This document shows, piece after piece, positions 1-64,000 of a stretch of 64,000 nt of DNA; the first letter of the stretch is position 1; each line of letters opens with the position of its first letter. This DNA is from the human T2T-CHM13v2.0 reference genome, Homo sapiens, in the NCBI RefSeq assembly GCF_009914755.1, contig NC_060933.1; one strand, written 5' to 3'. The notes beneath the pieces were generated by a model. It ran no database searches, had not been told where the DNA came from, and was given only the letters and a program-made list of their open reading frames with translations. The position numbers and the translations under genes are program-made.

Positions 1-425
1 AATGGAATGCTTTTAATAGCACCCAAGTCACCTTTTGAATGCTTTGCTGCTTAGAAATTTCTTCCATACCAGGTACCCCAAATCATCTCAAGTTCAAAGT
101 TCCACAAATCTCTAGGGCAGGGGCAAAGTGCTGCCAGTCTCTTTGCTAAAATATAACAAGAGTCACCTTTACTCCAGGTCCCAACAAATTCTTCATCTCC
201 ATCTGAGATCACCTTGGCCTGGACCTTATTGTTCATATCACTATCAGCATTTTTGTCAAAGCCATTCAACAAGTCTCTAGGAGGTTCCAAACTTTCCGAC
301 ATTTTCCTGTCTTCTTCTGAGTCCTCCAAACTGTTCCAACCTCTGTCTGTTACCCAGTTCCAAAGTCATGTCCACATTTTCATGTATCTTTTCAGCAACA
401 CCCCACTCTACTGGTACCAATTTAC
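1..425 (-). mobile_element. THE1 (MaLR) internal region, 5' part; continues beyond the window start
   Basis: Reverse complement is homologous to the THE1D internal region at 61716-62150 of this window; ORF 51..329 resembles ORF 61923..62354. Confidence 0.92.
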
Positions 426-590
426 TGTATTAGTTCTTTTCACGCTGCTGATAAAGACATACCCGAGACTGGGAAGAAAAAAATGTTTCATTGGACTTAC
501 AGTTCCACATGGCTGGAGAGGCCTTAGAATCATGGTGGGAGGTGAAAGGCACTTCTTTCATGGTGGCAGCAAGAGAAAAATGAGGAAGAA
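426..590 (-). mobile_element. THE1C-like LTR, truncated first copy
   Basis: Begins TGTATTAG (reverse LTR end); breaks at 590 into L1 sequence. Confidence 0.88.
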
Positions 591-879
591 TCCCTGAATA
601 GACCAATAACAGGTTCTAAAATTGAGGCAATAATTAATAGCCTACCAATCAAAAAAGTCGCAGACCAGACGGATTCACAGTTGAATTCTGCCAGAGGTAC
701 AAAGAGGAGCTGGTACCATTCCTTCTGAAACTGTTCCAATCAATAGAAAAAGAGGGAATCCTCCCTAACTCATTTTATGAGGCCAGCATCATCCTGATAC
801 CAAAGCCTGGCAGAGACACAACAAAAAAAGATAATCTTAGACCAATATCCCTGATGAACATCGATGCAAAAATCCTCAA
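588..879 (+). mobile_element. Internal L1PA ORF2 fragment (~290 bp, no poly-A)
   Basis: GAATCCCTGAATAGACCAATAAC...GATGCAAAAATCCTCAA; homologous to L1PB 43165-43453. Confidence 0.93.
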
Positions 880-1385
880 GTCTCTAGGAGGTTCCAAACT
901 TTCCAACATGTTCCTGTCTTCTTCTGAGCCCTTCAAACTGTTCCAACCTCTGCCTGTTATCCAGTTCCAAAGTCATATCCACATTTTCAGGAATCTTTTC
1001 AGCAACACCCCACTCTGCTGGTACCAATGTACTGTATTAGTTCATTTTCATGCTGCTGATAAAGACATACCCGAGACTGGGAAGAAAAAAAGGTTTAATT
1101 GGACGTACAGTTCCACATGGCTAGAGAGGCCTTAGAATCATGGCGGGAGGCAAAAGGCACTTCTTACATGGCCACAGCAAGAGAAAATGAGCAAGATGCA
1201 AAAGCAGAAACCCCTGATAAACCCCTCAGATTTCATGAGACTTATTCACTAGCATGAGAATAGCATGGGAAAGACCAGCACCCATGATTTTATTACCTTC
1301 CCTTGGGTCTCTTGCACAACACGTGTGAATTCTGGGAGATACAATTCAAGTTGAGATTTTGGTGGGGACACAGCCAACCATATCA
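877..1385 (-). mobile_element. Second copy of THE1 internal end (877-1032) plus complete THE1C-like LTR (1033-1385)
   Basis: 877-1197 repeats 270-590; LTR ends CCATATCA at 1385. Confidence 0.9.
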
Positions 1386-2577
1386 CCTTCCTTACACCTT
1401 ATACAAAAATTAAGATGGATTAAAGACTTTAATGTTATACCCAAAACTATAAAAATTCTAGAAGAAAATCTAGGCAATATCATTCAGAACCTCAGCATGG
1501 GCAAAGATTTCATGAGTAAAAACACCAAGAGCAATTGCAACAAAAGCAAAAATTGAAAAATGGGATCTAATTAAACTAGAGATATTCTGCACAGCAAAAG
1601 ACACTATCATCAGAGTGAATAGGCAGCCTACACAATGGGAGAAAATTTGTGCAATCCATCTATCTATCCGACAAAGGTATAATATCCAGAGTCTACAAGG
1701 AACTTAAACAAATTTACAAGAAAAAACAAACAACCCCATTAAAAAGTGGGGAAAGACATGAGCTGAGTCTTCTCAAGACACATATGTGGCCAAAAAACAT
1801 GAAAAAGAAGTTTAACATCACTGATCATTAGACAAATGCAAATCAAAACCACAATGAGATAACATCTCACACCAGTCAGAATGGCTATATTTAAAAAGCC
1901 AAAATACAACATATGCTGGTGAGATTGCAGAGAAAATGGATGCTTTTACACTGTTGGTGGGAGTGTAAATTAGTCCAACCATTCTGGAAGACAGTGTGGT
2001 AATTCATCAAAGACCTAGAGGCAGAAATACCATTTGAGCCAGCAATCCCATTATGGGTTATATACCCAAAGGAATATGAATAATTTTATTTAAAGATACA
2101 TGCACGCGTATGTTCAGTGCAGGACTATACACAATAGCAAAGACATGGAATCAACGTAAGTGGCCATCAATGATAGACTGAATAAAGAAAATGCGGTACA
2201 TATACACCATGGAATACTATGCAGCCATAGAAAGGAATGAGATCATATTCTTTGCAGGAACATGGATAGAGTTGGAAGCCATTAGCCTTAGAAAATTAAT
2301 GCAGGAACAGGAAAGCAAACACAGCATGTTCTCACTTATAAGTGGGAGATGAGTGATCAGAGTGCATGGACATAAGGCAGGGAACAACACACACTGTGGC
2401 CTGTTGGGGTGGGGGTGTGGGAAGGGAGAGCATCAGGAAGAATATCTAATGGATGTTGGGCTTAATCCTAGGTGATGGGATGATCTGTGCAGCAAACCAC
2501 CATGGCACATGTTTACCTATGTAACAAATCTACACATCCTGCACATGTACATCTGAACTTAAAAGTTGAAGAAAAAA
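1386..2577 (+). mobile_element. Older L1PA (about L1PA11-15) ORF2 end and 3' UTR; host of the THE1 insertion
   Basis: ORF2 C-terminal homology; 3' UTR GGTGATGGGATGATCTGTGCAGCAAACCACCATGGCAC; short A tail. Confidence 0.85.
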
Positions 2578-2744
2578 GGAAGGGAATGTTGATAAACATA
2601 AAGACAGAGAGAAAGAGAGTGAGGAGACAAGAAAGGAGGAGGAAAATCAAGTAAATGGAAAGAGAAAGAGGGAGATATGTGATTGCTTGATTGGAAATAT
2701 GAAAAGAAAACAGTTCTTTTGAATTTTCTAGTTAATAATACCAT

Positions 2745-2815
2745 TTTGCTTAAGTTGAATTTTACACTTTAAGTGAGTGAATTTTATAGCATGTGAATTA
2801 TATCTCAATAAAGGT
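2745..2815 (+). mobile_element. Ancient L1M 3' terminus
   Basis: TACACTTTAAGTGAGTGAATTTTATAGCATGTGAATTATATCTCAATAAAG is a typical L1MB/ME end. Confidence 0.65.
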
Positions 2816-5219
<2,404 letters not shown>

Positions 5220-5506
5220 TCACAGTAAATAAAGCAGAGTCAGCAGAAGCCTTGAATAACCAAGGATAGAGAAATAGTATATACAAAAAGTTACCATCGC
5301 AATATAAGGAAATAAAAGCTCCTATTTCTCTTATTTCCTTACAAGTTCTCTAAGAAAGAGACCTTGTCTTATTTCTTTACAAGGAAATAAGACAAATAGA
5401 AGCTGGATCATGTGAATGTTGGTTTATCAAGATGGCTACTTCTGAGGAACCACTACTAGAGTTCCTGTTTGTGCGTTATTAGACAGTGATTTAGGATGTT
5501 ATCATT

Positions 5507-5919
5507 TGCTACAGTTTGAATGTTTGCCCCTCTGAACTTGTGTTGAACCTTAATCCCTAATGTGGCAGTATTGAAAGGTGGGGCCTTTAAGAGGTGATTA
5601 GGTCAAAAGACTGCCGTCAAGAATGAATTAATTCATTAATGGACTAATGGATCAATGCATTTTCATGGGAGTGGGACTGGTAGACTTTCAGAAGAAATAA
5701 GAGAGACCTGAGTTAACACACTCAGCCCATTTGCCATATGATGTCCTGTACCACCTCAGAACCCTGCAGAGTCCCCACTAGCAAGAAGGCTCTCACCAGA
5801 TGAGCCCCCTTGACCTTGAACTCCCAAGTCTCCACAATTGTAAGGCATAAATGTTGTTTCTTTATAAATTACCCAGTTTCAGGTATTCTGTTATAAGCAA
5901 CAGAAAGCAAACTAGGATG
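5507..5919 (+). mobile_element. MST-family solo LTR (MSTD/MSTC-like)
   Basis: Starts TGCTACAGTTTGAATGTT; AAATTACCCAGT motif; 5-bp TSD TCATT (5502-5506, 5920-5924). Confidence 0.85.
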
Positions 5920-6429
5920 TCATTTCGTAAAGACAAATGATGGGGCTACAGTGGGGATTAACTCTTTCTTGGAGACTTTTTACACTTACAGTAAACTCAA
6001 TGATCTGAGGCAAGTTGAATTTGTCTGTTTCTCACAATTGGGAGACATTGCCAAAACCACGTATTCTGGCTTATTCCTACTTCACAGTCAGCAGAAAATA
6101 AAATTTTCTAGTGGAGTTTTGCTGAATGACATTGAAATAGTAAGTAAAAATAAATTTGAAATGTTTTAGTTTATTCATTACAGAACAACTTTAAAATAGT
6201 AGATAAAAATGAGTTGGGCATTTAAGCTTCATTTAAGAAAAGCTCAATATGAAGCAGGTAATTACTATTCCCTTTCTTTCAATCTCATCAATTATGTAAA
6301 AAGAAGCATCTTTTTAAAATTATAAATTTTAAGTAAAAAGATATCTCAATATATATCTATGAAATATTATATTATATATGATATGCACCTAAATTTTAAT
6401 ATAAATACAATAAATATGGTAAAATCAGA

Positions 6430-6860
6430 TTACTCTCAATTTGTTGGCACCAGTTGAATTTGGTACAATTATTTTGTGTTGTAATACACCTGTATTTATC
6501 AAGAATAAAAAATGCTTTGTCATTTGGCTCAAAAAATTTACATTTGCGAATTTACAGTAAATTAAAATTCAAATGAAGAAAAGAATAATCTCTCCCTTTC
6601 TCTCTAAGTGTCTGGTAATAAGGAAATGGCTAAACAAATTATAGTACACCCATTTAGACTATATTATGTAAATGGTGAGGCAATAATTATAGGAGATGGG
6701 AAATGTAAGTTATTAGATGATAAAAAAAAAAGGCAGAGTACTACCTTGCATTTTTTCTGTGATTATGACAATAAATATCAAGTGTGCAAGTGGGACAAGT
6801 GTAGAAACGAAAAAACAGATAGTTGTGTTAGTAGAATGGTAGTTTTCGGAGGTAGTTTTC
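6430..6860 (+). mobile_element. Degraded L1ME-like 3' fragment
   Basis: AAGTGTCT...GGAAATGGCTAAACAAATTATAGTACAC resembles the L1M ORF2 end; boundaries approximate. Confidence 0.35.
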
Positions 6861-7544
6861 CTCTTTGCTTAATTTTAAGTTCACCCCGTTATTTTTTCAA
6901 TTTAAAAGGAAAAATTAGGTAAGAAGTCTTGATTTGCCTGTAAATACATATTATAGATAACATAAAAACTGGAGAAGAAAAGTCAAAAGGTATAAGAGGG
7001 GACAAACTCCAGTATCAGCTTCTTCTGAAACAGCAGTTTCTGAAATAGAACAGGTGTTTGTTTGTTTGTCTTTGGTGCAAAAGATCCAAACAGGGAACAA
7101 TACCTTTGGGAAAATACTTGTGCAAACACATTGCTGTTGTTTTGTTACCATGGATAAAATAAAAGAAAATGTCCTTGGAAAGAATAACAATATATTTCTG
7201 AATTATGCCTTTTCAACTGTGCTTTAAGTTTCCCTGAAAAGAACATTACAAACAACGTTGCCAAACAAAAGCTTGAGAGGATGCACAGCACCCTCAGGAC
7301 TTGTGAACTAATGGCCCATTCTAGGAAACTAAACATTTTGGTTTCAAATTAGACTATTTCCAGCAGGGAAGGCTTGTAGGAGATGCAAAAGCCTGCCCTA
7401 AGTACTGACATGCCAGGGTCTTTTAGGTTGGGAGAGATGTCCTTTACACCAAGGCAGTAATTTGCCTTGAGGAAAAACTGAAAACACTTGTGTGATTGAG
7501 TTGGGAAGCTACATGGGAACCACTAAAAAACTTTGAAAGGTTTC

Positions 7545-7876
<332 letters not shown>

Positions 7877-8117
7877 TTACAGGGTATTCATTTCATGTAT
7901 ATTATTGCCAAGAATGAAAAATTAAGGAAGTAATGCAAGCATTTCAAGTTTTAAAAAGATGTTTGCAATATCCAAATAATTCAGACAGTGAGTTACCTGC
8001 TTAAATTATCAGCATAATTGCCTAAAATCATTGCTGGTGTGTGGCTGGTTATGGTCTCTCCTGTTCATTTTCAATATATATGTGAAACTGTCAAATTTTG
8101 AAAGCCAAACCCAATGA

Positions 8118-8557
<440 letters not shown>

Positions 8558-8989
8558 TAGCAGTTGGTCATGATGTTGAAATCCTGTCTGATCATTAATC
8601 TGAATCTATCCCTTAAATGTCAGAGGAGGAAAAATGGTAAGAACTGCTGATTAAGGTCATTTTTATTGCAGCAATGTTTGGCTTTTAAGGTACTTTCATC
8701 AGGATGGTCGAGCTTTACCTGATAATGATTTTAAAATGATCACATAATGGTTGGTAGAGATGAAAACACTTACGGTTCCTTCATCCACTGATGAATAGTT
8801 CAAGAGGTGAAAAACTGTGATGTATACTGGTCTCATAAAGAAAATAATGAGACATATCTTTATATTTGCAAGCTCCCCCAAAATACCTAGATCCTTTTGC
8901 AACTAGAAACAAACCCCAGAGCTTCGAGAAAGTCATTTCTTTGAATTTTCTAGTTTCCTTTTCTAGAAAAACAAGTTTACTTTGTGTTC

Positions 8990-9177
8990 AAAATGCTTTT
9001 AGATAGAGAATCATTTCTTCATATAAAATCTGACATGGAAGCCCAGTGTATGCAAGAAACAAAATAGAGCTGCTCATTTGACGTCACTGGGGAAACTCGG
9101 AGCTCCCTCATTTCTGTGCCTGGAAATATCTCTGTGGTAACCAGAGCTTCCAGTAACACACAGCGTAGAAATTACCG
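8990..9177. mobile_element. Possible MER102-like hAT-Charlie fragment
   Basis: GGAAGCCCAGTGTAT...GAGCTGCTC and GTGGTAACCAGAGCTTCCAGTAACACACAG resemble the recalled consensus. Confidence 0.35.
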
Positions 9178-11558
9178 AACTTCATGATTACGTTTCTCCA
9201 GCAAGTAGACACCATAGTAATCTCAATCACTTAAATTTGTTTTGCAAGTAATTTGGAGGTTGCTGCTACAAATGAGTTAATTACCATTGAAATCTAATTT
9301 CAAGGAAGAATACTTTTATACAGAATTTTCAAAAAAAGTTTGCATTTTAAGAATAACTTAAATTCATTTTCACCTTTAAATTAAGTGACGAATATTGATT
9401 TCAATCCAGAAGAGGACTAGCTATGTTTTTTGATATATTATTCTAATACTGTATCTCCTTCACAGAAGGAAGAGGGGGAAAGAGAGGGGAGGGAAGAGGT
9501 GGGAAAGGAAGAATGAAGGTAGACATGCAGGTAGGCTCAGGATCAAATAATTTATCTTCAAGTTTCTGAGATCTTTTCTATTAGTGATGTTCAATTCTTC
9601 AGTCTTTTCTTTCAGAATATGAGCTCTTCTGAGATACCTCTGTGCTGTAAAATCGGTTTAACAGATGACTCCTTCTTTTATTTCTCAGCAAGATATATAT
9701 CGGAGAAGGGTACCATCATATTAAGAACAGGGCTCACTGGAAACCAGCAGATCATCATGAGGCAACCCAGATTGCAATATGATTATCATTTCTGAGAGGG
9801 TGTCTGTTTTAAATATGTGGTTTTCTCTTTGTTAGGGAGAAGGGACAAGAATCCAATTGAAGCATGTCAAGGAATTGCTTTCATATTGCATCCGTTTTCA
9901 TTTCCCCATCCCTCTCTTCCTGTGCAAATTAAAATGCTAGTCTCATTTGTATCAATCTTGAGAAATGACGTTTAGTTTATCTAGCCTTCTCTGCCCGTGT
10001 AAAGATTTTTCTTATATGGTTCATTCCAGAGAAGTATTTTCAAATATTTCATGTTTCTTGATACTTTTACCTTGTCTAGTTATAATTTTGATAAGAAGTA
10101 CTTTAATTTTTTATTCCAATGCAATCACCCATAACATGAAGCAAAACCATAATATCAAACATTTTTTAACCTTCCCCTGCCAAAAGGAAGGAGTGAACTA
10201 GTAATTTATAAAGATTGTGCACTCTGCTAGTTTTTTAAAATTATTTTTTATGAGATGATTTGCAGAAATTTGGGATTTGGGTAGAGAATGTAGCTTTGGC
10301 CATATTTTAAGTATTTTCTTCCTCCGGCGATTCATTTTAAGGAGTATATTATCTGAGCATAAAGAAAACAATATTTAGATAAAAGAAAAAAACTTGTGAC
10401 TAAATATGTTAAACTTGTGACTTAAAACTTATGACTAAACATAAATTGTGGAACTAATTTTTGATAATTAAACATTTTTAAAGCCTTTGGTAAAGTTTTG
10501 TTGGTGAGTCAGAAACTTCTTGGCTTTCTCTACTGAAATAAGAGGGCAACTCTTTACTTTGCTCAGTAATTACTCTGACTAGCACCAAGAAAAAATATCT
10601 ATTGAAAAACATTCAGAATATATAATTGCATCTGGCTTGATGCATTTGAATCAATAAAAAGTATTCTTCCACTCACTGAACCTAATAAATTTCCACATGC
10701 TTGGGTAATGATGCTTCAGAAATGTTTAATTATCACTCTCCTACCTGACCTAAAACTGTTCATGAGTTTTGGTGATGAGAAAGGAGATTCAAATATTCAA
10801 GAAGCATTGAACTGTGATATATCTCCAATGTGGTGATTGTATAATTATACGTGAAGATTCTCTGTATTCAGCCAGTGAGGCTTCAATGAAAACATGTGGA
10901 TAAGGATCACTTACTTTTTTCACAAAGACAGGTGAATTTTGGCAATTTGGTTATCCAATTAATGATGTATAGGTATGATTCAAGAAGTTTAATCTCACCA
11001 TTCTTTGACTATATACCTGTAGGAAAATATTACAGAACTAGAACATGGGCCCTGGATGAGACATCACTGGAAACTATTCTCAAATACTCTATAATATGGA
11101 TATTACTAATAGAGTTCATATTTTTCACTGAAATGTAAATGATCATCTGGCAGATAATAAGACTAGTACAGTATCCATCAGCAATCATCATAGGTGACTT
11201 TGCCTCCCCAGAGCATATGATACAGTTATTAGTTTTTAGATTTGTTTTTTAATTAGGTAATTCTTTTGTTCAGAGAAGCACATAACTTCTTTTTGTATTA
11301 TGTGTTAAAAGTGAATGATTAAAAAAGGACTCCATTCAATGAAATGAAGAAGAGACTGACCAGTTAAAAGGGATCTTTTTATACTATAATGATAAATATA
11401 AAAGTACGGGTTTAGTTTTACAAACTGGACTTTTCAATGTCTTTTCTTACTACGTGAACCAAATTGGAATCTTCTGTTCTAAGAATACTTTATCCTGGTT
11501 TTGCCTTATGCTTTAGTAGCTTTATGATATTTTCCATAGGTTATTTAACTTTACCTTC

Positions 11559-12316
<758 letters not shown>

Positions 12317-12507
12317 CCAACCAATAATTCCGAGATATGAGAAGATGAGACATGATCTCCAATTTACAGAAATGCCAGGGTTTTTCCAAAATCATTTAGT
12401 GAATGGGGCAGAGCTGAGACTAAACCCTAATTCTATGACTTCAATTCCAGTACTTTTGTTCTACTAGAACCTAGTTTAATCACTTTGCAATATTTATTAG
12501 GCAATTC

Positions 12508-12912
12508 TGTATTACCTTACTATTTCTGATAAAACAAGTTACCATAAACTTTGTAGCTTAATGTAACAGAAACTTATTCTCTCACAGTTCCGTAGATCAG
12601 AGGTCTAACATGGGTCTCACTGGGCTAAGACAAGCTATTGGCAGGTCTCTATTCCTTTTGGAGAATCTAGGGGAAAATCTGTTTCCTAGACTGCTCTAAC
12701 TTCTGGAAACCCCTTGCATTCCTTGGCTTGTGGCCCCTTCCTCAATCTTCAAGTCAAAAGCATTATGTTCTCAAACCTCTCTGTTTAATGAGGACCCCTG
12801 TTTCCTTCATCAGATCTTCTTTCCTGATTTTGGCCCTCTTGCCTTGGTACATATCCACAGATTCTGGGGATTGAGATGAGAACATCTTTGGAGGGCCTTT
12901 TTGCACTTGCCA
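12508..12912 (-). mobile_element. MLT1C/D-like LTR with internal deletion
   Basis: TTACCATAAACT...TTATTCTCTCACAGTTC...CATTCCTTGGCTTGTGGCCCCTTCCTC; homologous to 25558-26048. Confidence 0.75.
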
Positions 12913-13030
12913 GCGTCTCCTATGTAATAAATCATGTTCTAATTTCTGAGAGTATGTTAAAATGCCTGAAATTGATGAGATTCTATTGAGAAATTTTGAA
13001 CAGTTTAGACATAATCTGATTTGCGGCTTA

Positions 13031-14854
<1,824 letters not shown>

Positions 14855-14995
14855 AAAAAGTCACTCTTACTCTTTGAATAAAATACAATGGAGAGGAGTG
14901 GAAAGGCAGAATAGGAATGGTTGTCTAATCAACAGATAGTGCTAAGGATGTCTCCATCTTTATTCTTCCTTTTCTTTTTTCACTTTTAGAATTAT

Positions 14996-15098
14996 TTTGT
15001 TTTTTTTTAATTGATACATGATAATTGTACATATTTATGGGGTACATGTAACATTTAGATACATGTGCACAGTATGTGGTGATCAAATCAGGATAAAT
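14996..15098 (-). mobile_element. L1MA 3' terminus fragment
   Basis: T tract then AATTGATACATGATAATTGTACATATTTATGGGGTACA. Confidence 0.8.
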
Positions 15099-15167
15099 AT
15101 TATTATTCTTCCTTTTCACTTGTTGACTTAAACAACTGGATGGGTAATAATAACATTAAAAATTGGA

Positions 15168-15510
15168 GGCTGGATGTGGTAGCTCATGCCTGTAATCCCA
15201 GCACTTTGGGAGGCTGAGGTGGACAGATCACTTGAGCCCATAAGTTTGAGACCAGGCTGGGCCACATGATGAGATCACCTCGCTATGAAAAATGCAAAAA
15301 TTATTCAGGCATGGTGGCATGTGCTTGTAGTTCCAGCTACTCAGGGGGCTAAGGTGGGAGGATCACTAGAGCCTGGGAGGCAGTGGTTGCAATGAGCTGA
15401 GATCATGCCACTGCACTTCAGCCTGAGTGACAGATTGAGAACCTGTCTCAAAAAAAAAAAAAAAAAAAAAAAAAAAAGAAGAAGAAGAAGAAGAAAGAAA
15501 AAATAGGAAA
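15168..15510 (+). mobile_element. AluJb-like with A/(GAA)n tail
   Basis: Dimeric Alu, GGTGGGAGGATCAC right arm; degenerate TSD AAAAAT(T)GGA. Confidence 0.92.
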
Positions 15511-15519
15511 AGAAAAATG

Positions 15520-15925
15520 GAGTGATGAGCATACTTTTGTTTATTGAAGCTGGAGATAAAATCAAAAAATTTGTTTTAACATGTAAAGTTTGAGATGCCT
15601 ATTAGATATACAAGTAGAAATGTCAAGTTAGCACTGGATATGTAAGACTGAGTTCAGGTTAGTGGACAAGAGTGAACACTGAGGAATCTGGAAATCAGTG
15701 TATGGATGATATTCAAATCTGTAAGCCTAGATGACACTCCTTCAGATTGAGTGAAGATAAAGAGAAGAGATCCAAGGGCTTATCTTTGAGCATGCCAAAA
15801 TTAAGAGGTCCAAAAGAAAAGGAGAATACAGCAAGTAAAGCACATGAGAGAGTAGTGTCCAGAAAGCTAAGCTAATATGACGTCATATAGGAATGGGATA
15901 ACCAGCGAGGTCAATGCTGCTGATA
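15520..15925 (-). mobile_element. L2 fragment (also 15120-15165, left of the Alu)
   Basis: ACATGTAAAGTTTGAGATGCCTATTAGATATACAAGTAGAAATGTCAAG is characteristic antisense L2. Confidence 0.7.
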
Positions 15926-16261
15926 GTCAATACATTAGCCGAAGACATTTTCACTGTTTCATATACATTCTATGAGTTCTATCTTTAAAATGTTTCAGTT
16001 CTAAGTACAAAACGTGCAAATCTGACTACTTTCTACCAAATGTACCAATTTCTACAAAGTTCTATTACCTGCCCCTTGAACTTTTTTAGTCAGATCACCA
16101 TCCTATTTTCCCCTGGGGCTAGTAGTAGGGTTTTCAGCCCCTTATTATTCTTTTCAAAATATACTGTAATATTTCTACTATATCCAGTCACTTTTCAAAA
16201 ACAATTCACTTTAATATTTTTATAAATTCTATTTGATTTTCTGTGGATATATAACAATGCA

Positions 16262-16480
16262 TTTATTTTTTCATTCAGCAATTATCAAGTCTATTATTAT
16301 TATTAATGCTAAGCACTGTTTTTGTCACTGGAAATATAGCAATGAAAAAAAAACAGATAACAATGTCTATCATATTGAAGAGAATCATTAGTTTGTTGGG
16401 GGGATACAAACCCTAAAATATATAGGTAAGAAAATTAAATAGCATATTTTTAAAATGATAAGTTCTATAGTGAAAAATAG
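16262..16480 (-). mobile_element. L2 3' end fragment
   Basis: TCATTCAGCAA...GCTAAGCACTGTT...CACTGGAAATATAGCAATGAA. Confidence 0.6.
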
Positions 16481-16699
16481 TGAAAGTGATCATTGTGTTC
16501 TTTCTTTTCTGACAAATATTATTTTAATTACTTTTTAATGCAATATTGCCTTGGTAAGAAAAAAAAAATTTTAAATGATGGCAGGCATGATTAACCTGCC
16601 ATTTAGTGATTACACTGATTTCAGAACGGAAAATGTATTCCTGGACTAAAGAGACCAACTAAAAGCATTAAATTTCAAGAATGGGCAATAATAAAGGGT

Positions 16700-18760
16700 T
16701 CATTAAAATGTTGTATCCTAAATATCATGGTGACCTTAGGAATGAAGTAATTAGGAAGTGTACAAAAATCTTACTTGATGTATAAAACAGGTAAAACTCC
16801 AGGACTAGAGACTAGAAATCTAATATGAGTCATCTCAATTAAGAATCACAGCCTCTCTCCAAGTTTCCAGACTTAAGCAAGTCCAGATATCTAGAACCCC
16901 TTGTTTGAAGATAAGGCTAGATCCTTGATATGGTTAGGCTCTCTTTGCCCACTCAAATCTCCTCTTGAATTGTAATTCCCACATTTGACGGAGAGGGGTG
17001 ATTGGATCATGGGGACGGCTTCCCCCATGCTGTTCTCATGACAGTGAGTTAGTTCCCATGAGATCCGATGGTTTCAAAAGGGGCTCTTTCCCCTTTGCTC
17101 TTCCCCCTTTGCTCTTCTTCTCTCCCCGCTGCCTTGTGTAGAAGGTGTTTGCTTCCGCTTCTGCAATGATTGTAAATTTCCTGAGGCCTTCCCAGCCATG
17201 TGGAATTCTGAGTCAATTAAACTTACTTTGTTTATAAATTACCCAGTCTCAGGTAGTATCTTATAGTAGTGTGAGAACAGACTAATGCAATCTTCTTGAG
17301 GAGAGGAGTTGATATGCTGCTATAAGCCTATATTCTGTGTATTGTAACCCTTACATCAAGACTTCTTTCAAAAGGACTTACAACTGTACAGTGACTTTGC
17401 ACTGTGGAAAATAAAATAACAAGAACATATGGGTTATAAGACTTCTTGTGTCTTAATTAACATTGATCACTGAGAACCCAAAAAAGCCACTGTAGTTTAC
17501 TGGTCAAATTAGGAGCTACTGGAGATCATGTGATAAATAGGGAATTGTCCCAAGTTTGAATCAGAGTTGGCACAATAAGTTCATTGACCCAATTTGTGAT
17601 TACCTTCTCAGTTCCTGAATATTCAAGTAGACAGATTTGACAATGGGAAGAATTCCTCACTCAGCTGTTATAGTGGTACCAAGTGGGAAGTCCTTGGTAC
17701 TTCCCGTCCTTACCAAATTAGTGAACCTTAAGCAATGTCACATAACTGGAGTGTTTGCAGAATTTAGTAACATCACCAAAGACTTAAAAAATTCACCTAC
17801 TCATTTATCTTGGTTCTTCTTGTGTGGAAGGTAAATTGATCTTGAATTATCATGATCTTATTTACATAATGACTCTGACTATAGCTGCTATACCAAATGT
17901 GGCATATATCCTGAAGTAAGTCACCCCAGTTTCCTAGAATCTGGAATGCAGATAATTGACCTGGAGATTGCTTTGCCCTCTGTACCAATTTACACAAGCC
18001 ATAATAAGCAGATTACTTTTACTTGACAAGGTCAATATCACACCTTCAGAGTCTTGCCTCAGGGCTGTGTTAATTATCCTGCCCTCTGCTATAATATAAT
18101 CCTAGTCTACAATTCTCTTGATCTTGATCATCTTGACATTAGAATGCCACACTGTTCACTATATTTTTGACATTAGGATCTTTGGACGTGATTAATAAGC
18201 AACATCAGATACTTAAGTGCCTTAGTAAGACCTAAGCAAGTCAGAGATATACCCCAGGAAAATTTAAGAACTCATCTTCAGTGAAGTTTGTGGACTTCTG
18301 TAGTCTAAAGCATATCACAATATTCTCTTCAATGGAAAAGACAAGTTGAGTACTTTGCCTACCTATCACTATAAAGGAAGCACAATGCTTTATGAGGTTT
18401 TTATTTAAAAGACATTTTATACATTTTTCTCTGCTAATGTGACTCATGTACTGAATAACACATATGGCTGCCAGATTTGAAGAAGACCAGGGCAAGAGAA
18501 AGTTCTGCAGCAAGTCCAAACTGCTCTTCTACTTGAGTCTTATATGACTTAGAAGATCCAATAGTATACAAGGTGTCTCTGATAAACAGAGATGCTTTAT
18601 AGAGTCTCTTATTAGACCTAATAGCAGAATCATGGCACAAACATTTAGGATTTTTTAGTAAATCCATGCCTTCTTCTGAAAACAAGTACTAATGTTGAGC
18701 TATCAATATGATATAAGCCTTATTCATGGACCCCTTCCATCATGGAAAGGGCAATGATTT
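16700..18760 (+). mobile_element. Decayed ERVL-class internal region (gag end, protease, RT; short integrase piece)
   Basis: RT motifs VLPQG (18051-18065) and HYIFDI (18157-18174, decayed YIDD); GPLPSWKGQ*F (18728-18760); many stops; left boundary approximate. Confidence 0.8.
16926..17289 (+). mobile_element. MSTA/THE1D-like solo LTR nested in the ERVL
   Basis: TGATATGG...ACTAATGCA; TSD ATCCT/ATCTT. Confidence 0.9.
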
Positions 18761-19060
18761 TATTCGGTGAAAAGGAAGTGATTCCAGGAGAAAAGAAAGT
18801 TAAGCACGGGTTCTCTTAATTAGTTCTGATTTATTTGCAATTAATTCTCCAAACTGATTAAATTTAAAGACATTGATTCAATTTGTGTAGGAGACACTGG
18901 TTGCCCATGGCTTGCAGTGGTAAAACAGTCACTAAAATTATTGCTTGTAGACACCTACAATCAAATGCTTTCAGGAGGCAAGGCTTTGGATGACCAAGTA
19001 TTTGTTGCCACAGACCATTTTCATGGAAATATATGACTATTTATTACATTAAAATAAAGT
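18756..19060 (+). mobile_element. ERVL 5' leader/gag-start-like fragment
   Basis: AACTGATTAAATTTAAAG...GACACTGGTTGCCCATGGC...GGCAAGGCTTTGGATGACC resembles the recalled ERVL internal 5' region. Confidence 0.5.
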
Positions 19061-19299
19061 GGAAACAGATATAGTAATTGATCTTAAGGGCATGGGATTA
19101 GGGCTAAAGGAATATAAAGTGGGATAGACCAAATGCACTGACAGTGATTCACCAACCAGATATTTTAAATTCCATATGTTAGCTTGAGAAAATCTAAAAT
19201 TGGGGTGGTGGAGATTGAAATGAAAGTAAGTAAAGTTATGATCCAACGCAGACATCTGGCATTACCTTATACCAATTTATATGGTTCTACAGTATCCAA

Positions 19300-19990
19300 C
19301 CCGTCTCTCTCAATTTAAGTTTACTATTTGCCTGATGTGCTGATTATCGTCTTTCTCTCTTAAATAATGGGTTTCCTAATGAGTATCATATTGCTTGGAA
19401 TATTTTATTTGGAAGGTTATTCCTGCTTTTGCAGTATTTAATTATTTTGAGTGGTGTAAATAATATTCCTTTGTGTAATAGAAGGTGCACAATTTATTTA
19501 GCCAAGGGCACTTTATTTGTGTCCAGGTGTTTTTAGTGGTGAATATTATTGCCTCGACCACTGATATGCATATTTCCTCAAAGGCATTTGTAAGAATTTC
19601 TCTTGGCTATATACCTAGAAGAAAAATGTTGAAGCTTGGGGTATATGAATAGTTAAATTTAGATACTCCAGTTGTTCCCCAAAGTGACTCTATCTTTATT
19701 CAGGTAACAAACCTGAACAAATGCCACCAATCTATATCTAATCCATCCCTTAGAATATTAGAGTTCATAATTTTTCCATTCAAATTAATATAAAATTATA
19801 TCTCATAATATTCCTGATTGCATTTTCTTAATTACACATGAGGTTGAACATTTATTCAAATATTCAGTAACAAAAAAGTGTTTGTTTTTACCTTTGTCCA
19901 TTTTTTTTAGTTGGGTTGTTTGTCCCCTTAATATTAATTTACAAGAGATTTTTATATACTCATGATACTCTTTATCAGTTATGCATGAGA
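19300..19990 (-). mobile_element. Degraded L1ME-like fragment
   Basis: AGAATTTCTCTTGGCTATATACCTAGAAG and TTGCATTTTCTTAATTAC...GAGGTTGAACATTT. Confidence 0.6.
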
Positions 19991-20024
19991 TCTGTGGTTA
20001 TTTTAAATTTAAGCCATTTATTTA

Positions 20025-20230
20025 TTTATTTATTTTATTTTTTCGAGTTTGACATCTGTATTCTGTATTTTTTGTATTATATTTTAAGTTTTAGGGTACA
20101 TGTGCACAACGTGCAGGTTAGTTACATATGTATACATGTGCCATGTTGGTGTGCTGTACCCATCAACTCCTCATTTACATTAGGTATATCTCCTAATGCT
20201 ATCGCTCCCCCCTCCCCCCACCCCACAACA
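20025..20230 (-). mobile_element. Severely 5'-truncated L1PA4/5-like stub with extra 3' sequence
   Basis: 20068-20230 matches the L1PA 3' end (compare 47212-47378); TSD TAAGCCATT(A)TATTT at 20010 and 20231. Confidence 0.92.
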
Positions 20231-23200
20231 TAAGCCATTATATTTAATGAAAATAACATGAAATTCTTGTCACAGTCTAATAAATTACATATTTTTAAAA
20301 TATTTCCTGGACACTTAAATTGAAATGTTTAATCTGTTTTATAATACAGCAAAAATTTGAATTTTCCTTTTGACTCTAATGGTCATTGAATTAACACAGA
20401 AGTTTAACCATTTGCATTTATTTTGTTAATTACATGTACAGAAAAAATTAACTGTATATATTTATTTTATAAACAATAATACAAAAATGTTGTTTTTAAT
20501 TGAGTTCTTATGCTTCCATGGCATTTTTTTCTTTTTATGCTATGTAAGTTTTTCCCCTAATATTTTTGAAGAGATAATCTTATTTTGAAATCTACTGGTT
20601 GTTAACTTTAATTTCAATAACTTACTGAAATCCACATTTCTCTTAGATATTAAATGAAGTAATTTTAAAATAAACACTGACTGATTTTAACTAAGAAATT
20701 TAGTCCACTTTATTTCCCCTTGCAGAATCACTGTGGATTCTCATTATAATGACCTTGAGTCACTAAGATAAAATTGAATTATGTTAATTCCATCTCTTTA
20801 AAGAGGTAAAATATTTTAATTTGAGAAAAAATGTTATCAGAATAATTCAAATAAAAACAAAATTTTGAAGCTTAGAAGTCATCTTTGTATAACACCTTAT
20901 TCTGGGATAATGATGAAATAATTAGATATATTAATAAATCTCTCATAGCCATATACATTTGTATTTTCTTACAGAACAAATTGCTGAAGTCTTTGCAAGT
21001 ATTCTGTTAGTAATCCTAGTGAATTCCATGAAATCTTTTGTGAATTTTGGGTAATTTGTGTTTAGTTTTGGAGTTCTGGGCTTGAGTAAAGCTTTAAGTG
21101 TGATAATGTGGGCGCCTGTGTAAAGTTAAACTTGGCTGAGATGCTCCATGAAGACTAAACGTGCCATTTGACCTCTTGGTGACTCTGTGGCCTCATTTGT
21201 AAATGGAAGTTTATGTTGCAACACTCCTGGGAGCACGATGATGTAATTGGCTCCAGAGTTCTCCCGGGCACCTTCCAGCGTATGAAAGATGTCTGGTGCC
21301 CAGAACAAGCTATCAGAAAAATAATAGTGAGAAGGAAACCCTTCAAATTTGAAGAATTAAAATAGCCAATAGATCCAGCAACTACCTAGAACGTTACCTT
21401 AAAATGTAATATCTAAAACAGTGGCCCGTCTATTCTGACATAGGATTATTTCTTCTACGGCTCTCTTTGACTCTTTACTGTATCTCTTTCTGCATCAATA
21501 TTTTCTGCCCTCAAATTTAAACATAAAGAGAAATGTGGTTTATATTGACAACCAGCTTGGCCATTGTTATGTAAACATCAACTTTCCTTGCAAATATGTC
21601 TTAAATACTTTATTGTAAGTTTAATTGGATGGCAAAAATGGACACTACTTCTACAGTTACTTCAGTCAATATCTTGGTAATTGCATTATTCATTGTTTTT
21701 TCCCCAGTATGGATAAACCTGTAAGAAGCAGGATGGGCATATATCCTTCTAACTGATTTGTAAGAAGTACTGAATTTGCCCAGAGTCTTTTAGTCAAGTT
21801 TCATATACCCAAAACATCATTTTATTCATGGAAGAACATGTTCCCAGAGATTCTAAACCCATTTTATGTGCTTTTTGTATGAGAGCTGAAAGCCAGATGC
21901 AATATAGCTGGAAAGGTGACTCCAGACTCTTCATCCCATCTAAGAATTTTAACTTCTATCTGAACTGGTGTTCCTGTAACCGATTCCTTAATTCATTTTG
22001 AAAGTTTCTACAAAGCTTTAAAATTCAAGAATTTGAACTCTTAGCATGATGTCTTATGAGGGCAGCCTTCCAGCAGCATGAAAGCTCTGTGACTGCTCTC
22101 TCTTTAGGTCTGGAAACTAAGGGAACACTTTGGAGTCACAGTAGTTGAATAAAGCATAGAGACTGATTTGGAATTTAGTGGGAGAGTGTTTAAAAAGTGA
22201 ATGAAACTGAAATTTATTAGCTGTGTGACTGTTTACATTGACTGTCTCCAGCCTCCTGCACATCAGGTGACATTCTCCAGCTTACTGCAATTAAAGCAAG
22301 ACTCATGTCATTCTTGTCAAGTTGGTACAAAACATAATCCCAATTGCTTTGTAAAAGATGAAAAACAAGATTAAAAAGCAAAACAAAAACCCTGAGATAG
22401 AAGCCTTTAGAACAGTAATTTTAAAAGTGACTTTCCTTTTCTATTAAAAAAAGAAAGGTGAATTAAAAGGAGCTGGCTATAAAACCAAGGGAAATGGAGA
22501 GACAGAAAACATACATTCTGCTGAAGACGATGCTTGGTAATTAATACCTGGTGGGAGTAACGGATCATTTCCTCTAGCTGGAGCACCAGATGCTTTGGAA
22601 TTAGGGACCCAGAGGATAATCCTCACTCTGAAGCATTAGTAATTTAGTCAAAGTGGTCTTCTTATGGATTTCTGTTTCAGTGGTTGAGATTTTTAATTTA
22701 TTTAAAAGTTGTGGTCACAGAGAGAAGATGGGGAGATGTGCGTAACAGTCAGCACATTTTTATAGATCCCAGGATTGTTCTCTAATCAAGCTGCCAGTCA
22801 CAGAAATATCCAGTGAGCTCCTAATTATCTCTAAACTTATATTACAAATAATGTAAGAGAAATGAAAAATAAAAAGCTATAAAGCTATACTACTTACCCT
22901 TGAAGATGTAATAGTTTAATAGAGAAGAGTACACATAAAACATTCCAAAGAAACAAGTCAAGTTAGGGTATTTTTATGCTTCATTACTAGTGGGCTTTCG
23001 AAGAAAAGCTCAGATTGAGTCCATTCAGCCTCACATCAGTCTACTGTTTTAGTGTGTGTGGGAGGGGGTTCAGGTGGGGTGGAGTTGCACATCTGTTCCA
23101 CATGGCCACCTCCTTTCAAGGTGTCCTGGGGCATATTCTATGCCTTGGGTGGGGATTTGCATTGAGGAAAGGGCATTTAGTGTCAAAAGCCATTTTAAGT

Positions 23201-23949
23201 GGGATTTAGGCATGAGGGGTTTTTGAATGGGGCCTGAGCAGAGTCTACTGACTTAGGCATCACCCCTATTAATCAATAAGAGATGTGCTAGCTGTTCTCA
23301 TGGTCCCATCTGGACCACAATGGGAAGGACAACCATTACAGCTCTTTGATATTGATGACTTACTGGGCTTTCTTACATGGACATTGGACTTCAAAGTGCT
23401 GGCCTGCTGGTGATATTGACAGAGAGAGCTTCTTGCTTTCTAGGAGCTGGGTGATTCCTTGAGCAGGCTCTGCTCCTGTTCACTTGACATCCATGTGAGA
23501 TCCCCTAGTTCTAGGACTCCTAGTCCTCTTCCTGGTCCAGTTCCTTCCTTTCCACATCTCTCTCCTCCATGACTCCTTAGACTCTGATACATTTATTTAG
23601 TTTCCAAGGGACAAGAAAAACTGATCCTTGCTGATCAACAATTTAAAATTTTTTCATTATTATTATTTTACAGCTGGACTACTGCTCTTGACAATGACAG
23701 CAAAGGATCTGACTCTTCTCTGGTTTTCTTGTGAATAAATCTTTTGAAGCAATGAAATGTCACATAGCCTTAAGTAAGAAAGTGTCCTGGTGTAGTAGAA
23801 ATTAAGGGGAAAATATTCTAGTTAATTAATAAACATATTATCTTGCTAGAGCTACAGAAGAATTTGATGTATCTCAATGATTAAGGAATAGAGCATTCTT
23901 CATATAGGTCAAAGAGACATGTATAGTGAGATAAAAAGTGAACCAGAAA

Positions 23950-24305
23950 TCAGAAGGTCTTGATTCCTGTTCTGGTATACTGGTCATATGACCTGGGGCA
24001 AAGTACTTACTGTCTACATACTTCAGGATTCTCCCTTTAAAAATATGCATAATGATACACATTACATTATTTCTACTACCTGGGTGATGGTACTGTGTTA
24101 TGGTTAAAGAAATTTAAAGTCAGCCTCTTTAATTTTGATTTTGGTCCCTACCACTTATTAGTCATGAGATTTGCTAAGTTACTCAATCTTTCTAAGCCCC
24201 AATTTCCTCAACAGCGTTGTGGTTAGGAATGAATGAAATCATATACGTATAGTATTTATATCTTTTCCTGGCACATAGATAAATTATTCAATAGTTGTTA
24301 ACTAT
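23950..24305 (+). mobile_element. Two adjacent MIR fragments
   Basis: TGACCTGGGGCAAAGTACTT; CCACTTATTAG...AAGTTACTCAATCTTTCTAAGCCCCAATTTCCTCA...CCTGGCACATAG. Confidence 0.65.
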
Positions 24306-25557
24306 TCTTGTTGCTACTGCCTCACCCCTTCTGGTGGCAAATAGGTTCATGAAGGATTAAAAAAGAAATGATATAAACTATAAGATTTTGTACATTTTAG
24401 TTTTAGACATTTTTATTGTGTTTTTCTTTCTAAAATAAAATCTATAGCCTCTTGTGTTTGTAAAGTTAGGCTATAGCATTTGATTTTTTTTCTTGAACGT
24501 GACTCCATGTCATCATTATGACCATCATTATGAATGTTACTCAGTGTCATCATTATGATGCTAATGTGCACAGTAGCTCTTATTATTTTTGTGTTTGCTT
24601 ACTTTTAAAAAATGCTTTCCCTTCGACAGACGAACTGTAACAGGCTATTATTTCTCATCCTTTTATTTATCCCTGATGGTCAGACCTGCTCTCTTTAGCT
24701 TGTCACACCAATATAAAGTGGTTTGGAAAATCAGATCACTGACTTATTTTAGAATTGTATATTTAAAAAGAATAATAATCTCAGCATAGTGATAGAGACC
24801 AAAGACTGCTTTTTAATTTTGTGGGGGAGGGGGTGGAATTGTTTGTTATTTGTTTGTTTTATGAGTTATTTTGCTTTCTTTGGTTTTCTTGTAAGCTGAT
24901 CCCATATAGATGACTTAATCATCAGAACAGAATGTAACAATGCAACTCTTTATGTCTCAATTTCAGTTATATTGCCAAGAAAAGAGTTGGCAAGGATTTT
25001 CATATTCTAAAGTAAGGGACTAGATCACACATACTAAAAACAGGTATTGTAAATTTTTTCTTTTAAGCTGAGATTGAAGAGACTGAGACAGAAGTTATGA
25101 TTTAACTAAATTCCACAACTCTTTTGGAAGTTGTCAGTGATGGAAGGGAGATAATTTCCTTATTTTTACCTTACATCTGGTAAGGGATGCTCTGATGCAA
25201 GTTCCGTAGTGCATGGGGGACGCAGTGGACTAGTGAGAGACCCACACTGGAGAAAGGTGAAGGACAAGAAGGTCACTGAATCAGGCTGTGGAAACAGAGC
25301 AGAAAATTGTAGGTAAAAAGTCACTTCACTTCCATCTGCAGTGGGCCTGTGTTTTGGGTGGGTATAAAGCTAGAGAGTCTCCTTAGTATTGTTTTAAATC
25401 TTACCCAAGTGGGCCACCTCAAAAGGTTAGGAGGCCTCAGTAAAAAAAGCCTGATGGTATAGTAAAGCTTGCTCAAGGGCCAAGGCAGGAATCCTCAGAA
25501 ATCTTCTGGATATTCATTCATCTGCGTCAGAGCAATTGCAGTTCAGGGATTCTCAGT

Positions 25558-26048
25558 TGTGTTCATTTCCTATTACTGCTGTAACAAGTTACCACAATTT
25601 TAGTGGCTTAAAATAACACACATTTTTTTTCTTTTGCAGTTCTGGGGGTCAAAAGTCTGAGATCAAGTTGTGGTCAAGCTGTGTTCCTTCTGGGGTCTCC
25701 AGGAGAATAATCTGTTTCTTTGGCTTTTGCAGCTCTGAACAGTCACCTTCATTCCTTGACTGTGGCTTCTTCCATCTTTAATGCCAGCAGCATAGCATCC
25801 TCACATTTTTCTCTGTCTTTTTCCCATAGTCACACAAGCTTCTGTGTTTAGGCCTTTCCTCTCTTGTCTTTCTATATAAACCCTTAGGATGGCAGTGGGC
25901 CCACTGAGAAAATCCAGGATAATCTCTCCATCTCAAGATCCTTAATTTAATTACATCTGCAAAATGAGTTTTGCCATGTTTTATAACCCATTCCCAGGTT
26001 CTACAGATCAGAATGTGGACATCTTTGATTATTACTTGGTCTGTCACA
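25558..26048 (-). mobile_element. MLT1D-like solo LTR
   Basis: TTCCTATTACTGCTGTAACAAGTTACCACAA...CCATCTCAAGATCCTTAATTTAATTACATCTGCAAA; reverse of the 11559-12316 type. Confidence 0.85.
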
Positions 26049-26609
26049 TCAGTGAAGGAGGGTAGCCCACGAACCCACCAAAGTACAGGAAAGGGAAGAA
26101 TTATCTTTAAATAAAGCCTAGCTAAGATAAACCTGGCACCAGATCAGGAGAGTACAAATCAGGAAGACATTTCCTACCTCTTACTGCCCCTTACTTCTTG
26201 TTCCATGACCCCAGGGAAAAACCTTTTGACAAGCTGGAGAGGAGAGAAGTACCAGCTAGGGAAACAGGAAAGAAGTGAATCATATGGTCCTTTTTTCCTA
26301 TTGTAAAATTTCTACTTAGAGCTACGTTGAGTTGATAGAGAAGGGAAGCTTTCATTTTAAATGAATTCAGAGTTGGTCATTATTGTGGAATGGGCATTAT
26401 ACCTGTAGTTGGTGACTCAAAGATACTGGAGGATATTTTTTATTATCTGACAGTAACCACAGAAGTCATGCCTGGGGCTCGTCTAAAGGTGGTAATTGGC
26501 CCTATAAAGTTGATTTGAACAGGTAGTACCAGTGGGAAAGGAAGGAGTAGGATTAAGCTGTTTTCTTATTGCACCTTGAAGGTTAAGCTTCTTTAACATA
26601 ATGGTTACA
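26049..26609 (+). mobile_element. Possible ancient MamGyp-type LTR (5' part may be 25180-25557)
   Basis: Ends ATTAAGCTGTTTTCTTATTGCACC...AATGGTTACA, like recalled MamGypLTR ends. Confidence 0.35.
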
Positions 26610-27245
26610 TAATATAATTCTAACTTTAAATTGTTTTATGCAAATGAAAATAATTAATAACTTAAAGATGACAAAAGTTAGCATTTGATTGGACAGTTAA
26701 GATGGTTATGGCCCAGAACTAGAGTTAGAAATTTTAATTCCTGCATATTCTTGGTTTAAGTGACATGAAAAGAGTAGCAAAAATAGAAACTCTGGAGAAG
26801 TAACTGCTAGCAGTGCAAACAGAAACAACAGAAGTGGCAAGATACGGAACCACTGATATTCATATAAAGTGACATTAAAGAACAAAAATTGCCACTGGGG
26901 AAAAGAGAAGAAAATGTGTTAACAAAAACAGAAATTTAGTTTGGGGATGTTTAGTGAAAGGGCACACTTAAACACCCTCCTGATATTAGGGCCATATAAC
27001 AAAGGCCTATCAATTAAAGAGCATACCTCTTTTGACTATTCCATGAAGGACCACTTGTCCCTTCATACCTCAATTATCTCTGAAATCTTCATTGTTCTAC
27101 AGTATGATATTACACTAATGTTAATTATATCTTTACCTCATGAAAAAGAAAGGTTACCTTTTTGGAAGCATAACATTTTCCATGGCAGGAACATGAATAA
27201 CACATTTTAGAGAGTTTGCCATAAAAAATCAAAGAACTGTTTCAC

Positions 27246-27743
27246 TGTTGTAACCAGCATCCATTATGACCCTCAGTGATTTCTTCTGGTCTCTTTGCCC
27301 TCCCTCTTTAAAGCAGGATTTTTCCTGAATGGCCAACAGAATGCAGTGGAATTGATGACGTATGATTTCCAAGACTAGGTCCTAAAAGGCATTACAACTA
27401 CTGCCTTGGTCTTTTGGATCACTTGTTCTAGGGGGAGCAAGCCATCATGTCAAGAGAATACTCAAGTAGGCCTGTGGAGAGATCTATACGAAAAGAAACT
27501 GTGGTTCTCAGCCAATAGCCAGCACCAACTTGCTGGTCCTGGAATAAGCCACATTGGAAGTAGGTCCTATAGCTCCAGTCAAGTCTTCTGATAACTGCAG
27601 GCCAATAGACATTGAGGCACAACTGCCAGATGAGCCACTACTGAATTCCTAATTCACCAAACTGTGAGTGATTATAAATGGTTGTTATTGTTTCAAACCA
27701 CATTTTGATGATGATTTGTTACACAGCAATAAGTAATGAGTAT
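27246..27743 (+). mobile_element. MLT1F-like solo LTR
   Basis: TTCCAAGACTAGGTC, GCCAATAGCCAGCACCAACTTGC, CCAGTCAAG, ATTTGTTACACAGCAATA. Confidence 0.8.
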
Positions 27744-30225
27744 TTTACTTTTGAAGAGTAAAGTGTCAATCAGCTGTGCAATTTTAGGTATTACATAATT
27801 TATTCTTCAAATATTTCAAGTGGCTAAACTAGTAATGTAATTATTTTTATCTATTTTATATTGATTTCATTGCATGACTCAATGTATTACCATTAAAACA
27901 TTAAGTAGTGGCCAATAGAAAAGAAATCCACCAGTCCTCAGTCTGTTATCAATGGTCATCAAACTGTGTAACATGTCACTGAGCATTTCTAATCTATTTA
28001 AATTAATGCCTTATTTCAGCAGAAAAAAAATAAAAATTTCTAGAAAATAAAGTCAAGTGAAAAAAAAATTCAACCTCTTAAAAAAAGATGGTGAGATACA
28101 TACACACACGCACATACACACACAGATGTATACATACAAATATACAGATAAATTAATGTATATTATGTAATACACATTATAGTATATTAATATATCCTAA
28201 TTTAGTCCTGTTGGACTCTTCTCCCAGTGACTTGGGTTAGATGTGCTACAGCACGAGAAGAAAAAAGAAAATCAGGTAATTCAGTTAAGCAGAATCCAGA
28301 GCAAATAATTCATCATTATGCAGCAATTACTCCTTAATTTTTTTTTATCCCTCTAACGGGGAACACAAATCAGTTCACTTTGAGAATGATACAATTTGAT
28401 TATCTCATATGAGATCTTCAGTTATAAAAAATAAACACAAATTCAGTTTTGTACCCTGTCCTTTTATAAAACAATTTTTACATTCCCTTCCTATGCTTCA
28501 AATTGTTGATGCCAGATCAAGAGTTCTACTGCAATGGAAAGTCTAAAGTGATTATATTCATTTTCTAAACTCTATGGGTATCTTTGATAGTATGTTACAA
28601 ATATTTACTCCCAGGTCAGTAAATATGTGGATATGTTGCTTATGAACAACTTGTCACTTATTAGAGTCCTAAACAATTATTTGGGTCTCAGAAAATACTT
28701 ATTTGAATTAAAAATATGAGCTTTAATCAATTCTTTATTGAATTCTTATGAGTACATATCTAAGTACTTTAAGAAATACAAGATATTAAATATATGTTTC
28801 CTGTCTTCTGGAGGCCCACATTCTAATAGTCGAAACTAGATACAATTGTAAGGCAAGTTAGGTAGTATTTTAAGTTCTATTTCAGCTTATAGAAACCAAA
28901 CAAAAGATGATAAAGGTCATGTATGATTATTTAAAAAAGGGATGATAGGCTTAAAGAAATCTGAATGGCAGTTTGGATCTTGAAATTATTTTTTTTAAGA
29001 TTTTCCTATATTCTTTTTTGAATGCATTTCTAGAAAGCTAGGTAAATACCAATAAAATGTTATACCATTTGTTTTGTTCTCAGTAGTTGAAACTGTATTT
29101 AGTATTTTTACCATATTCAAGTAGCATTTTTGTTTGGAGAAAATTTCCTTTTTTCTTTTTGATCACAGTGAATGATGTGTCAGTTGGGATGTTAGTGTTA
29201 ATACACCAATAGAACAATGACTAATAACATTGCTCACCTCGGGTCCAGAGAAATGATCCAGAGCTCACTATAGGACTGTGACAAGAGTAATCAGAGCAGC
29301 TGGAAAGGGCCCATTCAGGTTAGTAGCTACAGAAATATTTGGCCATAGACAAATTTATCGGCAACTGAACTCACCCTTTTCTGTTCCACACTTACTGTTG
29401 ACCCATAGAACCAAACATAGGCTCTTATTCTAACTCTGGTATTAAAGAGCTTCTTGATTTAGAGCACATTTATTAATTATTTTGAGACTTCTTTTTTCAT
29501 CCATTAAAGTGCTTAATAATATCAATTTAATGGTTTGTAGATATAATTAAATATACAACATGTGCATGATGTGTGAAACAAAAAAGGTCTTCAGAAAATG
29601 TTTATTTATTTTACTTTCGCTCCTTCTGAAGCTTTTATACTGAATATGTCTCAGTTATAAAGGCTGCACATTGAGTAAAATAATTTACAATATTGATTTT
29701 TTTTAATTCCAAAGAGTATTTTAATAGCCAGCAGCTATATATTTTCTCAATACAGCCACACAATGCTTCCGGATGAGATGATGGATTAGTCACATCTTCA
29801 CAGTGCTGCTGGGTGCCAGATTCTATTTATTAATCATCACTGTTTGGAGTGCTGTGTGGTAGAAGTTTCAGAAGAAATTTTTATATTAATTGCAAGGTTG
29901 AGAGAAAATTTTCTCAATGTAGCTAAAACTGTTTGGGGGAGACTATTACAAAACAAGAGAAAACAGTCACTAGTAAAATGTCAAATGTCCTATTTTGAAA
30001 TACAATGCTTTGATTCAAATAAAAGCAAGGAGGGAGGAAGAGAAGGACAGAGTTGGGCTGATGTCTACCCAAATCCATAACATATGTAGTCTAGTCTAAG
30101 GATTTGAGGAGCTTCATAATTAAGATCTTTAGCTTGCTGTGGAGATTAAATATTCACCTGCTGTTTTTCATCTTTTCTAGAGAATCTCTCTAAATTCTCA
30201 CCATTGTTTTGCAGCATACATTGTA

Positions 30226-30258
<33 letters not shown>

Positions 30259-30790
30259 AACGCGCACTTCCAAATAGTTAACAGGCAGCAGGGTCTCATT
30301 TGCTCAGCATATGTTTTCTCAGCCTTTGTATTAACAAGGTTCCTAGGAGTATTCAAAACATTTTTGTTCAAAGATAGGCTCCAAAGGATTTAAATTGTCA
30401 TCTGAGGTGAGAAAATCTGCCCAATCTAAGGCTGTCCTTGACAGGCCCTCCTCAAGTTGGAATTAGTTCTACATGGATTCTGCCACGTTTAATCGCATAA
30501 TTCAACCTTTCTGAGGTTATCCGCAGAATTTTGTTCAACTTTCAACTTCCACAGATCAGAAATATAAAGACCACCTGTAGCACATATAATCTAAATTTGT
30601 CTGCAAGTGGAGAATTTTTAACTATCAAATTGAAAGGGAATTAAATGGCTAGACAGAACTTATGCAATTTATTTTATTCCTATCCGCAGGTTCACATCTG
30701 CTGTCTCCTGAATGAACTCACTTTTATATTCTAAGTAATTACACCTCTGCTCTTTTTAACACAACTATAGTAGTCCTTAGTGTTGATAGA

Positions 30791-30793
<3 letters not shown>

Positions 30794-30842
<49 letters not shown>

Positions 30843-31068
30843 TATAGAGTATATACTCTATATAGAGTACTATATATAAGAGTACATATACTCTTAGAGT
30901 ATATGTGTATATAGAGAGTATATATAGAGTATATAGAGTATATACTCTATATAGTGTACATATATAGTATATATATAGAGTATATATATCTATATAGAGA
31001 GCATATATAGATGTATATTTCTATAGGTATCTAGAGAAAGCAAATATATATATATATATATATATATA
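30794..31068. repeat. (TA)23 plus degenerate TATAGAG/TATA repeat with palindromes
   Basis: Read directly. Confidence 0.95.
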
Positions 31069-31110
31069 GCATTGACTTAAATATTTAAGGTTAAAAGAAA
31101 ATTTCAAATG

Positions 31111-31290
31111 GATGCTGTTCAACATGGTAGTCACTAACCATATGTAAATAATTAGTTGATTAAAATGAAGTAAAATAAAAAATATTTCAGGCCATTGTTT
31201 GCACTAGCCTCACTTCAAATGTTCAGCGGTTGCAACAGTGCCGATTTAGAACATTCCTGTTATTGCGGAAGTTCTACTGGATGGCTTTAC
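31111..31290. mobile_element. MER3/MER33-like hAT MITE
   Basis: GCTGTTCAACATGGTAGTCACTAACCATATG...GCACTAGCC...AGAACATTCC...GAAGTTCTACTGGA. Confidence 0.75.
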
Positions 31291-31422
31291 TCTTGGAAAC
31301 TGCACTCTAAAGAATCTTTATATCGTAGCCCATGTCTCCTTAGGAAACAGATAATGGCAATGACACTTCCAACAAAGTATTCTTAATAGTAATGTGACAA
31401 GACTGGTTTAGGAAGTAGTTGG

Positions 31423-31577
31423 ACAGAAAAAAAAGACAAAGGGAAGGAAAGAGGGAGAAAGGAAGGAAGAAAAAAATGGAAAAGAAGGAAGGAAGGGATG
31501 AAGGAAGGAAGGGAGGGAGGAAGGAAGGAAGGGAGGGAGGAAGGAAGGAAGAGAGGGAAGGAGGAAGGAAGGAGGAA
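31423..31577. repeat. (GGAA/GGGA)n purine-rich repeat
   Basis: Read directly. Confidence 0.95.
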
Positions 31578-31641
31578 GCTTTGTATATGTCAGGGACATT
31601 TTTATATATAGTACCATATTAAATATTGGCTTATTTGACAA

Positions 31642-32720
31642 TGTGATGTATTAGCTAGTATGCCGGTTAAGCCTCCTACTGTGAAAAGGAAAATGAATCC
31701 TAGGGCTCAGAATATTTCGGGAGATTGTTTGATGTAATCACTGTGCAGTGTAGCTAATCAGCTAAAGACCTTGAAGCCAGTAGGGATAGCAATAATTATG
31801 GTAGCAGAGGTGAATTATGCCCGTGTGTCTATGTCTGTTCCTACCGTAAATATATGGTGAGCCCATACGATAAATCCTAAGAAACCAATTGATATCATGG
31901 CTCATAGTATGCCCATATCCAAATGATTCCTGTTTTCCAGAAAATACGTTACGATGTGGGAGATTATCCTGAAGCCTGGTAGGATAAGGATATGGACTTC
32001 AGGGTGACCAAAGAATCAGAATAAATGTTGGTACAAGATAGGGTCACACCCGCCAGCGGGGTCAAAAAAAGTAGTGTTGAGGTTACCGTCAGTTAACAGT
32101 ATAGTAATGCCGGCGGCTGGGTCTGGGAGGGAAAGAGTAGAAGGACTGCCATAATGGACTGATCAGACGAAAAGGGGTGTGTGATACTGAGATAAGGCTG
32201 GGGGTTTTATGTTAATAATTGTGGTAATGAAGTTAATGGCCCCTAAAATAGACGAAACACCTGCCAAGTGGAGGGAGAAGATGGTCAGATACACAGAGGC
32301 TCCTAAATGTGCTAGGTTTCCTGCTAAAGGGGGATAAAGTGTTCAGCCGGTTCCAGCGCAGGCTTCTACTATTGAGGATGCAAGTAGGAGTAGAAAAGAT
32401 TGGGGGAGAAGTCAGAAGCTCATATTATTTATCTCGGGGAATGCCATATTGGGTGCACCAATTACCAGAGGGACTAGCCAGTTGCCGAAACCCCCAATCA
32501 TGATTGGTATTACCATAAAAAAGATTATAACGGATGTGAGGGCGGTAACAATAACATTGTAGATCTGATCATCTCCTAGCAGAGTTCCCGGCTGGCCTAA
32601 TTCTGCTCGAATTAGAAGGCTTAAGGCGGTGCCTGCTATCCCTGCCTATGCGGCAAATAGCAGGTATAGTGTTCCGGTATCTTTGTGGTTAGTTGAAAAC
32701 AATCAACGATTGATGAACAT
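31642..32720 (-). pseudogene. COI pseudogene (5' ~1080 nt)
   Basis: ATG at 32720; MFINRWFSTNHKD-like start with frameshift; HLFWFFGHPEV region near 32000-32030; ends near GGLTG. Confidence 0.95.
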
Positions 32721-32734
32721 AAGTGGGGAAAAAA

Positions 32735-32798
32735 GGTAAAATGGCTGAGTAAGCATTAGACTATAAATCTAAAGACAGAGGTCAAGGCCTTTTTACCA
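32735..32798 (+). pseudogene. mt-tRNA-Tyr pseudogene
   Basis: GGTAAAATGGCTGAG...TTTTTACCA; anticodon GTA mutated to ATA. Confidence 0.9.
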
Positions 32799-32864
32799 GC
32801 CCTGAGGTGATTTCTCATGTTGAATTGCAAATTCAAAGGAGCATCTTCAGTCCTGCAGGAGCTT
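32798..32864 (+). pseudogene. mt-tRNA-Cys pseudogene
   Basis: TTGAATTGCAAATTCAA anticodon arm (GCA). Confidence 0.9.
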
Positions 32865-32896
32865 CTCCGGCCTTTCTCCCCCAACGGTGGGAGAAG
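32862..32896. other. Mitochondrial light-strand origin (OL) stem-loop relic
   Basis: CTTCTCCGGCC...GGTGGGAGAAG between Cys and Asn; stem imperfect. Confidence 0.85.
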
Positions 32897-32969
32897 GAGA
32901 TTGAAGCCAGTTGATGAGGGTGTTTAGCTGTTAACTGCATTTTCGTGGGTTTGAATTCCATCAATCTAG
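32897..32969 (+). pseudogene. mt-tRNA-Asn pseudogene
   Basis: AGATTGAAGCCAGTTGAT...TAGCTGTTAACT (GTT)...CAATCTAG. Confidence 0.9.
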
Positions 32970-32970
32970 C

Positions 32971-33039
32971 AAGGGCTTAGCTTAATTAAAGTGGTTGATT
33001 TGTGTTCAATTGATGCAGAACAGAGTCTTGCAGTCCTTA
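32971..33039 (+). pseudogene. mt-tRNA-Ala pseudogene
   Basis: AAGGGCTTAGCTTAATTAAAG...GCAGTCCTTA; anticodon TGC mutated to TGT. Confidence 0.9.
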
Positions 33040-33048
33040 GATCTGTTA

Positions 33049-33116
33049 TAGAAATTAAGTGTAATTTACTTACTAAGGGCGTTGAAGGCCCTTCGTCTTA
33101 TTTAACCTAAATTTCT
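33049..33116 (-). pseudogene. mt-tRNA-Trp pseudogene
   Basis: Reverse: AGAAATTTAGGTTAAAT...GCCTTCAA (TCA)...TTAATTTCT. Confidence 0.9.
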
Positions 33117-34053
33117 AAGTTACAGTTAGTATTAATGGAGAGATGGGTAAGAGGATGTCAGAAGAGATGACAAGTTGGGGGAAGAGTACTATGGGTTTTG
33201 TATTTTCGAATTGTCATTTTATTTTCATATTATTAGTTGTGGGGAATAGTGTCACTGAGATGGAATAAATTAGGTTTATGTAAAAGTACAGGTTGAGTAG
33301 GGTTATGGTAGCTATAATGGTTGGGGTAATAAGGCTGTTGCTTTTTGTCAATTCTTGGATGATGATTCATTTAGGCAGGAACTCTGTTAATGGAGGTAAA
33401 CCTCCTAGGGATAGTAAAATTAGTGGAATTATAGGTAGCAACCATGTTAATTTGTTTCAGGTGTAAGATAGTGACAGGCTTGTGGTGCTTACACTCAGGT
33501 TGAGTGTAAGTAAAATTATTTACTTTAAGATAAAGTAAATAATCAGGTTTAGAATGGTAATGTTTGGATTATAGATTAGTACTGCTATTATTCAACTTAT
33601 GTGAGTGATTGAGGAGTAAGCTAGGAATTTACGCAGATGTATTTGGTTACGTCCTCCTCAACCGCCCACTATAATGGATAGGATTGTGGTAGATAAGAGA
33701 ATGTTCGTGTTTGTTGATGGGAAAATTTGAAACATAATCAAGATAGAGGCTAGTTTTTGTCATGTGAGGAGAAGTATGCCAGACATTAGAGAGGTTCCTT
33801 GGGTTACCTCTGGGACTCAGAAGTGAAAGGGGGCTATTCCTAGTTTTATTACTATGGCCATTAGTATTAAGGATGAAAATTGATGAATAGTGTTTATTAT
33901 TGTTCATTGTCTGGAGGACAGGTTATTGGAAAGGATACCTATCATGAGAATTATAGATGTGGTTGCTTCTGTAAGGAAATATTTGGTGGCTGCTTCTGTA
34001 GAGCAGGGATTTTTTTTTTTTTTATTAAGATCGGGGTAAGGGCTAGTACGTTT
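33117..34053 (-). pseudogene. ND2 pseudogene (lacks first ~35 codons)
   Basis: [10 protein letters not shown] near 33975-34003, APFHFWVPEV near 33803-33835, LSLGGLPPL near 33388-33415. Confidence 0.95.
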
Positions 34054-35207
34054 GACAAATATTGGCTTATTTGAACTCAAGTAAAATATTCCCTCCTCTA
34101 ATATTCAGCTGCCATCCTTGGGATGACTTAACTAATTGTTCAACAGGCTTGCCCTGTTAGGCTGTGACTATCTAGCCAAAAAAAATCTTATCAAAAAAAA
34201 AAAAATGTTTAGTTCTTGCTGGGAGAACACAGTCTTTATGACTATGCCAAGGGCAGTGACCTGGTATTACTTTTTGCAGAATGTTAATTAAGATAGCCCA
34301 TGGATACAATAAAAAAAATTCATACAATTTACAGTCATTGTAGACATGACTTAAAAGTTCATTTCTCTAAGTACATGTTTCTTTGTAAGAGTATAACTCT
34401 AAAATAATATTTCTACTGTATATTGGACATAGGAGTATGATATGAATTAGTGTAACTCATGATGAATTAACAGCCCAGGGAAATTTTCACTTCAAGCTTC
34501 CCCTGATAAGCATCTAAGCTTTGTAGGTAGAGACAAAACAATTTTTCATGAACTGAACGTTATGATGAATTTCTTTTAACTTAGCTTTTATACCTGTGTA
34601 ATTATTCTACCATTTTAACACACCTAAGGTTAAAGATCTGTTTGCAGGACCTGAGACAATGTTAGAGGACATAAACTTACAATGAGTCCAACTAAATGGG
34701 CTTTGTGATGTTTGTAATACTTAAAGGGGAATACAATACAAAAAAATTTTAAAAACCATTTTCTATTAAAATATAAATGTAATAGCTTTGTGAGGATTAT
34801 ACTTATGATCAGGGTTAGGTCTGAGCAAACTTTCGATGTGATTTTCTAGTGTACTCTCTTCCATTCTTTTGGTTTACCTTTTTTCAGATTTCTCCTATAT
34901 CCTTTAGTTAATCTCTCTCACTACCAAAAGATGACAGGTTTTTTATGCTGTTCATAGGTGACCGGGAGTTTTTTACTTCTGTGCCCCCCCATAGGAGACA
35001 TTGTCTCAGGCTCTGAAACTTCAGCTTTCCCTCATCCCCAGAATCTTTTACTGGTCTCAGGAAACTGGTAATTTAATTTGAAGAAAGGTTTACTCCTTTT
35101 AGATAATGTTTATATCTTAACATTTGTCTTTAACTCTGATTAATAGAACTTCAGATGTTGTAGCAAATTGTTAGAGTCTTGCTTTGAATGCATTACTGTG
35201 GTGCCTA

Positions 35208-36488
35208 TTCATTATTATTGTATTGTTGATATATAATTTACATACCATACAATTCTTACTTTTGAAGTGTAGAATTCAGTGGTTTTTAGTATATTCACTA
35301 AGTTTTCATCCCCACTCTATAATTCTGAGACATTTTCATCACCCTAAAAAGAAACCCTATGCCCTTTAGCAGTCTCTCTCTTTTCCCTGCTTCTCTCATT
35401 CCTTAGCAAATACTAGTCTATTTTCTGTCTCAATAGATTTGCCTACTCTGGACATTTTGTGTAAATAGACTCGTACATTATATGACCTTTTGTGCCTGGT
35501 TTCTTTCCCATAGCAAGCACAGTGTTTTCAAGATTTATACATGTCATGGCATGTATCCATACTTTATTCTTTTGAATGCCTGAATAATATTCCACTGCAC
35601 AGGCATATATATTTGTTTCTCTATTCATTATTTGGGTGCATTATTTGTATTGTTTCCATTTCAATATGGCTACCATAAATACTACTGCTATGAACATTCA
35701 TGTACAATAATTTTGTGAACATAATTTACCATTTGGAGAGGTACATACCCACAAGTGAAATACCAGGAACTGGATTATATAGTCCATCACTGTTTAGGTT
35801 TCTAGGAACTATACAACTGTTTTCCAAAGACTTCCAACTTATCCATATAATCATCAAGACTTATTATATTTTTAATTTAGCCACATTAGTAGCTGTAAAA
35901 TTGAACTTCATTATTGTTTTGTTTTTCATTAACCTAATGATATTGAGCATCTTTTCATGTGCTTGTTGACCATTTGCATATCTTCTTTGTAGACATATCT
36001 ATTCAAGTGCTATGACCAGATTTAAATTAGGCTGCCTTTTAAAATTTATGTTGTGATAGTTCTTTATATATCCTTGCTACTAGATTCTATCAGGTATATG
36101 ATTGGCAAATATTTTCTTTCAGTCTGTGGATTATCTTCTCATTGTCTTAATGGTAATCTCTAAAACACAAATGTTTTTAATTTTGATTAAATCCAGTTAA
36201 TTATCTTTTGTCACATTCTTGTACTTTTTGGTGTCTTATCTAAGAAATCATTGTCTTATCCAAGTTAATGAAGATTTATGCCTACATTTTCTATTAGAGT
36301 TTTATAATTTTTACTATTACATTTAAATTTTTTATTTATTTTGAATTAATCTTCATATGTGGTTTGAAGTAAAAGTTTAATTTTATTCTTTTACAGGTGG
36401 ATACCAAGTTGTCCTTGCATAATTTATGTAAGACTTTTCTTTCCCCATTGATTTGCTTTGGCACCATAGTCAGGAATTAATTAACCAT
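35208..36488 (-). mobile_element. L1MB-like 3' segment (ORF2 end and 3' UTR)
   Basis: GATATATAATTTACATACCATACAATT...GACATTTTCATCACCCTAAAAAGAAACCCT...GATTTGCCTACTCTGGACATTT. Confidence 0.85.
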
Positions 36489-36492
36489 CAGC

Positions 36493-39400
36493 AGAGGATT
36501 CTGGGAAGATGGCAAAGTAGGAAGCACCCAGAATCGGTCTTCTTACCCAGCCAACAATTGCACTGGCATAATCTGCTGATGTAACTATTTGACAGTGGTC
36601 CCCAATCTTTTTGGCACCAGGGGCTGGTTTCATGGAAGACAATTTTTCCACAGACCAGGGTGGGGGATGGTTTCAGGATAACCCGATCACATTATGTTTA
36701 TGGTACACTTTATTTCTATTATTATTACATTGTAATATATAATGAAATAAGTAGACAGCTCACTACAATGTTGAATCAGTAGGAGCCCTAAGCCTGTTTC
36801 TCAGCAACTAGATTGTTCCATCTGGGAGTGACAGGATACAATGATAGATCATCAGGCATTAGATTATCATAAGGAATGCACAAACTAGATCCCTTGCATG
36901 CACAGTTCACAGTAGGGTTCAAGCTCCCATATGAATTTAATACCACTGCTGCTCTGACAGGATGTGGAGCACAGGTGACAATGCTTGTTTGCTGGCCACT
37001 CACCTCCTGCTGGGCAGCCCTGTTCCTAACAGGCCACGATGATTGAGGACCTCTACTATTTTGGATCTCTAGAGTCTACCGAAGGTTCGAAACTTCCATA
37101 GGAAGTCTCAGAGAGTAAATTGTGGATACTTTTGGTAAATTTCAGCTCTTAGCACAGTAGCAGATATAAATTTCCCACCTCTCAGCTATGCAGCAGGTAG
37201 TGGTGCACATATTCTTGGAGCAACTTGCATACAACTTGTGGGAGCCAGGGTAAGCATAAAAGATCCTGTTCCACAAATACTAGGGATCTGATCTCTGCTC
37301 ACTGATTGCTGCTTGTGAACACAGAGGGGAAAGGAATTAGTGGCTATGTTGATGTACCTTCCCACATTGCTGCAAGTCATCCCCCCCAAGCTGAAGTCAC
37401 TCTCAGTAATTTAAAGGACTTATTCCCTTCCTCCTTGATTTTTTTCTTCTTCCCTTTTGGGTGTCAGACATTAAAGACTAGGACATTCAAAACAGCTGCA
37501 TATGCAGAGAAAGTTAGAACATGACTGCACATGTCTAGGGAAAGGCTCAGAAATGACGTAAGAAGACTTAAGACTGATCCTTGGCATATGGACAGCCTAC
37601 AACAATCAAGAAATAACAATAAAAACAACAACAACAAAAGAACAAATCCTAGGGAAGGAGGATAATTTGATTTCCAGAGTTACTACATATTAGATTTAGA
37701 TATCCAGTTTGCAACAACAACAACAACAACAACAACAACAAAATATTACAAAGAAACAAAAAAGTACGGACCACTTAAAGGAAAAAAAAACAAATCCAAA
37801 GAAACTGTCCCTGAAAAAGACATGATGGGAAATATATTAGACAAAGACTTTAAACAACTGTCTTAAAAATACTCAAAGAACTAAAGAAATATGTGGAGAA
37901 AGTCAAAGAAATAATATATGGACAAAATGGAAATATAAATAGATACAAAACCTAAAAATAAACCAAAAAGAAATTCTGGAGCTGAAAAGTACAATAACTG
38001 AAATTTTAAAATTCACTAGAGAGATTCAAAGACAGATCTGAGCAGACAGAATAAAGAATCTGCAAAGTTGATGATAGGACAATAGAAATTGCCAAGTCTG
38101 AGGAATAAAAGGAATAAAAAAAGATTGAAGAAATGTAAACAGAGCCTGAGCAACCTGTGGGACACCATCAGTGGACCAACGTATGCATTTTTAGGGCCCT
38201 AGGAGGAGAAGAGAGAAAGAAAGCATCAGAGAAAATATTTGAACAAATAATGGCTGAAAATTTTCTAAGTTGTTGAAAAATACAAATATAAGTATCTGAG
38301 AAGCTGAATGAATTCCAAGTGTGATGAACTGAATAAAGCCCACACTGAGATATATTATAATCAAACTTTTGAAAGCCAATCAGAAAAAGATAATCTTAAA
38401 AGCAGCAAGAGAGAAGCAACTTGTCACATACATGGGATCCTCAGTAAGAATACAAGCAATTTTGTCATCAGAAACTTTAGATGCCAGAAGGCAGTGGGCT
38501 GATTTGTTAAAAATGCTAAAAGAGAAAAAAAAATGTCAATAAAGAATTCTATATTTGGCAATACTGACCTTGAAAAGTGTGGGTGAAATTAAGACATTCC
38601 CAGAAAACAAAGGCTGTGAGAGTTTGTTACCATTAGAGCTGCCTTGCGGGAAAAATGCTCAAGGGATTCCAGCAGGGTGACATGCAAGGATACCAGACAG
38701 AAAATCAAAGATGTATGAAGATATAAAGACCTCAGTGAAGATAAATTCATGGACAATAATAAAAGCTAGAATATTAGAACAATAGTTTATAGCTTCACTT
38801 TTTCTTGTCTACATAACTGAAAGTAATACATTTAAAAATTATTAATCTGAAAGCTAGTAGTATTATTGTAACTTTACATGGAATCCACATTTTGTTTTTA
38901 CATAATTTAAGAGACTAATACATTTTAAATAATTATTAGCTTGTGTTTTCACACACACAGTGTATAAAGATGTAATTTTATGATGCCAACAACCACACAA
39001 GGTAGGGATTTAGTTGTAAAGGAGCAGAGTTTTATATGTTACTGAATTTAAGCTGGCACAAATTCAAATTAGAGTGTTATAACTTTAGGATGTGAAAGAT
39101 AATCCCCATGCTACCCACAAAGAAAATAGCTATGGACTATACACAGAAAGAAATAAAAAAAGAATTTAAGCATCTCATTACAAAAAAATCGACTAAGTAA
39201 AAAAGGAGACAATAATACAGGAAGATACAAAAAGCTATAAAGCATATAAAAAATAATTAGCAAAATGACAGAAGTCCCTTCACATATGTAACTACTTTAA
39301 ATGTAAATGGATTAATATCTTCAGTCAAAAGACAGAGATTAGCAGAAGGTATAAAAACACATGATCCAACTATCTACTGTGCACAAGAAACTTAGATCCA

Positions 39401-40623
39401 AAGACACAAATAGGTTGAAAGTGAAAGAATTTTAAAAAATTATATAATAATATTAACCAAAAGACAGCAGGGATGTCATAACTAATATTAGAAATAAAAT
39501 AGATGTTTTATCAGTAAATATTTATAACAAAGAATTAAATTATACATTAATAAAAGGGTTGATACAGCAAGGAGATGCAACAATTATAAACATTTACACA
39601 GCTAAAAAGAGACCATAAAATATATAAACAAAAAACCAGCAGAATTAAAAAGAGAAATAGACAATTCTAAAATAATATTTGAAGACCTTAATGCCTACTC
39701 TCAGTAATAGATAGAACAACCAAACAGAAGATCAGTAGAGAAATAGAGGATTTAAACAATACAATAAACCAAGTAGATTTAACACACATATATGGAACTT
39801 TCTACCCAATAACAATAGCATATACATTATTCTCAACTGAACATAGCACACTTTTCAGAAGAGACCATATGGTAGACCAAAAATTAAGTCTCAATGGATT
39901 TAAAAGAAAAATGTCAAAGTATCTTCCATGACCACAGGAAATGAAGTTATAATAGGCAACAGAACTTCAATATTCACAAATTTGTGAAAATTAAACAACA
40001 AACTCAACTACTGGATCAACAAAATTTACAGGAGAAGTTAAAAAATACGTAGAGATGAATGAAAAAAATATGCAACATACTAAAACTTACAGGATGCAGC
40101 AAAAGCATTGCTAAAGGACAAATTTATACCTATGAAGACATTAAAAAGAAGAAAGATCTCAAATCAAAAATCTAATGTTACAACTGAAAGAACTAGAAAA
40201 AAAAAACAAACTAAACCCAAAAGAAGCAAAAGAAGGAAATAAAAAAGATTATGTCATAGATAAATGAAATAGGTAATAGAAAGACAATAGAGAGAAACAA
40301 ACAAAAAATTGGTAATTTGAAAAGGTTAACAAAATTGGCAATCCTTTAGATAGATGGGTTAGAAAAAAACGAGAAAAGACTTGAATTTATTAATATCAGA
40401 AATGAAAGCGGAAGCATTATGACCAACTTTACAAAAACAAAAAGGATTATATAAGGATACAGTTGAAAATTACTTGCTAACAAATTAGATAACCTAGATG
40501 AAATGAACAAATTCTAACACCAAACTCACTCAGGATAAATCACAAAGAAATAAAACAACTAAATAGATTAGTAAGGAGATTGCATCAATAATCAAATGTC
40601 TCCCAACAAAGAAAAGCCCTTGA
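36493..40623 (+). mobile_element. L1MB/L1M4-like 5' UTR, ORF1 relic (~37800-38700) and ORF2 endonuclease region (from ~39270)
   Basis: GGAAGATGGCAAAGTAGGAAGCACC 5' end; ACTTTAAATGTAAATGGATTA (TLNVNGL); decayed throughout. Confidence 0.85.
36593..37055. mobile_element. MER1A-like hAT-Charlie element in the L1 5' UTR
   Basis: TIRs CAGTGGTCCCCAATC / GATTGAGGACCTCTA; ~8-bp TSD CTATTTGA/CTATTTTG. Confidence 0.88.
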
Positions 40624-41490
40624 TCAAAGCACACCACATCAAGGGAACACCATGTGAGAAAAAAAAAACCTCAACAGAAGCCCTTGAGTCCCAGATCTGT
40701 CTTCTGACATAGTCTACCCAAATGGGAAGGAACCAGAAAAACAATTCTGGTAATATGACAAAACAAGGTTTTTTAACACCCCTAAAAGATCACACTATCT
40801 CACCAGCAATGAATCCAAACCAAGACAAAATCTCTTAGTTGCCAGAAAAAGGATTCAGACAGTTATTAGTCTACTCAAGGAGGCACCAGAGAAAGGTGAA
40901 AACCAACTTAAAGAAATTAAAAAAAAAATACAGGAGATGGATGAAAAAAATCCCCAGAGAAATAGCATAAATAAAAAACAATCACAACTTCTGGAAATGA
41001 AACACACTTCGGGAAATGGAAAATACCCTGGAAAGTTTCAATAGAATTGAACAGGTAGAAGAAAGAAGTGCAGAGCTCAAAGACAAGGCTTTCTAATTAG
41101 CCCAATCCAACAAAGACAAGGAAGAAAGAATACAAAACAATGAACAAAGCATCCAAAAAGTTTGGGATTATGTTGAACAACCAAACTTAATAAATGGTGT
41201 TCCTAAGAAAGAAGAGAAATCTAAAGTTTGGAAAACTTATTGGGGAAATAATTAAGGAACACTTCGCTGGTCTTGCTAGAGACGTAGACATCCAAATACA
41301 AGAAGCTAAAAGAACACCCGAGAAATTCATTGCAAAAATATTATCACCTAAGCACATAGTCATCAGGTTATCTAAAATCAAGATGAAGGAAAGAATATTA
41401 AGATCTGTGAGGCCAAAGCACCAGGTAACCTATAAAGGAAAACCTATGTGATTAACAGATTTCTCAGCAGAAACCCTACAAGCTAGATGG

Positions 41491-41571
41491 GATTGGGCTC
41501 CTATCTTTAGCCTCCTTAAACAAAACAGTTAGATTGAGCTCCTACCTTTAGCCTCCTTAAAAAAACAGTTA
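41491..41571 (+). repeat. 41-bp tandem duplication within L1PB ORF1
   Basis: GATTGRGCTCCTAYCTTTAGCCTCCTTAAA(C)AAAACAGTTA twice. Confidence 0.9.
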
Positions 41572-43957
41572 TTAGCAAAGAATTGTGTATCCAGCAAAAC
41601 TAAGCTTCCTAAATGCAAGAAAGAAGAAGTCTTTTTCAGACAAAAGCTGAGAGAATTCACCACTACCAAGTCAGCACTACAAGAACTGCTAAAATGAGTT
41701 CTAAATCTTGAAGCAAAACCTCAAAATACAACAAAACGCAACCTCCTTAAAGGATAAATCTCACAGGACCTACAAAACAATCATAGAATGAAAATACAAA
41801 CAAACAAGGTATTCAAGCAACAACTAGCACAATGAATAGAGCAGTACCTCACATCTCAGTACTAACCTTGACTGTAAATGACCTAAATGCTCCACTAACA
41901 ACATACAGAATGGTAGAATGGATAAGAATTCACCAACCAAGTGTCTGCTGTCTTCAAGAGACTCACCTAACACATAAGGACTCACATAAACTTAAGGCAA
42001 ATGGGTGGAAATAGATATTCCATGAAAATGGACACCAAAAATGAGGAGTAGTTATCCTTAAATCAGATAAAAATAGACTTTAAAGCAACAATGGTTAAAG
42101 AAGACAAAGAGGGACATTATATAATGATAAAAGGCCTTGTCCAACAGGAAAATTTCACAATCCTAAATATATATGCACCTAACACTGGAGCTCCCAAATT
42201 TATGAAACAATTACTATGAGATCTGAGAAATCAGATAGACAGCAAAACAATAATAGTGAGGGACTTCAACACTCCACTGACAACACTGGACAGGTCATCA
42301 AGACACAAAGTCAACAGAGAAACAATGAACTTTAACTATATCCTAGAACAAATGAACCTAACGGATATTTACAGAAAATTCTACCCAACAACTACAGGAT
42401 ATGCATTTTATTCATCAGCAAATGGAACATTCTCCAAGATAGACCATATGATAGGCCGCAAAACAAGACTCAATAAATTTTAGAAAATAGAAATTATAGC
42501 AAGTACTCTCTCAGACCATAGTGAAATAAAACTGGAAATCAACTCCAAGAGGGACCCTGAAAAACATGCGAACACATGTAAACTAAATAACCTGCTCCTG
42601 GATGATCATTGGGTCAACAATGAAATCAAAATGAACATTAAAAATTTTTTTTGAACTGAATGATAATAGTGACAATACTTATCAAAACCTCTGGGATACA
42701 GCAACAGTGCTAAGAAGAAAGTTCATAGCCTTAAAGGCCTACATCAGAAAGTCTAAAAGAGTACAAATTGACAATCTAATGTCACACCTCAAGGAACTAG
42801 AGAAACAAGAACAAACCTAACCAAAACCCAGCAGAAGAAGAGAAATAACAAAGATCAGAGCAGAACTAAATGAAATTAAAACAAAAATAACAATACAAAA
42901 GATAAGTGAAACAATAAGCTGGTTCTTTGAAAAGATAAACAAAATTGATAGACCATTAGTGAGATTAATCCAGAAAAGAAGAAAGAAGATCCAAATAAGC
43001 TCAATTAGCAATGAAATGAGAGATATTACAACCAATACCACAGAAATAGAAAAGATCATTCAAGGCTACTATGAATACCTTTACATGCACAAACTAGAAA
43101 ACCCAGAGGAGATGGATAAATTCCTGGGAATATACAACTGTCCTAGATTAAACTCGGAAGATATAGAAACTCTAAACAGACCAATAACAAGCAGTGAGAC
43201 TGAAACTGTAATTTTAAAAATGCCAACCAAAAAAGGTCAGGACTAGATTGACTCACAGCTGAATTATATCAGACATTCAAGGAAGAATTGGTACCAATCC
43301 TATTGAAACTATTCCAAAGGCTAGAGAAAGAGGAAGTCCTCCCTAAATTATCCTGTGACACCAGTATTGCCTTAATACCAAAACCAGGAGAGTACATAAT
43401 GAAGAAAACTACAGACCAATATCCCTGATGAAAACAGATGCAAAAATACTCAACAAACTACTAGCTAACAGAATCCAACAGCATATCAAAAAGATAATAC
43501 CCCATGATCGAGTGGGTGACATGCCAAGGATGCAGGGATGGTTTAACTTATTCAACTCAATAAATGTGATACACCACATAAACAGAATTAATAACAAAAA
43601 TCACATGATCATCTCAATAGACGCAAAAAGCAAACATTTGACAAAATCTAGCATCGCTTTATGATTAAAACCCTCAGCAAAATAAGCATATAAGGGACAT
43701 ATCTTAAGGTAATAAAAGCCATCTATGTCAAACCCACAGCCAACATTATATTGAGTGGGGAAAAGTTAAAACATTTCCTCTGAAAACTGGAACAAGACAA
43801 GAATGCCCACTTTCACCACTTCTATTCAACATAGCACTGGATGTCCTATCCAGAGCAATCAGATAAGAGAAAAAAATAAAGGACATCCAAATCGGTAAAG
43901 AATAAGTCAAACTGTTGCTGTTCACTGACGACATGATCGTATACCTAGAAAACCCTA

Positions 43958-44278
<321 letters not shown>

Positions 44279-45818
44279 TCATCCAAAAAGCTCCTAAATC
44301 TGATAAATGAGTTCAATAAAGTTTCAGGATATAAAATCAATGTATACAAATCAGTAACACCTATACACAAACAGTGATCAGCCGAGAATCAAATAAAAAA
44401 CTCAACCCCTTTTACAATAGCTGCAAAAACAATTAAAATACTTAGGAATACACCTAACAAGTAGGTGAAAGACCTCTACAAGGAAAACCACAAAACACTG
44501 CTGAAAGAAGTCATAGATGGCACAAACAAATGGAAACACATCCCATGCTCATGGATGGGTAGAATCAATATTGTGAAAATGACCATACTGCGAAATGCAA
44601 TCTACAAATGCAATGCAATTCCCATCAAATACCATCATCATTCTTTACAGAACTAGAAAAAACATTTCTAAACTTCATATGGAACAAAAAGAGAGCCCAC
44701 ATAGCCAAAGTAAGACTAAGCAAAAAGAACAAATCTGGAGGCATCACATTACCCGACTTCAAACTATACTATAAGGCTATAGTCACCAAAACATGATGGT
44801 ACTGGTATAAAAATAGGCACATAGACTAATGGAACACAATAGAGAACTCAGAAATAAAGCCAAATACTTACAGCCAACTGATCTTCGACAAAGTAAACAA
44901 AAACATAAAGTAGGGAAAGGATACCCTACTCAACAAATGGTGCTGGAATAAATGGCAAGCCCCATGTAGAAGAATGAAACTGGATCCTCATCTCTTACCT
45001 GATAAAAAAATGAACTCGAGATGGATCAAAGACTTAAATCTAAGATGAAAGCCATGAAAATTCTATAAGATAACATCAGAAAAACACTTACAAACATCAG
45101 CTTAGGCAAAGACCTCATGACCAAGAACCCAAAAGCAAATGCAACAAAAACAAAGATAAATAGATGAGACTTAATTAAACTTAAAAGCTTCTGTACAGCA
45201 AAAGAAACAATCAGCAGAGTAAACAGGCAACCCACAGAGTGGGAGGAAATCTTCACAAATTATGCATCCAGCAAAGGACTAAATTTAGAATCTATAAGTA
45301 ACTTAAACAAATCAGAAAAAAAAAATCCTATCAAAAAGTGGGCTAAGGACATGAACAGAAACTTCTCAAAAGAAGATACACAAATGGCCAACAAACATAT
45401 GAAAAAATGCCCAATATCACTAATGATCAGGGAAATGCAAATCAAAACCACAATGCAATACCAACTTACACCTGCAAGAATGGTCATAATTTAAAAATAA
45501 AAAAAAATTATAGATGTTGGCATGGATGTGGTGAAAAAGGAACACTTTTGCACTCCTGGTGATAATGTGAACTAACACAGCCATTATGGAAAACAGTATA
45601 GAGGTTTCTTAAAGAACCTAAATTAGATCTACTATTTGATCCAGCAATCCCACTACTGGGTATCAACCCAGAGGAAAATAAGTCATTATATGAAAAAAAA
45701 AAAAAAAAAAAACACACACACATACACACACATGTTTATAGCAGCACAATTTGCAATTGCAAAAATATGGAACCAGCACAAATGCCCATCAATCAATGAG
45801 TGGATAAAGAAAATGTGA

Positions 45819-45862
45819 TATATCTATATATACACACACACATATACATATACATATATATG

Positions 45863-45899
<37 letters not shown>
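45819..45899. repeat. Compound (TA)/(CA) microsatellite
   Basis: Read directly. Confidence 0.95.
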
Positions 45900-45900
<1 letters not shown>

Positions 45901-46247
45901 ATGGAATACTACTCAGCCATAAAAAGAAACAAAATAATGGCATTTGCAGTAAGCTGGTTGGAATTGGAGACCATAATTCTAAGTGGAACTACTCAGAAAT
46001 GGAAACCAAACATTGTATGTTCTCATTTATAAGTGGGAGCTAAGCTATGAAAACACACAGGCATAAAAATGACACAATGGACTTTGGGGACTCGGGGAAT
46101 GTTTGGAAGGGACTGAAGGATAAAAGACTACACATTAGGTACAGTGTACACTGCCCAGGTGACAGGTGCACCAAAATCTCAGAAATCGCCACAAGAACTT
46201 ATCCATGTAATAAATAAATAAATAAGTAAAATAAACAAACATAACAA

Positions 46248-47211
46248 AAAAGCACTTGACAAAATTCAACACAATTTCATGATAAAAACACTCAACAAAC
46301 TAGGAAAAGAAGGAAACTATCTCAACATAATAAAACCGATATATATTAAAAAACAAAACACACAGCCAACCTAGTACTCAGTAGTGAAAGACTGAAAGCT
46401 TTTCTCCAAGATCAAGAGCAAAGTAAAGATTCTCTTTCTCCACTTCTATTTAACATAGTTGTGGAAGTTTTAGCCAGAGCAGTTAGGCATGAGAAATACA
46501 TAAAAATGATCCCACTTGGAAAGGAAGTAAAATTATTTTGTTTCCAGATGTAATCGTATACATTAAAAACTAAAGATTAATACAAATTGTTTGAATTAAT
46601 GAATTGACCAAAGTAGCAGGATATAAAGTTAGCACATAAAAATTGTCTTTATATACATTAACAATGGACATTCTGTAAAGGAAATTAAGAAAATAATTCC
46701 ATTTACAATAATATCAAAATGAAGAAAATACTTAGGAATTCACTTAACCAAGGAGATGAAAGACTTGTACAATGAAAACAACAAAAAATGCTGAAATGAA
46801 GACGACATAAGTAAATGGAAACACATCTTGAATTCATGGGTTGGAAGACTCAATCTTGTTAAGACATCATTACTACCCAAAGGGATTTACAGATTCAGTG
46901 GAATTCTTATTAAAATCCCAAGTACATTTTGTTTTGCAGAAATAGAAAAACCTATCCAAAAATTCATATGGAAAATCAAGGGATCTTGAATAGCCAAAAC
47001 AATCTTTAAAAAAATAGACCTACAGGACTCACATTTCCTGATTTCAGGGCCTGGTATAAAGCTACAGTATTCAAAACAGTGTGGTATTGGTGTAAAACAG
47101 ATAAATAAAACAATAGAATAGAATAGAGAGCCCAGAAATAAAGCTTTACCTATATGGTCAAATGATTTTTGATAAGGATATCATGTTCATTCAGTGAGGA
47201 AAGTATAATCT
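46248..47211 (+). mobile_element. L1MB-like ORF2 (RT region), continuation of 36493-40623
   Basis: AAAAGCACTTGACAAAATTCAAC...TTTGTTTCCAGATG (decayed FADD)...GAGAGCCCAGAAATAAA. Confidence 0.85.
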
Positions 47212-48833
47212 TTTTTTTAAATTATTATACTTTAAGTTCTAGGGTACATGTGCACAACGTGCGGGTTTGTTACATATGTATACATGTGCCATGTTGGTGT
47301 GCTGCACCCATTAACTCGTCATTTACGTTACGTATATCTCCTAATGCTATCCCTCCCCTCTTCCCCCACCCCACAACAGGCCCCAGTGTGTGATGTTACC
47401 CTTCCTGTGTCCATGTGTTCTCATTGTTCGATTCCCACCTATGAGTGAGAACATGTGGTGTTTTGTTTTCTGTCCTTGTGAGAGTTTGCTCAGAATGATG
47501 GTTTTCAGCTTCATCCATGTCCCTGCAAGGGACATGAACTCATCCTTTCTTATGGCTGCATAGTATTCCATGGTATATATGTGCCACATTTTCTTAATCC
47601 TGTCTATCATTGATGGACACTTGGGTTGGTTCCAAGTCTTTGCTATTGTGAATAGTGCCGCAATAAACATATGTATGCATGTGTCTTTATAGCAGCATGA
47701 TTTATAATCCTTTGGGTATATACCCAGTAATGAGATGGCTGGGTCAAATGGTATTTCTAGGTCTAGATCCTTGAGGAATCGCCACGCTGTCTTCCACAAT
47801 GGTTGAACCAGTTTATAGTCCCACCAACAGTGTAAAAGTGTTCCTATTTCTCCACATCCTCTCCAGCACCTGTTGTTTCCTGACTTTTTAATGATCGCCA
47901 TTCTAACTGGTGTGAGATGGTATCTCATTGTGGTTTTGATTTGCATTTCTCTGATGACCAGTGATGATGAGCATTTTTTCATGTGTCTGTGGCTGCATAA
48001 ATGTCTTATTTATTTTGAGAAGTGTCTGTTCATATTCTTTGCCCACTTTTTGATGGGGTTGCTTGTTTTTTTCTTGTAAATTTGTTTAAGTTCTTTGTAG
48101 ATTCTGGATATTAGCCCTTTGTCAGATGGGTAGATTGCAAAAATTTTCTCCCATTCTGTAGGTTGCCTGTTCACTCTGATGGTAGTTTCTTTTGCTGTGC
48201 AGAAGCTCTTTAGTTTAATTAGATCCCATTTGTCAATTTTGGCTTTTGTTGCCATTGTTTTTGTTGTTTTAGACATGAAGTCCTTGCCTATGCCTATGTC
48301 CTGAATGGTATTGCCTAGGTTTTCTTCTAGGGTTTTTATGGTTTTAGGTCTAACATTTAAGTCTTTAATCCATCTTGAATTAATTTTTGTATAAGGTGTA
48401 AGGAAGGGATCCAGTTTCAGCTTTCTACATATGGCTAGCCAGTTTTCCCAGCACCATTTATGAAATAGGGAATCCTTTCCCCATTTCTTGTTTTTGTCAG
48501 GTTTATCAAAGATCAGATGGTTGTAGATGTGTAGTATTATTTCTGAGGGCTCTCTTCTGTTCCATTGGTCTATATCTCTGTTTTGGTACCAGTACCATGC
48601 TGTTTTGGTTACTGTAGCCTTGTAGTATAGTTTGAAGTCAGGCAGCGTGATGCCTCCAGCTTTGTTCTTTTTGCTTAGGATTTTCTTGGCAATGCGGGCT
48701 CTTTTTGGGTTCCATGTGAACTTTAAAGTAGTTTTTTTCAAATTCTGTGAAAAAAGTCATTGATAGCTTCTTGGGGATGGCATTAAATCTATAAATTACC
48801 TTGGGCAGTATGGTCATTTTCACGATATTGATT
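47212..48833 (-). mobile_element. 5'-truncated L1PA5/6-like element
   Basis: ORFs 48010..48741 and 47347..47982 are the ORF2 C-terminus; perfect 17-bp TSD TGAGGAAAGTATAATCT (47195-47211, 48834-48850). Confidence 0.96.
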
Positions 48834-49666
48834 TGAGGAAAGTATAATCTGAATAGATCACGCAGTTCTATCCAGCATTTTTTCAAGTATCTCTTCACAT
48901 GTATCAGGCTCTTACAATAAGGGATATGTTGATGTAGGATCAATTTTGCTGCTGTTTCTGCATTTCTCTGCCAATCTAGATGTGACATGGCAAAATTTAT
49001 CTTCCAATAGTTTAATAACATCACAATGACTAAGAGATTATAAACACGCACTGGGATGAAATTTCCAAATCTTCAATTTACCTGGTGCTATCAAAATTTG
49101 AGCTAGTCCAAATTACTTTAAACTAATGTTCTGTTTGTTTCATTTTAGCCAAAAACAAGTTGATTTAATATTTGGAGAGAAAGAGATAAAGTTTATAAAC
49201 ATATAGATGTATATTGTATAAAGTTCCTGTTTTCAACTGTTCTATAAAACTCATAATCATTTTCTTGACTGAATTCCTGTTGTGCCAAATAATCATTAAC
49301 ATTTATCAGAAAGGCTGAGTTCAAACTTTAGGTATTGTTAAACACTAACTTTCCTAGCAAAATTTTATCCACAGTCAATATTTTCATTATCTTTATCAAC
49401 ATTATTCTTAACAACAAAACCCATAGTCTTAGTGAAGCTAGGCAATTCTTACCTTTACTGCAATACTACAAATATAATTGTGACTTCAATAATTCTGACT
49501 AACTAGTCGCTATTTATGGATATTAGATTCATGCTTAACAGTAAAATTAGTTCAGCTGGAGGCATAAATGGACTACATTTGCTCCTTTTGTCTGTCATGT
49601 TAATTACTACTGATCTCTATAGATTAGTCAAGCATTCAAACTGCCATGGCAATCAGACTAAACATA

Positions 49667-49668
<2 letters not shown>

Positions 49669-49707
<39 letters not shown>
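49669..49707. repeat. (AC)19 microsatellite
   Basis: Read directly. Confidence 0.97.
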
Positions 49708-49708
<1 letters not shown>

Positions 49709-49964
49709 TCCCATAGATTCAATGCAAGAATTGAATTTTTGTTTCCCAATATTACAACTTTATTGAATGATAATAGGTGCAAAAAACCCAAAATATCCAA
49801 TATTTAATACATTTGAATCTTTAAAATGCTGATTTTTAAGTTTATGCTGCATTATCCTGGAACACACATATAGTTATCTTTCTAGGCGAAGGTAACATTT
49901 TCTATTCCAATAACAAGCCTATTAATGAAGCCCAAGATGACTGTTTACACTATGAAGTGTTTGT

Positions 49965-50145
49965 CTGAGGAGCCAGTTCTGGAGTTTCTTCCATCCCCAT
50001 CCTGGTTCCTCCATTGTCTGTGTAACCCTGGGCAAATCTGTGTCATTCTTTTTGACTCAAGTTTTCCATATGTTAAATTGCAGTAATGATTGACATTTAT
50101 ATATTATTTTTTCTGAACAGGTGTCATGAGAATTAATGAGATTAT
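49965..50145 (+). mobile_element. MIR fragment
   Basis: CTGTGTAACCCTGGGCAAAT...CTCAAGTTTTCCAT...TCATGAGAATTAATGAGAT. Confidence 0.55.
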
Positions 50146-52574
50146 TAACCAGTAGACCTCCAGGCCATTGTCAGTGTCAGGATAGTATTATTGGCCTCTA
50201 GAGGAAAAGAGATGAGAGGGTTTGGGGGAAGAGAAAGAACCTTGATGAAATGGGAAAGACATTGAAAATAGAGCTAGGTAGTGATATTACCCTTTTAAAA
50301 ATTGGATAAAGTAAGTGAAAAAGGCAAAAAGAAGTCCTTCCATTTCCCCTTATTCTAATACAGTCCAGCCTTCTCTAACGCTACACTACTTCAAAAAACT
50401 AGGTTATCTGTTTCCTCTGTTCTCCCATTATAATCAGAAATGCCCACTTTCTTTCATCATTAATCACAGTAGATTACTAATGTGACTTACTTGTCCAAAA
50501 CATTGCAATTTAAAAAAAAAAGGTGCTGTATCTTATTTTTCTGTCTACAGAATAGAGCATTGGGTCAGGCACTTACTTTTGCTAAAAGACGACAATATGG
50601 ACATGAATGAGGGAGATTTTTATGACTGAAAGGTGCCATATTGTTTGGAAAGGAGAAGTAGCTTCCTGTTCTGTAATGAATATGCCTTGAACAACATTTT
50701 TTGGCACTCGGAAATGAATGTCAGGAAAGGCCTTAATCTAATATTCATTCATTCATTTTTTTTAATTGCCCAATTGCCAAGCTTTGTTTTCTATGATGAC
50801 CGAGAAGCAGGAAGAACTTCCTATTAAACTGAAATTGATGTTCAAAGTAAAGGTACTCAGCACTAAATCTGAATTAGTAATCAACTAATTAGATCAGTCC
50901 ATATGCTTGATGATGATGTTTCAGTTAACATTTTCTTTAATCAGCTAATGATACAATCCACTAAGTTTATCTTTTTCTCTTTAAAATTTTTCTTAAATCT
51001 GAAGTCATATAAGCATCTTTTAGTGAAATACAGACCTAAAAATGGAGATAGCTTTTTAAAATTTTTAGATCTAAGCCTAATTTTTATTTTATTAAGAAAA
51101 TCAACCTAACTTCTTCACTCACTTTTCTCTCATCTGCAGTTAGACTACAAGCAGTTAAAAACCACTTTGTTTCCCAAAGACCCAAATTCTAAAGCAAATG
51201 CCATTTCTAAATAATCACAAATAGTGCCATATACTGCATATTTCATTGTAATGTGTCTCTATCACCCCATGGCACAGGCAACTCCAAAAATGCCTGAAGA
51301 AAAAGATACCACAGGTCTTAATGGCTATATATAGTTTGCCTGCTCATACAGTTTATAGAAGTGGAAGGCTCACAGGTTTGCCTAATTCATCTCTCAGAGC
51401 ATAGATGAAGATTCTAAGAAACAGCTGTGCAAAGATGCACAGGCTGTTAGTTGGAGTTGCAATGCCAGAGCCCTGCCGTCCAATCCAGGTCATTTCCCAC
51501 TGTGTCCTGCTCCTTGCCTGAGATCAACATTATATTACTCACATTTACCTCCCTGGAGTAACCTGATTTGTCCAGCTTTCTCTCGTTGTCACTCCTGTGT
51601 GTCACTCTATTTAATTAAAGAGGCTTTTGTGAACTACTTCAACTCTTATAAAGACTGAGTTAAGTCAAGTGTTGGAGATTAAATAAATTTGAAAAACAAA
51701 GAAGAAATGAAAAAAAGTGATTTAAGAAACATCTGTCTTTGTAATTATACTATCATAAAAAATGTCCATAATGTTAAGAACCAGGGTATGTGTTTTATTT
51801 AAATGACAAAAGGGTTCTTCTAATCTATAGCAACATTGAACTATAAGTATAGCATGTATTTAAGAAAACAAGAAACATAGCATTTGCAGTAAAAAGAGAA
51901 CTCACCTTAGTTTTTCCGAGGAAAAAAGTTATATTTTATTAAGCTTTAATTTCCCTTTCATAATTCCCAGGCCTTTTCTATCAATTTTTAAAAAGTAGAA
52001 GCATTGCACTGCAGATATATATTAAGTTTGCAAAAATATATGTACTCATTTTACAAAGTAAAGTGCTTTAAATATGAGTGGTTCTGCATAAAAGTTTGTC
52101 CTATGTCAGTAGATACTTAAAATACAGTTTTTCATGGAAATAATATTATACATCGTACTTAATTTTACAGGCCAGTTTATGAAAGGCTGGCTTTTCCATG
52201 ACAGAATTTACAAAAGCAGAAACACTTCTCTTAGATGGCAGCAATGAGAAAAAAGTCCTCTCCCCCGCCCAGCAATAGCAACTGGCTACATTACAGCTCC
52301 CAGAGATGTTGAGGTACAAAGAATTATTCATAAAACAGAAGTTCATTGTTTGTGGTCTGTTCATTCAAGAAATAAATGATATACTAATCTCCTTCATACT
52401 GTGGAACAATTATTATGAGGTGGGCGTACGAATACATATTCACAGACATACCATAGAAAATGAAATGCAAAACAATGCCTGACCACACGGCCCACCTCAC
52501 AACACAGAAGAAAAAGAAACTAAATTCATGAGCATTTCCTATATAACAGGAACTATCACATAACAAACAATTTA

Positions 52575-52730
52575 AACTTCATCCCAATCCTATCAGGAAG
52601 GTATTGTTATGTCTAATCAACAAGGGAGAAAGCTGAATACAATAAGACAATGGTTTTGTCCCCAGTCTCTCAGCTGATAGGCAGAAGAACTCTAATTCAA
52701 ACTCTGCCTGACTCCCAGACCCAAGATTGG
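52575..52730 (-). mobile_element. MIR fragment
   Basis: GGAGAAAGCTGA...CAGCTGATAGGCAGAAG...ATTCAAACTCTGCCTGACTCCCAGA. Confidence 0.55.
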
Positions 52731-54024
52731 TTCTTCACCAGCCCTGTGGTGATGATATCAAAGACTGTCATCAACCTCTAGAAGGAAGCTAAAAAGTTCA
52801 AGGATACATTTTCAAAAGCTAAAATGAAGCACTATAAAAACTTTTCCTAGTATAGATCTAAGTGTCCCAAGTAACACGAAAAGGAAGAAACCAACTGTGA
52901 ATGATAATTACATTAATTCCTCAGAGGGCAAAAAAAAAAAAAAGAATTTTAAAAACCACATAATTAAAGACATCAGTATAACTATCTGGCCTAAGTTCCA
53001 GATCTAACCACCAGAGTGGAGCTAAAACCAATTTATCCATTCTCCAATGCAGAGGCTGCCAGCCAATAGTGTCTCAAAGGAAAGGGACAAATATTCCATT
53101 GATGCATAAATAGAGTAGTTTTCAGATAGTGGCAGTGATGTGGATTCTTAAAAATAAAATACACCTAGAATAATTTACGTTTCTCTTTTTGACAAGTGAT
53201 GGTTATTTTGTAACTTTAGTTTTAGTTTGCTTATACTAAAAGAAATTTCAAGGGTCCAAAAGACTATTCAGTACTTGACAATACGCCACGTGACGGCTGC
53301 ATTTTTGTACCAGCACACCTGTTTTCTATCACTGTGGTGCCTATATTGTTTAAGTGTTTATAAATTCAGAGAATACATGTACATCTGTAAAACCATCACT
53401 TCCTTTAAATCCTAAATTATAGTATGCATCAAATTATCATCTTAATACAACAATTTCAGGTCCAGAAAAAAATACACATTTATTTGAGCAATTGCTTCTT
53501 ACCCCTTATTGTAACTGCATTCCAAACTTATTGATGTTCTTATTATTTAGGTGTTTTATTCAGTGTCAAAAACTATTCTTTAGGCCCTATTTTTTAACTT
53601 TAAGAAAAGAAAAGGAAGGTGAACTTACTAATAAAACCCCAAATATCTTAGTAAACCCATAAAAGAAAAATAAGAGGAAATATTTACTTTTTTCCTAAAA
53701 AGATGTGATTTCACACATTAGAACATTTTGAAAAACGTTAATTAAAATGAAAGGTTTTATATGTACCCAGATATTTTACTAATGTGCCTACTTAGGAACT
53801 AAGAGGGAGAAAGTAAAAATTATTTAGGAATGAATTGAACTATGGAAAAAATAAAATCATTTAGAATTATTTCTGGGGTTTACATATTATTTTATTTCAT
53901 TCACTGCATACATTTGGAAACTATGACATATTAAAGTAAGAATAGAACAATCTCCCCTGAAAAATCACTTTTTCAAAATACTGCATTTTAAGTCCATTCT
54001 ATACATTTTATAAGTGTTCATGAA

Positions 54025-54260
54025 TGTAATGAAAATATTCATGCTTTGAAATCAGACAGCCCTGGATTTTAATCCTGGCTCTACGCTTTACTGGTTGGGA
54101 GATGCTGGTCAATTTATACTGTACATTCACACATTTGTTTACCCATCTATAAATGAAGACAACAATAGCATCTATTCTATAGGGTGTTGTGAGGATTAAG
54201 TGAATTAATGCGTATAGTAAACACACTGTCACATAATAAGCACCAAATAAACATTAATTC
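54025..54260 (+). mobile_element. MIR, near full length
   Basis: AATCAGACAGCCCTGGATTTTAATCCTGGCTCT...CATCTATAAATG...GTTGTGAGGATTAAGTGA. Confidence 0.8.
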
Positions 54261-54635
54261 TCTCTATATATACAGTGTTCCAAATTTATCTTTTATTTTT
54301 GTGTACTAGTAGCTAAGTCATATTGACATTAACTATACTAATCTCATAAATATTACAATATCATCCTATGATATTTGGGTTGAAAGAAACCGTAGACATT
54401 ATTTTCCAAAATCCCTATAGATAAGGAACCATAGGAAATTCCTAGCTCAACCCTTGTCAGACTTTATATTCTCTAAGGTACTAATAAAATATTTGAGTGA
54501 GACAAAGAAGCAGGCCAAATGAGATGAGAATCTTTACAAATGTGGATCCTGAAAGGCTAAAACATCACTAGGTTCTAGCTAACTTAATTTCCTACACATG
54601 AGTCTTTGTATGACTGAAAAATGTAAATTTCTGTT

Positions 54636-55238
54636 CTGTGTTAGTGTTACAAATTACCACAAATTTAACAACTTAACACACATTTAACATCTCCTAGTAC
54701 CTGTAGGTTTTAAGTATAGGCATGGCACGACCAGACTGTCTGCTCAGACTCTCACCAGACTGAAATAGGTGTCAGCTAGGGCTGTGATCTCATCTGGGGC
54801 TTAGGGTCCTCTTTCAAGATCACTATTGAATTCATGTTAGAACTCAGTTCCTCACAGTTTAGATTTAGGTCCTCATTTCCTTGCAAGCTGTCAGCTCGGT
54901 ACCACTCTCAGCAACTAGACACTGGCAGCAGGTTTTTGCCATATGGGCCCCATAGACAGTTCACTACATGGATTTTTGTTTTCATCCATGTGAGGGTTAA
55001 TGTGTCTCTTTGCCTCTCTTCTGCAAACAACCCAGAGAAAATGCTCTGATTTTAAAGGGCTCATCAGATAAGATCAGGCCCACCCAGCATGATCTTCCTC
55101 TAGCCATATAACATCATGTTCTCAAGGGAGCAACATATCAACCTATTAACAGACCACCCCCACTTATGAGGATTATACAGGGCATGTACCCCAGGGAATG
55201 GAAGTCCTGGAGGTTGTTGTAGGACCCTCTCTAGTACA
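54636..55238 (-). mobile_element. MLT1E-like solo LTR
   Basis: ACAAATTACCACAAATTTA...GGTGTCAGCTAGGGCTG...TTTAAAGGGCTCAT...AGGCCCACCCAG...ATTATACAGGGCATGTAC. Confidence 0.8.
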
Positions 55239-58200
55239 TTCTTGTAACAAAAAGAATGCTAAAGAGGAAAAGAAAAAAAAAACAAAGGTTCTTGCCAGCA
55301 CTGATATATCTTGGTTGGATAGTTTTACTATCAGCACATAGAAGTTGCAAGTCTCTGAATCTCAAGCCACCAGCCATAAGAAACTCATTCACTTCCTTAA
55401 CTTCACAAAATAAGTGCCTGTACATATTTAAAGATCGTTTGTTTGAAAGGGTGTTAAATTACTAGGCTACTCTGTACACTCATATTTGTCTGTCAAGTAC
55501 TCTGTCATTATTATATTTTCTCATTTTAAAGGATATATACTGAGTTAATGATAGTTTTTGGCATTGGGATAATGAAGAGATACTTCTTTAATTATATTTG
55601 ACTATATGGTGAATTCTCATTTCATAAATATGAAAAGGTAAATAAGAAGTAATCAACTTTTAGGACCTTAGATATATTTTGTTTTTATTAGAGATGAGGC
55701 TCAAAATGATAGAGATGTTAAGGGACTTTCTCAAGACCACAGCCTAACACTGGGAGGAGAGTGAAGAGCTGATAGCAGCTCAAGCCACGGGTGCATAGAG
55801 TTCACTCCAGGCAGCCTCGATGTCAGATCTCAAGTGCACTGCTAATTCCAGGCTTCACATGCAGCTAGGAGTTAGGGTTTTAGTGAGCACCTTCCCAAAG
55901 TTAGGACTGGGGTAGGAACTGCATGGAATTGCTCTGCAATGGAAAGGCGTTATTGGACTGCAGTTGAGGGTGGCCAGGAAATGGAGCACTGGCAAGCAGT
56001 TAGTCAAGTAAATGCTTCACTTGGAAATCACTGATTTAGAGTCTTTTATAAATAACTCTCTACAATTGGCAAATTCTTTGTTCTTTTTGTTTTCTTCTGG
56101 AAGCCAGTAAAGCAGATGATCCCCCTTCTCGACCAGAACATCCCCAACTCTTCTTACCCCAGGGAATAGTTAATGAAATAATTATTTGAGATTATTTGAA
56201 TGATTGATATTTGGAAGAAATGATCTGCAGATATTGGCTCCCTGGAAACAGAGGAGAAAAATTGAGAGGAAATCATACTGCTTTCTCAAATCAAGAACTT
56301 TGTGAGTGGGCCTACTGTGTGCAGGCTATAATCCTTGGATGTGTTTCTATGCCAGAGGGATAGAGTAGAGGGCAATTCTAAGAAGATGGGCCCACCCTAT
56401 AAAGGTGGCAAAATAAACTTATCTAAATAGCAATGTTGGCTTTATTAGACCAATCTATTCACCACCTTCTTGGGGAAATTTAGAAGTTTAGAAGGCTTTA
56501 CTCATACATTTATAACATGTTATGGCAAGTTGAAATTTGAGGATAACAGGAGACTGATAATTTAGGGAAAAGGATGTAGGAATACATGTTTGATAGGGGC
56601 GGAAGTATGAGGATTCAGCAGTATTTGTAGAAAACACCAATCTGAGGTTAGTGGGAAAATGGAATTGCTTGGTAAAGATATGGTGCATATCCTGATATGG
56701 TGCATGCCGGTAAAGGATAGAGAGAGGCACCTAGTCTGAAGAGAAATCACTGATTTCTGGAACTTTTTGGCCAATGTTATAATCATTCACATTTTTTATG
56801 AACAATTATTAAAAATTGGAGTCTAAGTATTTCTTTGTTAAGATATCTTTTATTAGATTATCAAAGGTCTTATAGTAGCCCCTGTCCTGATACCTGCTGC
56901 TGGTTTGATATCTGACTGACTTGGAATAAATATAAAACAATGTTCTCTCATCCTATCTGAGAATGAATAATACGGAATTTTAGATACGGATTATGTTTTA
57001 TGAATATAAAAACTTTAGAAAAATGAATCAGTTCCAAAGAATCCCACTTAACTTCTATTTGCCTACAAGGAGCTCTGCATAGCAAGATAGAGCTGCACCT
57101 AAAATAGATATGGCCATTTGAAAGAAGATGTGAAATACCTTCATGTTCTGAGAATGACAGAGGCTTAAAAGGATCTTCATGTCTCAGCAGAGAGGGTGAG
57201 CTGCCCAAATTGAGTTAAAGAAAGGCAGATGATACATGTTAGATGGATTAAATTCACAACACCCAATAAATTACATCTTAAGGAGAAGAGTGAGGGTCAA
57301 TGAGCTCTCTAAGAATATTCCAAGCACAGATTTTCATACACATATTCTTACCATAGATCCATCTAAAGTAGAAACTGCTCCACTGTTTGTTAGTAATTCA
57401 TGTCTATGAAATGTGGAAAGCAGCCTTTGGAGTCACCATTTTACTTTGCAGTGACTGCATGAATCACTCTTCACTGCTGACTTGCTTTAGTGCATATTTA
57501 AATTTATATTGTTAATTTTTTAATACTGCTCCTTGGGGAGCAGAGCTACCCTATAAGCAGTGTGCCCAGAGTATCCTAATTACTGACTGATTGCTATGCA
57601 TTATTTTGTATCTTCTTAGATTGTCCAAAAATTGATTCTAGTCTAACATTCTTGAATTTAAGATAGCACACAGTCTGCTATATAGATTGGTTAGAAAACC
57701 CAAATTTAGTGAATGGACTGAGTTGGAAATCTGTCCAACAAATAGATAAGAATGTCCAGTCTTTTTTCTTGCAGCCCTGTCTACTTCACCCATTCAAAAT
57801 TTCCTTTGTTTCTCTGAATAGGCATGTTTATGTGGCTTCCTGGACCTAGCTTGAGAAAAAAAAAAAAAAAAAGACAAAAACTACTGCAATAACAGAAAGA
57901 CAGAATTGATCTGGTCATATTTCCCTGTACCTAAAACGTATATGTAAAAAGGGACTGATTATTTTATAGATTTTAAAAAATGTAGGTTACAATTCAAAAG
58001 GAACAAACAGCACATGTAGGCAAAGCCTATGTGAATGTCAGGACTTTCTCCTTCAAATAAAAAAAATAATTGCACCTTATCTTTACCTATCACATTATCT
58101 GAACACATTTCTATATTTTAAATTAGTTTCCAAACATATTTGATTTGTGCCAATTGACTTTTTCAATTAAACCTTATAATTTTACTTCCTTGTGAAGCGC

Positions 58201-58784
58201 TCAAAATCTGCAAAGTTCACATCAGAAACCAGTGTCTTTGTCAATGTTAACAATAATATTAGTATGAAACATCTTTCAGATACTCTCATTTCTTTCCTGA
58301 ATGTAATATAAAGCCTGTCATCAACTCAGCCTCTAAGTAAACATAGCAATGTGTGGTCTCAACATGGGAGCCATTCATCGCATTGAAGACAGTGTCAATA
58401 ATTGCTTAAATATTCAAAACTGGCTCTGCATCCTAACAGTCAGCAGTAGCACATTTACTCAGCAATGATTCTTTTATGTAATATAAAGGTTTTAAAAAAC
58501 CTGCTGTTCTCATCTATTCATATGTATTATATCTCTTTTAAAACTCACATGCATGCTCACAGAAGCACATCCAAGTTTAAATTATATTGTTACTTTATAA
58601 CAGTTTCAGATGCAGCAAGGCAATATTATCTCTAAATAGACAATGAGTATTATGTACAAAAGAGGCAATGCTCCAACCTGTATCTTCTTTTTAAGGCACC
58701 CTAGACTAGGAGCCACTCCAAGCCTTGCTAAGACAAGATAAGCTGCCTCCAAGAGCAGAAACTCACTTGGCATTATTGTTGCTG

Positions 58785-58822
58785 TTAATAGCAAAACTGC
58801 GATTACTTTTGCACCAACCTAA
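58785..58822. mobile_element. Half MADE1 (Hsmar1 mariner MITE), one TIR
   Basis: TTAATAGCAAAACTGCGATTACTTTTGCACCAACCTAA followed by TA. Confidence 0.85.
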
Positions 58823-59529
58823 TATTTGTGATTCTCCCTTAGCACACACTCACCTGGATTAAATCTCTTCCCTTCCTGACTTCTAGTGATGCTTTTTTCT
58901 GAGCTGTGTTTTTCCCCAATATGGTGATGGTCATTTATCATTTACCATTTACCAAACCAGATACCTGTCTCTCAGATACATGTGCCCAAATTCCCACTTT
59001 TTATAGATCCTGCCACTTGACTTAACTCTAAAGGTGGTGGAGTGAAGATGCGGTCATGCTGAGCTGTACTGATCCAGAATAGCCCATGACTATACTCTGG
59101 AATAGCCCAGCCAGAAATGGTGGGACTGTCTAGAGCCCAAGAGCTTTTTCCTACCAACAGTCTTTAGATTTAACATTCAGTGCATCACAGTGGGGGCTGG
59201 GCACGCTAGATAAGGCAGGTCACTGCGTCTCCTAACCCCCACTCTACCCTTATGCCCTTGCACCCAACTGGATATGCCAACGCCAATATCTTAGAATTAA
59301 AGCAGAATCTGGGAGCCAACCCTAATGGAGAATATATATAGTCCTCCATGGTGCCCTTTTACATGAGTCTCTGAAGCTACGTAAAACTCCAGTCCTGCTT
59401 GTGCGTCATTAGCAGCCCCACGGCTTCCCTAACTACTCTCTGTACTGACCCCATCTTGTGGGTTGACCTGCATGTCTCAGACCCAAGACACACTTCTAAC
59501 ATTGTTCCTTTATCTTTCGTATTGTTTTC

Positions 59530-59530
<1 letters not shown>

Positions 59531-59566
<36 letters not shown>

Positions 59567-59881
59567 TATTTATTTATTTTTTTTTGGAGACAGAGTTTCA
59601 TTCTTGTTGCCCAGGCTGGAGTACAATGGCGTGATCTCGGTTCACCGCAACCTCTGCCTCCCGGGTTCAAGAGATTCTCTTGCCTCAGCCTCCTGAGTAG
59701 CTGGGATTACAAAATATTATAAAATATTAGCCACCATGTTTAGCTAATATTTTGTATTTTTAGTAGAGACAGGATTTCTCCATGTTGGTCAGGCTGGTCT
59801 CGAACTCCCGACTTCAAGTAATCCATCTGCTTCGGCCTCCCAAAGTGCTGGGATTACAGGCATGAGCCACTGCGCCTGGCC
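59531..59881 (-). mobile_element. AluSp-like with (TTA)n tail
   Basis: TTGTTGCCC, CAATGGC, CACCGCAACC, TTTCTCCATGTTGGTCAGG; degenerate TSD TATT(G/C)TTTTCT. Confidence 0.93.
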
Positions 59882-60829
59882 TGATATTCTTTTCTTATAC
59901 AGTAATACATCATTATCTAATGCCTGTGACTACTATGGATTTCTATATATTTATTTATAGGGTGGAATGACTAGAATTACCAAAAGGAAGAAATACATAG
60001 CTTATATATGAGGAAAGCACTTTTGTAACAAAATTCTCCAAAAAGTGTTTATGATTACTGAACAACTTTTCAGACATTTTAAGACTTCTAATATAAAATT
60101 AACCATCATAATTATGTGGGCATCACAATAAATGCAAAGGATGCTTGGTAAAAATTTAAAATCACAAAATCTGTAATTTCTAATTTTCAGCTTTCCTTTT
60201 CCACAATAGCACAGTTTTGGTATTGACTTCTCCTACACAATTTGACTTCTGCTCTAATTTCTTTTTAATATAAGATTATATCAAATAGCTGAAACCCCAG
60301 TTCCTCAAGCAAAGGGAACATGCAACGGCCAATAATATTTGTATGAGCAACCAAACTTGCTGCTGAAAACAAATGAGCAGAGAGCTGCCAAGTGTGAGTG
60401 TGTTCTATGATGATAGTCAGCATTCACTATCAAGTTTTAATAACTTTTCAGTTATTGAACACATGGTCCTAGGTGACAAAGCTGAAATTTTAGCTGAACA
60501 GAATATTTATATAGCTCTCATTCTCTGCAGTAACTCAAGATGTACAAATATTGATTGATCAACTGTATAGAAAATATTTGGAATATTCCTTTTGGATTAC
60601 AAAGGATGAAATTTGGACTGACACTTTGGTAACTGAGTCTAGATGATAGCATAATAGGCCCAAAGCATTCTGTTCTCAGTCACAAGCAAAGTGGGAGGTG
60701 AAGAAATTTTGCATATGGGTTTTCCTAACTTAGAGAACATTCAGTACTGAGGCTATTGAACCAACAGGCAAAATTCTGTCAAGGCTGCTTTAAAATGGCA
60801 AACAAAAGGATTAGTGAGTCTGGAATTAT

Positions 60830-61335
60830 ACTCACAGGCCCTGTACCAGAATTTCATATACCAAGGACTCAATTTATCAAAGTTTAGCTACTTATATACT
60901 ACTGTCCTTGTTTTTATAAGTTTTCTCTTGGGTACCATTTTGTTTATATTTATATAATATATCTTTAAGTATTTTGCATTTTTATTTAAATGTATTTTAT
61001 AATGATAAATTATGCCATTTCTAGAACTGGAAAACCACTAACCTTGTGCCATATGCCATATGAGATGACTATAAAGCAAAGTTGATGGGAGCAAAACGTG
61101 TTATTAAACTTTAGTTAGAGGGTGATGCTTAACAAAGGCTGTAAGCCTGAAGGTTATCTGAGTTTTTTTTGTCAGGAAGAAAACCAAAATTTAGAGTGTT
61201 GTTTAAGACATATTAGAACTAAATTGAGACTTTTCTCCTTGAAGTACTCAAGCCTGAAAGATAATTGGAAAATACTTCTCTAACCACATAATATAATATT
61301 ACCCAAAGTTATTTCCACTGTTGAGAGTACCACAC
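60830..61335. mobile_element. Possible Charlie4-like hAT fragment, interrupted near its end by THE1D
   Basis: AAGACATATTAG...TGAGACTTTTCTCCTTGA and GTACCACAC resemble the recalled consensus. Confidence 0.4.
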
Positions 61336-63665
61336 TGATATGGTTTGGCTGTATCCCCATCCAAATCTCATCTTGAATTGTAGTTCCCATAATCCCCACG
61401 TGTCGTGGGAGGGACCTGGTGGGAGGTGATTTAATCATGGGGGTGTTTACTCTCATGCTGTTCTCATGATACTGAGTGAGTTTTCACAAGATCTGATGGT
61501 TTTAAAAGGAGCTTTTCCTCCTCTTGCTCATACCTTTCCCTTGATGCTGTTATGTGAAGAACGATATGTTTGCTTCCCCTTCTGTTATAATTGTTAAGTT
61601 TCCTGAGGCCCCCACCCCAGCCATGATGAACTGTGATTCAATTAAACCTCTTTCCTTTATAAATTACCCAGTCTGTGGTATGTCTTTATTATCAGCATGA
61701 GAATGAAGTAATACAGTAAAATGATATCAAGAGTGGGGTGCTGCTGTAAAGATACCTGAAAATGTGGAAGCAACTTTGGAACTGGGTAACCGGCAGAAGT
61801 TGGAACAGTTTAGAGGACTCAGAAGAAGATAGGAAAATGTGGGAAAGTTTGGAAATTCCTAGAGACTTGGAGGGCTCAGAAGACAGGAAGATGTAGAAAA
61901 GTTTGGAACTTCCTGACGCTTTTTGAATGGCTTTGACCAAAATGCTGATAGTGATATGGACAATAAAGTCCAGGCTGAGGTAGTCTCAGATGGACTTCCC
62001 TCAGATGTTGGAAACTGGAGTAAAGGTTACTCTTGCTATGCAAAGAGACTGGTGGCATTTTTCCTCTGCCCTAGAGATCTGTGGAAGTTTGAACTTGAGA
62101 GAGATGATTTAGGGTATCTGGTGGAAGAAATTTCTAAGCAGCAAAGCATTCAAGAGGAAGCAGAGCATAAAAGTTTGGAAAATTTGCAGTCTGATTATTC
62201 TATAGAAAAGAAAAACCCATTTTCTGGGAAGAAATTCAAGCCTGCTACAGAAATTTGCCTAAGTAATGAGAAGCCAAATATTAATCACCAAGATAATGAG
62301 GAAAATGTCTCCAAGGCATGTCAGAGATCTTCATGGCAGCCCCTCCTATCATAGTACTGGAGGGCTAGGAGGGAAAAACGGTTTCATGGTCTGGGCCCAG
62401 GGTCCCCCTGCTCTATGCAGCCTTGGGACATGGTGCCTAGGGTCCCAGCTGCTTCACCTCCAGCTGTGGCTAAAAGAAGCCAGTGTACAGCTCAGGCTGT
62501 TGCTTCAGATGGTGCAAGCTCCAAGCCTTTGTGGCTTCCATCTGGTGTTGGTCCTGCAGGTGCATAGAAGACAATAATTGAGATTTGGGAACCTCCACCT
62601 GGATTTCAGAGGATGTGTGGAAATGCCTGGATGTCCAGGCAGAATTTTACTACAGAGGCAGAGGCCTCATGAAGAACCTCTGCTAGGGCAGTGTGAAAAG
62701 GAAATTTGGGGTTGGAACCCCCACACACAGTACCCACTAGGGCACTGCCTCGTGGAGCAATGAGAAGAGGGCTACAGTTCACCAGGCCCCAGAATGGTAT
62801 ATCCAGCAACAGTTTGCACCTGGAAAAGCTTCAGACACCCAACGCCAGCCTGTGAAAGCATCTGGGAGAGGAGCTTTACCCTGCAAAGCTATAGGGGCGG
62901 AGCTGCCCAAGGCCATGGGAGCCCACCTCTTGCATCAGCGTGACATGCATGTGAGACATGGGGTCAAAGGAGATCATTTTGGAACTTTAAGGTTTAATGA
63001 CTGCCTATTGGATTTTGGACTTCCATGGGGCCTATAGCCCCTTCGTTTTGGCCCATTTCTCACATTTAGAATGGGTGTGTTTACCCAATGCCTGTACCAC
63101 CATTTTGTCTAGGAAGCAACTAACTTGCTTTTGATTTTACAGGCTCATAGGTGGAAGGGACTTACCTCAGATGAGACTTTGGACTTGGACTCTTGAGTTA
63201 ATGCTAGACTTTGAAGGACTGTTGGAAAGGTATTATTGTGTTTTGAAATGTGAGGACATGAGATTTGGCAGGGGCCAGGGGCAGAATGATATGGTATGGC
63301 TGTGTCCCCACCCAAATCTGATCTTAAATTGTAGTTCCCATAATTCCCATGTGTCGTGGGAGAGATGTGGTGGGAGGTGATTTAGTCACATTGGTGGTTA
63401 CCCTCATGCTGTTCTTGTGATAGTGAGTGAGTTCTCATGAGGTCTGATGGGTTTTTAAGGGGCTTTCCCCACTTTTGCTTGGCACTACTCCTTGCTGCCA
63501 CCATGTGAAGAAAGACGTATTTGCGTCCCCTTCTGCTACGATAGTAAGTTTCTTGAGGCTTCCCCAGCTATGTTGAGCTGTGACTCAATTAAACTTCTTT
63601 CCTTTATAAATTACCCAGTCTTGGGTATATCTTTTAATAAAGCAGCATGAGAACAGAATGATATC
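61336..63665 (+). mobile_element. Complete THE1D element: 5' LTR 61336-61715, internal 61716-63286, 3' LTR 63287-63665
   Basis: Two homologous LTRs starting TGATATGG; purine tract GGCAGGGGCCAGGGGCAGAA before the 3' LTR; TSD CACAC (61331-61335, 63666-63670). Confidence 0.96.
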
Positions 63666-63699
63666 CACACTATAAGATATATGAAACATTTTCTTATAA

Positions 63700-64000
63700 T
63701 AGCTCACTGGCTGCTCTGTCTGTAGGTTTTTGTGCATATAATAAAATCCAATATACAGTAGCTTAATCAAGTGGACTTTTTGTTTTTGCATTAATCAAAA
63801 TCTGAAGTTAGGGAGTAGAGGGATAAGGAAGATGCTTGAGAAAGTCATTGTGTCTCAGTTTCTTCTAATCCTTTGCTCCACTGCCTTTAATATTGCATCC
63901 ATCACTATACAGGAAGAAGAGTAAAAGACAAAATGCAATGGGCCACCAGTCAAGTCTTTCTTTCTATTGTGAAGAAACATAGCTTATTCTTCACGTAGAC
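63700..64000 (-). mobile_element. Possible MLT1J/K-like LTR fragment
   Basis: ACAGTAGCTTAATCAAG...TTTCTTCTAATCCTTTGCTCCACTGCC. Confidence 0.35.

What the first reader, a model, noticed from the sequence alone, without database searches (positions are those of the whole stretch)
31621..34074. NUMT flanked by a perfect 18-bp direct repeat at an L1-endonuclease-like site
Seen: AAATATTGGCTTATTTGA at 31621-31638 and 34057-34074 brackets the mitochondrial segment exactly. The left copy is preceded by TT, giving TT|AAAT (L1 endonuclease consensus TT|AAAA). TTTGACAA also occurs at both junctions (31634-31641, 34051-34058). Established: NUMTs usually insert by end joining without long TSDs, while 7-20-bp TSDs are typical of L1-mediated insertion. 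There is no poly-A at the right junction and the tRNAs and OL are unprocessed. Inference: mtDNA was captured at an L1-endonuclease staggered break, or an unprocessed light-strand (or nuclear NUMT) transcript was reverse transcribed; the orientation is compatible with the latter.
Basis: partly seen in the sequence, partly recalled or inferred. Interest (0 to 1): 0.7.

Follow-up and report, generated by a model that had tools for sequence, protein, structure and literature searches.

The report
Mitochondrial DNA patch in staggered break
A 2.4-kb piece of old mitochondrial DNA in human chromosome 9 sits between two identical 18-letter copies, likely because it patched a staggered chromosome break (possibly one cut by a LINE-1 enzyme); this is an unusually long example of a known repair scar, not a new mechanism.

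Summary
A perfect 18-bp repeat (31621-31638, 34057-34074) flanks a catalogued, fixed NUMT (numt_865, chrM 4573-6990). The flanks are unique, so this is no segmental duplication. The left junction has a likely 2-nt microhomology; the right has a 3-nt non-mitochondrial filler. There is no poly(A), no priming complementarity and no RNA-processing mark. Target duplications at NUMTs are in print (17 of 71 events, 1-11 nt), so only the length stands out. In my survey, 3 of 103 other human NUMTs have 17-, 21- and 59-bp flanking repeats (null: 4 of 10,506 pairings). None of the three starts with a TT|AAAA-like site, and one is a four-fragment mosaic that one RNA cannot explain. Best reading: mtDNA was captured by end joining at a staggered break and the overhangs were filled in (about 0.72). 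The nick site (bottom strand ATTT/AA; 3% background) is a recorded L1 endonuclease variant, so L1 made the break at slightly better than even odds. Reverse transcription of an RNA is unsupported (about 0.12). A pre-existing tandem 18+C+18 would also explain every base (about 0.06); only an outgroup empty site can exclude it.

The parts
31621..31638 (+). left copy of the 18-bp direct repeat (likely target-site duplication)
31619..31624 (+). TT|AAAT, bottom strand 5'-ATTT/AA-3': L1-endonuclease-like nick site, 1 mismatch from TT|AAAA
   Evidence: variant recorded in PMC4859970; background 3%
31637..31642 (+). GACAAT: likely start of the mitochondrial sequence; GA is shared with the end of the left repeat (2-nt microhomology) and is followed by a 5-nt deletion
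   Evidence: 4 of 14 homologous NUMTs read GACAAT 5 nt outward of the anchor; inferred
31643..34053 (-). NUMT core, numt_865 = chrM 4573-6990, fixed
31643..32720 (-). COX1 pseudogene fragment (MTCO1P51), broken by stops and indels
   Evidence: hub annotation
32735..33039 (+). light-strand tRNA cluster and OL remnant: Rfam tRNA hits 32735-32798 and 32971-33039 (above cut-off) and 32897-32969 (E 0.13); unprocessed and collinear. Names Tyr, Cys, OL, Asn, Ala are from recalled mt gene order
   Evidence: the OL hairpin folds no better than shuffles, z -1.4
33124..34053 (-). ND2 pseudogene fragment (MTND2P9), 5' end missing
   Evidence: hub annotation
34010..34023 (+). T14 tract: expansion of an internal ND2 A-run; 30 nt inside the junction and wrongly placed for a poly(A) tail
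   Evidence: homologues have shorter runs; L004 is also expanded
34054..34056 (+). GAC filler, non-mitochondrial; with its neighbours it repeats the left-junction 8-mer TTTGACAA
34057..34074 (+). right copy of the 18-bp direct repeat

Best explanation
This is an old 2.4-kb mitochondrial DNA fragment lying between two identical 18-bp copies, likely inserted by end joining into a staggered chromosome break whose overhangs were filled in. Inferred steps: (1) Two nicks 18 nt apart opened the site in a germ-line cell, roughly 25-40 million years ago. The first nick lies at ATTT/AA, so L1 ORF2p endonuclease is the likeliest nicker (about 55%), but other long staggers do the same. (2) The left end joined the mtDNA through a 2-nt GA microhomology. 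(3) The right end gained 3 nt (GAC), either untemplated or copied from the left junction, and was joined. (4) Both overhangs were made double-stranded, which duplicated the 18-mer. (5) The insert then decayed neutrally. Shown directly: the repeat, the junction bases, the unique flanks, collinearity and the neutral decay pattern.
For: Junctions with microhomology and a short filler are the usual NUMT repair marks: microhomology at 51.9% and short insertions at 20.5% of breakpoints (PMC9630118). Target duplication by gap-filling of cohesive breaks is the published reading of 17 of 71 primate NUMTs (PMC2567098 section 8). Fill-in at complementary 3' overhangs makes tandem duplications in cells (PMC8355091 abstract). 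3 of 103 other NUMTs carry 15-bp or longer flanking repeats. One is a four-piece, mixed-orientation mosaic, one sits at the centre of a long palindrome, and none has the L1 start motif, so DNA capture alone yields such scars. No RNA marks. Primary insertion: changes shared with the nearest NUMT are mitochondrial-like (31 synonymous, 17 not), while private ones are neutral (11 and 25), with no shared coding gap. Flanks are unique. For the L1 nick: 1 mismatch against a 3% background, a recorded site, and a length within the 10-20 bp of mobile-element TSDs (PMC12350158).
Against: No empty site was seen, so 'target duplication' is inferred. 18 nt exceeds the 11-nt maximum of PMC2567098. Both copies staying perfect has a probability of only 0.14-0.33 at 3-5.3% divergence per copy. 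The filler repeats the left junction, which a pre-existing tandem explains with no filler at all. A templated filler is only weakly supported (4 of 64 possible 3-mers do as well). The L1 motif with an L1-like length also fits reverse transcription. The motif was part of why the locus was picked, which inflates it. The age rests on a recalled neutral rate.
Confidence: 0.72

Rival explanations
1. L1 ORF2p nicked the site and reverse-transcribed an unprocessed, tailless light-strand mitochondrial RNA (target-primed reverse transcription in trans), adding GAC at the start.
For: Recorded L1 site and L1-like TSD length. The motif orientation makes the + strand (antisense to ND2/COX1) the RNA sense, with a 2-nt microhomology at the 5' junction. 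Tailless L1 retrocopies exist (PMC5322556), and mt retrocopies have been proposed (PMC11727581).
Against: No poly(A). Tailless copies need the target to match the RNA beyond the end: here the contiguous match is 1 nt, and 7 of 12 is chance level (about 21% of positions). Both ends lie inside genes. tRNA position 9 matches the homologues in 4 of 4 light-strand tRNAs (modification there is recalled knowledge, low power). The three other long-repeat NUMTs lack the motif.
Confidence: 0.12
2. The site already held a tandem 18-mer + C + 18-mer. The mtDNA entered at its middle using GACAA (left) and TTT (right) microhomologies, so the true duplication is only the 8-mer TTTGACAA, or nothing.
For: It accounts for every junction base with no filler and predicts the shared 8-mer exactly.
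Against: Such near-perfect tandems (unit 15-25 nt, not simple sequence) are rare: 0 in the window, 3 in 136,636 nt scanned. Long flanking repeats occur at about 3% of NUMTs. The C would have to be a separate mutation that happens to extend the microhomology.
Confidence: 0.06
3. The insert is a copy (DNA or transcript) of another nuclear NUMT.
For: It groups with L012, 1.8 Mb away on the same chromosome (support 92/97). Only 40 of 138 candidates were scored.
Against: L012 is only 90% identical, neither insert contains the other, shared changes are mostly synonymous with no shared coding gap, and no nuclear flank came along.
Confidence: 0.04
4. The donor was a circular mt fragment (DNA or RNA) closed at TTT|GAC and copied slightly more than once around, giving the 8-mer at both ends.
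For: The right end reads on into the bases that start the left end.
Against: It needs entry within 5 nt of the circle junction of a 2.4-kb circle. The 8-mer match itself has a chance of about 4 in 64.
Confidence: 0.02

Closest known systems
NUMTs with target sequence duplication (Hazkani-Covo and Covo 2008, PMC2567098)
   Same: mtDNA captured in a cohesive break, chromosomal sequence duplicated on both sides, short additions and microhomology at the junctions
   Different: Published duplications are 1-11 nt in human- and chimpanzee-specific NUMTs, checked against empty sites. This one is 18 nt, much older, unchecked against an empty site, and starts at an L1-like site.
Class 1 and class 2 templated sequence insertions (Onozawa and Aplan, PMC5110952)
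   Same: TSD and near-TTTT/A site as in class 1; mt donor, microhomology and filler as in class 2
   Different: Lacks the poly(A) and polyadenylation signal of class 1; has the TSD that class 2 lacks. A hybrid of features.
Tailless retropseudogenes (Noll et al. 2015, PMC5322556)
   Same: 8-35-nt TSD, AT-rich target, no poly(A)
   Different: No complementarity between target and source past the 3' end; no mitochondrial sources in that paper's main text (0 hits).
retroSeeker 'mitochondrial retrotransposons' (PMC11727581)
   Same: mt sequence between TSDs, proposed L1 involvement
   Different: Those require poly(A) of 5 nt or more next to the 3' TSD; this one has none. Their three named examples are on chr4, chr11 and chrX.
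Repair-mediated duplications with TSD plus filler (Pace et al. 2009, PMC2671141)
   Same: poly(A)-less captured DNA with TSD of 4-21 nt, filler and microhomology (their Table 1)
   Different: Their donors are nuclear; here the donor is mitochondrial.

Membership tests
NUMT (primary insertion) | collinear homology to mtDNA in a nuclear chromosome | tested here: met
   catalogued as numt_865
NUMT (primary insertion) | not a duplicate of another nuclear copy | tested here: met
   nearest 90%, shared changes mitochondrial-like, unique flanks; 40 of 138 candidates scored
NUMT with target sequence duplication | direct repeat abutting both junctions | tested here: met
NUMT with target sequence duplication | single copy at the empty orthologous site | not testable with these tools
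   no primate relatives held; flanks have no paralogue
NUMT with target sequence duplication | end-joining marks (microhomology, additions of 5 nt or fewer) | tested here: met
   3-nt filler shown; 2-nt microhomology inferred
Canonical L1 TPRT product / class 1 TSIP / retroSeeker retrocopy | TSD of about 7-20 nt | tested here: met
   18 nt
Canonical L1 TPRT product / class 1 TSIP / retroSeeker retrocopy | L1 endonuclease site at the TSD start | tested here: met
   ATTT/AA, 1 mismatch, recorded variant
Canonical L1 TPRT product / class 1 TSIP / retroSeeker retrocopy | poly(A) tail next to the 3' TSD | tested here: not met
   the T14 run is internal and of the wrong polarity
Canonical L1 TPRT product / class 1 TSIP / retroSeeker retrocopy | marks of a processed RNA (transcript ends, tRNA excision, CCA, misreads at modified bases) | tested here: not met
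   ends inside ND2 and COX1, intact tRNA cluster, position 9 unchanged in 4 of 4 tRNAs
Tailless retropseudogene | target matches the source RNA past the 3' end (internal priming) | tested here: not met
   1 nt contiguous at the junction; 7 of 12 is chance level
Polymerase-theta templated insertion | filler copied from nearby sequence with flanking microhomology | tested here: inconclusive
   8-nt match to the left junction; 4 of 64 fillers do as well within 20-30 nt, 6 of 64 within 50 nt
Segmental duplication | flanks duplicated elsewhere or beyond the 18-mer | tested here: not met

The most novel reading that the evidence does not exclude
L1 ORF2p both cut this site and reverse-transcribed an unprocessed, tailless antisense (light-strand) mitochondrial polycistronic RNA of 2.4 kb, making this NUMT a retrocopy from a route not yet shown.
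Probability: 0.1. Interest if true: 0.7.

Novelty: new member of a known kind. Interest (0 to 1): 0.33.

Why it matters
NUMT junctions are fossils of natural germ-line breaks. The published set put the longest overhang at 11 nt. This locus and three others found in passing (17, 21, 59 bp; 3 of 103 surveyed) suggest that a few percent of human NUMTs record much longer staggers, from more than one source: a possible L1 nick here, a palindrome centre at chr8:76.63 Mb, a mosaic at chr7:118.58 Mb. If the L1 nick is right, it is a concrete case of an abortive retrotransposon cut healed with mtDNA. It also warns that a TSD next to mt sequence is not by itself evidence of retrotransposition. The locus has no known function.

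Tried and rejected
In-genome stand-in for the empty site: the immediate flanks have no paralogue or old repeat spanning the junction. No mtDNA reference was available: the genome has 24 contigs, and a guessed place on C1 for a young NUMT held none; per Supplementary Data 2 of PMC13179385 that insertion is absent from this assembly. Junctions were therefore read against other NUMTs. ARAGORN found 0 tRNAs; Rfam found 2 above cut-off. T14 as a poly(A) tail: rejected (internal, wrong side). Three substitutions turning ATT into GAC: rejected as improbable beside a perfect repeat. 'Left junction formed first', from the templated filler: kept only as a possibility (4 of 64). A 7-of-12 resemblance between the TSD and the mt continuation: chance. 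An in-window Alu TSD control returned one element and was not used. Literature: no paper names MTND2P9 or MTCO1P51. Searches showed no description of this repeat. The retroSeeker human tables were too large to read, and the primate presence tables of PMC13179385 (Data 8-9) lie beyond the stored cut, so both could bear on novelty and age. Earlier scan findings were not available.

Full report
Observation. The 18-mer occurs exactly twice in the window, at 31621-31638 and 34057-34074, with no further copy at up to 3 mismatches. Between them lies a reverse-oriented ND2-tRNA-COX1 segment. It is catalogued as numt_865, chr9:92,721,643-92,724,053 = chrM 4573-6990, fixed (PMC13179385 Supplementary Data 3, row seen). 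The flanks match only themselves, simple repeats or a distant old repeat, so the repeat is not part of a larger duplication.

Junctions. No mtDNA was held, so I read the ends against other NUMTs of the genome. Right: homology stops at 34053. Eleven of 13 homologues continue ATT and none GAC, so 34054-34056 is a 3-nt filler. Left: homologues carry 5 more bases before the anchor at 31643, and 4 of 14 read GACAAT just outside them; the other 10 differ at 1-2 positions. The likeliest parse is that mt sequence starts at 31637, overlaps the repeat by GA, and lost 5 nt between two GT steps. The alternative is a 4-nt filler. The 8-mer TTTGACAA at both junctions could mean the filler was copied from the left junction, but 4 of 64 possible fillers give a match as long within 20-30 nt, so this is weak.

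Origin and age. On a 1.2-kb tree of 16 rows (loci covering over 90% of that stretch; 14 other hits left out), the insert has an end branch of 0.053. Its nearest row is L012 at 90%. Coding changes shared with L012 are 31 synonymous to 17 non-synonymous with no shared gap; changes private to the window are 11 to 25, as expected for neutral nuclear decay. It is 77% identical over 435 nt to L091, a NUMT I take to be young from its recalled likeness to human mtDNA. I infer a primary insertion about 25-40 million years old (rate recalled; PMC2671141 passages place a NUMT burst at 30-42 Mya). Two copies of an 18-mer stay identical over that span with probability 0.14-0.33: lucky, but not implausible.

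How unusual is the repeat? PMC2567098 (passages and section 8) found target duplications of 1-11 nt in 17 of 71 NUMT integrations and read them as filled-in cohesive breaks. I scanned 103 other reference NUMT loci taken from 187 consecutive rows of the published table (chr7, 8, 9, X). Neighbouring fragments were merged by my judgement, and 16 further loci of those rows were not fetched. A repeat of 15 nt or more with at most 1 mismatch, within 20 nt of both ends, was found in 3 of 103, against 4 of 10,506 mismatched pairings. They are a perfect 17-mer around a four-fragment, mixed-orientation mosaic (chr7:118.58 Mb), a 21-mer at the centre of a long palindrome (chr8:76.63 Mb), and a 59-mer around a 124-bp NUMT (chr8:13.62 Mb). 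A fourth, 12-14 nt, lies in an inverted structure. All three start 3 mismatches from TT|AAAA; the reverse orientation gives 3 and 4 mismatches for the first two and was not readable for the third. None was checked against an empty site, and later deletions hide old duplications, so 3% is a rough figure.

L1 involvement. The site reads 5'-ATTT/AA-3' on the bottom strand, one mismatch from consensus; 3.0% of window positions do as well in either orientation. ATTT/AA is listed for disease-causing L1 insertions with 14-16-nt TSDs (PMC4859970 table passages), and most mobile-element TSDs are 10-20 bp (PMC12350158 passages). That favours an L1 nick. Against it, the three comparators lack the motif and the locus was picked partly for it. 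I put an L1 nick at about 55% within the capture model.

RNA or DNA. There is no poly(A), which both class 1 TSIPs (PMC5110952 passages) and retroSeeker calls (PMC11727581 passages) require. Tailless retrocopies need target-RNA complementarity (PMC5322556 passages); here it is 1 nt at the junction in 12 of 13 homologues, and the 7-of-12 resemblance is reached at about 21% of random positions. The ends fall inside genes, the tRNA cluster is intact, and position 9 of the four light-strand tRNAs equals the homologues (low power). Microhomology and short additions are normal at NUMT junctions (PMC9630118 passages). Fill-in of complementary 3' overhangs by CST and Pol alpha-primase gives duplications in cells (PMC8355091 abstract). 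Poly(A)-less captured DNA with 4-21-nt TSD plus filler is in print for nuclear donors (PMC2671141 Table 1). DNA capture is therefore the best reading (0.72), and reverse transcription stays at about 0.12.

A rival the 8-mer raises. A site that already read 18-mer + C + 18-mer, entered at its middle through GACAA and TTT microhomologies, explains every base without filler.

Novelty. No held paper names the two pseudogenes, and searches showed no account of this repeat. The retroSeeker human tables and the primate tables of PMC13179385 could not be read. Passages of 10.1101/2022.12.02.518938, PMC5059674 and PMC11393654, section 11 of PMC13179385, and a term search of 10.1101/2025.02.02.635956 added nothing on NUMT duplications. 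Verdict: real, a long member of a known kind, of modest interest. The longer tail of flanking repeats among NUMTs is the part worth a genome-wide count.

Noticed in passing
L156:154-170 and 1314-1330 (G000:C7:118,578,713-118,579,889): Four-fragment, mixed-orientation mosaic NUMT flanked by a perfect 17-bp direct repeat with no TT|AAAA-like start; a TTTT/GA site lies 1 nt beyond the right copy on the bottom strand. Its first fragment ends 14 nt from this NUMT's ND2 end and has the same A-run expanded.
   Followed up: partly
L175:41-61 and 455-475 (G000:C8:76,631,312-76,631,824): 393-bp 16S-region NUMT inserted at the centre of a long near-perfect palindrome, with a 21-bp duplication (1 mismatch); looks like a cruciform cut healed with mtDNA.
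   Followed up: partly
L158:7-65 and 187-245 (G000:C8:13,619,865-13,620,109): 124-bp NUMT between two identical 59-bp copies, far longer than any NUMT target duplication I saw in print.
   Followed up: partly
L089 (G000:C23:86,280,417-86,280,625): Short NUMT between inverted pieces of one repeat (L1 3' UTR-like, by recall) with a 12-14-bp direct repeat: an inversion junction patched with mtDNA.
   Followed up: no
L012 (G000:C9:90.90 Mb) and window 32406-34053: The nearest relative of this NUMT lies 1.8 Mb away on the same chromosome and shares mitochondrial-type derived changes: two insertions from closely related mtDNAs, possibly close in time.
   Followed up: partly
window 30786-31068 and 31419-31580: (TA)n-rich palindromic low-complexity stretch and a GAAG/GGAG polypurine tract within 850 nt and 40 nt of the left junction; both could make the region break-prone.
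   Followed up: no
L015 (G000:C17:19.55 Mb): In another NUMT the same ND2 A-run is the entry point of an Alu-like insertion.
   Followed up: no
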